DNA of 64,000 nucleotides from an uncultured Planctomycetia bacterium (GTDB lineage Bacteria; Omnitrophota; Gorgyraeia; 2-02-FULL-51-18), in assembly GCA_964373505.1 (NCBI GenBank), contig CAYJVC010000001.1, positions 41,630-105,629 of the forward strand, given 5' to 3'. Made by a program: the position numbers and the translations under genes. Positions within the stretch are counted from its first letter, which is position 1. Every line of letters begins with the position of its first letter. Below are positions 1-64,000 of this stretch, one piece after another. A model generated the notes under the pieces. That model saw only the letters and a program-made list of their open reading frames with translations, ran no database searches and was not told the DNA's origin.

Positions 1-1311
1 GTCGAATGCCACAAGAAAGGGCAGCCGGTGCTCGTGGGCACGATATCGATCGAGAAATCCGAGCATTTGAGTTCGATGCTCCGAAAGGCCAATGTGCTCC
101 ACAACGTGCTGAACGCAAAATACCACGAAATGGAGGCCGAGATCATCAAACAGGCCGGCCAACCGAGTACGGTCACCATCGCGACGAACATGGCCGGACG
201 CGGCACGGACATCGTGCTGGGCCAGGGCGTGAAGGAGGCGGGAGGGCTGCACGTGGTCGGCACCGAGCGCCACGAGGCACGGCGCATTGACAACCAGTTG
301 CGCGGCCGCTCGGGCCGGCAAGGCGATCCCGGCTCTTCACGGTTTTATCTTTCGCTCGAGGATGACCTGATGCGCATTTTCGGCTCCGAGAAGATCTCGG
401 GCCTCATGCAGAAACTCGGCATGGAGGAGGGCCAGCCCATCGAGCATCCTTTCATCACGCGCGCGATTGAAACCGCGCAGAAGCGCGTTGAGGGCCGTAA
501 TTTTGAGATCCGCAAGCAGCTTCTTGAGTACGACAACGTGATGAACAAGCAGCGCGAGGTGATCTATTCGGAAAGAAAAAAGGTCCTCGAGGGCGAGAAT
601 TTGAGGGAGCACTACCTCGGCATGATCGAAGAGGTGATGGATTCGGTTTGTACCGGCCACAATCCCGATGAGGAAGGCGCATTCAAAACTCTTTCCGATA
701 GGGTGAAAAATGTATTCCCGATTTCGCTCGAAGGACTGCAGGCAGAATCGGGCGAACTCCTTGTGAACGGCCTGATCGAGCGCGCGAAGGCCGCGTATGA
801 GAACAAGGAGAAAGAAATAGGCGCGGACTTCATGCGGCACCTGGAACGTATGATCCTTCTCGACGTGGTGGACTCCAAATGGAAAGAACACCTGCGCAGC
901 ATGGACAATTTGAGGGAAGGGATAGGCTTGCGCGCTTACGGCCAGAAGGACCCCCTCGTCGAATATAAACGCGAGGCATTCGAGGCGTTCCAGGCGATGA
1001 TAGCCATTATTAAGGAGGACGCCTTGGGGTTCATTTTCAGGGTCCAACCGGTGCCCGGTGAAACGGTTCGGGAGCTTCCGGCCGAACGCGTGGCGCCTTT
1101 GCAGTTTTTGCATCCCGAGGCGGCCTCGGCCATGAATCAAAGGCCGCAGGCACCACTCATGCCTTCCGAGCTCTTAGAGGCCGAGGAAGGATCGGTTCCG
1201 TCCGACGGCGTCCGGCCCTCGCCAATGGCTCACGCGGAAAAAAAGGTGGGGCGAAACGACCCCTGTCCCTGCGGCAGCGGCAAAAAATATAAGAAGTGTC
1301 ATGGGCGATAG
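1..1311 (+). CDS. secA: Preprotein translocase SecA, C-terminal part (5' end cut by window edge)
   Basis: Frame of ORF 28..1311 is open back to base 1 ([21 protein letters not shown]...). SecA scaffold/wing region and C-terminal Zn-binding tail [14 protein letters not shown]. Confidence 0.9.
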
Positions 1312-1349
1312 GAAGAAGTACGCCTTGCTACCCATCACGGGTGTTTAAA

Positions 1350-2930
1350 ATGCCTCGTCGCTTTCGAGATATTTTTCTAATCTTGGTCTCCTCAGCTTTA
1401 CTCGCACTGCCTTATCACTTCGATGGGTTGTGGCCGCTGGCTTATGTTGCCTTCGTGCCTTATTTTTTTGCGCTTGAGCGCCAATCGTCCGGCGCCGTCT
1501 TTAAATATTCCTATTTTTTTGGTTTTCTTTTCTTCTCGTTCGTCGGTTACTGGCTCACCCATGTAAACTGGCTCGGGTTTATTCTGCTGGCCGCGTACCT
1601 GGCGCTTTATTTCGCGTTCTTCGGGCTCGCAAGCGCGCGTTTGCTCTATCCGTCCGACGAGACGGAGCGGCTCGATTCCAAAAAAACGCTCCGGGCGGTG
1701 TTCTTTGTTGCGGCGTTTTGGGTGGTCGGGGAGTACTTGAGGGGATGGCTATTGAGCGGGCTTCCCTGGGCGCTTTTGGCCTACAGCCAGTGGAAGAACC
1801 TCCTGGTGATACAGATCTCAGATATCACCGGCTGTTACGGCGTGTCCTTTTTTGTGATGAGTGTGAATCTCTTAATTTATAGAGTTTTAGGGGCCCTTGG
1901 TCCGTCCCGTGCAAGGCTCATCAAGAACGCGCTGGTTTTAATGACGGTTTTTGCCTTGGTGGTTTGTGTGTATGGAGCCGCTGTTTTGAACAGGGGGTCC
2001 GCCCCTCAGAGCGCCACGCGGAAGAAGGAGGTCCGAGTTTCCGTGCTGCAGGGCAACATTCCACAGGAGCAAAAATGGGACCGGAAGATCAAGAACATTA
2101 TTTTTGAAAAATACAAGCGGCTCATGTTCATGAGCGCGCTGGAGAAGCCGGACCTCATTGTTTGGCCTGAAACGTCATTCCCCGGTTACCTGGAGGACGA
2201 ACCCCTCTTGGCATCGCAGCTTCGCGGCGCGATCCGGCAGGCCCGCACGGACGTATTGGTCGGTACGCCGACGCTGGGGGATATGGAGAAGGGCCTTCGG
2301 TTCTACAACAGCGCGATCCTGTTCAGCCCCGACGGGGAAGAGCGAAAAAGATATGACAAAGTGCAGCTAGTGCCGTTCGGGGAGTACGTGCCGTTTGAGC
2401 CTGTGCTTGGCTTCCTCCGCCGGTTTTTCGCCATCGGTCACTTCAGTCCCGGCCGCGAAAAGACCCTCTTTGAGATTAAGACGCGCAACCAAAGTCCGAA
2501 CCCTTCGCTTAAATTCGGTGTTTTAATCTGTTACGAGGATATCTTTCCGGGCCTTGTGCGGGATTTTTGCCGCAATGGGGCGGATTTTATGATCAACATG
2601 ACCAATGACGCCTGGTTCGGAAAAACGGCTGCGCCCTATCAGCATGCGCAGGCGTCCCTTTTCCGCGCCGTGGAAAACCGCGTGCCGGTGGTCCGCGCGA
2701 CTAACACGGGCCTGTCCTGCTTCATTTCACCCGAGGGCAGGATCCTGGCCTCTGTGAAAGACAACGGAAAAGAGATCTATGTAACCGGCCATCAAGGCTA
2801 CAATCTAACCCTCCGGAAAACCATTTCCTTCTACACGCGATTCGGCGACGTTTTTATGGCTTTGATGTTCGGCTTTTGTTTCCTCGCTTACCGTCACCGT
2901 TCCCGCCAGCGCACCTATTCTGACAACTAA
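1350..2930 (+). CDS. lnt: Apolipoprotein N-acyltransferase (CN-hydrolase domain, multi-TM N-terminus)
   Basis: ORF 1296..2930. Likely ATG start at 1350 just after secA stop. Polytopic N-term plus C-N hydrolase core (VLICYEDIFP, NMTNDAWFG). Confidence 0.85.
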   Translation: MPRRFRDIFLILVSSALLALPYHFDGLWPLAYVAFVPYFFALERQSSGAVFKYSYFFGFLFFSFVGYWLTHVNWLGFILLAAYLALYFAFFGLASARLLYPSDETERLDSKKTLRAVFFVAAFWVVGEYLRGWLLSGLPWALLAYSQWKNLLVIQISDITGCYGVSFFVMSVNLLIYRVLGALGPSRARLIKNALVLMTVFALVVCVYGAAVLNRGSAPQSATRKKEVRVSVLQGNIPQEQKWDRKIKNIIFEKYKRLMFMSALEKPDLIVWPETSFPGYLEDEPLLASQLRGAIRQARTDVLVGTPTLGDMEKGLRFYNSAILFSPDGEERKRYDKVQLVPFGEYVPFEPVLGFLRRFFAIGHFSPGREKTLFEIKTRNQSPNPSLKFGVLICYEDIFPGLVRDFCRNGADFMINMTNDAWFGKTAAPYQHAQASLFRAVENRVPVVRATNTGLSCFISPEGRILASVKDNGKEIYVTGHQGYNLTLRKTISFYTRFGDVFMALMFGFCFLAYRHRSRQRTYSDN

Positions 2931-2955
2931 CTTTTGTTGTGGGGTGTCGAAGTCT

Positions 2956-2984
2956 TTGACAGCAATTCACCGTGCCTATATAAT
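2956..2984 (+). promoter_or_regulatory. Consensus sigma70-type promoter TTGACA-N17-TATAAT upstream of lysS leader element
   Basis: ttgaca(2956-2961), 17-nt spacer, tataat(2979-2984) in an AT-rich 100-nt gap after lnt. Confidence 0.5.
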
Positions 2985-3024
2985 AAAGCAAACTATTTTA
3001 TAAGTTTACGGAAATAAATAGGTT

Positions 3025-3140
3025 ATGACCCCACCCCCTCATTTTGAGGCGGACTGTTTTTGGGGTTTTTTGAGTCGTATTTGATTCGCCTCGACGCGCT
3101 TTGCGCCTCGGCGCGTAGCGCAAATGAGGGGGTGGGGTGA
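3025..3140 (+). repeat. Structured intergenic element copy E1: arms CCCCACCCCCTCATTT / AAATGAGGGGGTGGGG, right arm contains lysS GTG start
   Basis: 16-bp perfect inverted repeat (3029-3044 vs 3122-3137) flanking ~77 nt of GC hairpins. ATGACCCC at left, GGGGTGA at right. Confidence 0.8.
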
Positions 3141-4600
3141 CAGAACCAAACGATCTTATTAGCGAACGCCGGAAGAAGCTTGAGGCGATCAAGTCCATGG
3201 GGCTGGAGCCTTTCGGAGGCAAGTTCCATAAGCCGCACCTCATCGCATCGGTGGTTGAAGGCTACGAGGAGAGTAAAAAGGTGAGCGTCGCGGGGCGCCT
3301 ATCTTCGATCCGCCTCATGGGCAAAACCGCATTCTGCGACCTAAAGGATGAAAGCGGCCGTATCCAGCTTTACATCAAGCGGGAACTTCTGGGGGAACAG
3401 GGGTTGAAACTTTTTGAACGGCTGGATCTGGGCGATATTGTCGGCGCGGAAGGTGCGCTTTTTAAAACCAAGACCGGCGAGATCTCGATCCACGTCGACA
3501 AACTGACTCTGCTGGCCAAGAGCCTGAGGCCCATGCCTGAAAAATGGCACGGACTTAAGGACGTCGAACAACGGTACCGCCAGCGTTACCTCGACCTCGC
3601 ATCAAATGACACGACCAAAGAGATCTTCAAGAAGCGTTCTTTCGTGATCCGCTCGATCCGCAGGATGTTGGACGAGAAGGGCTATTTGGAGGTGGAAACG
3701 CCCATGATGCATCCGATCCCCGGAGGTGCCGCCGGCAAGCCCTTTAAAACACACCACGAGGCGCTGAACATGACCCTCTATTTACGGGTGGCGCCCGAAC
3801 TTTACCTTAAAAAACTGCTCGTCGGCGGCTTTGACAAAGTGTACGAGATCAACAAAAGTTTCCGGAATGAAGGGATCTCCACGCGCCACAACCCCGAATT
3901 CACGATGCTGGAGGTGTACACCGCGTATGACGATGTGAATGACGTGATGCATTTGACCGAGGAGCTCCTCAAGGGCGCGGCGCTCAGCACGCTCGGTGCC
4001 TTGACCGTCCCCTGGGGTGAGGGGACCCTGGACCTTTCGAAGTGGCCGCGCGTGTCGTTCGCCGACCTCATGAAGAAGAATTTTGACATCAACCCGGAAG
4101 ACCCTGAGCGGGTCTGGATCGAGAGGATGAAAAAAAAAGGCGTGAAACTGGAATCTCAGGACGGCCACGAGCTTTCGCGCACGCAGCTTATCAATATCGT
4201 CGGCGAGATCCTGGAGCCCGGCACGCATCTTTCGCGGAACGGTCACCCTGTTTTTGTGACGGATTATTTCACGGAGCTTTGCCCGCTCGCCAAGAAGAAC
4301 AGGCGGAATCCCCATCTGAGCGACCGTTTTGAGCTTTATATCGGCGGCATGGAGATCGCGAACGGTTACTCGGAGCTTAACGACCCTCTCGAGCAGCGGG
4401 AACGGCTGCTGCGGGAACTGGAGGAGAAGGGCAAACAAAGTACGTTCGAGAGCCTCGATGAGGATTTTTTAAGGGCGCTTGAGCATGGCATGCCTCCGGC
4501 CGGCGGACTCGGCATTGGGATCGACCGGCTCGTGATGATTTTGACCAATCAGCCGTCGATCCGCGAGGTGATCCTTTTTCCTCAGATGAGGAAAGAATAA
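3137..4600 (+). CDS. lysS: Lysyl-tRNA synthetase (class II)
   Basis: 487 aa. N-term ...RRKKLEAIKSMGLEPFGGKF, class II motifs (FRNEG, GGLGIGIDRLVM). GTG start inside element E1. Confidence 0.95.
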   Translation: MTEPNDLISERRKKLEAIKSMGLEPFGGKFHKPHLIASVVEGYEESKKVSVAGRLSSIRLMGKTAFCDLKDESGRIQLYIKRELLGEQGLKLFERLDLGDIVGAEGALFKTKTGEISIHVDKLTLLAKSLRPMPEKWHGLKDVEQRYRQRYLDLASNDTTKEIFKKRSFVIRSIRRMLDEKGYLEVETPMMHPIPGGAAGKPFKTHHEALNMTLYLRVAPELYLKKLLVGGFDKVYEINKSFRNEGISTRHNPEFTMLEVYTAYDDVNDVMHLTEELLKGAALSTLGALTVPWGEGTLDLSKWPRVSFADLMKKNFDINPEDPERVWIERMKKKGVKLESQDGHELSRTQLINIVGEILEPGTHLSRNGHPVFVTDYFTELCPLAKKNRRNPHLSDRFELYIGGMEIANGYSELNDPLEQRERLLRELEEKGKQSTFESLDEDFLRALEHGMPPAGGLGIGIDRLVMILTNQPSIREVILFPQMRKE

Positions 4601-4601
4601 G

Positions 4602-5792
4602 TTGATTTTTATGCATTACGAATGGCTGATCGCGCAGCGCTACCTCTGGTCGAAACGCCGCCATCCGTTCGTGGGCGTGACCAGTACGATCTCTATTGTG
4701 GGGATCTCGGTGGGCGTGGCCGCGCTTCTTGTGGTGTTGGCCGTGATGAACGGATTTGACGGGGAACTGAAAAAAAGGATCATCGGCACGCGCGCGCATT
4801 TGGTCATCGAAAAAGACGGCGCCCTTAGCAATTACGCGCCTTTGTCGGCGTCGCTTCTGAAGCTCAAAGGCGTGGCGGGCGCCTCGCCGTTCGTGGAAGG
4901 CCAGGCGCTGATTCAAAAAGGCGAATGGGGAACGGGAGTGCTCGTGCGCGGCATCGACCCGGCTCTTGAGGGATCGGTGTCGAATTTCCATGAATACCTG
5001 AAAGAGGGCACGCTCTCGGGACGCGAAAAGTTCGCGGTCGTCGGTTCCGAGCTTGCGCGCCGTTTCAACCTGACCGTCGGCTCGAAATTCTCGGTCCTTT
5101 CGCAGTCCACAAAAAAACCGCTGGAATATGCGGTGGAGGGGATCTTTACTTCGGGGCTCTACGAGTACGACGCGAATCTATTGTTCCTGAATTTAAAGGA
5201 CGCTCAGGAGCTTTTTGAAATGAACAACGCGGTGTCCGGTATTTCGCTCAAACTTCAAAATGCCGAGGAGGCCGATCTCTATAAAAGGGGAATTCAAAAT
5301 AAATTGAAATACCCGTATGTCGTACGCACCTGGATGGACATGAACAGGACGCTTTTCGGGGCTCTCAAACTCGAAAAGATCGTGATGTTCCTGATCCTGG
5401 CGCTCATCATCCTTGTGGCCTGCCTCAACATCGCGGGGAGCCTCACGATGCTCGTGATGGACAAAACAAAGGACATCGGGATCCTGAAGGCGCTGGGCGC
5501 GACGCCCGGGGGTATTCTCAAGATATTTGCGCTTGACGGCCTTTTTATCGGGCTCTTCGGCGTGGGCGCGGGTTTCCTGACGGGAATGACGCTGTGCCTG
5601 GTCTTGGCCCACACCTCCTTCATTGATCTGCCGAAGGAGATTTATTACGTGGACCGGCTGCCTGTGAGCATCGATCCGCTCGACATCACGCTCGTGCTCG
5701 CGCTGGCCGTTATTTTAAGTTTTGTTTCTTCGCTTTACCCCGCTTGGGTGGCGGGCAGGCTTACTCCGGTAAAGGCGCTTCGTTATGAGTGA
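4602..5792 (+). CDS. lolE: Lipoprotein-releasing system permease, LolC/LolE (FtsX/MacB-like) family
   Basis: 396 aa, N-term TM, periplasmic domain, C-term FtsX-like 3-TM bundle. Immediately followed by lolD. Confidence 0.8.
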   Translation: MIFMHYEWLIAQRYLWSKRRHPFVGVTSTISIVGISVGVAALLVVLAVMNGFDGELKKRIIGTRAHLVIEKDGALSNYAPLSASLLKLKGVAGASPFVEGQALIQKGEWGTGVLVRGIDPALEGSVSNFHEYLKEGTLSGREKFAVVGSELARRFNLTVGSKFSVLSQSTKKPLEYAVEGIFTSGLYEYDANLLFLNLKDAQELFEMNNAVSGISLKLQNAEEADLYKRGIQNKLKYPYVVRTWMDMNRTLFGALKLEKIVMFLILALIILVACLNIAGSLTMLVMDKTKDIGILKALGATPGGILKIFALDGLFIGLFGVGAGFLTGMTLCLVLAHTSFIDLPKEIYYVDRLPVSIDPLDITLVLALAVILSFVSSLYPAWVAGRLTPVKALRYE

Positions 5793-6546
5793 CCTCGTTG
5801 CCTCTTCCAGCGCCGTTTTGGCGGCCGATGACCCAAGGGTAGGTTCTTCGAACGAAGAAGCGGGAAGCGGGATCGAAGCGATCGGCTTGCGTAAGGTTTA
5901 CTCGGACGGCGAGCGCGAACTTCAAATATTCAACAATTTGTCTCTTAAGATCCGCAAAGGCGAAGGCGTGGCGATCCTGGGCCCCTCGGGGTCCGGCAAG
6001 ACGACGTTCTTGAATCTCCTTTCAGGCCTGGACGAGCCGGAATCAGGGCAGGTACTATTGAACGGCGTTTCGATCCACGAGCTCAAGGCCACGGAAAAGG
6101 CGCGTTTTATCAACGGGAATGTCGGTTTCATTTTCCAGTTTTATCATCTACTCCCGGAATTCACGGCGCTTGAGAATGTGATGCTCCCCATGCAGATCAG
6201 CAAGCGGCCGGCCCTGCTTCCCGGGGCACGGAAGCGGGCCAAGGAGCTTTTGGACCGCGTGGGATTGGTGGAGCGCATGAAGCATTTCCCGAGCGAGTTG
6301 TCGGGCGGTGAGCAGCAGCGCGTCGCGATCGCGCGAGCGCTCATCCACGAGCCGCCATTTTTATTCTGCGATGAGCCGACCGGAAACCTTGATATTCAGA
6401 AAGGGCTTGAGATCGCGGAGCTTTTGAAGCGTTTGTTCGCCGAAGAGCGCAGGACCGTATTGATAGTGACGCACGACGAGAGAATTGCTAAAATGACGGA
6501 TCGCGTCTGGAATATCGTGGAGCAGCGCTGGGAGAAGAATTCATGA
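5785..6546 (+). CDS. lolD: Lipoprotein-releasing system ATP-binding protein LolD
   Basis: Walker [10 protein letters not shown], signature [15 protein letters not shown], Walker [13 protein letters not shown]. Confidence 0.85.
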
Positions 6547-7421
6547 GCCTTAAGATATTTTTAAATGACCGATTGGTGGACAAAGAGGACGCGAAGGTGA
6601 GCGTGTTCGACCACGGTCTTTTGTACGGCGACGGTGTGTTCGAGGGCATTCGCTCCTACAACGGCCTCGTGTTCAAGCTGGACGAGCATCTGGACCGACT
6701 GTTCGAATCCGCGCACACACTGATATTGGAGATCCCGATGACGAAGTCCGAGCTTGAGAAAGCGATCATTCGCACCTTAAAAGCCAATCGTTTGAAGGAC
6801 GCGTACATACGGCTCGTCGTGACGCGCGGCGTGGGAGACCTAGGGCTTGACCCAAGAAAATGCCGCCGCTCGACACTTTTCATCATTGCGGACAAGATCG
6901 CGCTGTACCCGAAGGAATATTATGAAAAGGGACTCGAGATCGCCACGGTGCCGACCGTACGTAACCACCCGGAGGCGTTGAATCCGCAGCTCAAAACATT
7001 GAATTACCTGAACAATATTTTGGCGAAGATCGAGGCGACGAGCGCCGGCGTGGATGAAGCAATCCTGCTGAACAGCCAGGGCTATGTCACCGAGTGCACG
7101 GGCGAGAATATATTTTATGTGAAGGGCCGGTCGATTATCACGCCGCCGCCCTATGTCGGGATCTTGAAGGGGATCACGCGCAGCGTTGTCATGCGCCTCG
7201 CCCGGCAGCTCGGGTTCAACGTGAAGGAAGATGTGTTCACGCGGCATGAGCTTTATACGGCGGACGAGGTTTTCCTCACCGGCACGGCGGCCGAGATCGT
7301 GCCTGTCGTCCAGATCGACAATCGCCGGATCGGGAACGGGAAGCCGGGCAAAACAACAGGGATTCTCACAAAGGAATTCAGAAAGCTGACGCCCAAAGAA
7401 GGAGTGAAGTACCGGGTATGA
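6543..7421 (+). CDS. ilvE: Branched-chain amino acid aminotransferase (class IV PLP fold)
   Basis: 292 aa. DHGLLYGDGVFEGIRSYNG, ...EAILLN..G.V.E....N.F.V motifs of class IV aminotransferases. Confidence 0.75.
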   Translation: MSLKIFLNDRLVDKEDAKVSVFDHGLLYGDGVFEGIRSYNGLVFKLDEHLDRLFESAHTLILEIPMTKSELEKAIIRTLKANRLKDAYIRLVVTRGVGDLGLDPRKCRRSTLFIIADKIALYPKEYYEKGLEIATVPTVRNHPEALNPQLKTLNYLNNILAKIEATSAGVDEAILLNSQGYVTECTGENIFYVKGRSIITPPPYVGILKGITRSVVMRLARQLGFNVKEDVFTRHELYTADEVFLTGTAAEIVPVVQIDNRRIGNGKPGKTTGILTKEFRKLTPKEGVKYRV

Positions 7422-7945
7422 GCTGCGACGAATGCGGAAAAAATAAGGCGACCGTTCATCTCACCGAGATTATCAACGATCAGATCACGAAGCTGAACCT
7501 CTGTGAGACCTGCGCGAAGGAGAAAGGTTCGGACGTGGAACAGCATTTCGGAATCGGAGACCTTTTGGCCGCGCTCTCCGACACGCACACAGCCTCGGCG
7601 ACCGCGGAAGCGCCGGCGATGAAAGGCCGATGCGCGCAGTGCGGGCTGACGTATGATGATTTTAAGAAAATCGGCCGCCTCGGCTGCAGTGACTGCTACA
7701 ACGCTTTCAAACCGAGCCTTGCGCCGCTTCTTAAGAAAATTCACGGATCCAATCAGCATTTGGGCAAGTCCCTTAGCCCGCAGGCGCTCAGTGAACTCAA
7801 GGTTTCTTCCAAGCATCACGATGAGCTTGAGCTCGTGAAGCAGGAGCTTCAAAAGGCGGTGAAGAATGAGGAGTTTGAGGAGGCGGCCGCGCTCCGCGAC
7901 AAGATCAAGTTTCTGGAAAAGAAGATAAAAGAGGGCAAGGCATGA
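7418..7945 (+). CDS. mcsA: McsA-like protein (CxxC zinc-finger pairs + UVR domain), activator of protein-arginine kinase
   Basis: CDECG, CETC, CAQCG, CSDC motifs then UVR motif EEFEEAAALRDKIKFLEKK. Directly upstream of mcsB. Confidence 0.7.
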   Translation: MSCDECGKNKATVHLTEIINDQITKLNLCETCAKEKGSDVEQHFGIGDLLAALSDTHTASATAEAPAMKGRCAQCGLTYDDFKKIGRLGCSDCYNAFKPSLAPLLKKIHGSNQHLGKSLSPQALSELKVSSKHHDELELVKQELQKAVKNEEFEEAAALRDKIKFLEKKIKEGKA

Positions 7946-8058
7946 CCCCATCCCCTCCTTTTTTATTTAGAGAATTGATGAATCCGCCCGCGGCGGGTTC
8001 ATGCGCCGTTTCCCGGATGATGAGTATTGAAGCGGCGCAAAAGGAGGGGATGGGGTGA
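7942..8058 (+). repeat. Structured intergenic element copy E2: arms CCCCATCCCCTCCTTTT / AAAAGGAGGGGATGGGG, bridges mcsA stop (ATGA) and mcsB GTG start (GTGA)
   Basis: 17-bp perfect inverted repeat (7946-7962 vs 8039-8055). Inner hairpins GCGCCG..CGGCGC, ATGAA..TTCAT. An element-spanning 38-codon ORF runs from ATG 7942 to TGA 8056. Confidence 0.8.
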
Positions 8059-9113
8059 GCGTCAAAGTGGACTCCTTATTGAAGCAGACCTGCGAGTGGT
8101 TGAGGGGCACCGGGCCCAATTCCGAGATCGTCCTGAGCTCCCGCGTGCGGTTGGCAAGGAATCTCGAGAAGGCATCGTTTCCCCATTGGGCCACGAAAAA
8201 GCAGGAGAAGGAAACACTGGAGCTTCTGGATGCGGCGCTGCGGCACGTGGACCTCATGAAAGGGAGCTTGTTCGTCCGCATGACGGAGATCGATGACGTG
8301 GACAAGCAGTTCCTCTTGGAAAGGCATTTGGTGAGCCGTGAGCACATGATGCACGCGGAATCCAAGGCGGTCGTGATAGGTGATAAGGAAGTGATCAGCA
8401 TCATGATCAATGAAGAGGACCATCTGAGGATCCAGGTGATCCAGTCCGGGTTTAACCTGCAGGAATGTTGGCGCATCGCCAACCGCCTCGACGACGGGCT
8501 TTTAAAAAGAGTGAAGTTCGCGTTCCATCCGGAATGGGGTTATTTGACGACATGCCCGACCAACACGGGAACGGGCCTTCGGGCGTCTGTGATGCTGCAC
8601 CTGCCGGCGCTCGTGATGACCAAACAGATCTCGCGCGTGGTCCAGGCGATTTCGAAACTCGGCATGACGGCGCGCGGCCTTTACGGGGAGGGCACGGAGG
8701 CCGAAGGAAATTTCTTCCAGATATCCAACCAGGTCACGATGGGATCGCCTGAGGAGGACACGATCGATAACTTGGAGCGCATTATCCGCCAGGTGATCGG
8801 GCATGAGGAAAACGCGCGCAAGACCCTGATGAAACAGAATCGCGAGGTGCTTCAGGACAAGATCTGCCGCGCGAACGGCACTTTGAAAGCCGCGCACATT
8901 ATCAGCACCAAAGAGATGATGGGTCTGCTCTCTATGGTGAGACTTGGCGTGGACATGGGGGTGATCGCCGACATCGACCGCCGGGCTGTCAACGAGCTTT
9001 TTATTTTGACGCAACCGGCGCATTTGCAAAAGATCGAGGGGAAAATGCTCAGCTCCACGCAGCGCGACGTTAAAAGAGCAAATTTGATCCGTCGGCGTCT
9101 TGAGGGACGGTAG
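8055..9113 (+). CDS. mcsB: Protein arginine kinase McsB (ATP:guanido phosphotransferase)
   Basis: 352 aa. N-term ...GPNSEIVLSSRVRLARNLEKASFP, phosphagen-kinase catalytic CPTNTGTGLRASVMLHLPAL. Confidence 0.85.
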   Translation: MSVKVDSLLKQTCEWLRGTGPNSEIVLSSRVRLARNLEKASFPHWATKKQEKETLELLDAALRHVDLMKGSLFVRMTEIDDVDKQFLLERHLVSREHMMHAESKAVVIGDKEVISIMINEEDHLRIQVIQSGFNLQECWRIANRLDDGLLKRVKFAFHPEWGYLTTCPTNTGTGLRASVMLHLPALVMTKQISRVVQAISKLGMTARGLYGEGTEAEGNFFQISNQVTMGSPEEDTIDNLERIIRQVIGHEENARKTLMKQNREVLQDKICRANGTLKAAHIISTKEMMGLLSMVRLGVDMGVIADIDRRAVNELFILTQPAHLQKIEGKMLSSTQRDVKRANLIRRRLEGR

Positions 9114-9139
9114 TCCTCCTTCGCGAAGGCTTCGGAGGA
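9114..9139 (+). other. GC hairpin with alternative foldings immediately after mcsB stop (possible terminator/stabiliser)
   Basis: TCCTCC-TTCGCGAAGG-CTTCGGAGGA. CCTTCGCGAAGG is a perfect palindrome, and CGAAGgCTTCG is an alternative stem sharing CGAAG. Confidence 0.4.
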
Positions 9140-9146
9140 TAAAGTT

Positions 9147-9180
9147 GTTTTGAATTCATTTTTGTAATGTTATGATAAAG
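9147..9180 (+). promoter_or_regulatory. Possible promoter with extended -10 (TGtTATGAT) upstream of clpC
   Basis: AT-rich 60 nt between hairpin and clpC ATG. tgttatgat with weak -35 candidates (tttgaa/ttttga). Confidence 0.25.
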
Positions 9181-9201
9181 AACATCCAGGGGCCTTAAGT
9201 C

Positions 9202-11682
9202 ATGTTCAACAAATTTACGGAACGGGCCAGGAAAGTGATCCTGCTGGCCAAGCAGGAGGCCAAGCGTTTCAATCACGATTACATCGGCACCGAGCACATT
9301 TTGCTCGGGCTTTTACGCGAGGGTGAGGGTGTCGCGGCCGCGGTGCTTCAAAGCCTCGGCATGAATCTCAACAATATCCGGCTCGAAGTGGAAAAATTAG
9401 TACAGTTGGGGCCCGCCACCGTGGTGTCGGGTGACCTGCCTTTCACGCCGAAGGCCAAGAAGGTGATGGAGATCGCAATGGAGGAGGCCCGAAACCTCGG
9501 CCACAATTATATCGGCACTGAGCATTTGTTGCTGGGGCTCATTCGTGAAGGCGAAGGAGTCGCGAGCCAGGTTTTCATGAACATGGGCCTTGACCTTGAA
9601 AAGGTGCGGGAAGAAGTGATCAAGCTTTTGGGTTCCACGACCCCCGGTTCGCAATACGGCCCCGGGCCCGCTCAAGGGCCTACGCCTTCAGGGCCTCCTT
9701 CTTCCTCTAAGACTAAAACACCGGCGCTGGATGCGTTTGGACGCGACCTGACACGGCTTGCGCGCGATGGGAAATTAGATCCTGTGATCGGCCGTGACGA
9801 GGAGATCGACCGCGTGATGCAAACACTCTCGCGCCGCAGGAAAAATAACCCCGTGCTTCTCGGCGAGGCGGGTGTGGGAAAGTCCGCGATCGTCGAGGGC
9901 TTGGCGCAGAAGATCGTGAGCGGCGACGTGCCGGAAATCTTGAAAAATAAACGGCTCATCACTCTGGACCTGGCGCTCATGGTAGCCGGGACGAAGTACC
10001 GCGGGCAGTTCGAGGAACGCATCAAGGCCGTGATGGATGAGATCAAGCGCTCGGAAAATATCATCATGTTCGTGGATGAACTCCACACGCTCGTCGGCGC
10101 GGGCGGCGCGGAAGGCGCGATCGACGCCGCGAATATTCTGAAGCCCGCGCTGGCAAGGGGCGAGATCCAGTGCATCGGCGCGACGACATTCGACGAATAC
10201 CGCAAGTACATTGAAAAGGACACCGCGCTTGAGCGGAGGTTCCAGACGATCATGGTGGATCCGCCGTCGGTCGAGGAGACGATCCTCATCCTGAGAGGGC
10301 TTCGGGACAAGTACGAGGCGCACCACAAGGTAAAGATTACGGATATCGCGCTTGAGGCGGCCGCCAAGTTTTCGGACCGCTACATTGCTGGCCGATTTCT
10401 GCCGGACAAAGCGATCGACGTGATCGATGAGGCCGGCGCTTACGCGCGTCTTTCGACCCACACCACGCCTCAGGATGTAAAGGAGCTTGAGAAAAAACTC
10501 GAGCTCTTAAGGCGGGAGAAAGAAGACACGATCAAGGAGCAGGATTTCGAGAAAGCCGCGGCCTTGAGGGACCAGGAGCGCGAGATACGGCGGCAGCTGG
10601 ACAAGACCAAAAAGGAATGGATGGAGTCGCGATCGAAGATAGAGCTTGAGATAGGCGAGGAGGATATCGCTCGGGTCATCGCGAAGATCACAGGAATTCC
10701 GATCTCAAGGCTCGAGGAAAAAGAAACCTCGCGCTTGTTGCGTATGGAAGAGGAGATCAAGAAGCATGTGATCGGCCAGGATGAGGCGATCGCCGCGATT
10801 TCCCACGCGGTCCGCCGTTCGCGCGCGGGGCTCAAAGATCCCCGCCGGCCGATCGGTTCGTTCATTTTCCTGGGGCCCACCGGCGTCGGCAAGACGCTTT
10901 TGGCCAAGGCGCTCGCAGAGTTCATGTTCAACGATGAGAGCGCGCTCATCTCGTTCGATATGTCGGAATACATGGAGAAGTTCAACGTCTCGCGGCTCGT
11001 GGGCGCGCCGCCCGGCTACGTGGGCTACGAAGAGGGCGGCCAGTTGACCGAGAAAGTAAGGCGTCGTCCGTACTGCATTGTGCTTTTGGATGAGATCGAA
11101 AAAGCGCACCCGGACGTGTTCAACATGCTGCTTCAGGTGCTGGAAGAAGGTCGCTTGACGGACTCGCTGGGCCGAAAGGTCGATTTCCGGAACACGGTGC
11201 TGATCATGACGTCCAACATTGGCGCGGAACTTCTGAAGAAACAGGGCAGCATCGGTTTTAAAGCGCAAGAGCAGTCCACCGACTACAAGGAAATGAAAAC
11301 GCGTCTCTTGGAAGAGACCAAGAAGGTCTTCAAACCTGAGTTCATCAACCGCGTGGACGATATCATCGTCTTTCAGAAACTCACCAAAGAGGACCTCGAC
11401 AAGATCATCGATATTGAGGTTGAAAATTTGAGAAAGAGACTCGGTGAGCGGGGCATTGAGATCCAACTCGATCAGAAGGCCAAAGATTTTCTGATCGCCC
11501 GAGGTTTTGACCTGATGTACGGAGCGCGCCCGCTGAAGCGCACGATCCAGCGTTACTTGGAGGATCCGCTCGCCGAAGAGATCATTTCAAAGAAGATCCG
11601 CACGAATGAAATGGTTCAGGTCACGGTCAAAGACGACGACCACCTCGTTTTTGAGCAGAGCGCGAAGATTTCAACATCCTAA
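9202..11682 (+). CDS. clpC: ATP-dependent Clp protease ATP-binding subunit ClpC (two Clp_N repeats, two AAA+ modules, UVR linker)
   Basis: 826 aa. Clp_N repeats, Walker A GEAGVGKS and GPTGVGKT, middle-domain UVR motif. Confidence 0.9.
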
Positions 11683-11686
11683 GCGA

Positions 11687-13132
11687 GTGCAATCCTATTC
11701 AGTCAAGAGTCGAACCCGGTTCTGGATCAAAGGCGCGGCGCTGGTCCTGGTTATGATCGGCGTGTTTGTGTTCCTGAGGGAGCGCAAAGAAGCGCTTGTG
11801 CGGGAATGTGTCCGCTTGATCGAAAAAGGCTTAAGCCAATCGAGTCAAACCCGGGTCAAGATCGGGAGGGTCCGGGGGAATTTGCTCGGGTTTATCCGGT
11901 TTGAGAACGTGGAGGTCGGCGGGCTCGGGATCGCCGAATCCGAGCCTCCGGCGTTCAAGATCCAGGAACTGGAACTCCGCTTCCGCTTCCTTGATTTTTT
12001 ATCGAAGAGGTTCGATTCAAAGATCGTGCTGATCGTAAAAAATCCGGAGGTTCGCTGGAAGCCGTACCTGGGGATCCGGGTCCCCCAATTTCCTATTTTC
12101 GGATGGATGCGTGAATGGGCCAGCTCCCAGAAAAGTAATTTCCTCCTGAAGGTGGAAGGCCTGTCGCTGTCTTTCGAGGGTTACAAGCCGTTCCGATTGA
12201 GTGGAATAAACGCGCAAGCCGAAGGAGAAACGTTCCACATGGAGCTGCCCGTTTCGCATGTTCCAATGGGCCGGTCGGACGTTACTTCGGTGATCGTAGT
12301 CGACGGAAAATTTGACCCAGGTCCGCGCGCCGACGAGGACATACTCGTGGGTCGGATCCACACCGAGGGCACCGTGATCGACTGGAAACCGGTTTCCCAG
12401 GAGTCGGTGTTTAATTTCGTGTTCACTCAGGAGGCATTTCGCTTAAGTTCAGCCAACTTTGTCGGCGGGATCCAGATAGATGGACAGGTTGATTTTACGA
12501 ACGATTATGAGCTGTCCCTTTCCATCTACGCCAAGGACGTGCCTATGCGTGAGCTTGGATTTTTTCTGAAACTCGATAAAAGCCTTGCTTCTGCCGGTCG
12601 TTTTGACCTGGAGGTCAATTTTGAGGGCAATTTTTTGGCGCCTCAAATGGAAGCTCACGCGAGGATCTACGATGGTTTTATAGGCGCCCGCGCATTTAAA
12701 ATGATGGACCTGAACGCCGAAGGGGTTTATCCCACCGTGCGCCTGAACAATTCCAGGATATTGCTTGAGGATGGTTCGACGATGCGTCTTGCGGACGATG
12801 TGCTGGAGATCGGGGATCTTCTTCGCAGCTCCACGTTCCATTCGCTGATCTCCGGGTCGCAGCAGGACACCGTGGTGTGGGGTGACTGGGAATTCAGCCG
12901 CCCGACCGACGATGAGGCCAGACCCGAATTTCTCATGCAGCGCCTTTTTGGAGAGCACGCGCGCGTACATTTCAAGAAAATGAATGAGGACCCGGAGGAA
13001 TTTCAGGATCGCCGGTCCCAGGACATGGAAGTCGGTTTTGAATACAAGCTTCGCTCTGAAAACTCCTTAAAACTGGAATACCGGGACGACCAGGAAGTGG
13101 TCGGCGTCATAGAAAGGAAATCGAGGTTCTAG
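11687..13132 (+). CDS. Hypothetical membrane-anchored protein (single N-terminal TM, large beta-rich domain), possibly AsmA-like. Start uncertain (GTG 11687 or ATG 11753)
   Basis: ORF 11606..13132 overlaps clpC 3' end. First in-frame start after clpC stop is GTG 11687. Hydrophobic helix ALVLVMIGVFVFL. No recognisable catalytic motif. Confidence 0.45.
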   Translation: MQSYSVKSRTRFWIKGAALVLVMIGVFVFLRERKEALVRECVRLIEKGLSQSSQTRVKIGRVRGNLLGFIRFENVEVGGLGIAESEPPAFKIQELELRFRFLDFLSKRFDSKIVLIVKNPEVRWKPYLGIRVPQFPIFGWMREWASSQKSNFLLKVEGLSLSFEGYKPFRLSGINAQAEGETFHMELPVSHVPMGRSDVTSVIVVDGKFDPGPRADEDILVGRIHTEGTVIDWKPVSQESVFNFVFTQEAFRLSSANFVGGIQIDGQVDFTNDYELSLSIYAKDVPMRELGFFLKLDKSLASAGRFDLEVNFEGNFLAPQMEAHARIYDGFIGARAFKMMDLNAEGVYPTVRLNNSRILLEDGSTMRLADDVLEIGDLLRSSTFHSLISGSQQDTVVWGDWEFSRPTDDEARPEFLMQRLFGEHARVHFKKMNEDPEEFQDRRSQDMEVGFEYKLRSENSLKLEYRDDQEVVGVIERKSRF

Positions 13133-13923
13133 TGACGGCGGCTTTTAAGCAGACATTTCAGAGGATGGGCCAGGGGGTGATGGACGCCGTGGGTTATGCG
13201 GGCGGCGTGGTCACGCTTTTTTTTCAAACGCTTTTTTGGATCGCGGCACCTCCGTTCAGAAGCCGACAGGTTTTCGAGCAGATGGTCAAAGTCGGCGTAA
13301 GCTCAGCGCTGATCTCTACGCTCACGAGTTTTTTTATCGGCGTCGTGATCGCGCTCCAAAGCGCCTATCAGATGCAGAAAGTCGGCGGCGAGATGTATAT
13401 CCCGAGTCTCGTGGCTATTTCCATGACGCGCGAGATCGGTCCGCTTTTGACGGCGCTCGTGGTGGCCGGCCGCGTCGGCGCCTCGATCGCGGCGGAGCTG
13501 GGAAGCATGAAGGTGACCGAACAGATCGACGCCCTGGAAACTTTGGCGACGCATCCGGTGAAATACCTCGTGGCGCCGCGCTTTATCGCGCTTTTCACGA
13601 TGCTTCCGCTTCTCACCGTGTACGCGGATTGTGTGGGGATCCTGGGTGGTTATCTCGTGTCCGTGTACAAGCTTGGCTTGTCCCATTCGCTTTATGTCCG
13701 GATGACATTCGACCCGCTCGTGTTGAAAGATATTTTTACGGGTCTTTTCAAAACGCTCGTGTTCGCGTCGATCATCTGCATGATCTCCTGTTATGAAGGG
13801 ATGAAGGTGGAAGGCGGCGCGGAAGGCGTCGGCGGAGCCACGACCCAGGCGGTCGTGACCTCGATCATTCTAATCATCGCGTCGGACGCCTTTTTTACGG
13901 TGTTGTTTTATTTCATCATCTAA
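13132..13923 (+). CDS. mlaE: Phospholipid ABC transporter permease MlaE
   Basis: 263 aa MlaE/YrbE family. ...MKVTEQIDALETLATHPVKYLVAPR... conserved block. Confidence 0.85.
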   Translation: MTAAFKQTFQRMGQGVMDAVGYAGGVVTLFFQTLFWIAAPPFRSRQVFEQMVKVGVSSALISTLTSFFIGVVIALQSAYQMQKVGGEMYIPSLVAISMTREIGPLLTALVVAGRVGASIAAELGSMKVTEQIDALETLATHPVKYLVAPRFIALFTMLPLLTVYADCVGILGGYLVSVYKLGLSHSLYVRMTFDPLVLKDIFTGLFKTLVFASIICMISCYEGMKVEGGAEGVGGATTQAVVTSIILIIASDAFFTVLFYFII

Positions 13924-13946
13924 CGACTTATGGGACCGGCCAGACG

Positions 13947-14735
13947 ATGATAGAGGCGAAGAAGATCACGAAGTCCTTTAAGGGACGTATGGTGCTGGAT
14001 CAGCTCAGTCTCCAGGTGGACAAAGGCGAGACGCTCGTGATCATCGGGCGATCCGGCTGCGGAAAAAGCGTTCTTTTAAAACACATCATTGGGATCATGA
14101 AACCCGACGAAGGGGAGATCTTTGTGGACGGCGTGGGCGTGGAGGCCTTGGCGACGAAACAGCTGAACCAGTTGCGGCTCCGGTTCGGGATGTTGTTCCA
14201 GAGCTCGGCGCTGTTTGATTCGATGACGGTCGGCGAGAATGTCGGGTTCAACCTGATCGAACACACGGCGCTGAGCGAGCGGGCGATCCGCGAACGCGTG
14301 GAGGAGTCGTTGGAACTGGTGGGTTTGAAAGGGATTCAGGATCTGAAACCTTCGGAGCTTTCCGGCGGCATGAAGAAAAGAGTGGGTTTGGCGCGCGCGA
14401 TCTGCATGCGGCCCGAGATCCTTCTGTATGATGAGCCCACGACGGGTCTTGACCCGATCATGGCGGACGCAATCAATGAGTTGATCATTGAACTCCATGA
14501 TAAACTGAAGGTCACCTCGATCGCGGTCACGCACGACATGAAAAGCGCTTATAAGGTGGGGACGCGCGTCGCGATGATGTATCAGGGAAAGATCATTGAA
14601 ACAGGGACCCCGGACAAGATCCGGAATACCGGCAATCCTATTGTGCAACAGTTCATCACAGGATCCGCTGCGGGGCCCATGACGGACGTTCAGGTGAGGA
14701 GCTTGGAGGAAATACAAGGAGGTTCTAAATCGTGA
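13947..14735 (+). CDS. mlaF: Phospholipid ABC transporter ATP-binding protein MlaF
   Basis: Walker A GRSGCGKS, signature LSGGMKKRVGLARA, Walker B LLYDEPTTGLD. Confidence 0.85.
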   Translation: MIEAKKITKSFKGRMVLDQLSLQVDKGETLVIIGRSGCGKSVLLKHIIGIMKPDEGEIFVDGVGVEALATKQLNQLRLRFGMLFQSSALFDSMTVGENVGFNLIEHTALSERAIRERVEESLELVGLKGIQDLKPSELSGGMKKRVGLARAICMRPEILLYDEPTTGLDPIMADAINELIIELHDKLKVTSIAVTHDMKSAYKVGTRVAMMYQGKIIETGTPDKIRNTGNPIVQQFITGSAAGPMTDVQVRSLEEIQGGSKS

Positions 14736-15487
14736 AAAAAGAAAGCCTGGAATGGAGAGTGGGATTGTTCGTCTTCATCGCGTTGGCGGCGCTCACCCTG
14801 CTCGTCGTAAAAGCCGGTGATTTTTATTTGAAACCAGGTTATTCGATCCGGATCGTGTTCAACCAGGTGCAAGGCATCGATAAGGGCGCGCCGGTGAAAC
14901 TCGCGGGCGTCAGTGTCGGGGAACTCACTTCGATCAGCGCGGTCAGGAACGAAGCCGGCGAAACAAAAGTCGAGGCGATTGCAAGGATCGATCAAGGCAT
15001 TTATCTTGAACAGGACGCCGAGATCCGCATCAACAGCTCCGGGCTCCTGGGCGAAAAGTACGTCGAGATCCTGCCGGGAACCGCCGGGAGTTCCACGGTC
15101 TCGGAAGGGAGCGTCCTGGTTGGGAGGCCCCCGGTGGGACTGGAAAAAGTGACGGAATCCGGAAGCCTGCTATTGGACAAACTTCAGCTCACGGCCGACA
15201 GCATCAATTCGGTCGTCACGGACCCGGAATTCAAAACTTCGGTGAAAAGCACGTTCGGGAAGGCCGCCAACACGTTCGGACACGCGGAAGTGGTCGCCCA
15301 GAATTTATTGGAGGTCAGCGAAGACATGAAGGACGCCGTTCGCTCGGCGAAAATGGTCCTGGCGCGGCTGCGGGACGGCGAGGGGACCGTGGGCCGGCTT
15401 CTCAAGGATGACACGATCGCCAAGGACCTGGAAGCGTTCGTGAAAGAGATCAAAGAGCATCCCTGGAAACTTCTAAAGAGGAATTGA
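14732..15487 (+). CDS. mlaD: MCE-domain substrate-binding protein MlaD
   Basis: N-terminal anchor + MCE domain (VKLAGVSVGELTSI). Follows mlaE-mlaF. Confidence 0.8.
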   Translation: MKKESLEWRVGLFVFIALAALTLLVVKAGDFYLKPGYSIRIVFNQVQGIDKGAPVKLAGVSVGELTSISAVRNEAGETKVEAIARIDQGIYLEQDAEIRINSSGLLGEKYVEILPGTAGSSTVSEGSVLVGRPPVGLEKVTESGSLLLDKLQLTADSINSVVTDPEFKTSVKSTFGKAANTFGHAEVVAQNLLEVSEDMKDAVRSAKMVLARLRDGEGTVGRLLKDDTIAKDLEAFVKEIKEHPWKLLKRN

Positions 15488-15491
15488 CGCA

Positions 15492-16496
15492 ATGACGTTC
15501 GGATTCATCAGAGTATTGTTCGTTTTGCTGAGCGCCGTTGTCGGGTTTCAGCTTGGAAGCGCGTTCGGCGGAGTGGCAAGCGCGTCGGGCCTCTTGGGGG
15601 CCGGCGCCGGGTTTGTGACGGCCGTTTTCGTGATCATTTTCGAGCACGCGGTAGGCAAGGTGTCGCTTCGCGGCCTCTCGGCCGCCGTCTTCGGATTGTT
15701 GTTCGCTCTCATCGTATCACAGTTCCTGTCGGGCGCTATCGATCTCATTCCGGACATGAATCCCGGCCTTGCGTCGGCCTTCAAACTTGTCATAGTGCTC
15801 GTACTCTCGTACCTGGGCATGGTATTCGCAATGCGTGGCCGCGATGAGTTCAATTTGATCATTCCGTATGTCAAGTTCGACCGGCAGGATCAGAAAGACA
15901 CGATCCTCATCTTGGATACGAGCGTGATCATTGACGGGCGGGTTCTGGATATTTGCCAGACAAAATTCCTGGAAGGCCGTTTCGTGATCCCGCGGTTCGT
16001 TCTAAAAGAGCTGCAGCAGGTGGCGGATTCGCAGGATGGTCTCAAGCGCGTGCGCGGGCGCCGGGGGCTCGATATCCTGAATAAGCTCCGTAAAAACACG
16101 CACATAAGCGTGAAGATCCATGAGGAGGATTTCCCGGAGCTTGGCTCCGTCGATGAAAAGCTCGTGAAGCTCGCGAAGGTGCTCAGCGCGAAGATTTTGA
16201 CTAACGATTTTAATTTGAATAAGGTTGCGGAGTTTCAGGGCGTCACGATCCTCAATATCAACGAACTGGCGAACGCCCTGCGGCCTGTGGTGCTGCCCGG
16301 CGAGGCGCTTGAGGTGCACCTTGTGAAAGAAGGCAAGGAACACAATCAGGCGATCGCGTACCTGGAGGACGGAACGATGGTCGTGGTCGATAATGCCAAG
16401 CGTCATTTAGGCTCCGACCAGAAAGTGACCGTAACCTCGGTCCTTCAAACAGCCGCGGGCCGCATGATCTTCGGAAAGCTGGATCCGGAGAAGTGA
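15492..16496 (+). CDS. PIN- and TRAM-domain membrane protein (YacL-like)
   Basis: N-terminal TM helices, PIN core ILDTSVIIDGRVLD, C-terminal TRAM-like beta barrel. Conserved position upstream of ispD-ispF as in Bacillus yacL. Confidence 0.7.
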   Translation: MTFGFIRVLFVLLSAVVGFQLGSAFGGVASASGLLGAGAGFVTAVFVIIFEHAVGKVSLRGLSAAVFGLLFALIVSQFLSGAIDLIPDMNPGLASAFKLVIVLVLSYLGMVFAMRGRDEFNLIIPYVKFDRQDQKDTILILDTSVIIDGRVLDICQTKFLEGRFVIPRFVLKELQQVADSQDGLKRVRGRRGLDILNKLRKNTHISVKIHEEDFPELGSVDEKLVKLAKVLSAKILTNDFNLNKVAEFQGVTILNINELANALRPVVLPGEALEVHLVKEGKEHNQAIAYLEDGTMVVVDNAKRHLGSDQKVTVTSVLQTAAGRMIFGKLDPEK

Positions 16497-16510
16497 AGTG
16501 AGGAGGTGAG

Positions 16511-17203
16511 GTGAGGGTTGCGGCGATCGTTCCTGCGGCCGGGTCGGGAAAGCGGCTTGGGTCGTCCGTCCCGAAGGCCTTCATCCGAGTGCGAGGAAAA
16601 CCACTCTTCATCCACACCCTTCGTGGTCTGGACCGGGCGTACGGATTCCGGGAATTCATTCTCGTAGTCCGGAAAAACAAGATGCGTGAGGCCGAGCGCC
16701 TGCTTCGGCAGTTTCGCATCAAAAATTTTAAGGTCGTCCCGGGCGGCGCCACACGCGCGGAATCCGTGTGGAAGGGGCTTCAGGCAGTCTCGAAAAGCGC
16801 GGGATGGGTGCTCGTGCATGATGCTGCCAGGCCCCTCGTCTCTCGGGGGCTTGTGAGGCGTCTTCTTCAAAAAGCAAAGGAGTCGGGCGCCGTGATCTGC
16901 GGATTGCCCTCGGAGGCGACGCTCAAGCGCGTAGACACTCGTAACCGAACCGTCCGGAATACGGAAGACCGGAACAGCTTGTACCTGGCGCAGACGCCGC
17001 AGGTTTTCAGAAAAAATTTGATAGCCGGGCGTTACGAGGCGCTCGGCAAGAAAGCTTACGGATGTACGGACGAGGCGGCGCTTTTTGACGGCACTTCGGT
17101 GAGCGTGAAAATGGTTGCCGGAGACCCGGCCAACATCAAGCTCACGGTCCCGGAAGATCTGAAACTTTTGGAGTTTTACCTTGCGAGTCGGCATCGGGTA
17201 TGA
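16511..17203 (+). CDS. ispD: 2-C-methyl-D-erythritol 4-phosphate cytidylyltransferase
   Basis: AAIVPAAGSGKRLG N-terminal motif, 230 aa. Confidence 0.9.
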   Translation: MRVAAIVPAAGSGKRLGSSVPKAFIRVRGKPLFIHTLRGLDRAYGFREFILVVRKNKMREAERLLRQFRIKNFKVVPGGATRAESVWKGLQAVSKSAGWVLVHDAARPLVSRGLVRRLLQKAKESGAVICGLPSEATLKRVDTRNRTVRNTEDRNSLYLAQTPQVFRKNLIAGRYEALGKKAYGCTDEAALFDGTSVSVKMVAGDPANIKLTVPEDLKLLEFYLASRHRV

Positions 17204-17654
17204 TATTCACCCACTGAAAAAGGGTCGGAAACTGCTGTTGGGCGGGGTCCGGATACCGTTCGCGAAAGGCCTTGGCGGGCATTCGGACGGGGACGTGTTG
17301 CTCCACGCCGTCGTCGACGCGGTGCTGGGAGCGATGAGCGCGGGGGACATCGGAGAACATTTTCCAAGCCAAGACAGCCGTACTCGGGGCGCGAACAGCC
17401 TTTTATTCGTGAAAAAGGCCGTGGAAATTCTAAAGCGCAGAAAGCTGAAGATCGCGAACATCGACGCCGTGCTGATCGCGGAAGCGCCGAAGCTTTCAGG
17501 TTATAAAGCCGCGATCCAAAAGGCGGTGGCCCGAGCTTTCGGGATCACGGTTTCTCAAGTAGGCATCAAAGCCAAAACGAACGAGGGTTTCGGCCCTATC
17601 GGAAAAAATGAGGCGATCACCTGTTTCGCGGTGGCAAGCCTTAGGAGCGCGTGA
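17181..17654 (+). CDS. ispF: 2-C-methyl-D-erythritol 2,4-cyclodiphosphate synthase
   Basis: [10 protein letters not shown]..., [11 protein letters not shown] motifs. 157 aa. Confidence 0.9.
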
Positions 17655-17655
17655 G

Positions 17656-18381
17656 ATGGAAATGTTAAAAACTATTCTGATCCTGGTCTTTATTTTGATC
17701 GTCGCCAAGCTATTCGTGTACAAGCTATTCTTTAAGGAAGAAATCCGGGCGGCGCTTGAGCGGGACCCCGCCGCCACGAGCGCTCTGTCGGTGATCCTGA
17801 CCTACCCGGGGCTGCACGCTCTTTGTTATTACCGCGTCGGGCACGCGCTTTATGGACGAGGCCTTCCCTTTTTTGCGAGGGTGATCTCTCAGCTCGGCCG
17901 CTGGTTGACCGGCGTTGAGATCCATTCAGGAGCCAAGATCGGCAAGGGCCTCTTTATCGATCACGGGGCAGGGGTCGTGATCGGGGAAACTTCCATTATC
18001 GGGGACAATGTGACGCTCTTCCAGGGCGTGACGTTGGGCGGCACGGGCAAGCAGAAGGGCAAGCGCCATCCGACACTCGGGAACAACGTAGTCGTGGGCG
18101 CCGGCGCCAAGGTTTTAGGGGACATCCACATTGGTGACAATGTGAGCGTGGGCGCCAATGCGGTGGTGGTGCGCGATGTGCCGGCCAACTCCACGGTCGT
18201 AGGCGTTCCCGGGCGGATCACAAGCCGCGAGGGCAAGAAGGTGCCCGGCATCAACCTGGACCATACGAGCCTTCCGGACCCCCTGACGCAGGCGCTTGAG
18301 AAGCTGCAGCATGAGATCGACAAGATCGAGAATGAGCTCAAGGATTTTCACGGCGAGGGCAAGGACAAAAAGCCTAAGTAG
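17656..18381 (+). CDS. cysE: Serine O-acetyltransferase (hexapeptide-repeat). Start uncertain (ATG 17656 or GTG ~17716)
   Basis: N-terminal SATase helix domain ([12 protein letters not shown]...), left-handed beta-helix hexapeptides ([22 protein letters not shown]...). Confidence 0.8.
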
Positions 18382-18594
18382 TTACTGCTCCAGATTCCGT
18401 ACATGAAGAAAACCCCCTTCTCCGCTTAACGGACTTTTTCTCGCGTGGATCCTTGAGTAAAGGGTGGGGAGTCCCCTCGCCAAAAATCGGAATCGCCGCG
18501 ATGGACGTAGACTACATTGAAGATCAGAGGTTTTCTTGATCTGGCGTCAGAATTCCAAGCATCTTTTTCTATAACTTCCCTACCTTAAAGTAGA

Positions 18595-18600
18595 TATAAT
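18595..18600 (+). promoter_or_regulatory. Perfect -10 box TATAAT 7 nt upstream of cysS ATG (possible leaderless transcript)
   Basis: tagaTATAATactcaacATG. No SD between -10 and ATG. -35 weak. Confidence 0.3.
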
Positions 18601-18607
18601 ACTCAAC

Positions 18608-20071
18608 ATGGCGCTGAAAATCTATAACTCGCTTACGAATCAGAAAGAAGAATTTAAGCCGCTGAATGCACCTGATGTGAAAATGTATGTTTGCGGCCCG
18701 ACGGTTTATGACGAGCCGCACATCGGGCATCTACGATCGGCACATGTATTCCAGGTCATAAGGAATTATCTGAAATACAAAAAGTACAATGTTACATTTG
18801 TGCGGAATGTTACAGACATAGATGACAAAATCATTGATAAAGCAAGGGAGCTCAAGAAAGCAGACCTAAATAATGCCGTTAAAGAGGTATCCGAAGTATA
18901 TTACAAAAAATATAAGGATGCGCTTTATGCGTTGATGGCTGACATAAAAGATCCACCCGACCAGGAGCCGAAAGCCACCGATCATATCCAAGACATGGTG
19001 CTATTGATCAAGGGCTTGATAGGAAAAGGCTATGCTTACGCTATCAATGGCGACGTATATTTTGAGGTCGATAAATTTGCCGAGTACGGAAAGCTTTCCC
19101 ACCAGAAGAAGGAAATGATGATGGATGGAGTGCGGATCGACCCCAATGAGAGAAAAAAAAGTCCGCTCGATTTCGCTTTATGGAAAGAGGCGAAGGAGGA
19201 AGAGCCATCTTGGCAGGGACCGGTAGAAGGTAAGTTCGGCAGACCTGGCTGGCATATCGAATGTTCGGCCATGAGCATGAAGCACCTCGGCGGCACATTG
19301 GATATTCACGGAGGCGGGCGCGATTTGATTTTTCCTCATCATGAAAATGAGATCGCTCAATCTGAGGCAAATACGGGGGGGATTTTTGCCAGGTATTGGC
19401 TGCATCACGGGCTTGTCACCATCAACGGACAGAAAATGTCAAAATCATTGAAGAACTATTTGACACTTAGTCAAATTAAAAATAATTATCCCTACGGCGA
19501 AGAATTGCTAAAACTACTTTTTCTTAATACTCACTACCGGGCCCCTTTGGATTTTTCTGACGATCGGATGGCAATGCAGGAGTCCATATTTCATAAATTG
19601 CGAGTTTTTTTTGACACGGTTCAGCAATTGAACATTCAGAAAATAGTGAACTTAGTGAAAAATAGCGAGTTGGAGAATATAGAAGCAAATTTTATGAACG
19701 CCATGGATGATGATTTTAATACCCCACTGGCTTTTTCAAAGCTGCAGGAGATGATGCATTATTCGTGGAAGAGTAATGATCCAACCGTCATGATGGCAGC
19801 GGCTGAGAAAATAAGCCGTCTTGGTAAACATGTATTCTCGCTTTTTACAGGGTGGGATATATCTGCCTTCTTTAACCCTGATCGAGGTGTTAGGGATAAT
19901 AAAGATCTTAAGCTTGACAGAGAAGTTCAACCCGAAATTGAAAGACGATATGAAGCGAGGAAAAAGAAGGATTTCAAACTGGCCGACGAAATTCGTGAAA
20001 ATTTGCGAGTTCGCTATCAGCTTGAACTCGTTGATTGGAAAGACGGTCGAACTACCTGGAGAAGTTTATGA
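18608..20071 (+). CDS. cysS: Cysteinyl-tRNA synthetase (class I)
   Basis: HIGH (HIGHLRSAHVFQV) and KMSKS motifs, Zn-binding Cys. The gene is markedly AT-rich relative to its neighbours. Confidence 0.95.
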   Translation: MALKIYNSLTNQKEEFKPLNAPDVKMYVCGPTVYDEPHIGHLRSAHVFQVIRNYLKYKKYNVTFVRNVTDIDDKIIDKARELKKADLNNAVKEVSEVYYKKYKDALYALMADIKDPPDQEPKATDHIQDMVLLIKGLIGKGYAYAINGDVYFEVDKFAEYGKLSHQKKEMMMDGVRIDPNERKKSPLDFALWKEAKEEEPSWQGPVEGKFGRPGWHIECSAMSMKHLGGTLDIHGGGRDLIFPHHENEIAQSEANTGGIFARYWLHHGLVTINGQKMSKSLKNYLTLSQIKNNYPYGEELLKLLFLNTHYRAPLDFSDDRMAMQESIFHKLRVFFDTVQQLNIQKIVNLVKNSELENIEANFMNAMDDDFNTPLAFSKLQEMMHYSWKSNDPTVMMAAAEKISRLGKHVFSLFTGWDISAFFNPDRGVRDNKDLKLDREVQPEIERRYEARKKKDFKLADEIRENLRVRYQLELVDWKDGRTTWRSL

Positions 20072-20697
20072 GCGAAAGGGGTATTTTGATCACATTTGAG
20101 GGCGGGGAAGGCAGTGGCAAGTCCACTCAGGTGAAGCTGCTTTACCGCTATTTGAGGAAACGTGGTCGCCGTGTTTTCTTGACGCGTGAGCCGGGCGGCA
20201 CGAAGATCAGCGACAAGATCCGTAAAATCCTGCTGGATAAAAAACACAATCGGATGACGCCACTTTGCGAAACGCTGTTGTACATGGCAAGCCGCGCGCA
20301 GTTGGCCGAGGAAGTGATACGCCCGAAGTTTAAGCGGGGTTTTATCGTGCTGTGCGACCGGTGGCTCGACGCGACACTGGCTTACCAAGGGTACGGCGCC
20401 GGCGTGGATATCCGCTGGATTCAGTCTTTGGGCCGGACCGCGACCGCGGGCATCAAGCCTAAATTGACCGTTTTTCTGGACCTGCCGGTCGAGTTGGGGT
20501 TGCGCCGCGCCAAAAACCACGGGCCCGCGGACCGGATGGAAAGGAAGGCGCTTTTGTTCCATAAAAAAGTACGCGCCGGTTATCTTGCCATTGCTAAGAA
20601 AGAACCAGGCCGCATACGCCGTGTTCTGGTAAGGCCCAGGGATAGCGCGCACGAAGTATTTGAGAAAGTGAAAAAGGCGGTTCGCCGTGTCATTTAG
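20068..20697 (+). CDS. tmk: Thymidylate kinase
   Basis: ILITFEGGEGSGKSTQ P-loop, TREPGGT, LID region. ATGA-type overlap with cysS stop. Confidence 0.9.
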   Translation: MSERGILITFEGGEGSGKSTQVKLLYRYLRKRGRRVFLTREPGGTKISDKIRKILLDKKHNRMTPLCETLLYMASRAQLAEEVIRPKFKRGFIVLCDRWLDATLAYQGYGAGVDIRWIQSLGRTATAGIKPKLTVFLDLPVELGLRRAKNHGPADRMERKALLFHKKVRAGYLAIAKKEPGRIRRVLVRPRDSAHEVFEKVKKAVRRVI

Positions 20698-21559
20698 GGA
20701 ACTCAAAGATCAGCCGAACGTCATCCCGGCGATCAAGGCTGCGCTCGAAAAGGGGCGTTTGGGGCACGCGCTTTTGTTTCAGGGGGGTTCCGATTCGGCC
20801 TCCCGCGAAACAGCGATGGAGCTTGCAAAAGCGCTTTTCTGCGAGGATCTCAAAGAATGGGAGTCTTGTGACGCGTGCCGCCCCTGCCGGCTGGTGGTCC
20901 GCAACGCGCATCCGGATTATCTCAAGGTGTCCCCGCTCGAAGGTTCCGAGGTCGTGAAGATCGGGCAGATCCGGGAGCTTGTGGCGACAGCCAATCTCAA
21001 GCCTTTTGAAGCGCGCTCCAAGCTCTTTGTGATCGATCCGGCCGAGGCGATGAATGAAGAGGCGCAGAGCGCATTCCTTAAGACGCTCGAGGAGCCTCCG
21101 GGGTCCACGCGCTTTGTTCTCATCACCCGGAATCCGGCGGGACTTCTCGAAACCATTCGCTCGCGCTGCCGGCTATTTTCTTTTGCGCCTTCGCGTGAAG
21201 CAGCCTCGAAAGACCCGGAGCTTGAGGGCCTGAAGCGGGAGGCGACCGAGATTTTTCTATCACGAGGCGAGCGGCGTACGCCGGGTCTTCCGGATCTGGC
21301 CAAGTTTGAGCGGGAAGAGGTTCAGGAGCTTTTAGACACGCTCATGGAGTATTTCCGGGATTGTCTCCTCATCCGGGTGGGGGCGGACGCGATGCTTTCG
21401 GGGGAGGAAGATCTTAGCCGCAAACGCAGGGTTGCCGGCGAACGAAGCGAGACCGAGCTTCAAGACTTGATCCAATTTTTTTCAGAAATAAAGGAAAAAG
21501 TTTCCGAAAAGGTGAACTTGAAGCTTGTGGCGTCGGCGCTTTGGGAGGCGGCACCGTGA
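20687..21559 (+). CDS. holB: DNA polymerase III delta-prime subunit
   Basis: AAA+ clamp-loader fold with degenerate Walker A, Zn module CxxC..C..C, SRC-like arginine finger motif SRCRLFSF. Confidence 0.75.
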   Translation: MSFRELKDQPNVIPAIKAALEKGRLGHALLFQGGSDSASRETAMELAKALFCEDLKEWESCDACRPCRLVVRNAHPDYLKVSPLEGSEVVKIGQIRELVATANLKPFEARSKLFVIDPAEAMNEEAQSAFLKTLEEPPGSTRFVLITRNPAGLLETIRSRCRLFSFAPSREAASKDPELEGLKREATEIFLSRGERRTPGLPDLAKFEREEVQELLDTLMEYFRDCLLIRVGADAMLSGEEDLSRKRRVAGERSETELQDLIQFFSEIKEKVSEKVNLKLVASALWEAAP

Positions 21560-21628
21560 CCCCGCCCCCTGATCGTAACGGTCGCGAAGCGATCGGTCGC
21601 CATGGCGACCGATCAGGGGGTGGGGTGA
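21556..21628 (+). repeat. Structured intergenic element copy E3: arms CCCCGCCCCCTGATCG / CGATCAGGGGGTGGGG (one G-U wobble), between holB stop (GTGA) and metG GTG start
   Basis: Arms 21560-21575 vs 21610-21625. Inner perfect 24-bp palindrome GATCGGTCGCCATGGCGACCGATC shares CGATC with right arm. Element length 69 nt keeps left GTG in frame with metG. Confidence 0.8.
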
Positions 21629-23187
21629 AGTGCTACCTGACGACCCCGCTTTATTACGTGAATTCGAAGCCACACATCGGGCATTCGTACACGAATATCG
21701 CGGCCGATACGCTGGCGCGCTTCAAGCGGCTCCAAGGGAATGACGTGCTTTTCCTGACAGGCACCGACGAGCATGGTCAAAAAATAGTCAAGGCGGCGCA
21801 AAGCGCCGGCATGGAGCCGGGCCCCTTCACGGATAAGATGTCGATGACATTCCGCGATCTTTGGAAAACGCTCGGCATTTCCCACGACGATTTTATCCGG
21901 ACGACGGAGCCGAGACACCGGGAGGCCGTGCGCCACGTTTGGACAGAGCTTCAAAGAAAAGGAGACATTTATACGGCGGCCTATAAGGGCTATTACTGTA
22001 CGCCCTGTGAGACATTTTTAGCCGACGAGTACGTGCGCCAGCAAAAGGCGGCGGGGCAGGAAATCGTTTGCCCGGACTGCAAGCGTCCGGTCGAGCGGAT
22101 TGAGGAGAATAATTTCTTTTTTAAAACATCACCATACCAGGACTGGTTGATCGGCTGCGTCGAGAAAAACGAGCCGATGAAGGTCCTCCCCGACACGCGC
22201 CGCAACGAAATACTCGGGTTTTTGCGCACGAACAAACTGGAAGACCTTTGTATTTCAAGGCCGAAGAGCCGGCTCGCCTGGGGTATCGAGTCGCCGCTTT
22301 CACAGGAGCACGTGACCTACGTCTGGTTCGACGCGCTCATCAATTACATTTCCGCCTGCGGTTACGGGGACCCCAAAGCCGCAGAGAGGTTCCAAAAATG
22401 GTGGCCCGCCGATGTGCACGTCATCGGCAAGGACATCCTGCGCCAACATGCGGTTTACTGGCCGATCCTGCTGCACGCGCTCGGGCTCGACCTTCCAAGA
22501 CTGATCTTTGCACACGGTTGGTGGGTGCAAGGCGGCGAGAAAATGTCAAAATCCAAGGGTAATGTTATAGATCCCGCCGAGATAGTAAGGTGTTACGGCG
22601 TTGACGCGTACCGTTATTTTCTCTTGAGTGAAACACCCTTTGGGCAAGACGGTACTTTTAGCGAGGAAGCTTTGACCCAGCGTTTTAACCGTGATCTTGG
22701 CAATGACCTGGGAAATCTTTTGCACAGAACACTGACTATGTGTGAAAAATACTTTGAGGGGGAGATCCCGAAAGGGATTTCAGCCCGATGCGACGGCCAG
22801 CTTCGGCAGAGCGTGAATGAACTCGCGCCGGCGCTCGGACCGATGATGGAAAGGCTTGCGTTTTCAGAAGCGCTTTCGGTGGTCTGGTCGCTCGTGAACC
22901 AAGCCAACAAGTCGATAGAAGCAGCGGCGCCATGGACTTTGTACAAAGAAGGTAAAACCCAAGAGCTTAAAGCCGCCGTTGTGTCATGGCTTGAAGCATT
23001 GAAGGCCATTGCGCAGGCGGTGTGGCCTTTTATGCCGGCTACCGGCGAAGCCATTTGGAACCAGCTCGGCATAAAGGAAAAACTTTGGAAAGAGCCGTTT
23101 AAGGAAAACCTATGGGGTTTTTTTGAAAAGGGCGGCCGCATTCAAAAGGGTGCGCCGCTTTTTCCCCGCATAGAAACTAAGAAATAA
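21625..23187 (+). CDS. metG: Methionyl-tRNA synthetase (short form, no C-terminal tRNA-binding extension)
   Basis: VKCYLTTPLYYVNSKPHIGHSYT (HIGH region), KMSKS (KMSKSKGN), Zn knuckle CTPCE..CPDC. ORF caller start 21541 is an N-terminal over-extension through element E3. Confidence 0.9.
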   Translation: MKCYLTTPLYYVNSKPHIGHSYTNIAADTLARFKRLQGNDVLFLTGTDEHGQKIVKAAQSAGMEPGPFTDKMSMTFRDLWKTLGISHDDFIRTTEPRHREAVRHVWTELQRKGDIYTAAYKGYYCTPCETFLADEYVRQQKAAGQEIVCPDCKRPVERIEENNFFFKTSPYQDWLIGCVEKNEPMKVLPDTRRNEILGFLRTNKLEDLCISRPKSRLAWGIESPLSQEHVTYVWFDALINYISACGYGDPKAAERFQKWWPADVHVIGKDILRQHAVYWPILLHALGLDLPRLIFAHGWWVQGGEKMSKSKGNVIDPAEIVRCYGVDAYRYFLLSETPFGQDGTFSEEALTQRFNRDLGNDLGNLLHRTLTMCEKYFEGEIPKGISARCDGQLRQSVNELAPALGPMMERLAFSEALSVVWSLVNQANKSIEAAAPWTLYKEGKTQELKAAVVSWLEALKAIAQAVWPFMPATGEAIWNQLGIKEKLWKEPFKENLWGFFEKGGRIQKGAPLFPRIETKK

Positions 23188-23210
23188 AGCTCGCCGGATC
23201 GGATGAATTT

Positions 23211-24374
23211 ATGGAAGTTTATCTAGATTATAACTCGACCACTCCGCTGGACCCGATGGTCCTCGAGGCCATGAAGCCGTTCCTTGTGAGCGAATTCGGC
23301 AACGCCTCGAGCTTTCATAAAAAAGGTCAGGCGAGCCGTCACGCCGTGGAGTCCGCCCGGGAGACGATCGCGGGCGCGTTGGGCGCCGAGCCCGGCGATG
23401 TCATTTTCACCTCGGGGGGCACCGAGTCGGACAATCTGGCCGTGAAGGGAGCGATGGAAAGCTTTGCCGGTAAAAGAAATCACCTCATTGTATCATCCAT
23501 CGAACATCAGGCGGTTCTGCACCCGGCGCAGTTTCTCGAGAAAAAAGGCGCGCGCGTGACCTATCTGCCGGTGGACCACGAAGGCCGGGTGGATCTGGAC
23601 GCTCTGAAAGCGAGCGTTTCGCCAGACACGGCGCTTGTGAGCCTCATGCATGTGAACAACGAAACGGGATCGATCCAGCCCATCCGTGAAGCGGCGCGCC
23701 TGGCGCACGAGAAAGGCGCCTGGTTCCATACCGACGCCGTGCAATCTTTCGGAAAGATCGGGATAGACATCGACGAAACAGGAGCGGACCTTGTCTCAAT
23801 GTCCGCGCATAAGATCTGCGGCCCCAAGGGCGCGGGTGCGCTTTATGTTAAAAAAGGGATCAAACTGAAGGCTTTGACGCATGGGGGACATCAGGAGAAG
23901 AATTTAAGACCAGGCACGGAAAATGTCACGGCGATCGTGGGGTTTGGGAAAGCTTGTGAGCTGGCTCTCAAATGCGGCACCCAGGAGTCTGCGAGAGTGT
24001 TGAGTCTGCGCGAGAAACTTCATCACGGTCTTTTGAACGCCGTTCCTGATCTGGAGCTGAACGGCCATCCGGTGCAGCGGATCTACAACACACTGAACGC
24101 TTCGTTCCCAGGTCTAGACGGGGAAACGCTGCTGATGAATTTAGATCTCAAGGGGATCTGTGTTTCCACGGGCTCCGCCTGCACGGCCGGGTCTATCGAG
24201 CCATCCCACGTGCTTTTGGCGATGGGGTTATCCCAGAAGCGGGCGCGGGCTGCGATCCGCTTCTCCCTCGGCCGGTTTACGCAGACTCAGGAGATCGATT
24301 ATGCGCTCGCCGAGATCCCGCCTGTCATTCATAGGTTAAGGAGCGCTTCCACGGAAAGGGTCAAAGGGAAATGA
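23211..24374 (+). CDS. iscS: Cysteine desulfurase (NifS/IscS family, class V PLP)
   Basis: LDYNSTTPLDP, SAHKICGPKGAGALYV (PLP-Lys), active-site loop STGSACTAGSIEPSHVL. Confidence 0.85.
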   Translation: MEVYLDYNSTTPLDPMVLEAMKPFLVSEFGNASSFHKKGQASRHAVESARETIAGALGAEPGDVIFTSGGTESDNLAVKGAMESFAGKRNHLIVSSIEHQAVLHPAQFLEKKGARVTYLPVDHEGRVDLDALKASVSPDTALVSLMHVNNETGSIQPIREAARLAHEKGAWFHTDAVQSFGKIGIDIDETGADLVSMSAHKICGPKGAGALYVKKGIKLKALTHGGHQEKNLRPGTENVTAIVGFGKACELALKCGTQESARVLSLREKLHHGLLNAVPDLELNGHPVQRIYNTLNASFPGLDGETLLMNLDLKGICVSTGSACTAGSIEPSHVLLAMGLSQKRARAAIRFSLGRFTQTQEIDYALAEIPPVIHRLRSASTERVKGK

Positions 24375-25156
24375 TCGTAGACACCCATTGTCATCTTTTT
24401 TTTGACGCGTTCGACGCTGACCGTGAAGCCGTGATCAATCGCGCGAAAGAATTCGGCGTAAAATACATGGTGAACGTGGGCACGGACCCTGAGGCGAACC
24501 AAAAAGCCCTGGGCCTGTCAAAAAAATACGCGGGCCTTTTCTGGACCGCTGGCATGCATCCGCACTCTGCGCACCTGGCGACGGAAGAGGTCTTGGAGGA
24601 GCTGGGCCAATTTATAAAACGTGAAAAACCCTCGGCTGTCGGCGAGATAGGCCTCGATTACTTTAAGAGCGAAGCTCCACCTAAAACCCAGAAAAAAGTC
24701 TTTGCGCGCATGCTCCATATCGCCATGGAAAACAAACTGCCCGTTATCGTTCACTCGAGGAATGCTTTTAAAGACACCCTAGATATTGTCATGGCCGAGG
24801 CAAACGGTGGCCTGAAAGGCGTCATGCACTGCTTTTCCTATGACTTGCAGGCATTGGAAGAGCTCCTGAGGATCGGATTTTTAGTTTCCTTCACCTGCAA
24901 CGTCACTTTTAAGAATGCGGGCGCGCTCCTTGAAGTGGCAAAGAATGCGCCTTTAGACCACATCATGCTTGAAACGGATTCACCGTATCTGGCACCCCAG
25001 ATCTACCGGGGGAAACGAAACGAGCCCTCTTGTCTCGCGCACCTGGCGCAGATCCTGTCGGAGGCTAGGAATATTTCTCTGGAAGAACTGGAAGCGGCTA
25101 CGACAAAAACCGCCGTCAATTTTTTCAAGTTGCCTGCTATCCCGCCGTCCGCATGA
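24371..25156 (+). CDS. tatD: TatD-family metal-dependent hydrolase/DNase
   Basis: IVDTHCHL, GEIGLDY, HSR, LETDSPYL motifs. Confidence 0.85.
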   Translation: MIVDTHCHLFFDAFDADREAVINRAKEFGVKYMVNVGTDPEANQKALGLSKKYAGLFWTAGMHPHSAHLATEEVLEELGQFIKREKPSAVGEIGLDYFKSEAPPKTQKKVFARMLHIAMENKLPVIVHSRNAFKDTLDIVMAEANGGLKGVMHCFSYDLQALEELLRIGFLVSFTCNVTFKNAGALLEVAKNAPLDHIMLETDSPYLAPQIYRGKRNEPSCLAHLAQILSEARNISLEELEAATTKTAVNFFKLPAIPPSA

Positions 25157-26199
25157 GATCCTTTACGGCGATGATCCGGTCTAACCGGGCGGCCTTTGGC
25201 ATGCTTGCGTTCACGCTGATCGTTTATTTATTTCTTTTCGCCGTGGGCCGCGCCGCCGAAAAGAGCGTTGAAACGCCGGAGACGCAAATCCAGGAGAAGC
25301 TCTCGAAAGAGGAGCTGAAACAAAAGGAGGAAGCATTTAAGGAGAATATCCGGCGGTATCCCGCACTTGCCGGCTTCGTAACGCTCGCATTTCTTCTCGT
25401 TTTATTCGCGGGGATCGGACTTGACGCTTATTTTGCGATCCGGAAGTTCCGGGGGTTACCGGGCCTTAAAGGCCAGGCGACGGAAACGACCGTCGCGTGG
25501 GGGCTTGGGGAAGTGGCACATCTTTTCATTTTTTTGTTCTTCATGGAAGCGCTGATCGTGTTCGTCGAGCTTGTCACGGCTTCGTTCGTGGATCTCCTGC
25601 ACTGGAATAAGGATGCGATCCTCATGGGCAATAGTTTCCTACGAAATACGGGCGCCGCGCTTTGGGTGATCGCGCGTGTCGCCGGACATTTTCGGGCACC
25701 GCTTGCCTCGATAGGGCTCACGACGCGCTCATTCTGGAAAAATGTTAAAATAGGGATGGTGGGGTACCTCGCCGTGATCCCTCCGCTTTTGGGCACCCTG
25801 GCGGCTATGGCGTGGGTTGCGCAGCTTTTTTCGTACGAACCCGAGCCGCAGACGATCGTACAGATCTATTTGAAGAGTTCTTCGGACAATTACCTTCTTT
25901 ATTTTACCCTGTTCGTGGCGCTTGTCGGGCCCGTGATCGAGGAGATCTTTTTTAGAGGCTTTACCTACACGGCTTTCCGGCACCGCTGGGGTGTGAAGTG
26001 GGCGCTTGTCGGGTCGTCAGGGCTTTTTGCGCTGATGCACCTGGATCTCATCACTTTTTTTCCGATCTTTGTGCTGGGTATTTTCCTGGCATATCTGTAT
26101 GAAAAAACGGGCTCGCTCGTACCGTCGATGGTCGTGCATGTGACGCACAATTTTTTGATGGTGAGTGCAACGCTGTTCTTCAAAGGAGTCGCCGCGTGA
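25153..26199 (+). CDS. CPBP (CAAX/Abi) family intramembrane metalloprotease
   Basis: Multi-TM with EEIFFRG and FALMHL motifs typical of Abi/CPBP. Confidence 0.7.
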   Translation: MRSFTAMIRSNRAAFGMLAFTLIVYLFLFAVGRAAEKSVETPETQIQEKLSKEELKQKEEAFKENIRRYPALAGFVTLAFLLVLFAGIGLDAYFAIRKFRGLPGLKGQATETTVAWGLGEVAHLFIFLFFMEALIVFVELVTASFVDLLHWNKDAILMGNSFLRNTGAALWVIARVAGHFRAPLASIGLTTRSFWKNVKIGMVGYLAVIPPLLGTLAAMAWVAQLFSYEPEPQTIVQIYLKSSSDNYLLYFTLFVALVGPVIEEIFFRGFTYTAFRHRWGVKWALVGSSGLFALMHLDLITFFPIFVLGIFLAYLYEKTGSLVPSMVVHVTHNFLMVSATLFFKGVAA

Positions 26200-27113
26200 C
26201 CCTCACGCTTAAAGAGACGGGGGAGTTCGGGTTTATCGACCGCATCCGAAAAATGCTTCCGTGCGGGACAGGCGTGGAGCGGGGCATCGGGGACGATGCC
26301 GCCGTCCTCAGAATAGGAAATAAAAAGGTACTTTTTACGACGGACATGATCCTCGAGGACAGGCATTTTGTTTTGGGTGAAGCATCCGGGTTCGAGATTG
26401 GCTGGAAAGCGCTCAGCGTTAATTTAAGCGATATCGCAGCAATGGGAGGCGTGCCGACGCATGCAGTGGTGGCGCTCGGAATGCCGGCAAGGTTGCCGCT
26501 CCGGTTCGCCGTTGATATCACCAAGGGGATCTGTGCGCTTGCCCGCCGTTTTCGCGTGAACGTTGTGGGCGGGGACACCAACGCCTCGGAAAAGCTTATC
26601 GTGTCGGTGGCGCTTCTCGGTGAAGCCCCGCACGGCCTTGTCACGACGCGATCCGGTGCGAGGCCCGGCGATATCGTTTTTGTGAGCGGCTTTTTGGGGG
26701 GCTCGGCCGCCTCACGGAAGCACCTTCGCTTTATTCCTAGGTTACGCGAGGCTGGTTTTTTAACCGCTCATTTTAATGTGCACGCGATGATGGATATTTC
26801 GGACGGCCTCGCATCGGACATCCACCGGCTCTGCGAACAAAGCGGGACCGGCGTCTGTTTGTCCGAAGAAGCAATACCTAGACAGGCGACAGTAACCCTC
26901 AAACAAGCGTTAACGGACGGTGAGGACTTTGAGCTTCTCTTTACGCTTTCTGCCAAAGACGCTGCGAGACTTGTCCTTTTCAGACCAAAGCGGTCCTTGA
27001 CGCCTTTTCATGAGGTGGGAAAGATCATGCCGAAGCCCTATGGGATCCGCCTCGTCACCGCCGACGGCGCTTCGCGGCCGCTGAAACCCGCAGGTTTCGA
27101 TCATTACCGATGA
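26196..27113 (+). CDS. thiL: Thiamine-monophosphate kinase
   Basis: AIR-synthase-related fold. GEFGFIDRIR, GDDAAVL, TTDMILEDRHF motifs. Confidence 0.85.
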   Translation: MTLTLKETGEFGFIDRIRKMLPCGTGVERGIGDDAAVLRIGNKKVLFTTDMILEDRHFVLGEASGFEIGWKALSVNLSDIAAMGGVPTHAVVALGMPARLPLRFAVDITKGICALARRFRVNVVGGDTNASEKLIVSVALLGEAPHGLVTTRSGARPGDIVFVSGFLGGSAASRKHLRFIPRLREAGFLTAHFNVHAMMDISDGLASDIHRLCEQSGTGVCLSEEAIPRQATVTLKQALTDGEDFELLFTLSAKDAARLVLFRPKRSLTPFHEVGKIMPKPYGIRLVTADGASRPLKPAGFDHYR

Positions 27114-27571
27114 ACTCGAAGCGACACAGGGAGTGGCTGAGCAGATCGGCGGCCGCGACAAAGAGGATCGGGAAAGTTATTAGTGGTTTATTGAAGAAAG
27201 GAGACGTGGTGGCGCTGTTCGGAGAGCTAGGCGCCGGAAAAACAACCCTTGTGAAAGGAATGGCCAAAGGACTCGGCGTCAAGCATGAGTCCCAGGTAGC
27301 GAGCCCAACCTATACCCTGATCCATGAATACCAGGGACGGTGCAGGCTCTTTCATATGGATTGGTATCGGCTGGACTCGCTGAACGGAGCCGATAGAGAA
27401 CTGGCCGAAGAGCATTTTGGTGCGCAGGGGATCACACTGATCGAATGGGCGGACCGCGGCCAAAGTATTCTACCTGAACAACACTTACGTATTGACATCG
27501 AACACAAAGGCCCGCGCAAGCGGCGTATCCGCCTGCATGCGGTAGGCCATACCCGCGATCTTTCCAAATGA
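27110..27571 (+). CDS. tsaE: tRNA t6A37 biosynthesis protein TsaE (YjeE ATPase)
   Basis: GDVVALFGELGAGKTT, SPTYTLIHEY motifs. Confidence 0.85.
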   Translation: MNSKRHREWLSRSAAATKRIGKVISGLLKKGDVVALFGELGAGKTTLVKGMAKGLGVKHESQVASPTYTLIHEYQGRCRLFHMDWYRLDSLNGADRELAEEHFGAQGITLIEWADRGQSILPEQHLRIDIEHKGPRKRRIRLHAVGHTRDLSK

Positions 27572-28197
27572 AAATTTTGGCTTATGATACTTCAAGCGAT
27601 GTGTTGAGTGCTGCGCTCTTTGACGGTCCGAAAAGACTTGCGCAGTCGGGCACGCCGCTTTTTACAAGGCATTCGGACGGCCTTGTCCCGGCGATAGAAA
27701 AACTGCTAAAAAAAGCGCATTGCAACCTAAACGCGCTCGAGTGCATCGCGGTGGGGCTCGGTCCGGGGTCCTTCACCGGCCTGAGAGTCGGTATAACCAC
27801 CGCCAAGTTTTTGTCCTATGCGACAGGTGCCAAGCTCGTCGGCGTCCCGAGCCTCGAGGTCATCGCTTGTCAGGCGAAGTCCTCCGGTAAGAACGTTGCG
27901 GTGATGCGGGATGCAAAAAAGGGGAAGGTCTATGCGGCCATCTACCGGATAGACCCCGCGGGCGTGCCGCGAACCGTTTCTAAACCGCAACTGACCCAGG
28001 AAAAAGATTTCCTGGAACGGTTACGAACGCCGTATGTTCTGATTGAGAAGGATGTGTTTCCAAATGCTACGGACCTGGCCCGTATCGCCAGGGGATTGAT
28101 ACGGCAGAAAAAATATGAAGACCCAAGGAGGCTTGTGCCGCTGTACCTTCATCCTCGGGATTGCAACGTGACGCAACAAAAAACGCATGGCCGGTAA
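27568..28197 (+). CDS. tsaB: tRNA t6A37 biosynthesis protein TsaB (YeaZ, inactive Kae1 paralog)
   Basis: MKILAYDTSSD..., GPGSFTGLRVGI motifs, 209 aa. Confidence 0.8.
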   Translation: MKILAYDTSSDVLSAALFDGPKRLAQSGTPLFTRHSDGLVPAIEKLLKKAHCNLNALECIAVGLGPGSFTGLRVGITTAKFLSYATGAKLVGVPSLEVIACQAKSSGKNVAVMRDAKKGKVYAAIYRIDPAGVPRTVSKPQLTQEKDFLERLRTPYVLIEKDVFPNATDLARIARGLIRQKKYEDPRRLVPLYLHPRDCNVTQQKTHGR

Positions 28198-29335
28198 GCG
28201 CGTGAATTCCCCCCTTTGTACGGCGTGGGTCGAAGTCGACCTTGGCGCGCTACGGAATAATTTGAGACTTATCCGGAGGCGCATTCGGAAGGGCCGGACG
28301 CAAATACTCGCGGTGGTGAAAGCGGACGCCTATGGGCACGGAATGAAGTCCGTCGCAAAGGCGCTGGCCCGGGAGGGTGTGGGTTTTTTTGGTGTCGCCA
28401 ATATTGACGAGGCCATGGAGCTGCGGAGCGTCTGCCCCAGGCAAAAAATCCTCGTGCTCGGGAGCTTTCACGCGAGTCAACTGCTTTTTTTCATTCGCCA
28501 CCGCATCCTGCCGACTGTTTCTTCGGTCGGGGACATCCGGACCTTGGCGCGCACGTTAAGATCTCGAACGTCCCCGTTTCCGGTCCACGTGAAGATCGAC
28601 ACGGGCATGGGCCGGTTGGGGGTTTGGCACGAGGAGATCGAGCCTTTTTTTAAAATTTTAAAGCAGAATCCGAACGTGGGGGTCGAAGGTATTTACACGC
28701 ATTTTTCAAGCGCCGACAAAAAGGATAAAAGATTCACCCGGAAACAGCTCACGGACTTCGGCCGCGCGGTCCAAAAAATAAAGACGCTTGGCTTCCACCC
28801 CCGGTATATTCATGCAGCCAACAGCATGGGCCTCCTCCGCTTTACGAACGCGCATCTTAATCTTGTGAGGCCCGGGATCGTTTTGTATGGTGTTCAGCCC
28901 GATCGGCGCCTGGCGAAACTAGCGGGACTTAAACCCGTTATGTCGCTTAAAACACGGGTGTGCTTCCTTAAGGATGTGAAAAAGGGCTCGAGCATCAGTT
29001 ACGGCGCTTCGTATGTCACGCCCCGCGCGACGCGGATCGCGACGCTTCCCATCGGTTACAGCCATGGTTACCGTGTCGGATTTTCCAACAAGGCGTTTGT
29101 GCTGATCCGTGGCCGGAGGTATCCGGTGGTGGGGCGGGTGACGATGGACCAGACACTTGTGAACGTGGGCCCCGGGGCACGCGTCCGTCGTTGGGAGACG
29201 GTGACCCTTATCGGGCGTGATAACGGAGCGGTTATTTCAGCCGAAGATCTTGCGACGTTGGCGGGAAGCATCCCCTACGAAGTTGTTTGTTCCATCCACA
29301 GCCGCATCCCGCGGCTCTACAAGGGTGTTCGCTAG
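28187..29335 (+). CDS. alr: Alanine racemase
   Basis: PLP-Lys motif VVKADAYGHG, C-terminal beta domain. Confidence 0.9.
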   Translation: MAGKRVNSPLCTAWVEVDLGALRNNLRLIRRRIRKGRTQILAVVKADAYGHGMKSVAKALAREGVGFFGVANIDEAMELRSVCPRQKILVLGSFHASQLLFFIRHRILPTVSSVGDIRTLARTLRSRTSPFPVHVKIDTGMGRLGVWHEEIEPFFKILKQNPNVGVEGIYTHFSSADKKDKRFTRKQLTDFGRAVQKIKTLGFHPRYIHAANSMGLLRFTNAHLNLVRPGIVLYGVQPDRRLAKLAGLKPVMSLKTRVCFLKDVKKGSSISYGASYVTPRATRIATLPIGYSHGYRVGFSNKAFVLIRGRRYPVVGRVTMDQTLVNVGPGARVRRWETVTLIGRDNGAVISAEDLATLAGSIPYEVVCSIHSRIPRLYKGVR

Positions 29336-29405
29336 CCCCATCCCCTGTTTCCTGCGATCGCAAAGCGATCGGTCCACAGAGCGGAGGAAACAGGGGATGG
29401 GGTGG
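29333..29405 (+). repeat. Structured intergenic element copy E4: arms CCCCATCCCCTGTTTCC / GGAAACAGGGGATGGGG, followed by T-rich tract (terminator-like) after alr
   Basis: 17-bp perfect inverted repeat (29336-29352 vs 29384-29400). Inner TGCGATCGCA palindrome. Shares 12-mer AAGCGATCGGTC with E3. GTG in right arm not followed by a plausible gene. Confidence 0.8.
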
Positions 29406-29414
29406 TTCTTTTCT

Positions 29415-29443
29415 TTGGACAGCACTTTATTTCATGTTATAAT
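29415..29443 (+). promoter_or_regulatory. Near-consensus sigma70-type promoter TTGGAC-N17-TATAAT for the ilvB operon, in an AT-rich 130-nt leader
   Basis: ttggac(29415-29420), 17 nt, tataat(29438-29443). 11-bp palindrome ATTTACTAAAT at 29450-29460 near predicted TSS. T8 run at ~29492-29500. Confidence 0.5.
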
Positions 29444-29539
29444 AACAAGATTTACTAAATTCACCTGATATTAACCAGGCGAATAAGTGCTTTTTTTTGT
29501 CATTTAATCTTTTAACAGTAAAGGACTTAGGAAACTTCG

Positions 29540-31216
29540 ATGGCGAAAATGTCCGGCGCTCAGGCGGTTGTGGAAGCGTTCTCAAAAGAAGGGGTAGAGT
29601 ACGTGTTCGGCCTGCCCGGTGGCGCCTGTCTGCCTCTTTTTGATGCGCTGTACGACGCCAAGTTCAAGGTGATCCTTGTGCGCCATGAACAGGGCGCCGT
29701 GCATATGGCCGAAGGGTATGCGCGCTCAACGGGCCGGCCCGGCGTCGTGGTGGTGACTTCGGGCCCCGGCGCGACGAACACCGTGACCGGCATTGCCGAC
29801 GCTTACATGGATTCAATACCGCTGGTGGTGGTCACGGGCCAGGTGAAGACATTTTTGATCGGCAATGACGCGTTTCAGGAAGCGGATGTGACCGGCATTA
29901 CGCGCCCGGTCACGAAACATAATTACCTCGTAAAAGACGCCGCGGACCTGCCACGCGTGTTGAAAGAAGCGTTTTATATCGCCACGCACGGTCGTCCGGG
30001 GCCGGTGTTGATCGATTTTCCGTCGGATGTGAGCTTGACAGAGATCGATTTTGAGTACCCGTCGAGCGTGAATGTCCGTGGATTCAAGCCGGTGCTTTTG
30101 GGCCATCCCGGTCAGATCCGGAAGGCGTTCGATCTCATCATAAAGTCAAAACGCCCCGTGGTTTACACAGGGGGCGGCGTGATCGTCGCGAACGCTTCGA
30201 AGGAACTCATCGAGTTCGTGCAAAAGACGAATGCTCCTTGCACGAACACGCTCATGGGACTCGGCGGCGTGCCGGGGACGCACCCGCTTTTCATGGGGAT
30301 GCTCGGCATGCACGGCACCGTTTACGCGAATAAGGCCGTGAACGAATGCGATCTTTTGATCGCGGTGGGCGCGCGCTTTGACGACCGGGTGACGGGGGAC
30401 CTTACGAAGTTCGCTCCGAAGGCCAAGATCATCCACATCGACGTCGACCCCTCGGCGATCGCCAAGAACGTGAAGGTCGATGTGCCGATCGTAGGCGATG
30501 TGAAGCAGGTGCTTCAGGAACTCAACAAGATGGTGGGCCCGGTCGATACGAAGGAATGGCTTACGCAGATCGCCGCCTGGAGAAAGGAAAGCCCGCTTCG
30601 TTACGGCAATGACGGCGAGGACGTCCGCCCGCAGTATGCAATCCAGAGGCTTTGTGATATTTTGGGGACTGATGCGATCGTTTCGACGGATGTGGGCCAG
30701 CACCAGATGTGGGCCGCCCAGTATTACGTGTTGAGCGGACCGAACCAATTCCTGACGAGCGGGGGGCTAGGCACGATGGGCTACGGTTTTCCGGCGGCCA
30801 TCGGCGCGCAGTTCGCATTCCCGAAGAAGACGGTGCTCTGTATCACCGGCGACGGATCGTTCCAGATGAATATCCAGGAGATGGCCACCGCGGTGTACAA
30901 CAAGTTGCCCGTAAAGATCGCGATCATCAATAACAATTACCTGGGCATGGTGCGGCAGTGGCAGGAGATCTTTTACAAGCACCGTTATTCCAGTTCCGAG
31001 ATGAGCGGGAATCCTGATTTTGTGAAACTCGCCGAGGCTTATGGCGCCAAAGGCATTCGTGCGACAAAAATGAAAGAGGTGGACGACGCCATTCGATTCG
31101 CGCAGTCGGTGAAGGATGTGCCCTGCGTGATCGATTTTATTGTAAAGGAAGAGGAGAACGTTTACCCGATGATCCCGTCGGGCAAGTCACTCGATCAGCT
31201 GATGGATATGGCCTGA
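29540..31216 (+). CDS. ilvB: Acetolactate synthase large (catalytic) subunit, ThDP-dependent
   Basis: 558 aa. ThDP-binding GDGSFQMNIQEMATA..NN motif, FAD-binding middle domain. Confidence 0.95.
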   Translation: MAKMSGAQAVVEAFSKEGVEYVFGLPGGACLPLFDALYDAKFKVILVRHEQGAVHMAEGYARSTGRPGVVVVTSGPGATNTVTGIADAYMDSIPLVVVTGQVKTFLIGNDAFQEADVTGITRPVTKHNYLVKDAADLPRVLKEAFYIATHGRPGPVLIDFPSDVSLTEIDFEYPSSVNVRGFKPVLLGHPGQIRKAFDLIIKSKRPVVYTGGGVIVANASKELIEFVQKTNAPCTNTLMGLGGVPGTHPLFMGMLGMHGTVYANKAVNECDLLIAVGARFDDRVTGDLTKFAPKAKIIHIDVDPSAIAKNVKVDVPIVGDVKQVLQELNKMVGPVDTKEWLTQIAAWRKESPLRYGNDGEDVRPQYAIQRLCDILGTDAIVSTDVGQHQMWAAQYYVLSGPNQFLTSGGLGTMGYGFPAAIGAQFAFPKKTVLCITGDGSFQMNIQEMATAVYNKLPVKIAIINNNYLGMVRQWQEIFYKHRYSSSEMSGNPDFVKLAEAYGAKGIRATKMKEVDDAIRFAQSVKDVPCVIDFIVKEEENVYPMIPSGKSLDQLMDMA

Positions 31217-31354
31217 TGAATAAATCCGAAGCACGAAATCCGAAATCCGAAACACAAAATTCAAAACAAAGGTTTCGGTCATTCGAATTTAGGGTTTCGA
31301 ATTTGTTTCGTGCTTCGTGCTTCGAATTTAGGATTTAGCACGAAAGGAGGATTT
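31217..31354 (+). repeat. AT-rich repeat-laden spacer between ilvB and ilvN: tandem CGAAATC x3, TTCGAATTT x3, TTCGAATTTAGG x2, forming a ~35-nt imperfect inverted repeat
   Basis: Left half AATCCGAAGCACGAAATCCGAAATCCGAAACAC is near-reverse-complement of right half GGTTTCGAATTTGTTTCGTGCTTCGTGCTTCGAATT. GC ~35% vs ~58% flanks. Confidence 0.6.
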
Positions 31355-31867
31355 TTGGCGATACATGACGTTACCCCCATTACTGAGCATATATTATCGG
31401 TGCTTGTGGAGAACCGGGCCGGGGTGCTGTCTCATGTTGTCGGGCTTTTCTCGGCGCGCGGATTCAACATCGATTCACTCGCGGTTGGTGAAACCGAAGA
31501 CCCGACGATGTCACGCATTACGCTCGTGACGCAGTGCGATCTGAAGACCTTTGAGCAGGTCAAGAAGCAGCTCAACAAGCTGATCGACACGATCAAGGTG
31601 CAGGACCTCACCGAGGAGGGCTATGTGGACCGTGAGCTCATGATGGTCAAGCTCGCGAACTCTGAAGAGACCCGGCGCGCGCTCGAGGGCCCCTTGAAAC
31701 AGTACCGTGTGCAGGTGGTCGCACAGAACGAGAAGCTTGTGATCTTGGAGAGCACGGAGTCGCGGGAAAACTCCAAGAAGATATTCGAGATTTTCAGGAA
31801 ATTGGGGGTTAAGGAAGTGGCGCAGACCGGGGTGGTCGCGCTTTCAAAAAAGACCCCGAAGGAATAA
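31355..31867 (+). CDS. ilvN: Acetolactate synthase small (regulatory, ACT-domain) subunit. Probable TTG start 8 nt after GGAGG
   Basis: [37 protein letters not shown] motif. ORF-caller start 31310 lies inside the repeat spacer. SD aaaggagg at 31343-31350. Confidence 0.8.
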
Positions 31868-31881
31868 GGGAAAGGCTGGAT

Positions 31882-32868
31882 ATGGTAAAGATCTATTACG
31901 ACAATGATGCGGACTTGTCATTGATCCGGAGTAAGGCAGTAGGGATGATCGGGTACGGCATTCAGGGGCGCGGTCAGGCGCTCAACTTAAGGGACAGCGG
32001 TGTCCGGGTGATCGTGTCCCAAAGACCCGGCGGGCCGAACCACGCGCAAGCCGTGAAGGATGGTTTCGACCCCGTGGAGGCCTCGGAGCTTGCCGGAAAG
32101 TCCGACGTGATCATCGTCCTGGCGCAGGATCCGCTGCAGGCCGAGATCTACAAAAAATCGGTCGCGCCGCATCTGACAAAAGGCAAGGCACTGGCGTTTT
32201 CGCACGGATTCAATATCCATTTCAAGCAGATCGTCCCGCCGAAGTTCGTGGACGTTTTCATGGTGGCCCCGAAGGGGCCGGGCAGCCTTGTGCGGCGCCT
32301 TTACGAAGAGGGTAAAGGCGTTCCGTGCCTCGTGGCCATCTACCAGGACGCTACGAAAACATGTAAGGAGCTCGCGCTTTCCTACGCGAAGGCGCTCGGC
32401 GGCACGCGCGCCGGCGTGATCGAAACCACGTTTAAAGAGGAGACCGAAACGGATCTTTTTGGCGAGCAGTCGGTGTTGTGCGGCGGCACGAGCGCTCTCA
32501 TCAAGGCGGGTTTTGAGACGCTCGTGAAGGCCGGTTACCAGCCGGAGGTCGCGTATTTCGAATGTTTGCACGAGCTGAAACTTATCACGGACATGATATA
32601 CGCCACGGGCATTCAGGGCATGAGAAAACGAGTGTCGGACACGGCCGAGTACGGCGACTTGACGCGCGGCCCGCGCATCGTGAACCAGAAAACGCGCGCC
32701 CAAATGCAGAAGATCCTCAAGGACATCCAATCGGGGAAATTCGCGAAGGAGTTTTTGGCGGACTATCACAAGGGCAAAAAGAATTTTGAGAAATTGCGCC
32801 ATGCGGATGACGACCATCCCATTGAAAAAGTAGGAGCGAAGCTCCGCGGAATGATGCGCTGGTTATAA
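31882..32868 (+). CDS. ilvC: Ketol-acid reductoisomerase (class I, short form)
   Basis: Rossmann [17 protein letters not shown], catalytic C-terminal knotted domain, 328 aa. Confidence 0.95.
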
Positions 32869-32874
32869 GATCAT

Positions 32875-32983
32875 TGTGACGTTCACGGGTGACGCGAGGC
32901 GGGGCGCCCCATTCGCGCGCAGCGAACCTCAGTTACGCGAGCAAGAATGGGGCTGCCGAGCGGCAGGACCCGTGAACGTCACA
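32875..32983 (+). repeat. Nested palindromic intergenic element (family 2) between ilvC and leuA: outer 16-bp perfect arms TGTGACGTTCACGGGT / ACCCGTGAACGTCACA enclosing three GC hairpins
   Basis: Arms 32875-32890 vs 32968-32983. Inner GGGGCGCCCC (32901-32910), GCCCCATTC..GAATGGGGC (32906-32914/32945-32953), CTGCCGagCGGCAG (32953-32966). Confidence 0.75.
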
Positions 32984-32996
32984 TAGAGAGTGTTTT

Positions 32997-34553
32997 ATGG
33001 ATGATAAAAACAAAATCTACATATTTGACACGACGCTTCGCGACGGCGAACAATCGCCGGGTGCCAGCCTCGACCAAAAAGGAAAGCTCGAGATCGCCCG
33101 GCAGCTGGCCCAGCTACGCGTAGACGTGATCGAGGCGGGTTTCCCCGTGACCTCTCCCGGGGATGCCGCAGCCGTGAGATCCATCGCAAAAGAAGTGAAA
33201 GGCCCCGTTATTTGTGCGCTGGCGCGCACGGTCCAAAAAGACATTGACATTGCCCTCGAGTCTTTAAAGCCCGCGAATCGGAGCCGTCTCCACGTTTTCA
33301 TCGCGACCTCTGAGATCCACCGCAAATACAAATTAAACAAGGCCAAGGAAGAGATCGTCCGGATCGCGACCGCGTCCGTGAGGTACGCGAGGGAACGTAT
33401 CGGCGAGGTTGAGTTCTCTCCGGAGGATGCTTCTCGCACCGAACCGCCTTTTTTGTACGAGGTGCTCGAGGCCGTGATCCAAGCCGGCGCACGGGTGCTG
33501 AACATCCCGGACACCGTCGGCTATGCAACCCCGTTCGAGTTCGGGAACCTGATTAAAGGCATTTTTGAGAATGTTCCCAGTATCGGCAAGACGATCGTGA
33601 GCGTCCACTGTCACAACGACCTGGGTCTGGCGGTCGCCAATTCACTCGCGGCCGTGAAGTTCGGCGCGCGCCAAGTCGAGTGCACCGTGAACGGCATCGG
33701 CGAGCGCGCCGGGAACGCGGCCATGGAAGAGGTCGTGATGGCTCTCGACACGCGCCGGGACATCTTTGGCGACAAGGTCACCCAAGTCCGAAAAGACCAG
33801 ATCTGCAAGACGAGCCGTCTGGTGAGCTCGCTCACCGGCATGATGGTCCAGGCGAACAAGGCCGTCGTGGGGCGCAACGCATTCACGCATGAGTCGGGCA
33901 TCCATCAGGACGGCCTTTTGAAGCTGAGAAAGACCTATGAGATCATGCGGCCCGAGGAAGTGGGATTCGGTGAGACACAGCTCGTGCTCGGCAAGCACTC
34001 GGGGCGGCATGCGCTCGAAAATCGTCTGGCGAAGCTCGGTTACAAATTGAACCCGAAAGAGCTCGAGACGGTGTTCGAAAATTTCAAACACTTGGCCGAC
34101 AAGAAAAAAGAGGTATTTGACGACGACCTGGCCGCGCTTGTGGACAAAGAGATCGTGTCCACGCCAAAAACCTATGAGCTCGTGTATCTCAGCGCACTGA
34201 CCGAATCGGAAAAAGCCCCGAAGGTCTCACTTAAGATCAAGCACAAGGACCGTGTGCTGTCCGCGGCCGGCACCGGCTCGGGCCCCGTGGACGCCGCCTA
34301 CAAAACGATCGACAAGATCTTGAAGTCCAAGAGCACGCTTTTGGATTATAAGATCCGCTCCGTGACCGTCGGCAAGGACGCGCAAGGCGAGGTGACCGTG
34401 AAAGTTGAAGGTTCCCGCGGCGAGGTGGCGATCGGGCAGGGTTTGAGCACCGACGTCATAGAGGCTTCCGTCAAGGCGTATTTGGCGGCACTCAATAAAC
34501 TTCATCAAAGGTCGGCGCCGCCAGGCAAAGAAAAAACGGCGCATGGCGTTTAG
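32997..34553 (+). CDS. leuA: 2-isopropylmalate synthase (long form with C-terminal LeuA regulatory domain)
   Basis: [29 protein letters not shown] (TIM-barrel metal site), ~150-aa C-terminal regulatory domain. Citramalate synthase not excluded. Confidence 0.8.
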
Positions 34554-34558
34554 CCCCC

Positions 34559-35422
34559 ATGCATGGTCCGGAAATGATCCTTAATGCCCAGACCCACGTG
34601 TACGGGATTTTCGGCCATCCGGTGCATCATTCGCTTTCGCCGCTTCTGTACAACACGCTTTTCCGCGAGCTTAAGATGAACGCCGCGTACATGGCGTTTG
34701 AGGTTCGACGCGAATCGTTGGTGCTCGCGTTTGAGGCGATCCGCGCGCTGGGTTTGAAAGGCGTGAACCTCACGATCCCGCACAAGGAAGCGGCGATGGA
34801 CCTCGTGGATGAAGTGCCCGAGGATATTGACCGCCGCATCGGCGCGCTCAATACGGTCGTCAATAGGAACGGGCGACTTTTCGGTTATAACACCGACGGC
34901 AAAGGTTTTTTAACGGCGTTGCACGAAGAGCTTTTATTCCAACCCGAGGGAAAGACCGTGCTGGTTCTAGGCGCGGGAGGCGCGGCGCGGGCTGTGGTTT
35001 TTTCTATCGCCTGCGCACACGCGGACCGGATCCTGATCTACAACCGGACCCGGGCGCGCGCCCGGGGACTGGGGGATTACCTGGAAGATTATTTCCCGGA
35101 AACCGAGATCGATCTCCCCGAGAGCCTCGAGGAACTTAAAAAGGAAAAGATATCCCTGGTCGTGAACGCGACTTCGCTCGGCATGCGCGGAACCGATGAG
35201 TTGCCCGCGGACCTTCGTTTTCTCTCCGCCAAGGCGAGCATTTATGACCTTGTATACGCGCCCGCCGAGACCAAGTTTTTGCAGCTTGCGAAAAAACTCG
35301 GGCTTCCGTGCGCGAATGGGCTCGGCATGCTGGCGGCGCAGGCGGCGTTCGCGTTTGAACTCTGGACCGGTAAAAAGGAAGGGGTGCGGGAGTGGATGCT
35401 TGAGGCCCTGAAACGATGTTGA
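34559..35422 (+). CDS. aroE: Shikimate dehydrogenase
   Basis: YGIFGHPVHHSLSP, NLTIPHK, GAGGAARAV (NADP Rossmann) motifs. Confidence 0.85.
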   Translation: MHGPEMILNAQTHVYGIFGHPVHHSLSPLLYNTLFRELKMNAAYMAFEVRRESLVLAFEAIRALGLKGVNLTIPHKEAAMDLVDEVPEDIDRRIGALNTVVNRNGRLFGYNTDGKGFLTALHEELLFQPEGKTVLVLGAGGAARAVVFSIACAHADRILIYNRTRARARGLGDYLEDYFPETEIDLPESLEELKKEKISLVVNATSLGMRGTDELPADLRFLSAKASIYDLVYAPAETKFLQLAKKLGLPCANGLGMLAAQAAFAFELWTGKKEGVREWMLEALKRC

Positions 35423-36198
35423 ACCTGGCCGCTTTTGCGTTCGGCGCGATCGTAGGAAGTTTTCTGAACGTCTGTATTTTCCGTCTTCCCAAGGAGGAAT
35501 CGGTGGTGTTCCCGGGGTCGCACTGCACCCGCTGCGATCACGCGATCGCCTGGCACGACAACATCCCGATCGTGAGCTTCTTTGCGCTGAAAGGCAAATG
35601 CCGCCATTGCGGGTCCGGGATCTCCCGGCAATACCTGGTGGTTGAAATTCTGACGGCGGGTTTGTTTGTTTTCTTTTATCAGTTCTTCGGGCTGTCCGTG
35701 AAGGGCGCGGTGTATCTTTTGCTGACGCTGGCGCTCATCGTGGAGAGCGCCATCGATTTCAGGCACCGGATCATTCCGGACAGCATCACGCTTCCGGGGA
35801 TCGCGGTGGGCCTAGCGCTCTCGACGGCCTTTCCCTCGCTACAGGCCGAGACGATTTTTTGGAAGGGTTTGTTGCGGGCGCTTTTGGGGATGATCGTGGG
35901 CGGAGGATTTCTTTACCTTACGGGAACTCTGGCCGAATTTATTCTGAAAAAAGAAGCGATGGGCGGCGGGGACGTGAAGCTTTTGGCGATGATCGGCGCT
36001 TGTTTGGGCGTGAAGGCTGTCCTGTGGACGATCTTTGTCTCGTCGTTGGTCGGTGCCGTCATCGGGTTGTTCCAGCGCCTCCGGGGCGGGGAGGAAAGGA
36101 TCCCTTACGGGCCGTACCTGGGCCTGGCGGCGGTGCTGTACATGTTCTTCGGCGGCCCGGTGATCGCTTGGTATATGAATTCATTGAGATTCAGTTGA
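35416..36198 (+). CDS. pilD: Prepilin (type IV pilin) leader peptidase / N-methyltransferase, A24 family
   Basis: N-term CxxC..CxxC Zn module (CTRCDH, CRHCG), catalytic Asp-containing TM core (GGGDVKLL). Confidence 0.85.
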   Translation: MLNLAAFAFGAIVGSFLNVCIFRLPKEESVVFPGSHCTRCDHAIAWHDNIPIVSFFALKGKCRHCGSGISRQYLVVEILTAGLFVFFYQFFGLSVKGAVYLLLTLALIVESAIDFRHRIIPDSITLPGIAVGLALSTAFPSLQAETIFWKGLLRALLGMIVGGGFLYLTGTLAEFILKKEAMGGGDVKLLAMIGACLGVKAVLWTIFVSSLVGAVIGLFQRLRGGEERIPYGPYLGLAAVLYMFFGGPVIAWYMNSLRFS

Positions 36199-36217
36199 TA
36201 AGACAGGAGAAGAGCTT

Positions 36218-37342
36218 ATGCTTCGTTTTTTAACCGGGGGTGAATCGCACGGCAAGTGTTTGTTGGCCATCCTGGAAGGGATGGTGGCCGGTCTTACGGT
36301 CGACGAGAAAGATATCAATTTTGAGCTCTCGAGACGGCAGGAAGGTTACGGCCGCGGCGGCCGCATGGCGATCGAAAAGGATCGCGTGGAGATCCTGTCG
36401 GGGGTCCGTTCCCGCAAGACGATCGGCGGCCCCATCGCACTCATGGTGCCGAACAACGATTTCAAAATCCATGAGCTTCCGGCGGTGAAGCGACCGAGGC
36501 CCGGGCACGCGGATCTGGTGGGTGCCCTGAAATACGGCCGCGAAGATGTCCGTGATGTTTTGGAGCGTGCGAGCGCTCGGGAGACGGCCGCGCGTGTGGC
36601 CGTCGGCAGTGTGTGCATGCTTTTCTTAAAGGAGTTCCACGTGGACATCCTGAGTCACGTAGTTTCGGTCGGAGGCGTCACGGCCGACACACGGGGTTTA
36701 AGTTTCGAGGAGATCCAAAAAGAATCCATGGCGTCTCCGATGCACTGTGCGGACAAGGCCGCCGCCAAGCGCATGATGGCGCGCGTGGACGAGGCGCGTG
36801 CCTCAAAAGACACGATCGGCGGCATCTTTGAAATCATTGTCCGCGGCGCGCCCGTGGGCTTGGGCAGCTTCGTTCATTATGACCGAAGGCTTTCGGGAAG
36901 GCTCGGCGCGGCACTTTTGTCGATCCAGGCCGTGAAAGGCGTCGAGTTCGGCATGGGCTTCAAGGTCTCCGAAGTGCTGGGCAAGTACGTGCATGACGAG
37001 ATCTTTCATGACAGGACGAAGGGCTTCCACCGAAAGACCAACAACGCCGGCGGTTTGGAGGGGGGCGTCACCAATGGCGAGAACCTTGTGCTTCGCGCGG
37101 CCACCAAACCTTACGCGACCCTGATGAAACCGCTGAGCTCCGTGAATATTGACTCGAAAAAAAAAGAAGCGGCGACCGTCGAACGTTCCGATGTCACGGC
37201 CGTGCCGGCCTGCGGGGTCGTCGGCGAAGCGATGGTCGCTTTTGAGCTTGCGAACAGTTTCCTCGAGAAGTTCGGCGGCGATAGCCTCCAGGAGACCCGG
37301 CGCAATTACAAAGGCTACCTCAAACAAATTTCAAGGTTCTGA
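36218..37342 (+). CDS. aroC: Chorismate synthase
   Basis: MLRFLTGGESHG..., GRSSARETA-like and RSDVTAVPA motifs, 374 aa. Confidence 0.95.
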   Translation: MLRFLTGGESHGKCLLAILEGMVAGLTVDEKDINFELSRRQEGYGRGGRMAIEKDRVEILSGVRSRKTIGGPIALMVPNNDFKIHELPAVKRPRPGHADLVGALKYGREDVRDVLERASARETAARVAVGSVCMLFLKEFHVDILSHVVSVGGVTADTRGLSFEEIQKESMASPMHCADKAAAKRMMARVDEARASKDTIGGIFEIIVRGAPVGLGSFVHYDRRLSGRLGAALLSIQAVKGVEFGMGFKVSEVLGKYVHDEIFHDRTKGFHRKTNNAGGLEGGVTNGENLVLRAATKPYATLMKPLSSVNIDSKKKEAATVERSDVTAVPACGVVGEAMVAFELANSFLEKFGGDSLQETRRNYKGYLKQISRF

Positions 37343-37863
37343 TGCTCGAGGATCGCAACATCGTGCTGGTCGGCTTTATGGGGACGGGGAAGACGAGCGT
37401 CGGGAAAGCTCTCGCGAAGAAGCTGAAACGGTGTCTCGTGGACGTGGACCGCAGGATCGAAGAAAAGGAAAAAAGAATGATCCGCGAGATCTTCGAAAAG
37501 GAAGGTGAACCTTACTTCCGGAAATTGGAAGCGGAGGTCATTCGCGAAGTCTGTCGCCAAAGAGGCGTTGTGATCACGACCGGCGGCGGCGCCGTGCTCG
37601 ATCCGGCCAATGTCGCCGCGCTGAGAGAAAGCGGGATCCTCGTGTGTCTGTCTGCGCGACCGGAAACTATTTTTAAACGCGTGAAGAATTCCGAAAAACG
37701 CCCACTGCTTCCGACCGGCGACAAGCTTGCCCAGATCAAAAAGCTTCTGGACGCGCGCGAACCTTTTTATGAAATGGCGGATCACCGGATCCAGACGGAC
37801 GAGCAGTCACCCGAAGAAACGGCCGCGTGCATCATCGGGTTTTTGGGGAGCGCAGGCACGTGA
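37342..37863 (+). CDS. aroK: Shikimate kinase
   Basis: P-loop GFMGTGKTSVG, shikimate-binding ITTGGG. Confidence 0.9.
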   Translation: MLEDRNIVLVGFMGTGKTSVGKALAKKLKRCLVDVDRRIEEKEKRMIREIFEKEGEPYFRKLEAEVIREVCRQRGVVITTGGGAVLDPANVAALRESGILVCLSARPETIFKRVKNSEKRPLLPTGDKLAQIKKLLDAREPFYEMADHRIQTDEQSPEETAACIIGFLGSAGT

Positions 37864-38960
37864 AGGCCGACGAGGAGCTTCGGGAGACCATTGCGCTGAG
37901 TCTGGCTGATAGTTTGGGCCCGGTGGCATTCAAAGCGCTTATTGGAAAATACAAAAAACCTTCACGGATCTTAAAAGCCCGCGGATCGGATCTTCGTAAA
38001 GTGACGGGACTCAAGGATGCGGCCGTGAAAGAGATAAAAGATGCGAAACTGCTCGAAAAGGCCGACCGGGAGATCGAGAAGGCGCTCAAGCAGGATGTGC
38101 ATATAGTCACCTGTTTTGACGAGGCTTATCCGGAAGAGCTGAAAGCAATCTATGACCCGCCGATCGCGTTGTATGTGAAAGGGCGCCTGCCCGACGCGCG
38201 CCTTCCAAAAGTGGCCGTCGTCGGCTCAAGGGTATGTTCGCTTTACGGCAGGGGCATGGCGCACGGCATTTCGGAGACGTTGGCCCATAACGGCGTCGTG
38301 GTGGTGAGCGGCCTGGCGCTCGGGATAGACAGCGCCGCGCATGAGGGAGCTTTGTCGGGGGACGGGATCACGATCGCGGTATTGGGCGGCGGACTTTCGA
38401 AGCTTTATCCACCGGACAATAAGCAATTGGCGGCAAAGATCGTCGAAAAAGGCGCCGTCATTTCCGAATACCCTATGGAAATGGAGCCGCTCAAGCAATA
38501 TTTTCCCAGGAGGAACCGCATCATCAGCGGCCTGTCGTGCGGCGTGCTCGTCGTGGAGGCCAAAGAAAAAAGCGGCGCGTTGATCACCGCGAATCTCGCG
38601 TTGGAAGAAGGGCGCGATGTTTTTGCGGTGCCGGGCAACGCCGATTCGGCCCGTTCGCAGGGCACCAATTCGCTTTTGAAACAAGGCGCAAAGCTTGTCA
38701 CTTCGGCCGCGGACATTTTGGAGGAGCTCGAACTGTCGGCTCGCCGACTGCCGCTGAAAAAGAAGGCGCCGGCGCCCTCGCATCCGGTCAGCGCGGATGA
38801 AGAAACAATCTTGTCCATGGTGGACGGCGACGCGCGGCATGTGGACGACTTGATCGAAGGCATCGGCTGGCCTTCGGCGCGGGTCATCGCCGCGCTTTCG
38901 CTTTTGGAGATCAAGGGGTTGGTTCGGCAACTACCCGGAAAGCATTTTGTTACGGCATGA
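37860..38960 (+). CDS. dprA: DNA-processing protein DprA (Smf), Rossmann-like DNA-binding domain + C-terminal wHTH
   Basis: SGLALGIDSAAHEGAL core. Probable GTG start overlapping aroK stop (GTGA). Stop overlaps next ATG (ATGA). Confidence 0.85.
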   Translation: MKADEELRETIALSLADSLGPVAFKALIGKYKKPSRILKARGSDLRKVTGLKDAAVKEIKDAKLLEKADREIEKALKQDVHIVTCFDEAYPEELKAIYDPPIALYVKGRLPDARLPKVAVVGSRVCSLYGRGMAHGISETLAHNGVVVVSGLALGIDSAAHEGALSGDGITIAVLGGGLSKLYPPDNKQLAAKIVEKGAVISEYPMEMEPLKQYFPRRNRIISGLSCGVLVVEAKEKSGALITANLALEEGRDVFAVPGNADSARSQGTNSLLKQGAKLVTSAADILEELELSARRLPLKKKAPAPSHPVSADEETILSMVDGDARHVDDLIEGIGWPSARVIAALSLLEIKGLVRQLPGKHFVTA

Positions 38961-39157
38961 TCACGATACGGCTTAACGGAGAGAAGAAGACGCTGGAAAG
39001 GACGCTCACGCTTGCCGAGCTTCTTTCGGAAATGGGTGTGCCGAAAGAAAAGGTGGTCGTCGAGCGAAACCTCGAGATCATACCGAGGGATCGCCTCGAA
39101 GCCGTTTGCTTGGCGGAAGCGGACGAGGTGGAGATCGTTCATTTCGTCGGCGGCGGT
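38957..39157 (+). other. thiS: ThiS-type sulfur-carrier (beta-grasp, ubiquitin-like) domain forming the N-terminus of the topA ORF
   Basis: MITIRLNGEKKTL...VVVERNLEIIPRDRLEAVCLAEADEVEIVHFVGGG: canonical ThiS length and C-terminal GG(G). No stop codon follows. Confidence 0.85.
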
Positions 39158-41200
39158 GCGGGGGAAAAAGTACTCGTCATCGTGGAATCGCCCGCCAAGT
39201 GCAAGACCATTCACAAATACCTGGGCGACAGTTTTGAAGTGGCCGCCTCGATGGGCCATGTCGTGGACCTGCCTAGAAGCAGGATGGGTATTGACATCGC
39301 GCATAATTTCCAGCCGCAGTACATCGTCGCAAAGGACCGTAAGAAAACCCTGGCGGAATTGAAGAGGAAGGCAAAAGGCAAGAGCGCGATCTACCTGGCC
39401 TGCGACCCTGACCGCGAGGGGGAGGCCATCAGCTGGCATCTAAAGAACCAGCTTGGGAAAGGCAAGAAAGTCGTGCGCGTCGTATTCAATGAGATAACCA
39501 AAGACGCGGTGCAGGAGGCTTTCAAGCACCCTTCCGGCATTGACATGAATCTCGTGGGCGCGCAGCAGGCGCGCCGGGTGTTGGACCGCATTGTCGGCTA
39601 TTCTCTAAGCCCGCTTTTGTGGCAAAAGGTCGGCCGCGGCCTTTCGGCGGGCCGCGTGCAATCCGTGGCGCTTCGTCTCGTCGTTGACCAGGAGCGTAAG
39701 ATCGGGTCATTCGTGGCCGAGGAGTACTGGACGGTTGAGGCCGGGCTTAAGAAGCAGAAAGGCGACACGAAGCCGTTTGTTGCGAAGCTTGAAAAGATCG
39801 GGGACAAAAAGGCCCAGATCCAGGACGGTAAAACCGCCTCTTGGGTCGCCGAGAAAGCCGCAAAGCTTCCGTTCGTCGTCCGGGAAGTCAAAAAGCAAAA
39901 GAAAAAAAGGAACCCCACTCCTCCGTTCACGACCAGCAAACTCCAGCAGGCCGCTTACAATCTTTTAAAGTTCCCAGCCTCCAAGACGATGCGGATCGCG
40001 CAGACGCTTTACGAAGGGGTTGAGTTGGGGAGAGAGGGAAGCGTGGGCCTGATTACCTACATGAGGACCGACTCGGTAAGGTTGTCGGATGTGGCCATTG
40101 AAGAGACGCGCGGGCTTATTGTGAAGCAATATGGGAAGAGCTACCTGCCGCCCCGGCCTAATATTTACAAGTCCAAGAAAGGCGCGCAGCAGGCGCACGA
40201 AGCGATCCGTCCGACCTCGGTGTTCCGCCAGCCGAAGGAGATTGAAAAATACCTGACGCCGGACCAGAATAAATTGTATGCGATCATCTGGCGGCAGGCA
40301 GTTGCCAGCCAAATGACGCCGGCCGTCATCGCGCAAGAGACGGCGGACATCGCCGCAGGCGAGTACTTGTTTCGCGCGACGGGCAGCCGCGTGGAATTTC
40401 CCGGGTGCCTGGCAGTCCAGGGGAAGACGGAGAGCGAGGAGAATGTTCTGCCGAGCCTTTTGCCTGACGAAAAACTCACGCTTTTAGGTTTGAAACACGA
40501 GCAGCATTTTACAAAACCGCCTGCCCGATTTACGGACGCGTCGCTCGTGAAAGCACTTGAAGAAAATGGGATCGGTCGGCCTTCCACCTACGCGCCGACC
40601 CTCCAGACCTTGACCGAGCGGGATTACGTCCGACGCGACGGCGGGAGCCTCGTACCTACGGAGCTTGGCATGCTGGTGACGGACCTTCTTGTGAAGCATT
40701 TTTCAAAAATTCTAGACTTTGAGTTCACGGCCAAAATGGAGGAGGAACTTGACGAAGTGGAAGAGGGCCAGACGGATTGGGTGAGCGTGGTGAGGGAATT
40801 CTACGGCGTGTTCAACGGCCAAATGGACCTTGCGAAGGTCCAAATGGAAACCGTGAAGCGTGTGGCCGAACCCACGGATGAAATCTGCGACCACTGCGGC
40901 AAACCCATGGTGATCAAGTGGGGACGCCGCGGGCGGTTCATGAGTTGTTCGAGCTGGCCGACCTGCCGGAACGCAAAATCCATTTCCACGGATGTGGTAT
41001 GCCCTCAGTGTGGCAAGGGAAAGCTTGTGGCGCGCCGCGCTCGCTCGGGGCGCGGCCGGCCTTTTTTTGGATGCACGGCTTACCCGACGTGCACATTCAT
41101 CACAAACCGCTTGCCTAAAGACGGCGCGCTGCAGACGGCACCCAAAAACCCCGCGGAAGCTGAGGCGGAGCCTTCCGAGACGGAGGGAGAAGGTCAGTGA
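38957..41200 (+). CDS. topA: DNA topoisomerase I with in-frame N-terminal ThiS-like domain (ThiS-TopA fusion ORF)
   Basis: After ThiS GGG and a 4-aa AGEK linker comes the Toprim start KVLVIVESPAKCKTI. Continues through full TopA core and C-terminal Zn-ribbon repeats (CDHCG..C..C, CPQCG..C..C). Confidence 0.9.
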   Translation: MITIRLNGEKKTLERTLTLAELLSEMGVPKEKVVVERNLEIIPRDRLEAVCLAEADEVEIVHFVGGGAGEKVLVIVESPAKCKTIHKYLGDSFEVAASMGHVVDLPRSRMGIDIAHNFQPQYIVAKDRKKTLAELKRKAKGKSAIYLACDPDREGEAISWHLKNQLGKGKKVVRVVFNEITKDAVQEAFKHPSGIDMNLVGAQQARRVLDRIVGYSLSPLLWQKVGRGLSAGRVQSVALRLVVDQERKIGSFVAEEYWTVEAGLKKQKGDTKPFVAKLEKIGDKKAQIQDGKTASWVAEKAAKLPFVVREVKKQKKKRNPTPPFTTSKLQQAAYNLLKFPASKTMRIAQTLYEGVELGREGSVGLITYMRTDSVRLSDVAIEETRGLIVKQYGKSYLPPRPNIYKSKKGAQQAHEAIRPTSVFRQPKEIEKYLTPDQNKLYAIIWRQAVASQMTPAVIAQETADIAAGEYLFRATGSRVEFPGCLAVQGKTESEENVLPSLLPDEKLTLLGLKHEQHFTKPPARFTDASLVKALEENGIGRPSTYAPTLQTLTERDYVRRDGGSLVPTELGMLVTDLLVKHFSKILDFEFTAKMEEELDEVEEGQTDWVSVVREFYGVFNGQMDLAKVQMETVKRVAEPTDEICDHCGKPMVIKWGRRGRFMSCSSWPTCRNAKSISTDVVCPQCGKGKLVARRARSGRGRPFFGCTAYPTCTFITNRLPKDGALQTAPKNPAEAEAEPSETEGEGQ

Positions 41201-42081
41201 TGAGCAGTTCCGTTAAAAAATTTTTGACCTACCTCAGTGTTGAAAGGAATTATTCCGAACACACGGTAACCGGTTATTCGCACGATCTGCGCGAGTTTTA
41301 CGGCTTCTTGGGCAAGACCGCGCTCGAGGATGCGGACGTGCTTTTATTAAGAAAGTACTTGGTGATCCTCAGGGACAAGAGCCTTTCGAAAAAGACCGTC
41401 GCGCGGCACATGGCAGCGCTCAGGAGTTACTTTAAATTTCTCATGAGAGAAGGATTGTTAAAAAAAAATCCCATGGGCCTTTTAAGGATCCCGAAACTCG
41501 CCAAGCGCCTGCCGGTGGTGCTGGATGAGAAAGAGGTGGATGCGCTTTTAGGCGCGCCTGAGGATGACCTTGCGGGCCGTCGTGACAGAGCGATCTTCGA
41601 AACGCTTTATTCGGCGGGAATGCGCGTATCCGAGCTTGTGCAGCTCGATGTGGACGGCGTCGATTTTATCGGGGGGGTGTGCCGCGTGCTTGGAAAGGGC
41701 CGCAAAGAGCGGCTTTGCCCCATCGGCGAACAGGCACTCACGAGCATTCGCCGCTACTTGGAGCTGAGGGATCGCCAGGAAAGAAGCAAGTCCCCCGCTT
41801 TGTTCCTGAATCATTCGTCGAATAGATCCGGCTCGCGGCTCACGTCCCGCAGTGTGTGCCGGCTCCTGGAAAGATACATTCAGCGTACCTGCCGCAAGGA
41901 AGGGGTGTCGCCGCACACGCTTCGTCATTCATTCGCGACACACCTTTTGAACCGCGGAGCGGACCTGCGGTCCGTGCAGGAGCTTTTGGGACATGAAAAT
42001 CTGTCAACGACCCAGATCTACACGCACGTTTCGACACAACGTCTGAAAGAGGCTTATGACAAAGCGCATCCGAGAGCGTGA
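41197..42081 (+). CDS. xerC: Tyrosine site-specific recombinase XerC/XerD family
   Basis: N-terminal SAM-like core-binding domain. Catalytic R..HxxR..Y (HTLRHSFATHLL, ...TQIYTHV). dprA-topA-xerC synteny. Confidence 0.8.
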   Translation: MMSSSVKKFLTYLSVERNYSEHTVTGYSHDLREFYGFLGKTALEDADVLLLRKYLVILRDKSLSKKTVARHMAALRSYFKFLMREGLLKKNPMGLLRIPKLAKRLPVVLDEKEVDALLGAPEDDLAGRRDRAIFETLYSAGMRVSELVQLDVDGVDFIGGVCRVLGKGRKERLCPIGEQALTSIRRYLELRDRQERSKSPALFLNHSSNRSGSRLTSRSVCRLLERYIQRTCRKEGVSPHTLRHSFATHLLNRGADLRSVQELLGHENLSTTQIYTHVSTQRLKEAYDKAHPRA

Positions 42082-42133
42082 CGGCATTCGCGGGTCCTGC
42101 CGCTGCGGCAGGTCGCCGTCACCCGCGAATGCC
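42078..42133 (+). repeat. Nested palindromic intergenic element (family 2) between xerC and waaA: outer arms GGCATTCGCGGGT / ACCCGCGAATGCC, inner hairpin CCTGCCGCtGCGGCAGG, alternative pairing GTGACGGC/GCCGTCAC
   Basis: Perfect 13-bp outer arms (42083-42095 vs 42121-42133). Perfect 8-bp inner stem (42096-42112). Left arm shares TTCRCGGGT core with the ilvC-leuA element. Confidence 0.75.
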
Positions 42134-42147
42134 ACCGGGCCATCCGT

Positions 42148-43452
42148 ATGAGAATGATATATAGTTTTTGTCTTGCAGTTTTTTCAATTTTTTATTTGCC
42201 GGTTTATTTGTTGAAAGGCAAACACAAAAACGGTTTTATGTCGCTTTTCGGGTTTGTTCCCGAAGAAACTCGAAGGGCGCTGCGAGGGCGTCGCGTGATC
42301 TGGGTGCACGGCGTATCCGTCGGGGAAGTGGTCCAGGCGTTCCGTTTGGTCCGGTCGCTCAAGAAAAGGCTGCCCTCCGCGAGGTTTTTGGTGACAACCA
42401 CGACCCTCGCAGGAAAAGAGGTGGCTTTGAAACTCAGATCCGCGGAGGACCGAGTACTCACTTTCCCGGCGGATTTCGTAGGCAGCATGCGCCGGTTCCT
42501 CCAAAGCGTCGAACCGGCCGCTTTGGTGCTCGTAGAGACTGAAATATGGCCGAATCTTTTGTCGGAGGTTTCCAAACAACGCATTCCGGCCTTCATCGTG
42601 AACGGCCGGATCTCAGACAAGACCGTTTCAAAATACCGGAACGTACGATTTTTTCTCGGGCCGATCCTCAACCGCCTTCAGGCGATCGGCACGCAGGACG
42701 ACCTGATGAGAGAGCGTTTTGTGGGCTTGGGTGCGGATCCGCGGATCGTTTCAGTGACCGGGAACATGAAATTCGACTGGCAGCCTGGTTTGTCCGACGC
42801 GGGGCTCCTAGGCTCGCTCCAAACAGCGCTTCACCCGGCCGGCAGCTTTCTTTTGGTCGCGGGCAGCACTCACGAGGGCGAGGAGGGGATTCTTTTCGAG
42901 GTTTACCGACGAGTGATCGGGAGGCATAAAAACTTTAGACTTTTCATTGCTCCCAGACATTTGGACCGTATGGATTCGATCGAACGGCAGGCTTCCGAAA
43001 GCGGCCTGACAGTTATCCGGATCTCACAATTTCGCCGCGAAGGGCGCCAGGCGCTGTCGACGGACGGCCGGATCGTTTTCTTGCTGGACTCGATGGGGGC
43101 GCTCGCCGATTTCTACCGCGATGCGGACGCTGTTTTTGTCGGTGGGAGCCTTGTGCCGACCGGCGGCCATAATCTGGCGGAGCCGGCGTACTTTGAAAAG
43201 CCCGTTCTTTTCGGCCCCCATATGGAAAATTTCAGCCAGATGGCCGCGGAATTCAAGAAAAATTCCGCCGGAATTGAAGTGAAAAATGCCAAAGAACTGG
43301 GGGCGCGTATCGAGGAGCTCATCGAACACCGGGATAAGGGCCGTCTGTTGGGGCAAAAGGCCAGGGAGCTGGTGTCGCGCCATCAGGGCGCCACGGAGCG
43401 GAATGTGAGCGTGCTTTTAGATAATCTGTCGAGTGCGGGGGTGAAGCTGTGA
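42148..43452 (+). CDS. waaA: 3-deoxy-D-manno-octulosonic acid (Kdo) transferase
   Basis: N-terminal anchor, WVHGVSVGE motif, GT-B fold C-terminal domain (GGSLVPTGGHNLAEPA). Confidence 0.85.
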   Translation: MRMIYSFCLAVFSIFYLPVYLLKGKHKNGFMSLFGFVPEETRRALRGRRVIWVHGVSVGEVVQAFRLVRSLKKRLPSARFLVTTTTLAGKEVALKLRSAEDRVLTFPADFVGSMRRFLQSVEPAALVLVETEIWPNLLSEVSKQRIPAFIVNGRISDKTVSKYRNVRFFLGPILNRLQAIGTQDDLMRERFVGLGADPRIVSVTGNMKFDWQPGLSDAGLLGSLQTALHPAGSFLLVAGSTHEGEEGILFEVYRRVIGRHKNFRLFIAPRHLDRMDSIERQASESGLTVIRISQFRREGRQALSTDGRIVFLLDSMGALADFYRDADAVFVGGSLVPTGGHNLAEPAYFEKPVLFGPHMENFSQMAAEFKKNSAGIEVKNAKELGARIEELIEHRDKGRLLGQKARELVSRHQGATERNVSVLLDNLSSAGVKL

Positions 43453-44429
43453 AAAAGTTTATAGGGAATTTCCTTATGTCGGTTTACAAAGCGGGCCTGC
43501 TTTTCAGCCAGCGCAGCTACCGTTCTTCGCCCTCCCGTGTGAAAAGGGTGAATGCGCGCGTGATCAGCGTCGGCAACATCACCTGGGGCGGCACCGGCAA
43601 AACGCCTTTGGTGGCGATGCTGTCTCGAGCGCTTCTGGAGAGCGGCAATAAAGTCGCGATCTTGACGCGCGGTTACGGGAAAGATGAGGTGGAAGAGCTT
43701 CGGAAGAAACTGCCCGACGTTCCGATCGTTGTGGGCCGCGATCGCATTAAGACCGCGCAGGAAGCGATCCACAAGCACGGCGCTGGTTTTTTGATCTTGG
43801 ACGACGGTTTTCAGCATATTCGTCTTCACCGCGACGTGGACGTCGTGAATATCAATTCCACCCTGCCATTCGGCCCGGGAGGGTTGATCCCGGTAGGCAC
43901 TTTAAGAGAACCGATCGAGCATCTGGCACGCGGGCATATCTTTGTGCTTGCCAAAAGCGATATCGGCTCCAAAAATGTACACTGGATCCGTCAGAGGCTG
44001 TTGGCGGTCAAACCCGATGCCGTGATCTTTGAGGCCAGGCACCGCCCCGTCGGGCTTTGGGATTTTAAAAGGAACCGGGAGGTCCCGCTCCAGGAGCTCC
44101 AGGGCAAAAAAGTCGCCGCGATCTCCGGAATAGGCGATCCCTATTCCTTTGAAAAGACGCTCGAAAATTTGGGGGCCAATATCGTGTTTGCCGCGCGCTT
44201 CGATGACCACCACGCGTACACGGAATCGGAACTCAAAGATTTTGCCGCGCGTTGCCGGGAGCTCGACTTGAGAGAAGTGATCACCACCGAGAAGGATTTT
44301 TTCAGGCTTCAAGCCCTTCTTACGAGAAAAAAGAGCGAGAACGACCCGCCGCTTAATTTCAACGTGTTACGGATAGAATTTGAGATGAACGATGAAGAAG
44401 ATTTTATTAGAAGATGCATTAATCCTTAG
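43449..44429 (+). CDS. lpxK: Tetraacyldisaccharide 4'-kinase
   Basis: P-loop GNITWGGTGKTP, 326 aa. Confidence 0.85.
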   Translation: MKKFIGNFLMSVYKAGLLFSQRSYRSSPSRVKRVNARVISVGNITWGGTGKTPLVAMLSRALLESGNKVAILTRGYGKDEVEELRKKLPDVPIVVGRDRIKTAQEAIHKHGAGFLILDDGFQHIRLHRDVDVVNINSTLPFGPGGLIPVGTLREPIEHLARGHIFVLAKSDIGSKNVHWIRQRLLAVKPDAVIFEARHRPVGLWDFKRNREVPLQELQGKKVAAISGIGDPYSFEKTLENLGANIVFAARFDDHHAYTESELKDFAARCRELDLREVITTEKDFFRLQALLTRKKSENDPPLNFNVLRIEFEMNDEEDFIRRCINP

Positions 44430-46359
44430 CGCGGCCAAAGTCGCGCGGTGGATCGTTCACCGGCTTCCACTGAAGCAGTCCTTGTTTCTGGCCCGCGTGA
44501 TCGGCCGAGTGATCTATGCTTTCAACAAACGTAAGCGAGTGGCCTATCAGAATTTAAGGGCGGCGTTCGCGGGCGAGAAGTCCCCGTCCGAGCTTAAGGC
44601 AATCTCAAAAAAGTCGTTTGAGAATCTCGTGATGGCGATCGCGGAGTTCCTGCGCGTGCCGGACATGGACCGCGCCTATTTGGACAAGCACGTGCGCTTC
44701 ATGGGACTTGAGAAATTCCGAAGCCGCTTGCAAGAGAAAAAGGGTCTTATTTTTCTGGCTGCGCACTTTGGGAACTGGGAGCTATTGAGTGTCGCGGGCA
44801 GCATCCTGGGATTTCCAATGGTCGCGCTTGCGCGGGTCCAAAAACATCCGCGATCCGACGCGTTCCTAAATTCCTTAAGGACATGCAAAGGCGCCTCCGT
44901 GATCCACAAGGGCATGCCGCTGCGGGAGATCCTGCGGTCGCTTAAAGACGGCAAGATTGTCGGGATCTTAAGCGACCAGGACGGCGGGCGGAGCGGCACT
45001 TTCGTGAAGTTCTTTAGTCGCTGGTCGTCGACACCGGGAGGCGTGTCGACATTTGCGATGCGCACGGGCTCGCCTATTTTCCCGGTGTTCATGTTCCGCG
45101 AAGGGATCACCGAGCATCGTGTGGAGGTAGAAGGGCCTCTCCAGATGCCGGCCGAGAACTTGAGTCATGAAAAATGCGAGAAAATGGTCCTGCAGCAATT
45201 TGCGGACCTGCTTGAAAAAAAGATCCGGAAAAGCCCTGAGCAATGGCTTTGGGCGCATCGCCGCTGGAAGTCGACTCCGGACCGCTCGGTGATCCTCTTA
45301 AGCGACAAAAAGCAAGGACACCTGAACCAGTCGTTGGCCGTGTTAGAGGCGATCAGGAAGGAGCGTGCCACAAAAGGCTGCGGGCCGGAACATACGCGCT
45401 CCCAAATCCTCGAGGTCCAATACCAAAACCCACGGCGCGAGAAGCTGTTCAGGGCCCTGGCCATTTTATTTTCCGGGCATATTCCCTTTAAATCAAAGAT
45501 ACTCCGGTGGGTGTTGTCGGACCCTACCTACGCCGCGGTCACCCGCACTTATGCGGACATCGTGATCTCCTGCGGCTCGTCACTCTCCGCGCTGAATCTA
45601 CTCGTTAAAGATCTGAACGTTGCCAAATCCGTCGTGATCATGAAACCTCCTTTTTCAACGAAACGTTTTGATCTGGTGATCGCTCCCGGGCATGACCGCT
45701 TAAAGCCGTCCGGCAATGTGTTTGTCACCCGCACAAGTCCTTCACTCGTTTCGGAAGGATACCTGAAAGAGCGGGCCGAATATTTTGCTAAGAGCCTGGA
45801 GGAGCTCAACGGTTCCAAGCGCATTGGTCTTCTCGTAGGCGGCGACACAGAGCGCCTGAAATTTTCAAAAGAGTATTTGGAAAAATTCTTGGAACGTCTG
45901 GGCCGTTTCGGCGCCGAGTCCGGCGCTCTCATCTTAGCGACTTCCTCGAGGCGCACGCCGGCCTGGGCGGCCCAGCTCATGAAAGAATTGTTCAAGGACC
46001 GTAAGCGATGTCCGCTTCTTGTGATCGCGAACGAATCCAATGCCGACGGGGTTGTCGGCGGCATTTTGGGCTTATCCGATGCGGTCGTGGTTTCCGGCGA
46101 GTCGATATCCATGGTGTCGGAAGCGGTCTCTTCGGGGAAACCCGTACTCGTATTCATGCCTTCGGACCGGACGCGTGTAAAGCCTAAACACGAGGACTTT
46201 TTGAGACGCCTGGAGAAGGAAAGATTGATCGTGCGGGCCGGCCCGGACAATATTTCGGGGGCCTTGGAGAACTCCCTGAGCCGACCGGAGCGCGCGACCC
46301 CGGTGTTCTCGGGGGATCTGGATGTGTTGAGTGAAGCGGTGAAAAAGGTGGCGGGATGA
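44392..46359 (+). CDS. Bi-domain protein: lipid A late acyltransferase (LpxL/HtrB family) fused to an ELM1/DUF1022-like domain
   Basis: N-terminal ~290 aa LPLAT acyltransferase (HFGNWE catalytic HX4D-like), C-terminal ~350 aa ELM1-like putative nucleotide-sugar transferase (GHLNQS..., VIMKPP). Confidence 0.65.
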   Translation: MKKILLEDALILSAAKVARWIVHRLPLKQSLFLARVIGRVIYAFNKRKRVAYQNLRAAFAGEKSPSELKAISKKSFENLVMAIAEFLRVPDMDRAYLDKHVRFMGLEKFRSRLQEKKGLIFLAAHFGNWELLSVAGSILGFPMVALARVQKHPRSDAFLNSLRTCKGASVIHKGMPLREILRSLKDGKIVGILSDQDGGRSGTFVKFFSRWSSTPGGVSTFAMRTGSPIFPVFMFREGITEHRVEVEGPLQMPAENLSHEKCEKMVLQQFADLLEKKIRKSPEQWLWAHRRWKSTPDRSVILLSDKKQGHLNQSLAVLEAIRKERATKGCGPEHTRSQILEVQYQNPRREKLFRALAILFSGHIPFKSKILRWVLSDPTYAAVTRTYADIVISCGSSLSALNLLVKDLNVAKSVVIMKPPFSTKRFDLVIAPGHDRLKPSGNVFVTRTSPSLVSEGYLKERAEYFAKSLEELNGSKRIGLLVGGDTERLKFSKEYLEKFLERLGRFGAESGALILATSSRRTPAWAAQLMKELFKDRKRCPLLVIANESNADGVVGGILGLSDAVVVSGESISMVSEAVSSGKPVLVFMPSDRTRVKPKHEDFLRRLEKERLIVRAGPDNISGALENSLSRPERATPVFSGDLDVLSEAVKKVAG

Positions 46360-46442
46360 CCCCATCCTCTCCTTTGAAATTTTCAATTTTAGCGCGGTGC
46401 GCTGAGGCGACTTTGTCGCCTCGAAAGGAGGGGATGGGGTGA
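46356..46442 (+). repeat. Structured intergenic element copy E5: arms CCCCATCCTCTCCTTTG / CGAAAGGAGGGGATGGGG (one U-G wobble), bridges acyltransferase stop (ATGA) and GT4-GT9 GTG start (GTGA)
   Basis: Arms 46360-46376 vs 46422-46439. Inner perfect hairpins AGCGCggtGCGCT and GAGGCGACtttGTCGCCTC. An element-spanning 28-codon ORF runs from ATG 46356 to TGA 46440. Confidence 0.8.
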
Positions 46443-48559
46443 ACGTCCTTCAGATCCTCCCGGAGCTCAAAACAGGCGGCGTTGAGCGCGGTACCGTCGA
46501 CTTGGCAAAATACTTGAAACAAGAAGGGCACAAATCGGTCGTGGTGTCCGCGGGCGGCCCTTTGGTGGGCGATCTGACGTCGGCCGGCGTGCTGCATTAC
46601 ACGCTTCCAGTCCATAAGAAAAATCCGTTCGCGATATTCCGCTCCGTTCGGACACTCGCCAAGATCGTCAAGCGCGAGGACATCGACATCCTGCACGCAC
46701 GAAGCCGCGCCCCGGCGCTCGTGGCTTATTTCGTAAGCCGCAAGACGCATGTGCCATTCGTCACAACCTGCCACGGCTTTTATAGCAAACATTTCCTGAG
46801 CCGTGTGATGGGATGGGGAAAGCTCGTGATCGTGGCCAGCCATGTGATCGGCAGACGTATGCGGGACGATTTCGGCGTGCCGCACGCCAAGATACGCCTG
46901 ATCCACCGCGGCGTGAACTTGGAGGAGTTTAAAAGCAAGCTGGAGCACGAGCCTGTCAAGAAGAAGGAGATCATCGTGGGCATGATCGGGAGGCTCACAC
47001 CGATCAAAGGGCACCCGCTTTTCTTGAAGGCCATGGCGCGCGTGAGCCGAGTCATACCCCACCTTAAGATCCGGATCATCGGCGAAGCGCCCAAGCTTCA
47101 GTACAAGGAAGAGCTGATGATGCTGACGCGGAGGCTCGGCTTGTCACACGCGGTTGAGTTTTTAGGCACGCGGTACGACATCCCGGAGCTTTTGCCGGGC
47201 CTGGCCATTCTCGTGATGCCCTCCGTGGGGGAAGAGGCGTTCGGCCGCGTGGTGATCGAAGCCGGCGCCTGCGGCGTGCCCGTGGTGGCGACCCGCATCG
47301 GAGGGCTTGTCGACATTATTGAAGACGGAAAAGACGGCTTGCTTGTGCCGACGGATGATCCCAAGATCCTCGCGGATGCGATCATTCGCATTTTGAAAGA
47401 TCCGGCGCTTGGCCAAACGCTCGCTCTGGCACTTCATGAAAAGGTGCGGAAGGAATTCAGCCTTGAGCTTATGTTCCGGAAAACATTGGAGGTTTATCGG
47501 GAGGCGCTGTCAAGAAAGAGGATCCTCGTGATCAAATTGAGCGCCGTCGGCGACGTGATCTTAAGTATTCCTTCGATCCGCGCGTTGCGGGAAAAGTTTG
47601 CCGACGCCTGGATATCGGCTCTCGTGGGCCGGAAATCAAGGAAGATCCTCCGTAATTGCCCGTATCTGAATGACGTGATCGTTTATGAGGAGGCAAGCGG
47701 GAAAAATCACTTCCTGAATATTTTGCAGACCGCGCGGCTTCTCGCTAAAGAAGACTTCGATATCGTCGTGGACCTGCAGAATAACCGGATGAGCCACCTG
47801 TTGGCCTTTTTGTCCGGCGCCCGCGTGCGCGTCGGACACAACAACCGCAAATGGGCTTTTTTGTTGAACCGGAAGCCGGCCGATGCCTCCAGCGCCGGCG
47901 TTTCACCGCTTGAGCATCAATTCCGAGTCCTCAAACTGTTGGGCCTAGAGGGCTTTGACAAGCGGCTTGAGCTTTGGGCGGACAACGATGAGGAAGCGGG
48001 AATGAAAAATTTCCTCGCGTCCCAATGGGTTTCGCCAAGCCAGACGCTCGTCGGGATCAACCCAGGTTCGTCGCTGCGCTGGCCCACGAAACAATGGGGC
48101 GTCGAGAACTTCGCACGACTCTGCGATGAGCTGGCAAAAAAAAATATACGAGTGGTGATCACCGGCACCGAAGAGGATGCACCGCTCGCGACCGAACTCT
48201 TTCGCCTCACAAGAAATAAACCGATCAATGCGGTCGGCCGAACCACGATCACGGAGCTTGTGGCGCTCATCCGCCGCTGCCAGACGTTCGTAAGCTCGGA
48301 TTCGGCGCCGATGCATATTGCGTCAAGCGTGGACGTGCCGCTCGTGGCGATTTTCGGGCCCACAGACCCCAAGCGGCACTTGGCGCCTCCTTCGCACTAC
48401 CAGGTCTTTTGGAAAGAAGTCCATTGCAGCCCCTGTTATCTGCGGAGTTGTCCGATAGGGCTTATTTGCATGAAGAAGATCGGCGTGCAGGAAGTGCTGG
48501 ACGCGGTCTGTCATCTGGCGGAGGCGCAGCGACCCAAGTCCGCCAAAACCCCTCTATGA
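46439..48559 (+). CDS. Bifunctional LPS-core glycosyltransferase: N-terminal GT4 domain fused to C-terminal GT9 (heptosyltransferase-like) domain
   Basis: GT4 N-half (VNVLQILPELKTGGVERGTVDLA..., EAFGRVVIEAGACGVPVVAT). GT9 C-half from ~aa 350 (RILVIKLSAVGDVILSIPS..., DSAPMHIASS). Confidence 0.75.
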   Translation: MNVLQILPELKTGGVERGTVDLAKYLKQEGHKSVVVSAGGPLVGDLTSAGVLHYTLPVHKKNPFAIFRSVRTLAKIVKREDIDILHARSRAPALVAYFVSRKTHVPFVTTCHGFYSKHFLSRVMGWGKLVIVASHVIGRRMRDDFGVPHAKIRLIHRGVNLEEFKSKLEHEPVKKKEIIVGMIGRLTPIKGHPLFLKAMARVSRVIPHLKIRIIGEAPKLQYKEELMMLTRRLGLSHAVEFLGTRYDIPELLPGLAILVMPSVGEEAFGRVVIEAGACGVPVVATRIGGLVDIIEDGKDGLLVPTDDPKILADAIIRILKDPALGQTLALALHEKVRKEFSLELMFRKTLEVYREALSRKRILVIKLSAVGDVILSIPSIRALREKFADAWISALVGRKSRKILRNCPYLNDVIVYEEASGKNHFLNILQTARLLAKEDFDIVVDLQNNRMSHLLAFLSGARVRVGHNNRKWAFLLNRKPADASSAGVSPLEHQFRVLKLLGLEGFDKRLELWADNDEEAGMKNFLASQWVSPSQTLVGINPGSSLRWPTKQWGVENFARLCDELAKKNIRVVITGTEEDAPLATELFRLTRNKPINAVGRTTITELVALIRRCQTFVSSDSAPMHIASSVDVPLVAIFGPTDPKRHLAPPSHYQVFWKEVHCSPCYLRSCPIGLICMKKIGVQEVLDAVCHLAEAQRPKSAKTPL

Positions 48560-49320
48560 AATTTTTAAAAAAAAGAATCTTTCTCGGAGTTCTTTTTATT
48601 GCGATCTTTATTTTATTCGCCCGCGCTCACACCGAGGTGCCCATTTTGATGTACCACCACGTGGGGGACGCAACGGACAAATCTTCGGCGAATGTTTCCA
48701 CGGCGGTCTTTGAATCGCAGATGGAGTTCCTCAAGATCCATCGTTACCGCGTGATGCCGCTTGAGGAGCTCTTGGAACGCCTTCGCCGAAAGGAACCACT
48801 GCCTCCGAATACGGTATCGCTCACTTTCGACGACGGGAATCTGGACAATTTGAAGAACGCGTTCCCGATCTTAAGAAAGATGCGGTTTCCGGCGACAATT
48901 TTCATGATCACCCATAATATCAATCAAGAGGGTTGGCTGTCCGAAGAGGATTTGAAAATCCTGGACGGCGCCGGCATTGCGATCGGAAGCCATACGGCGG
49001 ATCACGCGTATCTGCCGGGCCTTTCAAGGAAGGAGGCGCTTCGTGAATTGCAGGATTCACGGAACCGTTTGGAAAAGATCCTGGGCCACCCCGTATTCTT
49101 GTTCAGCTACCCGGCAGGCGGTTTTAACGAAGAGGTGAAATCGCTCGTGAAAGAAGCCGGTTATCACGGCGCGGTCACCACGAACCGGGGCAGAGACCGC
49201 CACGATCCTTATGCGCTGCGCCGGATCAAGATCACCGAAGGCGGCGGAAGCCTGTTCAATTTCTGGGCCAAAACAAGCGGATTATACCGCCTTGGGAAAT
49301 CGGTCAAAGAGCCCTCATGA
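48556..49320 (+). CDS. Polysaccharide deacetylase (NodB homology domain) with N-terminal signal/anchor
   Basis: TFDDG, HTADHAYL motifs. ATG 48556 overlaps upstream stop (ATGA). Confidence 0.75.
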   Translation: MKFLKKRIFLGVLFIAIFILFARAHTEVPILMYHHVGDATDKSSANVSTAVFESQMEFLKIHRYRVMPLEELLERLRRKEPLPPNTVSLTFDDGNLDNLKNAFPILRKMRFPATIFMITHNINQEGWLSEEDLKILDGAGIAIGSHTADHAYLPGLSRKEALRELQDSRNRLEKILGHPVFLFSYPAGGFNEEVKSLVKEAGYHGAVTTNRGRDRHDPYALRRIKITEGGGSLFNFWAKTSGLYRLGKSVKEPS

Positions 49321-50342
49321 TCGCGATCGGAAAAAGGATCCTCGTTGTCGGCGCCCATTGGCTGGGGGATGTGCTTTTTTCGACGCCGGCGCTGCGGGCG
49401 CTGCGCAAAAGCCTTCCCGAAGCCTATATTGCCTGCGCGGTTCCTCCGCGCTGCGCGCCGATACTTCGGAACAACGCCTTCTTGAATGAAGTGGTTCCTT
49501 GGGAGGACAAGCTATTTTTCTGGACCCCGCTGAGATCCCTGAAAGTCATAAGATCGCTCAAGGAAAAGCGATTTGATACAGCCATTTTTTTTCATCGGTC
49601 CAAAACGAAAGCGCTTGTGGCAATGCTCTCCGGAATAGGGCAGCGCATAGGTTATGAAGCGCCCTTCCGGAAAAAATTTTTGACAGTGTGTCTGCCGCCT
49701 CCCGAAGACCCGCCGCATCGCACGGACTATTTTCTCGGTTTGATACAGGCGCTTGGGTTGCCGGCGACCGGGCGGACGCCTGACTTTTTCCCGGATCCGG
49801 AAGCGGCGGGGGAGCTGGAACGGGTGTTGGCGCGGAGGGGCGTGGGCGCGGACGAGGCCTACGTGGTCGTGCACGCGGGCGGCAATTGGGAGCTGAAACG
49901 TTGGCCGGTCGAACATTTTGTGCGCTGGATCGGTCTCTTCCTTGAACGATACCCGATGAAAGTGGTGCTCTGCGGCGCGGCTCCGGAGCGCGCACTTTCC
50001 GAGACGATTATTTCCCGTTTTCCGGGAGGCCGTGTGGTCTCGCTTTGCGGCGAGACATCCCTGGACGCGCTCGCGCACCTGCTTAAAAAGTCGAAGCTTC
50101 TTCTGTCGAACGATTCGGGGCCGATCCATCTGGCTGCGAGCCAGGGAGCCAGGATCCTGGGCCTTTTTGGACCCACGTCGGCCGGTCAAACAGGCCCCAT
50201 TTCAAACGCACCGATGCGACTTTTGCAGAAAGATGTGGGCTGCGAAGTGCCTTGCTATTTTCGCTCCTGCCGCTCGCGCGTGTGCATGGAATGGCTCGGG
50301 CCGGAAGAGGCGTTTTCAGAGGCCGCGGAACTTCTCCAATGA
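49317..50342 (+). CDS. ADP-heptose:LPS heptosyltransferase (GT9)
   Basis: RILVVGAHWLGDVLFSTPALRAL N-term, C-terminal DSGPIHLAAS motif. Confidence 0.75.
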   Translation: MIAIGKRILVVGAHWLGDVLFSTPALRALRKSLPEAYIACAVPPRCAPILRNNAFLNEVVPWEDKLFFWTPLRSLKVIRSLKEKRFDTAIFFHRSKTKALVAMLSGIGQRIGYEAPFRKKFLTVCLPPPEDPPHRTDYFLGLIQALGLPATGRTPDFFPDPEAAGELERVLARRGVGADEAYVVVHAGGNWELKRWPVEHFVRWIGLFLERYPMKVVLCGAAPERALSETIISRFPGGRVVSLCGETSLDALAHLLKKSKLLLSNDSGPIHLAASQGARILGLFGPTSAGQTGPISNAPMRLLQKDVGCEVPCYFRSCRSRVCMEWLGPEEAFSEAAELLQ

Positions 50343-52315
50343 TCAGGGACCTCGGATCCGTCCGAAAAATATTGATCGTCACGCTCTCGAATCTCGGCGA
50401 TGCCGTATTGACGCTCCCGGTGTTTCGGTCCGTGAGCGAGCGTTTTCCGGGGGCCTCGGTCCACGTGGTTGTCGGCGAAAGCTCCCGCGTCGTTTTTGAA
50501 AACGAGCCGGGTATCCAAAAGATCATCCTCTACGACCGCCGAATACCTTGGGCCCGGAAACTCAGCTTTCTTCTCGGAATAAGGGGGGAAAGCTATGACC
50601 TTATCCTGGACCTGCGCCACTCGTTCGTAGGCCTTTTGGGCGGCGCGCGAAGCCGCAATCGCTATTTTTACTTTCATCGCCGGCCCAGGCACAAAGCGCT
50701 GAGGCATTTGGAGGCGCTGGAGGGCTTGTTTGAGCCGGTTCCGCCTAAACAATTTTTTTCATCGGAGGGCAAAGAAGCCAGGCCTGTGGTGGTGGCGGCT
50801 GTCGGATCCAAGAGCGATATCAAAAAATGGCCCGCCGGGTATTTTGCCAAGCTTCTTGACCGTCTGGCCCTAGAGAAGGGTTGCCGGACCATACTCGTGG
50901 GGGATAAAAATGACTCCATGGATTGCGCCCAAGTGCTTAAAGCCATGAGGGCCCCGGCAACGGATCTCTCGGGTAAAACAAGCTTCAAGGAGCTTTGCTC
51001 TATTTTAAAATCGGCTTCGCTTGTTGTCACCAACGACAGCGCGCCTCTCCACATCGCGGACGCGTTCCACACACCGACCTTGGCGCTCTTCGGGCCCACG
51101 GATCCCGGGAAATACGGGCCGCGGCGCGGCGAGAGCCTGGTGGCGCGGCGAGAGCTTTTCTGTTCGCCCTGCGAGAGGCCGCAGTGCCGCTTCGGGCATG
51201 AATGCATGAAAGAGCTTGGTGTCGATGAAGTGTATTTCAAGGCTCTGCAGATCTTGAATCATGAGCTTCGCCCCAAAAAGCTTAAGATCCTAATAATTCG
51301 TCTGGACCGCATTGGCGATGCGGTCCTGTCGCTGCCGGCGATCGAAGCGGTTAGGAGCCATTTTCCTGATGCTTGGATCTCCGTGATGGTGAGGCCCGGG
51401 GTACGCGAGATCATGGAGGGACATCCGTCGATTGACGAGGTGATACCCTATTTCTACGAAAACAAAGGGCGTCACAGCTCCCTTTTTGGGAACCTGCGCT
51501 TTTTAAAGGAGACAAGACGCCGCCGTTTCGACATTTGTTTCATCCTTCACCCGAGCGTGCGTTCGCATTGCGTGCCGTTTGTGGCCGGGATCCCGTACCG
51601 TATCGGGTTCGGTTCCGCCCTCGGGTTTCTCTTGACTCAAAGCGTTCGTGATCTGCGGCATCTGGGATTGAAGCATGAATCCGAGTACGCGCTGGATATC
51701 GTCCGCGTCCTGGGAGCCGAGGCCTCGGGGGGGGAGAGTCGCGGTGTGACGTTTTTTACCGAACACTTGAGGAAAACGGAAAGGCTCTCCGGACAGAAGA
51801 TCGTGGCGGTGCATCCCGGTTCCAGTTGCGCTTCGAAAAGATGGCCCATCGGTCGCTACGCGGAGCTTGTACAAATGATCTTGCGCAACACCCCTTTTCA
51901 CGTGGCCGTCATAGGCGGCAAAGACGAGAAACTTCTTGGGGAGTTTTTAAAAAAACAGAATGCCGCCCGGGTCGAGGATCTCACCGGTGAGCTGGACCTC
52001 AAGGAGCTGGCCGCGTTTTTTTCCAGGTGTGAGCTCCTTATTTCGAACGACTCGGGGCCCGTGCACATCGCCTCCAGCGTGGGGGCGAAAACACTCGTGA
52101 TATTCGGCAGGAATAAAGCCGGGTTGAACCGCGAGCGATGGAGGCCCCTCGGCAATACACACCGCGCGATCCAGAAAAATGTCGGCTGTGTCACGTGCCT
52201 CGCGGACGCCTGCACGATTGATTTTGAATGTTTAAAGGCCGTGAGCGTAGAGGAAGTGTATAAGCTATTTGCCGAAATGACGGCACCCCGCGAGTCATTC
52301 GTAAAAACGCATTGA
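50339..52315 (+). CDS. Tandem double GT9 heptosyltransferase (two complete GT9 modules in one polypeptide)
   Basis: Module 1 from VRKILIVTLSNLGDAVLTLP (DSAPLHIADA). Module 2 from KKLKILIIRLDRIGDAVLSLP (DSGPVHIASS). Start likely ATG ~50339 (ATGA overlap). Confidence 0.7.
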   Translation: MIRDLGSVRKILIVTLSNLGDAVLTLPVFRSVSERFPGASVHVVVGESSRVVFENEPGIQKIILYDRRIPWARKLSFLLGIRGESYDLILDLRHSFVGLLGGARSRNRYFYFHRRPRHKALRHLEALEGLFEPVPPKQFFSSEGKEARPVVVAAVGSKSDIKKWPAGYFAKLLDRLALEKGCRTILVGDKNDSMDCAQVLKAMRAPATDLSGKTSFKELCSILKSASLVVTNDSAPLHIADAFHTPTLALFGPTDPGKYGPRRGESLVARRELFCSPCERPQCRFGHECMKELGVDEVYFKALQILNHELRPKKLKILIIRLDRIGDAVLSLPAIEAVRSHFPDAWISVMVRPGVREIMEGHPSIDEVIPYFYENKGRHSSLFGNLRFLKETRRRRFDICFILHPSVRSHCVPFVAGIPYRIGFGSALGFLLTQSVRDLRHLGLKHESEYALDIVRVLGAEASGGESRGVTFFTEHLRKTERLSGQKIVAVHPGSSCASKRWPIGRYAELVQMILRNTPFHVAVIGGKDEKLLGEFLKKQNAARVEDLTGELDLKELAAFFSRCELLISNDSGPVHIASSVGAKTLVIFGRNKAGLNRERWRPLGNTHRAIQKNVGCVTCLADACTIDFECLKAVSVEEVYKLFAEMTAPRESFVKTH

Positions 52316-53106
52316 AAACGATCGTCGCCATTTTTATTTGTATTGCGTTTTTTTTGGCGCAAGCGCCTGTCTTTGCCGCCGTGAACTTTGCGGAAGATAA
52401 ATCCGGTGACGCGAGCCATTCGATAGAGCCGGCTTCCGGAAAGCTGCGCGTCGGGGAGCGTCTCGAATTCGATGTGTATTGGATGGGGCTTCACATCGGC
52501 CTTGGGACCCTTGAGGTGAACGAGATCGCCAGCCGCAACGGCCGGCCCGCTTACCACGTGATCGCCGTCGCGCGCACGAACGACACGCTTTCGAAGATCT
52601 ACCCGCTCCATGACGAGATCCATTCGTACATCGACACGGAAGGGTTTTATTCCCATGAATTCTCGAAGAGCCTGAAGGAGGGTCGGTACCGCGCGGACGA
52701 GAGAGTGTTGTTTGACCATGACAAACAAATGGGGTTTTACGAGTCATTCCTGAACAAGAACAAAAGAGAATTCAAGATCCCGCCGCGCGCGCAGGATTTT
52801 TTAAGCCTGTTCTACTGGTTTCGCGTGCAGCCCATCGAGGTGGGCCAAAGCGTCCGCGCCGTGCTGAGCGACAAAGGGAAAGATTATGATGTGCAGCTGG
52901 AAGTTCTAAGGAAGGTAAAAAAAGAACTGCGGGGCGGACGCGTGGTTTGGACGGTCGAGGTAGAACCGCGAACGCACTACCAAGAGGTGCTTTACCGAAG
53001 AGGCCGTGGTTGGGTGAATTTCACGACGGAGGGGGAGCGCATTCCGGTATTCATCCGGATCAGCACGCCGTTCGGGCCCGTCATGGGCGTGTTGAAGAAT
53101 GTATAA
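52312..53106 (+). CDS. DUF3108-like secreted protein (signal peptide)
   Basis: Signal peptide AIFICIAFFLAQAPVFA, beta-rich. DUF3108-type pattern (FDVYWMGLHIGLGTLEV). Confidence 0.5.
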   Translation: MKTIVAIFICIAFFLAQAPVFAAVNFAEDKSGDASHSIEPASGKLRVGERLEFDVYWMGLHIGLGTLEVNEIASRNGRPAYHVIAVARTNDTLSKIYPLHDEIHSYIDTEGFYSHEFSKSLKEGRYRADERVLFDHDKQMGFYESFLNKNKREFKIPPRAQDFLSLFYWFRVQPIEVGQSVRAVLSDKGKDYDVQLEVLRKVKKELRGGRVVWTVEVEPRTHYQEVLYRRGRGWVNFTTEGERIPVFIRISTPFGPVMGVLKNV

Positions 53107-53107
53107 A

Positions 53108-53136
53108 TTGAACTTTTTTATCGCCGGTGTTACAAT
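53108..53136 (+). promoter_or_regulatory. sigma70-type promoter TTGAAC-N17-TACAAT upstream of the hldE/kds/lpt gene string
   Basis: ttgaac(53108-53113), 17-nt spacer, tacaat(53131-53136) in AT-rich 54-nt gap. Confidence 0.45.
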
Positions 53137-53160
53137 CACAAAATATTCGAATCAAAACTT

Positions 53161-54177
53161 ATGACATCATTCAAGTTTTCCCGGCTCAGGGAGATTATTT
53201 CCGGTTTCGGCAAAGCCAAAGTGCTGGTGGTGGGGGACCTGATCCTGGATGAGTTCATCTGGGGCAAAGTGAGCCGCATTTCTCCCGAGGCGCCGGTGCC
53301 CGTCGTGTGGGTGGATTCCGAAAACTTCATGCCCGGAGGCGCGTCGAATGTGGCCAATAATATCCGGTCGCTCGGGGGTGAAGTGTTTCTGGTGGGCGTG
53401 GTGGGAGAAGACTCAAGGGGTGATGTGCTTCAGGCGCTCCTCAGGAGAAAAGGTATCCATTGTGAAGGTATTTTTACGGACCCGCACCGGCCTACCACCC
53501 AGAAGACGCGCGTGATCGCTCACCACCAACAGGTGGTGAGGATCGACCGGGAGATCCTGCGGCCGGTGTCGGACGTTTTGTTGAAACAAATGCTGTGCTT
53601 CATCGCGTCTAAAATAAAGGAGGTTGACGCGCTCATCATTGAGGATTACGGAAAGGGCGTGATCGTGCCGCAACTCGTGCAGGGGATCGTGCGGCTCGGG
53701 AAAAAATACCGGAAGATCGTCACGGTCGACCCCAAGGAGACCCATTTTTCATATTACCGGGGCGTCACGACGATCACGCCCAACCACCACGAGGCCGGCT
53801 CTGCGGCAGGGATCGTTATCCGGGACGATGCCACACTTCTTGAAGCGGGCCGCAGGCTCCTGGAAAAGGTGCGCTGTGAAACCGTGCTCATCACGCTCGG
53901 TGAGAACGGCATGAGCGTGTTTCAGCGCGGCAAGCCGATGGTGAAGATCCCCACGGTGGCGCGGGATGTGTTTGACGTCTCGGGCGCCGGGGACACCGTG
54001 ATCAGCGCCTACACGATGGCGCGCGCGGCGAAGGCCAATGCCCAAGAGGCGGCACACCTGTCCAACATGGCGGCCGGGATCGTGGTGGGCAAAGTAGGCA
54101 TCGCGGTGACCACGTGCGAAGAGCTTACGGAAGCAGCTAAAAAAAATGGAGCTAGAGGGCTGACATGGAAGCCGTAG
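53161..54177 (+). CDS. hldE: D-glycero-beta-D-manno-heptose 7-phosphate kinase (HldE kinase domain only, RfaE domain I)
   Basis: PfkB ribokinase fold. KVLVVGDLILDEFIWG..., DVSGAGDT motif. No adenylyltransferase domain attached. Confidence 0.8.
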   Translation: MTSFKFSRLREIISGFGKAKVLVVGDLILDEFIWGKVSRISPEAPVPVVWVDSENFMPGGASNVANNIRSLGGEVFLVGVVGEDSRGDVLQALLRRKGIHCEGIFTDPHRPTTQKTRVIAHHQQVVRIDREILRPVSDVLLKQMLCFIASKIKEVDALIIEDYGKGVIVPQLVQGIVRLGKKYRKIVTVDPKETHFSYYRGVTTITPNHHEAGSAAGIVIRDDATLLEAGRRLLEKVRCETVLITLGENGMSVFQRGKPMVKIPTVARDVFDVSGAGDTVISAYTMARAAKANAQEAAHLSNMAAGIVVGKVGIAVTTCEELTEAAKKNGARGLTWKP

Positions 54178-54905
54178 GTATAATCCCCGCGCGATACGGC
54201 TCGACGCGCTTCGAAGGAAAGGTGTTGAAAGACCTCTGCGGAAAACCGGTGATCCAGCATGTGTATGAACGCGCGAAGAAGGCCAGGCTTCTCGATGAGC
54301 TGATCGTCGCGGCCGATGACGACCGTATCATTCAGGCTGTCGAGCGGTTCGGCGGGAAGGCGGTTTTTACCTCGAAGTCGCACAGCACGGGCACGGACCG
54401 CCTGACCGAGATCGTGAACGAGATGGATGTCCGCGTTGTCGTCAACATTCAGGGCGATGAGCCGCTCATCAACCCGCTGGTGATAGACGACTTGGTGCGC
54501 ACGATGCAGGATGACCCGGCCCTTGTCATGACGACGGTCGTGAAGAAGAGCCATTCGCCGGAGGAATTTAGGAGCCGCGACGTCGTGAAGGCCGTCGTGA
54601 ACCAGGAAAATTTTGCGATCTATTTTTCAAGATTACCGATCCCCACGTATCTGAAACCGGCACCCAATGGGAGCTTTTTTTATAAACACGTCGGCATTTA
54701 CGCGTACAACAAGGATTTTCTGTTCACGTTCAAAAAACTGCCGCCTTCGTATTTGGAAATGCACGAAAGGCTTGAGCAATTGCGGGCGCTGGATCACGGT
54801 TATAAGATCAAGGTGATCGAGACAAAATTCGAAACGGTGGGCGTGGACACACCCGAAGACCTGGAGCTTGCGAAAGGGCTTTTGGAGAAGGAGTCGAATG
54901 CCTAG
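54165..54905 (+). CDS. kdsB: 3-deoxy-manno-octulosonate cytidylyltransferase (CMP-Kdo synthetase)
   Basis: [15 protein letters not shown]-term, IQGDEPLI motif. Confidence 0.9.
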
Positions 54906-56511
54906 GTACATCTTCATCACGGGGGGTGTCGTATCGAGTTTGGGGAAGGGGATCGTGTCCGCCTCCATCGGAAAGCTTTTAGAGGCGCGCGGACTGCGCG
55001 TGATCCTCCTGAAATGCGATCCGTACCTGAATGTAGACCCCGGCACGATGAGTCCTTACCAGCACGGCGAGGTGTATGTGACCGAAGACGGCGCCGAAAC
55101 GGACCTGGACCTGGGGCATTACGAGCGCTTCACGGGCACTTCGATCGGCAAGGCCAATAACATCACGACGGGGCAGATCTATTATTCGGTGATCACGAAG
55201 GAGCGCCGCGGCGATTACCTGGGCGCCACGGTCCAGGTGGTTCCGCATGTGACCGACGAGATCAAGGACGCGATCCGGCGAGTGTCTCACAACCAATCGG
55301 TGGATGTGGTGATCTGCGAGATCGGCGGCACGGTGGGCGATATTGAAAGTCTCCCTTTTTTGGAGGCGATCCGCCAGTTCCGCCAGGACGTAGGACGCGA
55401 CCACGCGATCAATATTCATCTGACGCTCATTCCCTATATTCGTGTCGCGGATGAGATCAAGACCAAACCCACGCAGCATTCGGTCGGGAAGATGCGCGAG
55501 ATCGGCATTCAACCCGATGTCCTGGTCTGCCGTACGGAGAAAAAGATCTCGAAGGAAATGCGTGAGAAGATAGGCCTCTTCTGCAACGTATCCACTGAGC
55601 AGGTCATCCAGGCGCTCGATGTGCAGGATATCTACGAGGTGCCCTTGGCGCTTAAGGAGGAAGGGCTGGATGATATCATCATCCGACTTCTGAAACTCAA
55701 TTGCGACGACGGAGATGCGAAACTGAAAGCCTGGAAAACCAACGTCGTGGACAAGGTTTTGAGCCCTTCAAAACATACAATCATCGCCGTGGTGGGCAAG
55801 TACATGGAGCTCCAGGACGCTTATAAGTCCATTTACGAGGCGCTGAAACACGGCGGGATCGCCAATGACGCGAGGGTCGAGATCCGCAAGGTGGACGCCG
55901 AGGAAGTGATGGCGCACGGTCCTGAGAAATTCCTGAAGGACGTGAGCGGCATCCTTGTGCCGGGTGGTTTCGGCGACCGCGGCATTGAAGGGAAGATCAA
56001 GGCGATCAAGTTCGCGCGAGAGAGCAAGACGCCGTTTTTTGGCGTGTGTCTCGGGATGCAGTGTGCGGTCATAGAGTTCGCGAGGAACGTCTGCAGTTTA
56101 AACCGGGCCAATTCCACCGAGTTCAATAAGACAACGCCGTTCCCCGTGATCAGCCTGCTCCAAGAGCAGAAACAGGTGAAAGATCTGGGTGGCACCATGC
56201 GGCTCGGCTCGTATCCGTGCACGCTTAAAAAAGGCACGAAAACTTACAAAGCGTACATCAAAGAGTCGATCCATGAACGCCACCGGCACCGCTACGAGTT
56301 CAACAACAAGTACAAAGTGAGAATGGAGACCAATGGGCTGGTCGTTTCCGGAACAAGTCCCAACGGGCGACTCGTGGAGATCGTCGAGTATGTGAATCAC
56401 CCGTGGTTTGTGAGTTGTCAGTTCCACCCGGAGTTCAAATCCAAGCCCGACCAGGCACACCCGCTTTTTAGGGATTTCGTGAAAGCTTCTCTGACCAATA
56501 AAACGGACTGA
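54898..56511 (+). CDS. pyrG: CTP synthase
   Basis: [18 protein letters not shown] synthase domain. GATase triad region GVCLGMQ...H..E. Confidence 0.95.
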
Positions 56512-56524
56512 TCGGCCTAATAAG

Positions 56525-57391
56525 ATGACCCGTTCTATGAAAGCGAAACCCCAGGTTGTTCGCGCAGGGAATGTCACCCTCGGGCACGGACGGGGTCTTG
56601 CGCTGATCGCAGGTCCATGCGTGATCGAAAACACGGACTCGGCGCTCCGACACGCGCGCGCGATCCAAAAGATCACAAGGCGTCTGGGCATTCCTTTCAT
56701 CTATAAATCCAGCTACGACAAAGCGAATAGGAGTTCTTTAGGTTCATTCCGGGGCGAGGGTATCGACAAGGGGCTTTTGACATTGCAGAGGGTCAAGGAA
56801 GAAACGGGGTTGGCGGTCTTAACCGACGTGCATTCTCCGGAAGAGGCCGAAAAAGCCGCGAGCGTTGCGGACGTGCTGCAGATCCCCGCGTTCCTGTGCC
56901 GTCAGACGGACTTGCTCTTGGCGGCGGGAAAGACCGGGAAGGCTGTGAACGTGAAAAAGGGCCAGTTCATGGCGCCCTGGGAGATGGGCAATGTCATCGA
57001 AAAGATCTGTTCGACGGGGAACCGCCGGGTGCTGCTCACCGAACGCGGCACTTTTTTCGGTTACCATGCGCTCGTGAATGACTTTAGGTCTATTCCGATC
57101 ATGAAGTCCTTTGGTTTTCCGGTGATCTTCGACGCCACGCATTCGGTCCAGGCACCCGGCGCGCTCGGCAAAAGCTCCGGCGGAGATCGCCGGTTTGTTC
57201 CCGTGCTGGCTCAGGCGGGGGTTGCGGCCGGCGTAGATGGAGTTTTTATGGAGGTTCACGAGGCCCCGGACCGCGCGCCCAGCGACGGACCCAACATGGT
57301 TCCTTTGAAGGCGCTTGAGAGGCTTCTGGAGCGGCTTCTGAGACTAAGAAAGGCGATCAGTGGCGATCCAATCGGCAAGACGAGTTCTTAG
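56525..57391 (+). CDS. kdsA: 2-dehydro-3-deoxyphosphooctonate aldolase (Kdo8P synthase)
   Basis: TIM barrel. LIAGPCVIE, KSSYDKANRSS, FDATHSVQ motifs. Confidence 0.9.
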   Translation: MTRSMKAKPQVVRAGNVTLGHGRGLALIAGPCVIENTDSALRHARAIQKITRRLGIPFIYKSSYDKANRSSLGSFRGEGIDKGLLTLQRVKEETGLAVLTDVHSPEEAEKAASVADVLQIPAFLCRQTDLLLAAGKTGKAVNVKKGQFMAPWEMGNVIEKICSTGNRRVLLTERGTFFGYHALVNDFRSIPIMKSFGFPVIFDATHSVQAPGALGKSSGGDRRFVPVLAQAGVAAGVDGVFMEVHEAPDRAPSDGPNMVPLKALERLLERLLRLRKAISGDPIGKTSS

Positions 57392-58319
57392 GATCGAACG
57401 CGACGCGCTCACGCGGCTCCTCGGCCGCGTCGACGGCAATTTCAAGAAAGCCTGCCGGCTTATCATGAAGTCAAAAGGGCGTGTCGTAGTGACCGGGATG
57501 GGCAAACCCGGTTTTGTCGCGCAGAAAGTCTCTGCCACCTTGTCGTCCACAGGCACGCCGTCGCTCTTCATGCATCCGGCCGAGGCGCTTCATGGGGATT
57601 TGGGGCGCGTGATGAAAGAGGATGTGGTGATCGCATTTTCCAACAGCGGCCAAACGGAGGAGATCGTAAAGCTCCTGCCTCTCGTGAAAAAAATAGGCGC
57701 CAAGCTCATCGCGTTCACCGGCAATCCACGCTCCCTCTTGGCGCAGCACAGCGATGTGGTGCTCAACGTGGGGGTGCATAAAGAGGCCTGCCCGCTCAAT
57801 CTGACACCGACCGCTTCTACCACCGCAATGCTTGCCATGGGGGACGCGCTCGCAGTAGCTCTTTTGGAGATGAAAGGTTTTAAGTCGGAGGATTTTGCGT
57901 TTTACCACCCCGGCGGGAATATCGGCCGGAAGTTGCTTCTCAAGGTGGGGGATATCATGCGCACCGGCAAAGCCAATCCACTTGTTCCCGAGAGCCTCAA
58001 GGTGAAGGACGCGCTTTACCGCATTACGCAGTCCCGCGCGGGTTCCGCAACGGTTGTGGACAAAAAGGGGAGGCTCAGCGGGATCTTTACGGACGGAGAC
58101 CTGCGCCGGCACTTGAAGGAGGGCCGGAATATTCTGGAGGAAACAGTATCTGCCGTCATGACAAAAAAACCTGTTGTGATCGCGGCGGACCGCCTGGCCG
58201 CCGAGGCGCTTGAGATTTTAAGGCGCTTTCGGATCGACGAAATGCCTGTGGTGGACAAACAATCCCGCCCGATCGGGCTTTTGGATGTTCAGGACCTCCT
58301 AAAGGCGGGGATCGTATGA
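57360..58319 (+). CDS. kdsD: Arabinose-5-phosphate isomerase (SIS domain + tandem CBS)
   Basis: SIS GRVVVTGMGKPG, C-terminal CBS pair. Confidence 0.85.
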   Translation: MAIQSARRVLRIERDALTRLLGRVDGNFKKACRLIMKSKGRVVVTGMGKPGFVAQKVSATLSSTGTPSLFMHPAEALHGDLGRVMKEDVVIAFSNSGQTEEIVKLLPLVKKIGAKLIAFTGNPRSLLAQHSDVVLNVGVHKEACPLNLTPTASTTAMLAMGDALAVALLEMKGFKSEDFAFYHPGGNIGRKLLLKVGDIMRTGKANPLVPESLKVKDALYRITQSRAGSATVVDKKGRLSGIFTDGDLRRHLKEGRNILEETVSAVMTKKPVVIAADRLAAEALEILRRFRIDEMPVVDKQSRPIGLLDVQDLLKAGIV

Positions 58320-58849
58320 GTTACGAAGAGGACCTCCATGCGAGGCTCCGGAAACTAAAGCTTTTTATCGCGGACATCGACGGTGTGTTGACCGACGGAC
58401 GCATTATCTTCGGAAATTACGGCGATGAGCTCAAATTCTTTGACGTGCACGACGGTTTCGGCCTTGTCATGCTGCGCCGCGCGGGGTTCAAAACGATCAT
58501 CATCACCGCAAAAAAATCGCGCATCAACGCCAAACGCGCGAAAGAGGTCAACGCGGTCAAGCTCTACCAGAACGCGAAGGACAAACTGAAGGTTTTTGAA
58601 AAAGTTTTGAAACGCTTCCACGCGGAGCCTTCGGAGGTATGCTTCGTGGGCGACGACCTTATCGACGTGCCGGTGCTGAAGCGCGTGGGGTTGGCTGTGG
58701 TCGTCCAAAACGCGGTCCAGGAAGTGAAGGAGTTCGCACATTATGTGACCCAAAAAAATGGCGGCCGAGGCGCGGTGCGCGAAGTGGCGGATATGATCCT
58801 AAGAGCCCAGGGTAAATGGGTGGAAGCCACCGCGAACTATTTAAAGTGA
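58316..58849 (+). CDS. kdsC: Kdo8P phosphatase (HAD superfamily)
   Basis: HAD motif I IADIDGVLTDG, C-terminal GDD motif. Confidence 0.85.
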   Translation: MSYEEDLHARLRKLKLFIADIDGVLTDGRIIFGNYGDELKFFDVHDGFGLVMLRRAGFKTIIITAKKSRINAKRAKEVNAVKLYQNAKDKLKVFEKVLKRFHAEPSEVCFVGDDLIDVPVLKRVGLAVVVQNAVQEVKEFAHYVTQKNGGRGAVREVADMILRAQGKWVEATANYLK

Positions 58850-58852
58850 TCC

Positions 58853-59659
58853 GTGAAAAACATTTCAAATAAAAAATACTTCCCGCCGATCTTTTTGGTG
58901 CTGGCCGCCGGGCTCTTCGGGGCTTCGCTCTTTTTTTTCACTCACCACGCTGAGCCTAAAAGACCAAGCAGCCTCGCGTCGCTTTTGGACCCCTCGGCCA
59001 GTTCAGGGCCCAACCAGGAACTTCAGGAATTCAACCTGACCGGATTCGACAACGAGGGAAAAAAATTTTGGAACCTAAAGGGAGACACGGCCAAGATCGA
59101 GCCTGGCCAAACTGTTTATCTTGACCAAAATGTCACGCTGAGACTCCGCGATGATACCGTGGTCCGGACTGACCATGTGCAATGGTCGCAGGACGGCGGC
59201 ACTTTGACGACGGATTCGCCCGTGGTGGTTGACCACCAGAACGTGAAGATCAAAGGCATGGGCGCGCTCGGAAGACCCGGCGACAGCTTCATCCAGTTAA
59301 ACCGCGATATCCGTATGCTGATAAATCCGGCGACGACGCTTACCTGCAAGGGCCCGATGAAGATCTTTTACAAGGAAAACAAGATCGTGTTCTACCGGCA
59401 GGTGAAGGTGGCCGACGAAAAGGGCGTGTTGACCTCCAACCGCATGGAGGTTCTCTTTGATCCGAATGAGAAAAAGATCACTCAGATCATCGCGATGAGC
59501 AATGTCATCATCCAGCGCGGGACCGACACGACGCGCTCCGCGCGCGCGATTTATTCCGTCGAGACCGGCTCCGTTCGTTTAGAAGGGGATCCTGAGATCA
59601 CAATCCACCAGGAAGGCTCGAAGCTGCTCGATGGCGCTTTTAGAAACCCGCGCTCTTAA
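58853..59659 (+). CDS. lptC: LptC-like (possibly fused LptC/LptA, OstA-like) LPS export protein
   Basis: N-terminal TM anchor, OstA-like beta-jellyroll. At 268 aa it is longer than typical LptC. No separate lptA follows. Confidence 0.55.
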
Positions 59660-60353
59660 AAAATCCTACGGCGGCCGCACGGTCGTGAACGGGGTCGAGC
59701 TTTCCATCAACCAGGGAGAGATCGTGGGGCTTCTGGGGCCGAACGGCGCCGGCAAGACCACGACCTTTTACATGGTCACCGGGGTGGTGAGACCCGACAG
59801 CGGCAGCATCCTCTTTGACCACCGGAACATCAGCCGGTACCCCATGCATAAACGAGCCCGGCTTGGGATCGGCTACCTTTCACAGGAGCCGTCGATCTTC
59901 AGGAAACTGAGCGTCGAAGAGAACATCCTGGCGATCCTGGAGACGCTGAACTTGCCGCGCGCCGAGAGGAAAAAGAGATTGGAAGAGCTTTTGAATGAGC
60001 TCGGGATCGCTCATTTAAGAAAGTCCCGCGCGCTGACCCTTTCCGGCGGAGAACGCCGCCGGCTTGAGATCACGCGCGCGCTCGTGACGCACCCGCTCTG
60101 TATCCTTCTGGACGAGCCTTTTTCAGGCATTGATCCGATCGCGGTTTCGGATTGTCAGCACCTGATCCAAGAGCTCAAGAACAAAGGACTTGCGATCCTT
60201 CTCACCGACCACAACGTGCGTGAAACGTTGGCCATCACGGACCGCGCTTACATCATGTACGAAGGCAAGATCCTGATATCAGGCACCAAGGAGGAGCTTT
60301 TGACGAGCCAGGAAGCCAGGAGAATATATCTCGGCGAGAAGTTTACGATGTGA
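59631..60353 (+). CDS. lptB: LPS export ABC transporter ATP-binding protein LptB
   Basis: Walker [10 protein letters not shown], signature [15 protein letters not shown], Walker [11 protein letters not shown]. Confidence 0.9.
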
Positions 60354-60387
60354 TGGAAATATGATAACATAGGACGCTCCAAAGACC

Positions 60388-60430
60388 GGTCAAGGCTCCG
60401 CAGCATCCCGAGCCTTGACCTTTCGTTTGA
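60388..60430 (+). terminator. Rho-independent terminator after lptB: 11-bp perfect stem GGTCAAGGCTC/GAGCCTTGACC + TTTCGTTTG
   Basis: Stem 60388-60398 / 60410-60420, 11-nt loop, T-rich tail. Followed by SD aaaggaaa for hpf. Confidence 0.6.
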
Positions 60431-60443
60431 GAAAGGAAACCGT

Positions 60444-60761
60444 ATGGAGATCGATATCAGCGGCCGCCATTTTCACGTGACCGATGCGCTTAAAGACATG
60501 GCGACCGAAAAGATCAAAAAACTGGACAAGTACTCCTTAAAGATCGAGACCGTGCACGTGGTGTTGGAGGTCCAGAAGTTCCTGCACATAGCCGAAATCG
60601 TGCTCAGAGGGAAAAATCTGCACGTGACCGCCAAGGCCGAGAGCACCGACATGTATGCGGCATTCGACAAAAGTTTCGGAAATATCCAGCTTCAGATGAG
60701 CAAGCTCCACGAAAAACGAAAGGACCATAAGGCGAGGCGTTACGAGGCCGAAGAAGCGTGA
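60444..60761 (+). CDS. hpf: Ribosome hibernation promoting factor (short form)
   Basis: 105 aa. MEIDISGRHFHVTDALKD..., typical HPF/YfiA beta-alpha-beta fold sequence. Confidence 0.9.
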   Translation: MEIDISGRHFHVTDALKDMATEKIKKLDKYSLKIETVHVVLEVQKFLHIAEIVLRGKNLHVTAKAESTDMYAAFDKSFGNIQLQMSKLHEKRKDHKARRYEAEEA

Positions 60762-62023
60762 CTTTGAAATCGAACATCAAAAAACTCAAGGACTGCAAGA
60801 TACGCATGACCGTCGAGGTGGAAGCAAAACTCGTCGAGAACCGCTTTCTAGAGGTGCTTCGCGGCACTCAGCGCTCCGCCACACTTCCCGGTTTTCGCCA
60901 AGGCAAGGCGCCTTTGGAGCTGGTGGAAAAACAGTTCATGAACGAGGCCACGGAAGAAGTCCTGAAGTCGTTGGTGCCCGAGGCTTACCATCAGTCGGTC
61001 ATCTCCCAAAAGATTTTACCGGTGTCCTTGCCGTCCATTTCAGATATCAAGATGTCGCGCGGTTCTGCCTTAAGCTTCATCGCGGAGTTTGAAAATGCAC
61101 CCGCTTTCAGTCTTAAGAACTACAAAGGAATCAGGATCCGGAAAATACCCGCCGAGGTTTTGCCGGCGGATGTGGAAAAAAGCATCTCCTCGCTTCTCGA
61201 GGCCAGGGCGGAGCTTGTGCCGGTTTCAGAATCGCGCGGGGTCCGGGAAGGTGACATCGTGCTCACCGATGTTGGTCTGTGGAAAGACGGCCGGTACGTG
61301 GAAGGCCGCCGGGGTGTGGCACTTTCCGTTAAACCCAATCCGGGCGATGATTTTTTTGAAAAGACCGTGGGAGCCGAAGTGAACCAGACCCTCGAGGTTT
61401 CCGCGGAGCCCAGCGAGGAGGAAAAAAGTCAGGGAGTGGTCGGTCGCAAGCCCATCTACAAGATCACGATCCTCGGTATTCAAGAAAGACGGGTGCCTCT
61501 TTTAGACGATGCGTTGGCCAAGAGTTTCGGGAAAGAGACCGTCGAGGAATTGAAAGAGGCCGTGCGCAAGGATATGGCCGAGTATAAAAAAAATGAATCC
61601 TACGAAAATATGAAAGCGCAGCTTTCTGAAAAGCTCCTTGCGATCGCGCATTTCGAGCTTCCCTTAGGCCTGGTCGCAAAGCAAAAGGAGGCGCTGATCG
61701 CGCAGTCCCAGAGGGAGCTTGAGAGGTTTGGCGTTCCGCATGACCAAAGAGAAGCGTTGGAAAAGAAAGTGCGCGAAGAGGCGGAAACGAAGGCGGCGAG
61801 CCAGGTGAAGCTTTATTTTATTTTACAGAAAATCGCCGGTCTCGAAGAGATCGTAGCGGATGAAGCGGAGCTGGAACACCGCTTGAAAGCCTTGGCGGAA
61901 GAATCCGGCCGGCCGATCGATGAGACGCGCCGTGTCTTTGAGGAAGATATCCGGGAAAGTATGAGGGAAAGTAAAACGGTTGAATTTTTACTTGCGAACG
62001 CAAAACTGGAGGAGACCCAATGA
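60758..62023 (+). CDS. tig: Trigger factor
   Basis: N-terminal ribosome-binding signature [12 protein letters not shown]-like middle domain, C-terminal arms. 421 aa. Confidence 0.9.
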
Positions 62024-62619
62024 GCATCTTGATCCCCATGGTCATCGAGCAAACCGGCAGGACGGAAAGGGCCTACGATATTTATTCGCGTCTTTTGAAA
62101 GACAGGGTCCTTTTCATAGGCACGCCGATCGACGACAATGTCGCGAACCTTGTCGTTGCGCAGCTTCTATTTTTGCAGATGGAGGACTCGGAGAAGGAGA
62201 TACACCTCTATATCAATTCACCCGGCGGATCGATCACGTCGGGCCTTGCGATCTACGACACGATCCAGTTCTTAAAGTGCGACGTGTGCACTTATTGCAT
62301 CGGCCAGGCGGCCAGCATGGGCGCCGTGCTTTTGGCGGCGGGCACGAAAGGCAAGCGGTACGCGCTGCCGAATTCACGGGTGATGATCCATCAGCCTTGG
62401 GGAGGCGTGCAGGGCGTTGCGACCGACATCAATATTCAGGCCAAGGAAATACAGAACCTCAAGAACCGGTTGAACGAGATCCTCTCGAAGCATTCCGGCC
62501 AGCCGGTCCAGAAGATCGAAAAGGACACGGATCGTGATTACTTCATGTCTGCCGCCGAATCGAAAGAGTACGGTCTCGTGGACGAGGTGGTGACCAACAT
62601 CCGTGCGATCAAAAAATGA
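62020..62619 (+). CDS. clpP: ATP-dependent Clp protease proteolytic subunit
   Basis: Catalytic Ser (GQAASMG), His (MIHQP), Asp. 199 aa. tig-clpP synteny (clpX not adjacent). Confidence 0.95.
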
Positions 62620-63707
62620 GTGATTTCCTGCTTTTAACGCCGGGGCCCACGGGTGTCCCCAAGAGGATCCTGGAGAAATTAAGCCTGCCTCTGATCCACC
62701 ATCGCACCAAAGAATACCAGGCGATCCTCGAGCGGGTGAATGCGAATCTCGGGAAGGTGTTCCTGACGAAGCACCCGGTCATGACCTTCGCGTCCTCCGG
62801 CACGGGTGCCATGGAAGGATCCATCACGAATTTGTTTTCGAAGGGGGACCTCGTGCTTTCCTTTTCGGCGGGAAAATGGGGTGAACGTTACCGCGATATT
62901 GCGCGCGCTTACGGCTTGGATGTGAAAAGTTATGAGAAAAAGTACGGCGAGGCTTTCGAGGCCGGCGAAGTCTCGGCCGCTCTTAAGGATCATCCGAGCG
63001 CCAAAGGCGTTTTGACGGCGCTTTGCGAGACCTCGACGGCCGTGGTTCATCCGCTCGAGGCGATTGCGAAGGTGGTGCGTTCCACGCAGGCGATCTTGCT
63101 GTTGGATGCGATCAGCGGCCTGGCCTGCGATCCTTTGAAAATGGATGAATGGGGTGTGGACGTCGTGGTGTGCGGGAGCCAGAAGGGCCTGATGTTGCCG
63201 CCGGGTTTGGGTTTCGTCGCCGTGAATGCGCGCGCGCAAGCATTTATTTCAAGATCCAGCCTGCCCAAATACTATTTCAATTTTTCGGAGACGCTCAAGG
63301 CGATGGCCAAGAATGATACGCCGTTCACTCCGGCGATCAGCCTCGTACGGGGCCTGGAAGAGGCGCTCGTGATGATCCTTGAAGAAGGAATTGAGAACGT
63401 GTGGATGCGGCATGCCACGATCGCGCGCACGGTGCGCTCAAAGGCGGCCGAAATGGGCCTCGGGATCTTCGCGAAGTCGCCTTCGAATGCCGTCACGGCC
63501 GTCCGGATGCCCGAGGCGGTCGCCTCAAAAGACGTGATCAAGGAAATGCGGGACACGCACCGCGTGGTGATGGCTGACGGGCAGGGAGAGCTTCAGGGAA
63601 AGATCGTACGTTTCGCGCACATGGGCTGCTGCACGATGCCAGATGCCGAGCGGGGCCTACACGCGTTTCAAGAGGCCATGGCAAAAGTGGGCAAGGTGAA
63701 AATATGA
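62616..63707 (+). CDS. Class V PLP aminotransferase (serine-glyoxylate/phosphoserine aminotransferase-like)
   Basis: [11 protein letters not shown]-term, PLP-Lys region [17 protein letters not shown]. Adjacent serA suggests SerC-like role. Confidence 0.7.
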
Positions 63708-64000
63708 CGAAAGTGCTTGTGTGCGACGACCTGGCTGACGAGGGGTTAAACCTTTTTCGCGGTGAAAAAGGCTTGGAAGTGGTCGTCAAGACGAAGCTGT
63801 CGGCGGCGGAGCTGAAAAAAGAGATCGCAGACGTCGACGCGTGCGTGGTCCGCTCCGGGACCCAACTCACCGCGGAAATTATCGATGCCGCACACAAACT
63901 TAAGGTGATCGGCCGGGCCGGCGTGGGTCTTGACAATGTGGATGTGGAAACCGCCTCTAAAAAGGGAATTGTCGTTATCAACACGCCGGGAGGCAACACG
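63704..64000 (+). CDS. serA: D-3-phosphoglycerate dehydrogenase, N-terminal part (3' end cut by window edge)
   Basis: [18 protein letters not shown]...VIGRAGVGLDNVDVETASKKGIVVINTPGGN. Not in ORF table because there is no stop within the window. Confidence 0.8.
   Translation, partial: MTKVLVCDDLADEGLNLFRGEKGLEVVVKTKLSAAELKKEIADVDACVVRSGTQLTAEIIDAAHKLKVIGRAGVGLDNVDVETASKKGIVVINTPGGNT

Follow-up and report, generated by a model that had tools for sequence, protein, structure and literature searches.

The segment between holB and metG in the stretch of DNA analyzed here (64,000 nucleotides, hereafter the window) is best read as one copy, designated E3, of a mobile palindromic element in Candidatus Omnitrophota that is small, non-autonomous and MITE-like and is placed so that both neighboring genes stay usable; we assign this reading a probability of about 0.7. 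The best reading of how the element is tolerated, drawn from sequence, is by translational read-through or re-initiation.

All features of the window described below lie on the forward strand. The holB ORF (20687-21559) matches DNA_pol3_delta2 in Pfam and ends with the TGA at 21557-21559, the left copy of a duplicated target triplet of which empty sites in relatives hold a single copy. This stop overlaps the left GTG (21556-21558), identified as the ancestral metG start by comparison with two empty junctions (L113 and L114) and by the start of the public protein P0001. A Shine-Dalgarno (SD) sequence for that start, GGGAGG (21543-21548), lies within the 3' end of holB, 7 nt upstream of GTG 21556. 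The element itself (21560-21625) opens with a left terminal arm of 16 nt, CCCCGCCCCCTGATCG (21560-21575), which pairs with the right terminal arm CGATCAGGGGGTGGGG (21610-21625) at a probability of about 1.0. Between the arms lie inner hairpin A (21579-21595, CGGUCGC GAA GCGAUCG), present in both the MFE and the centroid structures and common to E3 and E4 (71% identity over 48 nt), and a perfect 24-nt palindrome, GATCGGTCGCCATGGCGACCGATC (21591-21614), of which only the central part (21596-21609, hairpin B) is predicted to form as long as the outer stem is closed. By our own arithmetic, such a palindrome is expected about 0.004 times per 64 kb. An SD-like G-run (21616-21620) lies in the right arm, whose last G joins the TG of the right copy of the duplicated triplet (TGA, 21626-21628) as the right GTG (21625-21627), the metG start of canonical length (VKCYLTTPLYYVN) according to the N-termini of 120 MetRS homologues.

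This layout bears out the descriptive part of the initial annotation: E3 is one copy of a repeated element with shared ends, GTGA stands at both of its ends with the holB stop inside cGTGAcccc, and the outer arms pair over 16 positions with one G-U. The last 5 nt of the palindrome are also the first 5 nt of the right arm (CGATC), and the 69 nt from GTG 21556 to GTG 21625 are free of stops and in frame with metG. The RNA of positions 21550-21640 folds at -60.3 kcal/mol, compared with -35.6 ± 3.7 kcal/mol for shuffled sequences (z = -6.65; 0 of 200 shuffles as good); the structure is not due to chance.

Five copies with conserved termini are present in the 64-kb window, where none is expected. 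E1 (3025-3140, element 3029-3137; ATGA + 109 nt + TGA) stands at the start of lysS without an overlapping upstream gene. E2 (7942-8058, element 7946-8055; ATGA + 110 nt + TGA) occupies the mcsA-mcsB junction and holds a 38-codon frame from its ATG to the right TGA. E3 has the form GTGA + 66 nt + TGA. E4 (29333-29405, element 29336-29402; TAG + 67 nt + TGG) follows directly on the alr stop and is the sole copy of the whole set located off a start codon; it is succeeded by a T-rich run (GGTTCTTTTCTTT) and an ilvB promoter-like site. E5 (46356-46442, element 46360-46439; ATGA + 80 nt + TGA) separates a lipid A acyltransferase/ELM1-like gene from a GT4-GT9 glycosyltransferase gene, and its 28-codon frame ends on the right TGA. 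Gene names in the window were taken from Pfam. The elements, 66-110 nt in size, share in the window an outer stem of 16-18 bp around two inner hairpins.

Together with at least nine copies in other Omnitrophota-like DNA, the sample, a small one, comprises 14 copies from nine lineages. The outside copies were obtained by searches that did not impose TGA flanks. A scan of genome contigs with the pattern CCCCATCCCCT..AGGGGATGGGG yielded L026 and L046 as family members among the matches listed, the others listed being mostly unrelated G/C-tract palindromic repeats (Bacteroidota, Sphingomonas and others). L099 and L100 were found through MetRS homologues with 'MTP..' extensions, and L105, L106, L109, L107 and L112 came from a metagenome scan (L108 is the reverse complement of L107). 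All nine are flanked by NTGA...TGA and lie on the strand of the genes. The copies follow the consensus NTGA|CCCCRYCCCCT...AGGGGRYGGGG|TGA, with CCCCRYCCCCT as the left end and the terminal consensus CCCCRYCCCCTNNTTT. Throughout the sample an outer stem of about 16-18 bp closes two to three small hairpins (z of -5.5 to -10.5); the contiguous complementary ends measure 16 bp in 10 of the 14 copies and 16-18 bp in 13, the ends of L099 reaching 10 bp before the first mismatch. Arm sequences differ by lineage, each with its matching partner (CCCCGCCCCC, CCCCACCAC, CCCCATCCCC). Mean column identity is 87% over the stretch aligned for the three copies of one assembly (CAYZGM01: L026, L046, L100) and 91% for the three copies of one metagenome (OBEQ01: L105, L106, L109). 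In both sets the similarity runs from the left TGA to the right TGA, and the flanks are unrelated.

Two further features of the copies were considered and set aside. An orientation bias of the interior, as a sign of strand-specific transposition, was dropped as the short copies are stop-free both ways and 3 + 3 copies are informative. Asymmetry of wobbles and mismatches in the arms, as a sign of selection at the RNA level, comes down to three informative positions, two pointing to the sense RNA and one to the antisense RNA.

Comparison of filled and empty sites indicates how E3 arose. A neighbor-joining tree of MetRS places the window together with P0002 (L099, filled), P0005 and P0007. The loci of the latter two, L113 and L114, have a plain ATGA overlap of holB and metG (..TCATGAAGTATTAC.. 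and ..CCATGAAATATTAT..; over a longer span, ..GCCTCATGAAGTATTACCTC.. and ..GTCCATGAAATATTATCTC..), in which holB ends in TGA, metG reads ATG AAR TAT TAY (MKYYLTT), and AGTATTAC.. or AATATTAT.. follows directly on ATGA. GGGGAG or GGAAAG precedes the ATGA of these relatives at the same place as GGGAGG in the window. The filled junction of the window reads ..CCGTGA[66 nt]TGAAGTGCTAC.. (in full, ..GCACCGTGA[66 nt]TGAAGTGCTACCTG..), and removal of the element and one TGA restores GTGAAGTGCTAC, which encodes MKCYLTT. The same operation on the other copies restores N-termini that look typical of the respective families, as suggested by sequence or Pfam: MKFYLTT, MSEKFYLTT, MurG MTFLFACGGTGGH, YbeY MIEVRF, LysRS MTEPNDLI and GT4 MNVLQILPEL, as well as those of apparent CoaE, LptF/G-like and BolA-like proteins. 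TGA stands on both sides of 13 of the 14 copies, and the empty junctions of L113 and L114 hold one TGA. Since two close relatives keep the plain ATGA overlap, E3 is, on this sequence comparison, a precise insertion with duplication of TGA; an element that carries one TGA and inserts beside a TGA is equally compatible with the flanks. The element in the holB-metG junction of CAYZGM01 resembles the other copies of that genome, not E3, from which we infer that the three filled metG junctions go back to independent events and not to one old event.

The position of the copies is as regular as their shape. Thirteen of the 14, flanked by NTGA to the left and by TGA to the right, lie on the start codon of a conserved gene. 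In these 13 a long ORF begins at the right GTG, which consists of the last G and TG and is preceded by an SD-like G-run. The first residues of these ORFs look typical of families suggested by sequence or Pfam: MetRS (three times), MurG, YbeY, LysRS, McsB, a GT4 glycosyltransferase, and proteins that appear to be CoaE, LptF/G-like and BolA-like. Nine of the 13 start-site copies sit in a genuine stop/start overlap, the left TGA closing a long upstream frame. The upstream gene is absent or ends earlier in E1, L106, L109 and L112, so that the common denominator is a start codon followed by A. With 59 genes in the window, 94.5% of it coding, and 114 TGA/TCA sites between genes, the probability of finding at least 13 of 14 copies at gene starts is no more than about 8e-6 even when every gene is granted such a site. 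Tolerance of intergenic insertion alone does not explain this pattern: either the element is directed to its sites on integration, or selection acts against other positions.

The reading frame through the element is open in most copies. From the old start no internal stop is met in 12 of the 13 start-site copies, equal to eight of nine independent lineages, compared with 4.1 expected when the interiors are shuffled (P(≥8) = 0.004); in the single case of E3, chance would suffice to leave the frame open (P(open) = 0.71). The distance between the two starts is a multiple of three in E3, L099, L100, L026 and L046, which gives an in-frame fusion. In E2, E5, L105, L106, L109, L107 and L112 it leaves a remainder of two, and a short ORF ends exactly on the right TGA, overlapping the GTG. 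A remainder of one is seen in E1 alone, the copy lacking an upstream gene; the rarity of that length class is by itself not significant (P of about 0.14, our estimate). L099 and L100 were first noticed through in-frame extended proteins, which is an ascertainment bias.

The sequence shows that the element went into the 4-nt GTGA in which the holB stop and the metG start overlap, and that TGA was doubled. The left TGA still terminates holB, and the old metG start with its SD persists at the left edge of the element. The right arm brings an SD-like G-run, and its final G completes a new GTG. The subsequent steps of translation are proposed. In the mRNA the 16-17 bp stem is predicted to conceal this new start: positions 21559-21575, the segment after the old start, pair in the predicted fold with 21610-21626, which hold the new SD and start, and when the left arm is constrained in silico to remain single-stranded, the right arm is freed. 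A downstream SD and start sequestered by a segment that ribosomes cover upstream is the arrangement expected of coupled genes, here present in silico. Ribosomes that end holB or initiate at GTG 21556 would unwind the left arm. In E3, read-through in frame would then yield MetRS with 23 additional N-terminal residues; alternatively, the freed right-hand start would yield MetRS of native length. In the sister copies with a remainder of two, a relay ORF would stop on the right TGA, with re-initiation at the overlapping GTG. RNA unfolding and re-initiation are established models of translational coupling; the review that treats them (PMC12548453) also reports less efficient coupling where strong structure immediately follows a stop, so the E3 hairpin may be costly rather than neutral.

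A search of the window for a transposase or a full-length parent element with these ends returned only paired short copies. A bolder form of the mobile-element reading, to which we give somewhat less than even odds, is that Omnitrophota carry selfish hairpin elements that home to translation starts, integrate within NTGA where a gene's first codon lies, bring a ribosome-binding site of their own and are made in such a way that translation passes them unnoticed. The preference for start sites could reflect a real targeting mechanism and not survival alone.

The same data bear on a cis-regulatory hairpin that, whatever its origin, is selected by the host and kept for a job, an account we consider unlikely. 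Candidate jobs are strict coupling by hiding the SD and start, a processing site for RNase III or another enzyme, and REP-like protection of the 3' end of the upstream mRNA; cleavage by RNases is known for Correia and ERIC elements (PMC10969869). A regulatory role would suit the position at gene starts, which goes far beyond what tolerance alone predicts, and the inner hairpins, which are kept despite differing sequences, with some compensatory changes between the CAYZ copies. It would also suit the covariation of the arms between lineages; a transposase would, however, need identical ends as well, so that arm covariation does not discriminate. The presence of the element at holB-metG is patchy among close relatives, and the genes served are unrelated in function, both of which speak against a retained host function. 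Classical RNase III substrates are nearer 20 bp, whereas the stem here measures 16-17 bp. E4 is placed like a terminator, but E3 has no following U-run of the kind that completes a GC-rich hairpin in an intrinsic terminator (GUGAAGUGCUACC lies 3' of its stem), and a simple terminator scan called no site at E3 or E4.

As the initial annotation had pointed out, gene callers lengthen MetRS, by 23 residues in the public call and by 28 residues in the longest ORF. The NCBI protein P0001 has 543 aa and begins MTPPPDRNGREAIGRHGDRSGGGVKCYL at GTG 21556. About 110 of 120 MetRS homologues, by comparison, begin 12-19 residues before the HIGH motif, the position that corresponds to GTG 21625 (M..YYLTTPLYYVN). 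These homologues also place the window in Candidatus Omnitrophota. A further account takes the segment for ordinary coding sequence, an N-terminal addition to MetRS that is peculiar to this lineage and has no identity of its own. In its favor, no stop interrupts the frame from GTG 21556, a good SD lies upstream, the public annotation calls MetRS that way, and two relatives are also extended in frame. Nevertheless this account is very improbable: what the three extensions share is limited to arm-encoded residues (MTPP/MTPS...GG(D)GV), this DNA also precedes unrelated genes, in two frames and once in an intergenic position, and about 110 of the 120 homologues lack the extension. A peptide search for in-frame copies with three concatenated variants gave no match at E ≤ 10. 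The initial annotation took the extension for an annotation error only, but an extended MetRS may really be made, because GTG 21556, where metG started ancestrally, has kept its own GGGAGG SD. The element-encoded extension may accordingly be translated, yet it is not an evolved protein domain.

The initial annotation had also proposed that the inner palindrome and the outer arms are mutually exclusive helices, giving a riboswitch-like metG leader in which the alternative folds switch translation on and off. Five nucleotides are indeed common to the palindrome and the right arm, and a suboptimal fold with the full palindrome exists. In the partition function, however, the first 14 outer pairs have a probability of 1.0 and the outer 4-5 pairs of the palindrome a probability near 0, so that only its central 5 bp form, as hairpin B beside hairpin A. 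When the full palindrome is forced, at a cost of 4.5 kcal/mol, 11 outer bp remain and stand side by side with 10 inner bp; because these 11 outer pairs survive, the helices are not mutually exclusive but coexist. Two folds of comparable stability, as a riboswitch would show, were thus not found, nor was an aptamer conserved with covariation at orthologous sites. Comparison of the holB-metG junction in relatives, suggested at the outset as a check, went against the proposal, for the interior is wholly different in L099 and L100 at the same junction and the element is absent from it in L101, L102-L104, L113 and L114. The same element also precedes unrelated genes. Rfam at gathering scores gave no family match for the window and nine related loci, and at a permissive E-value only generic hairpin noise in 21500-21700. 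The riboswitch reading is therefore largely refuted already and is given hardly any weight. A hammerhead-like reading of CUGAU...GAAA in some copies was likewise abandoned as lacking Rfam support.

Programmed translational bypass, known from T4 gene 60 and the mitochondrial 'byp' GC-hairpin elements, is an equally far-fetched account, in which the ribosome would hop from the left ATG/GTG over the hairpin to the right GTG with the help of the SD-like run: take-off and landing codons match and are both read by initiator tRNA, a stable hairpin directly follows the take-off codon, and an SD-like sequence lies just 5' of the landing site, but no in-frame stop follows the take-off codon, a nascent-peptide signal is impossible after one residue, and in a skipped element an open frame and the length class would be irrelevant, yet the frame is open beyond chance.

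In its general features the mobile element corresponds to a MITE. Its size of 66-110 nt is well under about 300 bp and leaves no room for a transposase gene; it has terminal inverted repeats and, by comparison of filled and empty sites, a duplicated TGA; and dispersed copies within one genome are alike throughout while their flanks are unrelated. Correia elements duplicate TA. Correia/NEMIS elements of Neisseria and ERIC elements are likewise small and dispersed in many copies; they end in terminal inverted repeats between short duplicated flanks and cannot encode a transposase. They are co-transcribed with their neighbors, and their stable mRNA hairpins can affect expression (PMC10969869). 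The Omnitrophota copies differ from them in sitting on a start codon (NTGA), often within a 4-nt overlap, and in supplying an SD-like run and a GTG; the terms 'start codon' and 'stop codon' appear nowhere in the text of a 2024 review of prokaryotic MITEs (PMC10969869).

Rickettsia palindromic elements (RPE) are mobile palindromic repeats that are tolerated in reading frames, are stop-free and give rise to fusion proteins (PMC10969869), and in being a stop-free palindrome tolerated in frame the present element resembles them. RPEs lie inside genes and encode internal peptide segments, however, whereas the Omnitrophota element lies at the first codon, gives N-terminal extensions or relay ORFs, regenerates the start site and occurs in another host phylum; in its five in-frame copies, conservation of the peptide is confined to the arm-encoded parts. 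The two are set apart on these features. REP, REPIN and BIME sequences, mobilized by RAYT, are also dispersed, hairpin-rich palindromes within operons or after genes and may act on mRNA stability or translation. REPs are by definition palindromes of 20-40 nt whose head carries a conserved tetranucleotide, GTAG or CGTC (PMC3733652). The ends found here are CCCCRYCCCC, without GTAG or CGTC, and the element differs further in its 16-bp ends around a multi-hairpin interior and its duplicated TGA flanks; no RAYT gene was present among the Pfam labels of the genes in L100-L104.

Riboswitches and other ligand-sensing leaders share with E3 a structured RNA right before the start codon, without agreement in a conserved aptamer, in conservation across orthologous sites or in an Rfam match. 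Closer in arrangement are the coupling hairpins of phage f1 VII/IX, MS2 coat-lysis and E. coli rpmI-rplT, in which the downstream SD and start are paired with a segment that the upstream ribosome covers or melts (PMC12548453). In the present case the device travels with a repeated, mobile sequence instead of being tied to one operon, and the dependence on the upstream ribosome is a prediction. Literature searches turned up no account of a family of this kind, nor of repeats in Omnitrophota.

If homing to starts proves true, the element would be a natural portable translational-coupling cassette and would represent a new route for mobile DNA into genomes of about 95% coding sequence. More generally, it illustrates a way in which mobile DNA can persist in very compact genomes, namely by occupying a start codon and rebuilding every signal it disrupts. 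Related genomes with matched filled and empty junctions provide a natural setting in which to test the models of coupling by unfolding and by re-initiation, and the compact cassette of stop, hairpin, SD and start is possibly useful for synthetic operons. For annotation the consequence is practical: callers add false or unverified extensions of the type 'MTP(P/S)P...G(G/D)GV' to essential proteins, MetRS, MurG and YbeY among them, or create spurious mini-ORFs, and these calls are mended once the element is recognized.

In the palindromic repeat copies whose left arm reads CCCCRCCCCC (window 21560-21571, in copy E3 between holB and metG, and 3029-3040), the frame from the old start opens with M-T-P-P-P, a polyproline motif of the kind at which ribosomes stall and require EF-P. 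The E3 peptide from the old start is MTPPPD, and copies with CCCCATCCCC give MTPSP, not M-T-P-P-P. A ribosome stalled at M-T-P-P-P would keep the left arm unpaired. The TGA flanks of all window copies (5/5) are on the gene-rich + strand, which carries 55 of the 59 window genes (greedy calling, 1-64000). The window is 94.5% coding.

The holB|metG junction of another relative (P0100, GCA_021733565.1) holds a different insert of 104 nt with TGA on both sides (L116:738-847), the ends of which, unlike those of the E3 family, are without CCCC/GGGG. Removal of this insert recovers ATGAGCAAATTC, which translates as MSKFYLTT. From the left ATG 35 codons are open, and the stop is the right TGA itself, overlapping a TTG start. 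The overall fold of the 104-nt insert is not significant (z = -0.56). The insert is either a decayed copy of the E3 family or a second family under the same rules.

Copy E4 is located after the alr stop and ahead of a strong promoter-like site of ilvB (TGGACA-16-TATAAT, 11/12 matches, TG extension), with GGTTCTTTTCTTT after the element (window 29403-29443). E4 may be the alr terminator. In relative L101 an identical TTGGACA...TATAAT is found immediately 3' of the alr stop, with no element there. An imperfect long inverted repeat (31217-31335), with no relation to the CCCC..GGGG family, separates the ilvB stop from the gene that follows. Its arms are 31221-31245 and 31306-31330 (84% complementary), and it contains iterated AATCCGAA / TTCGAATTT and TTCGTGCTTCG units. 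Window 7418-11682 of this Omnitrophota genome carries, one after the other, an mcsA-like (UVR motif) gene, mcsB (ATP:guanido phosphotransferase) and an 826-aa ORF; copy E2 separates the first two. The ORF is a putative clpC, judging by how long it is, where it stands and its synteny with loci L100 and L102.

Among the matches listed (L001-L095), unrelated phyla commonly carry palindromic repeats that have CCCCATCCCCT...AGGGGATGGGG as their ends and flanks other than TGA. Examples are CCCCATCCCCTAAAGGGG.. in Chitinophagaceae and CCCTC-CCCCATCCCCTCCCGCCTGCGGGAGGGG.. in Sphingomonas; others occur in Saprospiraceae/Lewinellaceae, Prevotella and Chloroflexaceae. A 76-nt perfect palindrome, CCCCACCCCCTCGTTTGTTCCCGCCCCCTCGCGGGGGCG|CCCCCGCGAGGGGGCGGGAACAAACGAGGGGGTGGGG (L110:949-1024 and L111:1825-1900), sits within further inverted flanks cccaccccctatgtt...gaacatagggggtgg; it has the end decamer in common with the family but is a different element, since TGA flanks are absent.

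Several Chitinophagaceae/Sphingobacteriales MAGs among the matches listed carry GGGGATGGGG hairpins with a conserved sequence between them (L009:251-335, L025:7531-7615, L027:3156-3243, L032:4402-4486, L041:892-976 and L078:287-371; in reverse orientation in L017, L047, L063 and L075). This sequence, GAGCCGAG..TTGGTTGTAACAGT.ACT.TTGGTTCGTA, and the flanks, which are alike between MAGs (tttcaa.tttgc ... gctttt.ttttt), suggest a conserved small RNA or a locus-specific element.

Assembly CAYZGM01 (GCA_964478015.1; L100, L026 and L046) bears the NCBI name 'uncultured Planctomycetia', a label that may be off. It has the cysS-tmk-holB-metG-nifS-tatD synteny in common with the window. Its MetRS is 60% identical to that of the window, and the named members among the co-recovered homologues are almost all Omnitrophota/Omnitrophica.

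Follow-up and report, generated by a model that had tools for sequence, protein, structure and literature searches.

The window, by which we mean the whole stretch of 64,000 nucleotides that was analysed, carries the end of alr, a small hairpin element called E4 and the promoter of ilvBNC-leuA in close succession. The features of this junction are as follows.

28187-29335, + strand: alr (alanine racemase) open reading frame; its homologues carry Pfam PF01168 and PF00842
29336-29402, + strand: E4, a 67-nt copy of a palindromic mobile-element family, as judged from arms, folding, alignment and absence at the orthologous site
29403-29405, + strand: TGG, right copy of a 3-bp duplication, its middle base mismatched to the left TAG
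29406-29414, + strand: T-rich run TTCTTTTCT preceding the -35 hexamer, ancestral, outside the element and present in relatives without E4
29415-29443, + strand: sigma-70-type promoter of ilvBNC-leuA with -35 TTGGAC, a 17-nt spacer and the extended -10 TGTTATAAT, predicted from a scan (11/12 plus TG) and conservation
29445-29475, + strand: block over the predicted transcription start and the sequence that follows it, ACAAGATTTACTAAAT (which holds a palindrome) and TGATATTAAC (29466-29475), recognised by sequence conservation
29476-29539, + strand: rest of the ilvB leader, including T8 and the ribosome-binding region, about 45 nt of it window-specific

The alr frame encodes 382 amino acids and ends with TAG at 29333-29335, a stop position that is conserved in relatives (K-G-V/I-R-stop). 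The initial annotation, which let the E4 stem start at this stop codon, was correct: the stem follows the TAG directly, with a gap of 0 nt, and the TAG itself serves as left copy in the 3-bp duplication around the element. The two arms, CCCCATCCCCTGTTTCC (29336-29352) and GGAAACAGGGGATGGGG (29386-29402), are exact complements, and their pairing can be extended to 18 bp (29336-29353 with 29385-29402) or to 24 nt at 92%. One inner hairpin spans 29355-29371 (CGATCGC-AAA-GCGATCG), and a second one, at 29372-29386, is degenerate and retains only four of six pairs. The hairpin folds with a computed -46 to -50 kcal/mol (z = -6.0 to -8.7), a stability that none of 200 shuffled sequences reached. The length of E4 (67 nt versus 66 in its nearest relatives among the copies), the imperfect duplication TAG/TGG and the degenerate second hairpin are all marks of decay and signs of relaxed constraint. 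The sequence of E4 is identical in three independent assemblies, two of which are other samples of the same strain, so that there is no population variation from which constraint could be judged. DNA of this organism occurs in the samples ERR3478686 and ERR4904391.

E4 belongs to a family of which 29 distinct copies were collected from Omnitrophica and from MAGs labelled 'Planctomycetia', five in the window and 24 elsewhere. The copies have the termini CCCCRYCCCCT/AGGGGRYGGGG and an outer stem that encloses two or three small hairpins. This stem is 97.4% paired with compensatory variation, a value that none of 500 shuffles reached. A 3-bp duplication flanks 26 of the 29 copies (TGA/TGA in 22, TGG/TGG in four). 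The scans behind the collection demanded TG next to the right end but set no condition on the left flank; the unbiased copies, those of the window and of genome L004, agree with the duplication. The copies occupy different insertion sites in different genomes. With its shared terminal inverted repeats, its target duplication and its presence or absence at orthologous sites, the family is a MITE-like palindromic mobile element. E4 aligns end to end with E3, another copy in the window, and with copies of other genomes. The common descent of E4 and E3, argued earlier from the 12-mer AAGCGATCGGTC that both contain (29363-29374 in E4, 21587-21598 in E3), is thus borne out by this full-length alignment.

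No autonomous element, sought as two matching termini that are properly flanked and separated by 130-5000 bp, was found in the window or in the loci L001-L056, and searches of the literature library used here found no description of the family. Membership in the RAYT-mobilised REP/REPIN repeats was rejected, as a clear 3-bp duplication is present here and REP is not known to have one. Many hits that were unrelated G+C-rich hairpins, such as the 64-nt palindrome of Anaerolineae H33_435 and hits in Streptomyces and Myxococcus, were excluded from the collection. A tandem copy in L055 is followed by a run of N and is probably a scaffolding artefact.

Almost all of the copies lie on start codons or start/stop overlaps. 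The initial annotation took the other copies in the window to occlude start codons. This reading is incomplete: the original start is retained and is read through in frame or by coupled mini-ORFs. The frame of the original start is open through 27 of the 29 copies, and the length is a multiple of three in 21. The five copies whose length leaves a remainder of two resemble small ORFs overlapping the flanking starts and stops, and one copy lies in frame inside aroE of L004. E4 is the untranslated and slightly decayed outlier of the family. The idea of an element used in two modes, start-codon occlusion and operon termination, does not hold as a property of the family, as E4 is the single case of the second mode among the 29 distinct copies.

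The history of the site can be read from six Omnitrophota-like genomes with alr-ilvB synteny (L001-L005 and L078). The family element is absent between the alr stop and the promoter in all six, and in five of them the stop codon runs straight into the promoter. Among the six relatives, five retain the T-rich run along with the -35, the extended -10 and the TTTACTAAA block; as these genomes have no E4, the run, the promoter and the block are ancestral. Deletion of E4 together with TGG leaves TAG-TTCTTTTCTTTGGACA, where the closest relative has TAA-CTTTTCCTTTGGACA, and restores the order of stop codon, T-run and -35 found in the relatives. Judged by this sequence comparison, E4 is a lineage-specific insertion into a gap of about 11 nt between the stop codon and the promoter. 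At holB-metG, the site of E3, the element is missing in L003-L005, and in L078 a copy from another subfamily occupies it. In L078 an unrelated hairpin insertion lies upstream of the same ilvB promoter.

The near-consensus promoter of the initial annotation stands, with TTGGAC at 29415-29420, TATAAT at 29438-29443 and, in addition, TG at 29435-29436. The other sequence statements were likewise found at or near their positions, except that the right arm of E4 and TTGGAC are separated by 12 nt and not by 10. The promoter scan returned TTGGAC-N17-TATAAT or TGGACA-N16, at 11/12 plus the extended -10 TG; only two sites in 60 kb, the ilvB promoter included, score at least 11/12. The promoter is conserved in L001, L002, L003, L005 and L078, and L004 differs. 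Six of seven genomes share the -35, a TGnTAnAAT box and the ACAAnnTTTACTAAA block, with TTTG..C, TG.TATAAT and ACAA..TTACT as the invariant alignment columns. The comparative evidence thus argues that the ilvB promoter is real.

From the end of the promoter to the ilvB ATG at 29540 there are 96 nt. The conserved block at 29445-29475 is a candidate operator or initial transcribed region. The palindrome ATTTACTAAAT lies within it at 29450-29460, and the T8 run is at 29491-29498, both as described before. No other copy of the palindrome with up to one mismatch occurs in the 64 kb, and with two mismatches there are six matches against 7.9 expected; being unique in the window, with two-mismatch matches below expectation, it was rejected as a regulon motif. 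The longer leader, with its T8, is specific to the window and falls into an alignment gap in L001, L003 and L005. Rfam, applied to the whole window at the gathering threshold, gave no match; for the region of E4 and the leader, searched at E up to 10, its matches were noise (microRNA and snoRNA models). RNAalifold found 0 conserved pairs in the leader and the conserved block. A known ribozyme, T-box, riboswitch or leader RNA for ilvB was therefore discarded, with no Rfam match and no conserved structure. An attenuator made of a leader hairpin and U8 is also unsupported: the leader of the window folds weakly (z = -1.2), the hairpin would lie inside the window-specific insertion, and there is no conserved structure.

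The resemblance of E4 to an intrinsic terminator is moderate. Its stem base is G+C-rich and ends with CCCC/GGGG at 29402, directly upstream of the U-tract. The T-rich tail that follows, TGGTTCTTTTCTTTG, has 10 T in 15 nt, and, as had been claimed, such a T-rich non-coding tail is seen in E4 and in no other of the 19 copies analysed. The tail UGGUUCUUUUCUUU has G at both +2 and +3, so that the first three nucleotides after the stem are UGG. With a score of -3.2, the tail ranks among the top 4.9% of positions in the window; if the stem is extended by the GCUA/UGGU pairs, the score becomes -4.06, in the top 1.3%. E4 is a branched structure of 67 nt with a 31-nt interior and not a compact hairpin with a loop of 3-8 nt, and a terminator scan of 27000-32000 did not call it. 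Canonical terminator-like sites in 60 kb are at background level, with found versus expected numbers of 30 versus 25.6, 30 versus 28.7 and 31 versus 28.6.

The relatives speak against a terminator by design. Relatives without a hairpin have the same T-rich tract ahead of their -35 (CTTTTCCTTTGGACA, CTCTTTCCTTTGACC, GTTTTCTTTGGACA), and it is therefore older than E4. None of the relatives has a hairpin directly after the alr stop or a terminator between alr and ilvB, and operon termination at this junction is thus no ancestral requirement. The ribosome almost completely repressed a terminator that stood a few bp behind a gene in E. coli (PMC4824070). Because no nucleotide separates the stop codon from the E4 stem, termination or 3'-end protection by E4 is disfavoured, yet leaky termination or protection of the 3' end is plausible from the sequence, if unproven.

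By combining these observations, it is possible to propose how the junction arose. The explanation towards which we lean is that E4 is a stray mobile-element copy that came to lie on the alr stop before an older promoter, and that its terminator look is largely an accident of the landing. A small palindromic MITE-like element, of a family that makes a 3-bp target duplication, inserted on the alr stop codon, into the gap of about 11 nt upstream of a pre-existing sigma-70 promoter for ilvBNC-leuA. The comparison shows this insertion, the family to which it belongs and its flanks, as well as the conservation of the promoter, whereas its effect on transcripts is inferred. In alr transcripts E4 would then fold into the hairpin of -46 to -50 kcal/mol, which by chance stands beside the inherited T-run and may give a weak, leaky terminator-like signal, a 3'-end-protecting hairpin, or both. 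The ilv genes would be expressed mainly from their own promoter, as in the hairpin-less relatives, and selection for termination need not be invoked.

Chance landing has its counterpoints. E4 has a perfect outer stem of 18 bp around its decayed interior, which could mean selection on the hairpin and not recency. The GCUA/UGGU extension seats the stem on UCUUUUCUUU, a workable terminator geometry, and termination may possibly be more efficient than proposed here.

It is possible, but unlikely, that E4 is a selected, efficient intrinsic terminator, a domesticated mobile hairpin that closes the alr unit and insulates the ilvBNC-leuA promoter. The G+C-rich stem base with its T-rich tail, the perfect outer stem around a decayed interior and the position between stop codon and promoter would all be expected of such a terminator. 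A second junction of a hairpin followed by a promoter is found in the window at 9113-9202, and repeats that resemble or act as terminators are known (SPRITE, listed in PMC3184786). The T-run, however, is ancestral promoter-flanking sequence, and the relatives manage without any terminator here. The UGG after the stem, the non-canonical branched hairpin that the scan left uncalled and the start of the stem at the stop codon, where ribosomes would repress it as in E. coli (PMC4824070), further argue against this explanation, and one copy in 29 does not make a family mode.

A strong hairpin with a U-rich stretch can affect RNA polymerase, in intrinsic termination, or 3' exonucleases, in REP-type stabilisers. 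For this reason a hairpin of -46 to -50 kcal/mol beside such a stretch is unlikely to be inert, and it is improbable that E4 is selfish DNA without measurable effect, fully read through by RNA polymerase and persisting only because this 11-nt gap is among the rare sites at which an insertion does no harm. The decay of E4 would fit such a state, as would the tight packing of the genome, with its 4-nt gene overlaps, and the unrelated hairpin insertions in the ilvB-ilvN and ilvC-leuA spacers of the window and upstream of the promoter in L078.

Quite doubtful is the broader proposal of an undescribed, translation-compatible class of mobile hairpins, which would target TGR at start codons, rebuild a GTG start and a G-rich ribosome-binding arm, and be kept in frame or as a coupled mini-cistron, with E4 as a copy co-opted by the host as an operon insulator or terminator before the ilv promoter. 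The inner hairpins of this class would bear C-GNA-G triloops, which are typical of stable single-stranded DNA. That E4 acts on the DNA, as a cruciform-prone G-rich palindrome upstream of the -35 that alters the strength of the ilvB promoter or its coupling to upstream transcription, is highly improbable: with 12 nt between its right arm and the -35, E4 occupies -48 to -115, the usual site of upstream promoter elements and activators, but no upstream site is evident in the relatives, in which this region is alr coding sequence, and nothing in the family hints at protein binding.

With E4 read as a stray insertion, the locus separates into an old, conserved part, the promoter and its T-rich flank, and a new one, the hairpin, and this separation guards against annotating as a designed terminator what is a hairpin beside a T-run by accident. 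The very compact, co-directional genomes of this poorly studied phylum bear an element that survives by settling on start codons and remaining translatable. If E4-like copies alter read-through, they would exemplify how mobile hairpins give rise to new borders of transcription units within ancestral gene arrays. The ilvB promoter, being conserved, and its TTTACTAAA block also offer a handle on Omnitrophota transcription signals.

Several known systems resemble the E4 family in part. Neisseria REP2 repeats lie directly before genes, to which they bring a ribosome-binding site and a start codon (PMC3184786). They differ in also bearing a promoter and do not have the post-stop position of E4. SPRITE-like repeats (SPRITE in PMC3184786) share with E4 that a dispersed short repeat forms a terminator-like RNA hairpin after a gene. 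In SPRITE the motif lies inside the repeat, whereas the T-run of E4 belongs to the host promoter region and accompanies one copy in 29. Correia elements have a TA duplication and REP elements are not known to have any; compared by description and not by sequence, the E4 family differs from both in its termini and its 3-bp TGR duplication.

The palindromic elements of Rickettsia (RPE) are likewise tolerated inside reading frames, as are the aroE copy and about 20 copies read in frame here. By description, they differ in that they belong to another phylum, while the E4 family prefers start codons or start/stop overlaps to internal positions and E4 itself is untranslated. The mycobacterial interspersed repetitive units (MIRU) are reportedly intercistronic repeats with small ORFs whose starts and stops overlap the flanking genes, and the five copies with a remainder of two behave likewise; the MIRU differ in being direct repeats in tandem, where the copies here form hairpins flanked by target duplications, and do not take the post-stop position of E4. 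From bacterial MITEs the family differs in its sequence-diverse interiors, which yet keep two or three local hairpins, in the covariation of the inner half of its outer stem, in having no autonomous partner among the window and L001-L056, and in copies that lie almost exclusively on start codons. The features tested agree with these MITEs: terminal inverted repeats, a short target duplication, a length of 66-110 nt without a transposase, dispersal, and presence or absence at orthologous sites.

The alr gene, a 382-aa ORF whose homologues contain alanine racemase domains, ends with a TAG codon (29333-29335) that directly abuts the stem of E4, with 0 nt between them. The pairing of the two E4 arms extends to 18 bp. 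RNA folding of the E4 region gives -46 to -50 kcal/mol (z-scores of -6.0 to -8.7), a stability that 0/200 shuffled sequences attain. The arms, T-rich tract, promoter, palindrome and T8 run named in the initial annotation are all present, and their coordinates were checked; the TTGGAC-N17-TATAAT promoter stands as described, with the correction that 12 nt, not 10, separate it from the right arm.

Features of the alr-ilvB junction and the other window copies of the element
3029-3137: copy E1
7946-8055: copy E2
21560-21625: copy E3
29336-29352: left arm of E4, CCCCATCCCCTGTTTCC, exact complement of the right arm
29386-29402: right arm of E4, GGAAACAGGGGATGGGG, exact complement of the left arm
3' of the E4 stem: TGGTTCTTTTCTTTG
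29415-29443: ilvB promoter, TTGGAC-N17-TATAAT, with TG at 29435-29436
29450-29460: palindrome ATTTACTAAAT
29491-29498: T8 run
29540: ATG of ilvB
46360-46439: copy E5

The junction was compared in six relatives (L001, L002, L003, L004, L005 and L078), whose Alr proteins are 57-73% identical; the best named Alr matches belong to Candidatus Omnitrophica/Omnitrophota MAGs. The gene order tsaE-tsaB-alr-ilvB-ilvN-ilvC-leuA-aroE is kept in all six, and the alr-ilvB spacer holds a family element in none of them. In five, the alr stop codon is directly followed by a T-rich stretch and then by the promoter seen in the window, as in TAA-CTTTTCCTTTGGACAGAATTTTTTTCGTGCTATAATACAAAACTTACTAATTTCACCTGATATTAACC of L001 and TGA-ACTCTTTCCTTTGACC...GTGCTATAATACAAGTTTTACTAAAAT of L002. 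The invariant columns of the alignment are TTTG..C, TG.TATAAT, ACAA, TTACT and TATT. In L078 one additional gene and a further hairpin element are inserted upstream, and the promoter TTTGATC-N-TGATACAAT-ACAAAGTTTGCTAAAAT before ilvB is still kept. A 451-aa ORF without a Pfam match lies between alr and ilvB of L078 (11118-12473). In silico deletion of E4 and the following TGG leaves TAG-TTCTTTTCTTTGGACA, the same arrangement as in the closest relative. Because the relatives keep the T-run and the promoter without the element, the phylogenetic footprint shows that the ilvB promoter is real, that the T-rich tract is an ancestral promoter flank neither brought with E4 nor selected for it, and that E4 is a lineage-specific insertion. 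Two more assemblies from the strain of the window contain E4 at 100% identity and so are uninformative on constraint.

In a consensus scan, the ilvB promoter matches at 11/12 positions and has an extended -10. Within 60 kb, a score of 11/12 or better is attained at a single further site, the perfect TTGACA-N17-TATAAT at 2956-2984, before a lysS-like gene. The block ACAAnnTTTACTAAA directly 3' of the ilvB -10 and a second piece, (T)AATATTRAC, about 10 nt beyond it are conserved in sequence among the relatives; no conserved RNA structure is predicted for these leader blocks, and Rfam gives no match for the promoter/leader region. Their likeliest role would be that of an operator for some regulator or of a constraint on the initial transcribed region. 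The palindrome ATTTACTAAAT has no further occurrence within the window. In the alignment with the relatives, the T8 run and some 45 nt of leader occur in the window sequence only, and the leader hairpin-plus-U8 is weak and non-significant (z = -1.2). The GTG at the right end of E4 opens an 18-codon ORF, VVLFFGQHFISCYNNKIY (29402-29458), which spans the promoter and has its stop codon in the TTTACTAAA block; this ORF lacks conservation and is probably meaningless.

Other hairpins occur in the window and in the relatives. A different inverted repeat (31221-31330), with 25-nt arms rich in CGAAATCCGAAATCCGAAA-type pentamers, fills the ilvB-ilvN spacer, which is 93 nt long in the window versus 0-3 nt in four relatives. 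At 9113-9202, a second stop-hairpin-promoter junction (TAG, TCCTCCTTCGCGAAGGCTTCGGAGGA, TTGAAT-N17-TGTTATGAT, next gene) is arranged like the E4 site, but without the family element. A second hairpin-element family has the form ...GGGTGACGCGAGGCG...GGGGCGCCCC...GGCAGGACCC... and is found at the following sites.

Sites of the second hairpin-element family
Window 32875-32983: fills the ilvC-leuA spacer
Window 42083-42133: possible member
L004 11134-11390: ilvB leader
L078 4773-5078 and 12473-12821: one directly upstream of the ilvB promoter

The five window copies of the E4 family share the termini CCCCRYCC(C/T)CT...AGGGGRYGGGG. Pattern scans of genome and metagenome collections, from which unrelated G+C-rich hairpins were excluded, yielded true family members in Omnitrophica MAGs (PCVX01000042, MHFI01000056); further copies came from JGI metagenome contigs and from several MAGs whose label is uncultured Planctomycetia or Planctomycetales, which brings the total to 29 distinct copies. 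The flanking triplets are TGA on both sides in 22/29 copies and TGG on both sides in 4/29. As they co-vary, they represent a genuine 3-bp target duplication; the scans demanded TG 3' of the right end with the left flank free, and copies found without this requirement agree. In the outer stem 97.4% of the cells are paired (50-60% in slid controls), and beyond the 11 conserved terminal bases there are 65 compensatory double changes versus 20.6 in shuffles, with 0/500 shuffles having as many. The interiors consist of two or three short hairpins, mutually unrelated in sequence, mostly with C-G-closed triloops (CGCAG 8, CGAAG 7, CAAAG 6, CTTCG 6). Such triloops (C-GCA-G, C-GAA-G and their complements) are characteristic of single-stranded DNA hairpins of unusual stability, a likeness that hints at a possible role of a single-stranded DNA form in mobility. 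Over its full length, E4 aligns with E3 and with the L041, L009 and L004 copies; the common descent of E4 and E3 argued initially from their shared 12-mer is thus supported, and accounts for the 12-mer. By its terminal repeats, target duplication, size, copy number and presence/absence pattern, the family behaves as a MITE-like mobile element; the loci examined yielded no autonomous partner.

Many contigs of a single MAG, Anaerolineae bacterium H33_435 (L010, L018, L023, L027, L029, L033, L042, L050, L054), carry a near-perfect palindromic repeat of 62-64 nt, TCA-CCCCACCCCCT...AGGGGGTGGGG-TGA. Its terminal decamer is the same as that of the Omnitrophota family; its flanks and interior differ. 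An apparent tandem duplicate copy in L055 (4227-4480) precedes a stretch of N and is most likely a scaffolding artefact.

The family copies are kept translatable. In nearly all of them the base 5' of the left triplet completes ATG, GTG or TTG, and the final G of the element forms with the right triplet a GTG opening a long ORF; the left TGA often serves as stop codon for the upstream gene. The copies are therefore located at start codons or at 4-nt start/stop overlaps. The retained original start-codon frame is open in 27/29 copies (18/29 and 15/29 in the other two frames); with interiors shuffled the mean is 15.0/29, and 0/2000 shuffles reach 27. The length is divisible by 3 in 21/29 copies (binomial p = 2e-5) and in 17/25 cluster representatives (p = 4e-4). 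These 21 copies would add an in-frame N-terminal extension, M-TP(P/S)P...GGG-V, and each of the five copies whose length mod 3 is 2 forms a mini-ORF that ends exactly on the right TGA, overlapping the new GTG. The gene caller's start of L078 metG is the original start, reading through the copy. A 72-nt copy lies in frame inside L004 aroE (16901-16972), adding 25 codons; this protein has 312 aa versus 287-289 aa in relatives. E1 lies in the 5' UTR of the lysS-like gene (region 2956-3140), downstream of the perfect consensus promoter. The ORF from the original ATG (3025) is now 19 codons long, with its stop inside E1, so that the gene must start at the GTG that the element supplies (3137).

E4 alone among the copies has a non-coding T-rich tail, lying after an in-frame stop codon and before non-coding DNA. 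It is 67 nt long versus 66 nt in its nearest relatives, its flanks are mismatched (TAG/TGG), and its second inner hairpin has 4/6 pairs left. As no other copy has such a tail, the terminator-like character is peculiar to one site, and the second family mode that had been proposed is not borne out. Nor does E4 appear to be a designed terminator: the T-run is inherited, and the relatives are without any terminator here. The following points favor termination: 1) the stem base is CCCC/GGGG; 2) the fold can be extended by GCUA/UGGU pairs onto UCUUUUCUUU. The TransTermHP-style tail score of -3.2 ranks among the best 4.9% of positions in the window, and that of the extended stem, -4.06, among the best 1.3%. 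Against termination stand the UGG immediately 3' of the strong stem, the background frequency of canonical terminator-like sites over 60 kb of the genome, and the 0-nt distance from stop codon to stem; in an E. coli study, the terminating ribosome almost wholly repressed a terminator located only a few bp downstream of a gene (PMC4824070). E4 is also a branched hairpin, not a compact stem-loop, and was not called by the terminator scan. The best estimate is that E4 is a putative leaky terminator and/or a hairpin protecting the 3' end, a by-product of the insertion; a fully neutral E4 and a truly domesticated one are the less probable rivals. For an element of this kind E4 is nothing unusual: a copy that came to rest in a harmless spacer.

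Literature searches found no description of the E1-E5 family. MIRU elements, whose ORFs overlap the start and stop codons on either side, are the closest functional analogy to the coupled (mini-ORF) copies. Among other repeats, SPRITE resemble or act as terminators, Neisseria REP2 carry a ribosome-binding site and a start codon, and RPE (Rickettsia palindromic elements) are tolerated inside reading frames (PMC3184786); the in-frame aroE copy of L004 resembles the last. The E1-E5 family unites the traits of SPRITE, REP2, RPE and MIRU with a TGR duplication that rebuilds a start codon.

Follow-up and report, generated by a model that had tools for sequence, protein, structure and literature searches.

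Shared heptanucleotide repeats in the ilvB-ilvN spacer of an Omnitrophota operon and in uncultured phages

The spacer that separates ilvB from ilvN (positions 31217-31354, 138 nt) is on balance probably a local copy of a labile, horizontally shared intergenic heptanucleotide tandem repeat of the (CGAANNN)n type, belonging to an AAATCCG/AAGCACG subfamily. It is not a dedicated ilv regulator or an ilv-specific sensor. The gap had been described as repeat-dense, and this is upheld by its lag-7 autocorrelation of 0.51, against 0.258 +/- 0.041 in dinucleotide shuffles, none of 2000 of which scored as high. The preliminary description had also called it AT-rich (GC about 35%) and compositionally foreign. 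Its GC content is 0.377, compared with about 0.55 for the window (the whole 64-kb stretch of DNA that was analyzed); other intergenic regions in the window are equally AT-rich, so that low GC alone is not unusual.

The genes alr, ilvB, ilvN, ilvC, and leuA follow one another on the forward strand (Table 1), and ilvB ends in the tandem stop TGATGA (31214-31219). The TTG start assigned to ilvN matches the MA(V/I)HD N-termini of relatives in alignment, and a 170-aa ilvN gene call on a Logan contig independently agrees with it. A strong promoter-like site upstream of ilvB is likely, judging from its match to consensus, to be the start of an ilvB-ilvN-ilvC transcript that includes the spacer. Within the gap itself, a consensus scan of 29200-33200 for a GC-rich stem followed by a T-run, or for -35/-10 hexamers, revealed no terminator- or promoter-like site. 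Since the ilvC-leuA spacer contains a hairpin of a different, GC-rich sort, junction hairpins of several kinds are found in this operon. The window also holds a REP-like hairpin family, CCCCATCCCCT, which is distinct from the ilvB-ilvN element.

Table 1. Coordinates of the spacer, its parts, and the surrounding features in the window.
Feature	Position	Strand	Details
Promoter-like site	29416-29443	+	TGGACA-16 nt-TATAAT, TG 5' of -10; 11/12 consensus matches; upstream of ilvB
ilvB, acetolactate synthase large subunit	29540-31216	+	TIGR00118, 846.9 bits, cut-off 538
A-rich arm, seven 7-nt units	31222-31270	+	AAATCCG AAGCACG AAATCCG AAATCCG AAACACA AAATTCA AAACAAA
T-rich arm, degenerate inverted copy of A-rich arm	31271-31336	+	Hairpin fold of 36-41 pairs
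Further A-type unit	31337-31345	+	AGCACGAAA; direct repeat of 31230-31238; leads into Shine-Dalgarno sequence
ilvN Shine-Dalgarno sequence (SD)	31343-31350	+	AAAGGAGG; 4 nt 5' of TTG; outside main stem
ilvN, acetolactate synthase small subunit, TTG start	31355-31867	+	NF008864, 186 bits, cut-off 119
ilvC	31882-32868	+	
ilvC-leuA spacer	32869-32996	+	Different, GC-rich long hairpin; no heptads
leuA	32997-34553	+	

The seven-nucleotide periodicity of the gap is accompanied by harmonics at lags 14 and 21, and Tandem Repeats Finder resolved it into 4.4 copies of AAATCCG and 2.6 copies of TTCGTGC (period 7); the same program detected no other heptamer array of at least three copies in the 64 kb. 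The A-rich array sits on the mRNA strand directly 3' of the ilvB stop. It is without stop in all six frames, a property of the heptad units generally, (AAATCCG)n being read as KSEIRNP in any reading frame, and it is the portion common to other genomes. The T-rich arm, which can be divided into the units GGTTTCG GTCATTC GAATTTA GGGTTTC GAATTTG TTTCGTG CTTCGTG CTTCGAA TTTAGGA TTT, includes a small inner hairpin around 31281-31304. Positions 31221-31245 and 31306-31330 are 84% complementary over 25 nt (71% when extended over 34 nt), and array and inverted copy together form a quasi-palindrome of about 117 nt. The long imperfect palindrome previously reported is thus real, as is its ending just before the ilvN SD and TTG start. 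The component repeats listed with it, two copies of TTCGAATTTAGG, two of TTCGTGC, and three of TTCGAA(TTT), are all present; the three tandem copies of CGAAATC proved to be two perfect units and one degenerate unit, CGAAACA. The AGCACGAAA unit beyond the T-rich arm is complementary to 31306-31314 at nine of nine positions, providing an alternative local hairpin beside the SD. It has the appearance of a leftover from an initially single array extending into the SD, a layout seen in the Omnitrophota locus L010 (AAGCACGAAATCCGAAAGGA).

IlvN places the window in Candidatus Omnitrophota. Its best match, at 87% identity, is in the metagenome-assembled genome RIFCSPHIGHO2_02_FULL_51_18 (L003), with identities of 63-70% to the remainder of the clade, and genome and metagenome scans with IlvN yielded no relative closer than 87%. 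An exact-protein look-up returned no record for IlvB, and exact matches to IlvN and IlvC were confined to two short Logan contigs that break off within the spacer. Across the clade the ilvB-ilvN gap ranges from 0 to 229 nt. More than 10 relatives (e.g., L006, L008, L009, L012, and L013) have a gap of 0-15 nt, such as TAAAGGAGATTTatg; elsewhere the junction is filled by arrays of other units, including (AAAAATG)n in a 49-nt gap in the closest relative, L003, from which the window's array is absent, GAGACAG/GATTCAG units in L007, (AAGACAG)3 in L011, a palindrome of about 135 nt built of GTTCGGA/CTCCGAA units in L004, and a 229-nt heptad hairpin in L084. In L010 the junction carries the units known from the window, arranged as one array, AAATTCG AAATTCG AAGCACG AAATCCG AAAGGA. 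The spacer is therefore not a linker shared among relatives, whose junctions are tight or carry different arrays. The expectation that ilvB and ilvN normally lie close together holds for about half of the relatives, but the spacer can no longer be regarded as unusual, as repeat-filled junctions recur in the clade.

The ilvN-ilvC and ilvC-leuA gaps of the clade behave likewise. L004 carries a 247-nt hairpin of GAAGCAT/GAGACAT units (-114 kcal/mol) between ilvC and leuA, two junctions of L093 hold octamer hairpins built from a single unit family, and AAAATGN arrays occupy two junctions of L007. In 0.51 Mb of clade DNA, period-7/8 arrays were found at about 17 sites in the three ilv-leu junctions and at about 8 elsewhere, the resulting share of roughly two-thirds being a crude count from loci that were centered on ilvN. 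This concentration of arrays at ilv-leu junctions is something that a passive-insert model does not explain. The spacer is lineage-typical in kind and unique in sequence, and its turnover outpaces the divergence of the flanking proteins.

Pattern search, blastn-short, and nhmmer uncovered no other copy of the element in the 64-kb window, which contains one set only. Other genomes do carry it. An 18-mer common to the window and L010, GAAGCACGAAATCCGAAA, matches six IMG/VR loci and its degenerate version eight, and all IMG/VR matches to it fall in the same kind of element. The order AAATCCG-AAGCACG-AAATCCG-AAAC is present in the L010 ilvB-ilvN gap and in nine uncultured phage loci representing eight distinct elements, and in alignment the unit order is conserved as (AAATCCG)1-2 - AAGCACG - AAATCCG - AAAC/G AAAT.... 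The conserved core of the A-rich arm was seen in L010 and in L163-L168, and positions 31222-31254 of the window are identical to phage contig L167 over 33 nt. The inner stem motif CGAATGAC...GGTCATTCG recurs as well, its GGTCATTCG... portion being shared with L165, L166, and L170; most matches to a 19-mer taken from the inner stem were to a coding sequence unrelated to the element, and L243 was the sole family member gained from it. The contigs concerned are real phage contigs, encoding portal, prohead protease, capsid, and amidase genes, and their GC content ranges from about 26% to 70%. Cultured phages in GenBank and the plasmids of PLSDB gave no real match, and a full-text literature search with the element's sequence strings retrieved no paper.

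In phages the element lies between portal and prohead-protease genes, beside capsid-type genes, or after a lysis-cassette gene, with one element per locus of 10-64 kb. Copies occur as single arrays or as hairpins. The single-arm copies (L167, L010, and most matches to (AAATCCG)3) are flanked by a stop codon on one side and by the following SD or start on the other, and the first triplet of the array is often itself the stop codon of the preceding gene; several sense-oriented single arrays stand directly 5' of start codons with no SD between. Strand was assigned by an SD-plus-start and stop-end test, assignment from ORFs alone being too noisy in GC-rich phage DNA, and on this criterion 27 indications place the A-rich strand in sense and five in antisense. 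Some arrays fall inside ORFs or at their ends, as in L164, where the portal ORF ends ...NPKSEIRNPKEIQNP.... Near-identical contigs from different samples carry identical arrays, so that hypervariability over such a time scale, and with it rapid phase variation, is unlikely. The earlier proposal of a small inserted repeat is supported by this recurrence of the same ordered units at non-homologous loci of other genomes and of phages, together with relatives' junctions that are tight or hold different arrays.

The pattern extends beyond this subfamily. (AAATCCG)3 was found at 25 IMG/VR loci, (AAGACAG)3 at 11, and (ACATCGA)3 at 30; the last is equivalent to CGAACAT and hence of the same CGAA-NNN type, which makes it unfit as a control. 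A composition-matched, stop-free control lacking CGAA, (ACAACGT)3, was found at three. All of these counts are far above the chance expectation of about 0.05 per 21-mer, a back-of-envelope figure that assumes about 10^11 bases. Heptad-periodic segments amount to 0.01 per kb in Firmicutes control loci, 0.03 in this window (the two spacer arms), 0.09 in Omnitrophota loci, and 0.42-0.59 in the phage sets, where they occupy 2.6-3.6% of bases; the same sequence sets give no elevation at lags 6, 8, or 10. The 7.7-kb phage contig L170 has 18 heptad segments making up 15% of its bases and comprising a dozen different units, mostly just 5' of an SD and start, and L189 has 21 arrays in 14 kb, some of them with units of the L007 type.

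In the predicted minimum-free-energy fold, the sense transcript forms a stem of -36 to -43 kcal/mol with one G-U pair (z -2.4 for a 156-nt stretch and -4.1 for the 117-nt element), and the antisense strand is more stable, at -44 to -46 kcal/mol with four G-U pairs (z -4.7). The long imperfect stem of the preliminary description is accordingly retained without its supposed richness in G-U pairs, and in a 271-nt context it must compete with local folds: the sense ensemble is divided between the long stem and local hairpins that include TTTCGTGCT paired with AGCACGAAA beside the SD, 31343-31345 pairing with 31306-31308, and the SD core (31345-31350) has a mean unpaired probability of 0.49. A hairpin selected as mRNA should accumulate G-U pairs on its sense strand. 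Among 22 ilv-junction hairpins there are 60 G-U pairs in sense and 76 in antisense, the sense strand being more stable in 13 and less so in nine, and among nine heptad-family hairpins the counts are 27 and 35; with stems this young and close to perfect, the test has limited power. The lack of a sense-strand G-U excess fits DNA-level palindromes that derive from inverted duplication. All nine of the family hairpin copies tested fold strongly, with z from -2.9 to -9.5.

Control of ilvN apart from ilvB by a dedicated regulatory RNA (an attenuator, riboswitch, or T-box-like structure) or by an internal terminator or promoter has the possible stable fold in its favor, as well as the alternative pairing that adjoins the SD, but we consider it very improbable and largely refuted. 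In the window no Rfam family reached its gathering score, and at E<=10 the only hits were chance eukaryotic miRNA and snoRNA models; the gap contains no terminator- or promoter-like site, the closest relative is without the element, and the same sequence turns up between phage portal and protease genes and beside capsid-type genes. The regulatory RNA structure offered as one option in the preliminary description thus finds no Rfam match, no conservation in relatives, and no G-U enrichment on the mRNA strand. Its further option of a protein-binding array fares no better: a DNA-level array for a transcription factor or nucleoid protein, recognized through TTCGAA palindromic half-sites, would account for the three such sites in 138 nt against 23 in 64 kb, yet most family members have TTCGGA in their place, and others TTCGTG or TTCAAA, so TTCGAA is not conserved in the family. 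A 7-bp spacing would also put successive sites on different faces of the helix, and the position is intra-operonic, 1.8 kb downstream of the promoter-like site. The TTCGAA sites are simply a consequence of the 7-nt units, and we give an array of this sort hardly any credence.

Two other readings deserve more weight. The element resembles a MITE of the ERIC or REPIN kind, inserted by a transposase acting in trans, in being an imperfect palindrome of about 117 nt at a transcribed intergenic site, in having arms that qualify as terminal inverted repeats (84% complementary over 25 nt), and in having homologous copies at non-homologous loci in several genomes; 9-nt direct repeats of AGCACGAAA even flank about 98 nt of the window copy. 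That apparent duplication is itself a repeat unit, however, and the flanks of L163, L164, L165, L166, L170, and L185 disclose no consistent target-site duplication or common end. With single-arm forms common, only one element in each 10-64-kb locus, and a number of units per arm that varies between copies as slippage predicts, a MITE seems quite unlikely. A functional post-transcriptional element is a less remote prospect, though still one we would not expect to prevail. Here the A-rich array of the mRNA would act as a binding or landing site that promotes or tunes downstream initiation, by attracting ribosomal protein S1 or a Csp- or CsrA-like protein or through 30S standby binding, and the inverted arm would mask the array or create a structured switch. 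Such a role would suit the sense-oriented single arrays directly 5' of start codons, several of them with no intervening SD, the unit order kept across very different genomes, and the abundance of arrays in compact phage genomes, and it is like the proposals made for TAACTGA repeats (PMC4679880) and Nostoc heptamers (bioRxiv 10.1101/2022.06.06.494920). Against it, a dozen unrelated units in one phage contig are a poor fit to a single sequence-specific binder, relatives manage without any spacer, the array in the window is paired with its own complement and has a strong SD at hand anyway, and the hairpins carry no strand-specific wobble signal.

The closest described counterparts are the TAACTGA heptamer direct repeats of marine Beggiatoaceae, cyanobacteria, and some Bacteroidetes, for which translation-related binding has been proposed (MacGregor 2015, PMC4679880). 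Like the element, these are 7-nt units in sets of two to six or more, often "split" by related 7-mers; they are mostly intergenic, forward, and just 5' of start codons, with some overlapping the ends of ORFs or lying inside them, and their patchy distribution across phyla suggests horizontal transfer without an evident mechanism (PMC4679880). The differences are also clear. TAACTGA carries stops whereas units of the CGAANNN type are stop-free, the element occurs in other lineages (Omnitrophota and uncultured phages) and next to a strong SD, and inverted-array hairpins are frequent in its family but limited to a single inverted case in the BOGUAY genome for TAACTGA, which is present in 169 sets per Beggiatoa genome compared with one copy of the element in the 64-kb window (PMC4679880). 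The cyanobacterial STRR, the heptamers of Nostoc, and the GGGAATC repeats of Xanthomonas (Rehm et al. 2015, PMC4692102; Pradhan et al. 2022, bioRxiv 10.1101/2022.06.06.494920) are similarly heptameric, over-represented in intergenic DNA, and near start codons, vary in length and sequence at the same gene pair between close relatives, and include occasional inverted pairs able to form stem-loops; (TTCAAAA)3 of Nostoc resembles the inner units of the element. The spacer has the hallmarks of a heptanucleotide repeat in its 7-nt head-to-tail units, its intergenic and start-oriented position, and its recurrence at unrelated loci and genomes. The Xanthomonas and Nostoc repeats are G-rich and capable of forming G-quadruplexes, unlike the A/C-rich units here, and the STRR, Nostoc, and Xanthomonas repeats have been described without the phage connection that the element possesses.

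Elements of the ERIC/IRU and Correia types are imperfect palindromes of about 100-150 bp found in transcribed intergenic regions, including those within operons, that fold in mRNA and can alter the processing or stability of flanking cistrons; they have a fixed sequence, defined ends, TA duplications, and tens to hundreds of copies per genome. The arms of the ilvB-ilvN element are instead heptad arrays of variable number, with no duplications found and a low copy density, and its heptad architecture and low copy density likewise set it apart from REPs. Should the window copy have an effect at all, it would by analogy act in the manner of ERIC or Correia elements. The SAS/ESAS motifs of cluster K mycobacteriophages reportedly consist of a 13-bp sequence that includes the SD at many gene starts, with inverted repeats upstream, and their function is said to be presumed translational. 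They are like the element in being a short conserved motif repeated at many phage gene starts and unlike it in being a single motif, lacking tandem heptads, and not being known to be shared with host operons. Novelty lies in the unit family and the phylum, in the fact that phage genomes share the units, in how often the hairpin form occurs, and in the clustering of arrays at ilv-leu junctions.

Taking the spacer to be a labile heptanucleotide repeat, we envisage that such arrays arise through slipped-strand expansion of 7-nt units in stop-to-start gaps, a heptamer slippage bias having already been proposed (Rehm et al. 2015, PMC4692102). They may then spread between phages and hosts via recombination, be duplicated at times in inverted orientation, and persist where they are benign, that is, stop-free and yielding a hydrophilic peptide if read. 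For the heptad arrays no transposition signature was seen. In the operon, the element would be co-transcribed with ilvBNC, and the hairpin would loop out the insert, keeping the ilvB stop close to the SD and start of ilvN. Any effect on ilvBN would probably be a generic and at most modest modulation of the mRNA. The long double-stranded segment could undergo RNase III-type processing or could hold back exonucleases, with consequences for stability, or the insert might modestly loosen ilvB-ilvN translational coupling. The ilv-leu transcript of Bacillus subtilis is differentially processed, a parallel that serves as analogy only.

The exact unit order over 20-33 nt across genomes of 33-70% GC, the sense bias, and the density of arrays in compact phages could reflect a selected function rather than tolerated junk. 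Pressed furthest, this line of thought would make the (CGAANNN)n arrays a functional, horizontally exchanged "junction code" of Omnitrophota (or related PVC-superphylum bacteria) and their phages: sense RNA elements, placed from stop codon to start site, that set re-initiation, translation, or processing in intercistronic gaps, of which the ilvB-ilvN hairpin would be a working structured version, and whose shared units would mark the phages that infect the phylum. We regard this as a speculative and rather improbable extension.

For the ilv operon the element is of little importance, being a dispensable and fast-evolving insert. Observations of intergenic heptanucleotide repeats in cyanobacteria, Beggiatoaceae, and Xanthomonas go back decades, and the presence of the same ordered units in an Omnitrophota chromosome and in array-dense phages would allow slippage, spread through recombination, and a possible translational role to be studied in one compact system. 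The shared units may, in addition, give a host-linkage signal for the phages of an uncultured phylum.

Two short Logan contigs carrying IlvN and IlvC, L001 and L002 (runs ERR4904391 and ERR4904390), end inside the hairpin-forming heptad spacer between ilvB and ilvN. The IlvN and IlvC of these contigs are identical to those of the window, positions 1-60 of each correspond to approximately 31296-31355 of the window, and their mid-spacer termini lie no more than 5 nt apart, with one C missing at the tip of L002. Termination at this point suggests that either the assembly broke at the hairpin or repeat or the population is heterogeneous.

Inverted arrays that form the same kind of hairpin are built from 8-nt rather than 7-nt units in some relatives, and within a contig one such octamer family (TTGAATCG; AACCTTTT/TAAAAGGT) occupies two or three sites (L093, L015; see table). 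In the flank of another relative, L007, a 32-nt unit (CATGCAGTCAGGAAAAGACTTGACCCCTTCGG) is present twice in tandem at 7418-7482. Heptad tandem arrays with many different units are very frequent at gene junctions in the uncultured phage contigs L170, L189, L214, L224, and L184. Across the whole 7.7-kb contig L170 (IMGVR_UViG_3300045006_000285), 18 heptad segments account for 15% of bases, and L189 holds 21 heptad arrays within 14 kb. The phage units include AGAGGTT, AGGGTTC, AGAGTTC, CAAAATC, CAGTGAC, and CGAATGT, among others, and several contain an SD-like GAGG core.

Features in the window and in loci of related genomes
Feature	Sequence	Position	Strand
Intergenic hairpin, stem (A)CCCCATCCCCT/AGGGGATGGGG(T)	Window	3029-3137	
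Same	Window	7946-8055	
Same	Window	29336-29402	
Same	Window	46360-46439	
487-aa ORF within a low-GC stretch	Window	18608-20071	
Long GC-rich hairpin, ilvC-leuA gap	Window	32869-32996	
Shorter hairpin near 42.1 kb	Window	42091-42135	Reverse
Octamer inverted-array hairpin	L093	719-764	
Same	L093	1777-1892	
Same	L015	4382-4482	
Same	L015	9166-9261	

The window also contains a second family of intergenic hairpins, unrelated to the heptad spacer, whose stems run from (A)CCCCATCCCCT to AGGGGATGGGG(T). These arms gave 10 matches against 1.5 expected, a count reached in none of 100 shuffles, and the hairpins appear to be REP-like elements or a terminator family belonging to the source genome. One copy lies in the interval between alr and the promoter-like site of ilvB; the leader of approximately 95 nt that runs from this site to the ilvB start (29444-29539) is AT-rich, includes GTGCTTTTTTTTG, and is a possible attenuator or leader. 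Elsewhere in the window, local GC content falls to 0.28-0.36 in the distinctly low-GC stretch that holds the 487-aa ORF (0.465 for 18-20 kb, versus approximately 0.55 elsewhere), and this ORF may have been acquired horizontally.

The hairpin in the ilvC-leuA gap, that near 42.1 kb, and the ilvN-ilvC spacer of the relative L004 have in common the ends ACGGGTGACGC ... GGCAGGACCCGT. By itself, the 11-mer count does not exceed chance (2 matches versus 1.9 expected). Hairpins with these ends may constitute another dispersed family, which in another genome is found at a different ilv junction.

Follow-up and report, generated by a model that had tools for sequence, protein, structure and literature searches.

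A probable selfish palindromic repeat between ilvC and leuA of an Omnitrophota bacterium and its dispersed family

The window, a stretch of 64,000 nucleotides of DNA from an uncultured bacterium of the Omnitrophota that was analysed as a whole, carries an element of 109 nt between ilvC and leuA, which is probably a copy of a selfish palindromic DNA repeat that is not autonomous and that resembles REPs, REPINs and RPEs in its behaviour. Elements of this kind are well known: they are selfish palindromes, and in-frame copies inside genes belong to their repertoire. The genes and parts of the element at this junction, together with a second copy in the window, are the following (P1, P2 and P3 are the three helices; R1 is a covariance model of the family):

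31882-32868, plus strand: ilvC (ketol-acid reductoisomerase; Pfam KARI_N/KARI_C), the upstream flank.
32875-32983, minus strand: full repeat copy of 109 nt, antisense to ilvC and leuA, recognised by inverted repeat, folds and family alignment.
32875-32890, unstranded: left outer arm, consisting of an 11-nt copy-specific extension, TGTGACGTTCA, and the conserved CGGGT half of P1.
32886-32894, minus strand: invariant 3' core motif CGTCACCCG (last two pairs of P2, unpaired TC, P1 strand), recognised by a match and by invariant alignment columns.
32906-32914, unstranded: P3 strand GCCCCATTC, recognised by the inverted repeat and by conserved CCC(C) runs, whose distance to each of the two cores is constant.
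32915-32944, unstranded: variable apical region, with a tip of the GCTCGCG...CTGCGCG type common to some other family members, from alignments.
32945-32953, unstranded: P3 partner strand GAATGGGGC, recognised by the inverted repeat.
32961-32972, minus strand: invariant 5' core motif CGGGTCCTGCCG (P1 strand, unpaired CCTGC, first two pairs of P2), recognised by an exact match and by invariant alignment columns.
32968-32983, unstranded: right outer arm, consisting of the ACCCG half of P1 and the extension TGAACGTCACA.
32997-34553, plus strand: leuA (2-isopropylmalate synthase; Pfam HMGL-like/LeuA_dimer), the downstream flank.
42083-42133, plus strand: second, shorter family copy without P3 (inverted repeat; R1 score 37.3 bits, E = 2e-6, outside the seed).

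The element begins 6 nt after the ilvC stop codon TAA (32866-32868) and ends 13 nt before the leuA ATG, in an operon with ilvB and ilvN upstream and aroE downstream. The first-pass annotation had described a perfect outer inverted repeat placed between stop and start, and both its coordinates and its sequences were confirmed: the arms, TGTGACGTTCACGGGT on the left and ACCCGTGAACGTCACA on the right, are 16 nt each, 100% complementary and separated by 77 nt. By our own arithmetic, chance would produce a perfect inverted repeat of this length (16-mer, within 200 nt) about 0.003 times per 64 kb. As RNA, either strand folds into a single long imperfect hairpin; the plus strand reaches -68.9 kcal/mol versus -43.3 +/- 3.5 kcal/mol in shuffles (z = -7.3) and the minus strand -67.0 kcal/mol (z about -7.3), and in both cases none of 200 shuffles was as good. 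The structure of the element is thus far beyond chance. It had been suggested that the arms enclose three perfect local hairpins. The inner pair GCCCCATTC/GAATGGGGC is indeed a perfect inverted repeat, but what had been read as three hairpins is a single long hairpin of three helices, the internal loops of which are conserved. The string GGGGCGCCCC, which consists of GGGGC at 32901-32905 and the adjoining GCCCCATTC, is a palindrome without a loop that cannot form a hairpin, and represents one strand of P3 next to a C/G-rich bulge conserved in the family; the loop of CTGCCG-ag-CGGCAG would measure 2 nt only, and this string represents the invariant CCTGCCG beside a P2 strand that is complementary to it in this subfamily. 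No T-tract or terminator-like site was called after the 109-nt hairpin, where the next letters are TAGAGAGTG; an intrinsic (Rho-independent) terminator is ruled out for a hairpin without a direct U-tract, in agreement with the earlier view that this is not a classical terminator.

The nearest LeuA proteins in the protein collection come from MAGs of Candidatus Omnitrophota, and the gene order ilvC-leuA-aroE is kept in L118/L119 and in L120. The spacer between ilvC and leuA measures 13 nt in L118/L119 (groundwater; LeuA 82% identical) and 18 nt in L120 (LeuA 85% identical), with no hairpin in either; the spacer of the window minus the element amounts to 6 + 13 = 19 nt. Because these two relatives have a spacer of 13-18 nt without the element, it is an insertion in the lineage of the window. 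Judged by the sequences compared, the 109 nt were added to the operon and do not belong to its conserved parts. The empty spacers of the relatives are too diverged for alignment, so that breakpoints and a target-site duplication are undefinable there, and no direct repeat of the target-site-duplication type is evident at the ilvC-leuA copy or at pairs of copies within one genome.

The element has many counterparts. At least 120 loci among metagenome contigs contain CGGGTCCTGCCG-N45-75-CGTCACCCG, a core of 21 nt; by our own estimate about 10% of these matches may be due to chance, and a handful are devoid of the internal features. The scan of the genome collection with the 16-mer TTCRCGGGTCCTGCCG returned 117 loci, about 100 of which are random (about 500 chance matches are expected in 596 Gb by our own arithmetic), and a subset of the 16-mer matches also carries the independent 3' motif. 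The family is not phage-specific, since the viral collection gave one match. What emerges is a dispersed palindromic family distinct from the CCCC-box elements of the window, as had been surmised when the element was proposed as a member of a second REP-like family.

Alignment of 82 typical members revealed 21 invariant columns: the core of 12 + 9 nt does not vary, the stems covary and the tip is variable. Members are 70-160 nt long and comprise three helices. The 5' half consists of a basal inverted repeat of variable length (0-16 bp), CGGGU (P1), unpaired CCUGC, and CG followed by 4-6 covarying pairs (P2); 2-4 nt, often U-rich, separate P2 from P3, which opens with (G)CCCC and leads to an apical tip whose length varies between 3 nt and over 100 nt. 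The 3' half returns with GGGG(C) (P3), a bulge NNCCCCN, the second strand of P2 with its CG, unpaired UC and finally ACCCG (P1). In this family orientation (CGGGTCCTGCCG before CGTCACCCG), which falls on the minus strand at ilvC-leuA, the copy there reads CGGGUCCUGCCG-CUCGG-CA-GCCCCAUUC...GAAUGGGGC-GCCCCGC-CUCG-CGUCACCCG; a longer string containing the 3' core, CGTCACCCGTGAA, matched at 32882-32894 on the minus strand, and model R1 scores the copy, which is part of its seed alignment, with 70.2 bits at 32880-32978 on the minus strand. In the 82-member alignment, 78.6% of the helix cells are paired versus 64.7% in column shuffles (none of 500 reached the observed value), and sliding the helix partners lowers pairing to 42-46%. 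Both sides have changed in 17 of 25 helix pairs, and alignment-free counts find CG, GC, UA and AU all in use at the P2 and basal pairs. The flanks of 118 metagenome copies contain no conserved motif beyond one G-C pair; the 3' flank opens with CTA in about eight of these copies, in three of them with CTAC. Outer arms are specific to subfamilies, for example CAAAACCC/GGGTTTTG in L126, L133 and L200, and the 11-nt arm extension of the ilvC-leuA copy is therefore regarded as specific to this copy or its subfamily.

The second copy in the window was recovered with the signature TTCRCGGGT...ACCCGYGAA, which had been recommended for a genome-wide search. It is located between a gene for a XerC/D-like recombinase (41197-42081) and a KDO-transferase gene (42148-43452), and folds with -44.4 kcal/mol (z = -4.6). 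The two copies have TTCRCGGGTCCTGCCG...GTCACCCGYGAA in common and differ in their outer arms (TGTGACGTTCA vs GGCATTCG) as well as in orientation: the copy at 42083-42133 is sense to its flanking genes, whereas the ilvC-leuA copy is antisense to its own. Model and pattern searches found exactly these two family copies in the 64-kb window.

Members detected with R1 reside in records labelled Gammaproteobacteria (including a Coxiella-like MAG), Acidobacteriota, Planctomycetota, Bacillota, Krumholzibacteriota, Myxococcota and Elusimicrobiota; together with the Omnitrophota window, the family would thus span eight phyla, with MAG labels that may include binning errors. Copies mostly sit tight against the 3' ends of genes, usually at a distance of 4-30 nt from the end of an ORF. 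According to crude ORF calls, co-directional genes enclose 15 copies in sense and 18 in antisense orientation; a further nine are situated between convergent and four between divergent genes. The helices contain 45 G-U and 51 A-C mismatches, and because these counts are about equal neither strand appears to be favoured as the RNA. No neighbouring protein recurs beyond syntenic orthologues, the neighbours being unrelated housekeeping genes. Tandem, nested and partial or truncated copies were observed (L190, L173, L067/L101, L132), as were near-identical copies at unrelated loci on different contigs of one MAG (L047 and L090), and the densest locus holds up to three copies in 9.5 kb (L195). An apparent circular permutation at L073, which would have been ribozyme-like, turned out to be two tandem copies.

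Other copies reside inside genes. An open frame of at least 50 codons continues on each side of about 40 of 137 copies, some of these frames being spurious ORFs in GC-rich DNA; in all five intragenic copies that were checked, the segment encoded by the element is framed by genuine Pfam domains. Inserts were found in an E2 acyltransferase (Pfam Biotin_lipoyl, E3_binding and 2-oxoacid_dh), in DnaX (domain III and DnaX_C), in GatB (GatB_N and GatB_Yqey), in MnmA (Pfam domains on both sides) and in a DUF2298 membrane protein from an AT-rich genome. The reading frame is consistent: forward copies encode xGPA...ASP, and reverse copies xGDA...AAGPA. Within the E2 gene of a set of syntenic contigs, copies flank the E3-binding domain, and compensatory changes have occurred at this orthologous locus.

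The family seems to be unnamed, with QMITE2 as a possible exception, and does not conform to the published tags of the REP superfamilies. Rfam 15 yielded no match at E <= 1 for either window copy, none at the gathering score for 13 family loci and none at E <= 10 for ten small loci, and BLAST of the family against plasmids gave nothing meaningful. A search of the available literature by sequence string did not find the core in a bacterial context; the matches listed mostly concern the detection of enteric viruses and presumably reflect a coincidence with the mengovirus process-control primer GCGGGTCCTGCCGAAAGT. By inspection, kink-turns, HDV-like and twister ribozymes, the archaeal bulge-helix-bulge intron and mimicry of SRP or Y RNA were discarded for misfits of polarity or motifs, Rfam being silent on them too. 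Integron attC sites were likewise rejected: the polarity is reversed, with GTTC outside and GGT|ACC inside, relative to the R''/R' boxes RYYYAAC...GTTRRRY, which have AAC/GTT innermost in the basal helix, and the copies are dispersed among housekeeping genes, whereas attC sites stand in cassette arrays.

The closest likeness is to dispersed repeats of the REP type. REPs are located near the 3' ends of ORFs, form dimers and are sometimes found in frame within genes (Di Nocera 2013, PMC3733652). Like REPs, BIMEs and REPINs, members of the family are dispersed, imperfect palindromes rich in G and C that contain a bulge or an internal loop and are mostly located just downstream of ORFs (PMC3733652, PMC6006769); they accompany co-directional or convergent genes as singles, inverted dimers or clusters, with occasional in-frame intragenic copies. 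The feet of the ilvC-leuA copy, GTGA...TCAC, also recall a 'double foot' REP (GT[AG]G...C[TC]AC). However, the family differs from GTAG REPs in that it has no conserved unpaired GT[AG]G foot tag, the GTGA/TCAC bases of the ilvC-leuA copy being paired, in that it is longer (70-160 nt, with three helices) and in that its core crosses phyla, whereas theirs is kept within a genus; moreover, neither the window nor about 1.7 Mb of loci yielded a RAYT/Y1 HUH gene. The invariant CGTC of the family is shared with the CGTC-tagged REPs, including RPE-4 and RPE-6 of Rickettsia and dRS3 of Neisseria, which occur in several phyla, have in-frame intragenic copies and have no known dedicated transposase (PMC3733652). 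In these REPs, the tag is an unpaired terminus outside a stem of 8-9 bp that starts with A-T, followed by a loop of 4-5 nt and a CCA tail (PMC3733652), whereas in the family CGTC lies inside the hairpin, across the base of P2 and the internal loop, and its stem, loop and tail do not follow this pattern.

Two further groups of repeats resemble the family in their published descriptions. RPE-1 elements are palindromes of about 100-150 bp without a known transposase, both intergenic and in frame within unrelated housekeeping genes, to which they add a peptide segment (PMC10969869, PMC3733652). In-frame insertion into genes, originally reported for RPEs and subsequently for REPs at large (PMC10969869, PMC3733652), was found in the family; the ilvC-leuA copy itself is intergenic. 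RPEs are confined to Rickettsia, whereas the host is here a member of the Omnitrophota. QMITE2 of C. burnetii (including a small REP-like version) is a very stable hairpin at the 3' ends of ORFs, with one copy overlapping that of ruvB; matches reported from distant taxa agree in the stem and diverge in the palindromic tip (Wachter 2018, PMC5896051), and the family copy L090, in a Coxiella-labelled MAG, directly follows ruvB; QMITE2 has, however, been described with a GTAG REP and as an IS1111 target. The terminal repeats that flank genes of the TIRYT group (TnpA_Y1 subclass 2.1), finally, have the consensus GGGG[AT][CG]A[CG] and make up dispersed families with a dimeric organisation; the 3' core, which reads CGGGTGAC as its reverse complement, agrees with this consensus at seven of eight positions, but the CCCC-box family of the window, with its GGGGTGA[GC] ends, fits it better.

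Copies of the repeat could spread in the following manner: The element moves as DNA, probably in the form of a single strand that has folded, and a putative trans-acting enzyme recognises its conserved unpaired nucleotides, that is, CCTGC opposite TC and the C-rich bulge. New copies may survive only at sites where they do little harm, in the gaps between a stop codon and the next start or in protein linkers. TnpA of IS200 and RAYT proteins act on hairpins of folded single-stranded DNA (PMC6006769), and the leading, if putative, candidate for the enzyme is a Y1 HUH nuclease of the RAYT or TIRYT type, to which we assign a chance of roughly one in three. When the window and about 1.7 Mb of loci were searched by tblastn, queries representing IS200 TnpA and RayT of E. 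coli gave no match to IS200- or RAYT-like genes, and a regular expression for the HuH...Y motif found none in the six-frame translations. No locus contained a pair of core halves flanking an ORF, as an autonomous parent might. With a TIRYT profile built from the sequences in Additional file 5 of Di Nocera, five PF01797 (TIRYT-type) genes were inspected in metagenome loci (L242-L249), out of about 8000 homologues; they are associated with other terminal repeats, e.g., AAAAGGTGTCAGGAACCTTTTT, and gave no R1 match. These negative results count against a selfish repeat, as do the lack of an evident target-site duplication and the presence of only two copies in 64 kb. In the ilvBNC-leuA transcript, the reverse-complement hairpin (-69 kcal/mol) would at most act incidentally, either as a barrier to 3' exonucleases that protects the upstream mRNA or as an obstacle near the ribosome-binding site of leuA; an effect on this mRNA, if there is one, would be a by-product.

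Among other explanations, one is a tentative possibility: the family may be a new superfamily of structured palindromes without GTAG or CGTC terminal tags, whose asymmetric 21-nt core, with a CCU-type and a C-rich bulge in covarying helices, would be kept across at least eight phyla as a recognition or catalytic site for a trans-acting enzyme of wide distribution, or whose folded nucleic acid would itself be active. Such elements would also, on a wide scale, add peptides in frame to essential proteins of bacteria other than Rickettsia. The 21-nt cross-phylum core and the compensatory changes in the E2 gene exceed what is expected of decaying junk, and could mean a selected function. An improbable alternative to a repeat at the DNA level is a functional RNA with a conserved structure, either one that binds a protein or a new small ribozyme that cleaves itself, of which the ilvC-leuA copy would be one instance. 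Conservation in loops and covarying helices are typical of ribozymes and riboswitches, and conserved nucleotides in the internal loops, covariation, a tip of variable length, spread across phyla, some tandem arrays (L067/L101) and compensatory changes at an orthologous locus all speak for an RNA; yet the copies show no orientation bias with respect to transcription and no association with a gene, G-U and A-C mismatches are symmetric, the ilvC-leuA copy lies antisense to its operon, where a promoter of its own would find no space, some copies are probably translated in frame, and Rfam 15 remains silent even at E <= 10.

Nor do we consider it likely that the element is a classical MITE, i.e., a deletion derivative of an IS with the outer arms as terminal inverted repeats and moved by a DDE transposase. 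Perfect terminal inverted repeats of 16 bp that start with TG and end with CA would suit such an origin, as would the small size, the intergenic position and the insertion polymorphism. However, the two window copies have different outer arms, the length of these arms varies in the family (0-16 bp), and conservation is confined to the interior; a target-site duplication is not evident, and no longer element with the core halves around an ORF occurs in any locus. The copies thus have no terminal repeats in common, and no parent IS was found. Very improbable, finally, is the view that the element evolved as a cis-acting RNA of the ilvBNC-leuA operon and determines the IlvC:LeuA ratio by stabilisation, processing or attenuation, a function to which the first-pass annotation had pointed with its RNA processing or stability element: the exact placement from stop to start, the very stable hairpin of the transcribed strand and the known capacity of REP hairpins to stabilise upstream mRNA and to affect translation near a stop codon agree with it, but the junction is devoid of the element in the two relatives, in spite of LeuA proteins 82-85% identical, the window copies lie on opposite strands, the family occurs beside unrelated genes in either orientation (15 sense, 18 antisense) and inside coding regions, and neither a U-tract nor an Rfam match was found.

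Taken as one copy of a selfish palindromic repeat, the hairpin between ilvC and leuA calls for annotation as an inserted repeat and not as a regulatory signal, and the locus itself is ordinary. REP-like repeats are usually confined to a genus. Of interest is the family, in which a core of 12 + 9 nt appears in what are labelled as eight phyla, no transposase was found in the loci searched, and copies stand in frame in essential genes (dnaX, gatB, mnmA and the E2 gene). Model R1 provides a searchable handle for finding the enzyme of tag-less REPs; it would also allow measuring how palindromic repeats remodel proteins outside Rickettsia, and masking what is a likely source of assembly breaks in MAGs and of false calls of RNA motifs and terminators.

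Copies of the REP-like palindromic family are also found in frame within genes, at the following loci (L-numbers denote other contigs or loci):
E2 acyltransferase genes: L161, L169, L170, L131 and L208
dnaX: L199 and L228
gatB: L137
mnmA: L157
DUF2298 gene: L129

These in-frame copies sit within linkers of essential genes. The E3-binding domain of E2 is bracketed by a pair of oppositely oriented copies, and comparison of orthologous E2 loci revealed compensatory differences in the stems of the copies (ACCGTCCCC/GGGGACGGT, ACCACCCCT/AGGGGTGGT and ACCCCCCCT/AGGGGGGGT).

The family also occurs as part of larger repeats. In a Polyangia MAG (L067, 3500-4500; L101, 4500-5100), arrays are built of units of 150-320 nt; since every unit opens with TGGAGCGACYGAGCTTCGATGGAGCTTCA, after which comes a family copy with a long tip, the element belongs to a larger tandem repeat in this genome. 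The two copies of a Coxiella-labelled MAG (L047, 478-515; L090, 4585-4620) have ~36 additional nucleotides in common on one side (ctttgcagcagatacatKaatcYgaggc...), which indicates that the repeated unit is asymmetric here and longer than the hairpin. The L090 copy follows ruvB, as does one copy of QMITE2 in C. burnetii.

GC skew is positive in all 4-kb bins of the window (1-64000), with a steadily climbing cumulative skew, and all genes examined are plus-strand genes; the window is probably part of a leading strand. Its two family copies are nonetheless oppositely oriented. The second starts 1 nt past the stop codon of a recombinase gene:
41197-42081, XerC/D-like tyrosine recombinase with Phage_integrase and SAM_1 domains

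This adjacency is probably coincidental, because no recombinase was found to recur beside other family copies.

A separate family, the CCCC-box, has arms of the form ACCCCAYCCCC...GGGGRTGGGGT; its window copies are listed here together with two further inverted repeats:
3028-3138, CCCC-box copy
7945-8056, CCCC-box copy
21559-21626, CCCC-box copy
29336-29402, CCCC-box copy
12547-12660, 16-nt arms GCGTGAGCTTGGATTT / AAATGGAAGCTCACGC, 88% complementary, 82 nt apart, a spacing similar to that of the ilvC-leuA element
31221-31330, third hairpin of the ilv-leu operon, 25-nt inverted repeat, 84% complementary, arms TAAATCCGAAGCACGAAATCCGAAA / TTTCGTGCTTCGTGCTTCGAATTTA

Three of the four CCCC-box copies (3028, 7945 and 21559) are flanked by TGA...TGA, so that the repeat provides the stop codon of the gene upstream as well as a GTG beside the downstream gene, unlike the copy at 29336, which is flanked by TAG...TGG. 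Repeats flanking TIRYT/TnpA_Y1 genes have the consensus GGGG[AT][CG]A[CG] (PMC3733652, PMC6006769), which fits the copies whose right ends lie at 3138 and 8056 and read GGGGTGA[GC], but not the right ends of the remaining two copies (21559 and 29336).

The 31221-31330 repeat occupies the whole spacer between ilvB and ilvN and extends over the start of ilvN; its sole match in an Rfam search was a meaningless miRNA hairpin (E = 0.88). L118, the relative of the source genome without the ilvC-leuA element, carries another, unlike palindrome between leuA and aroE (2865-2925; GGGGTCAGGCCCCGCCCAAG...CTTGGGCAGGGTCTGACCC, with ends of GGGGTCAG), whereas this spacer measures 5 nt in the window. Hairpin insertions at stop-to-start junctions are thus polymorphic across these Omnitrophota genomes.
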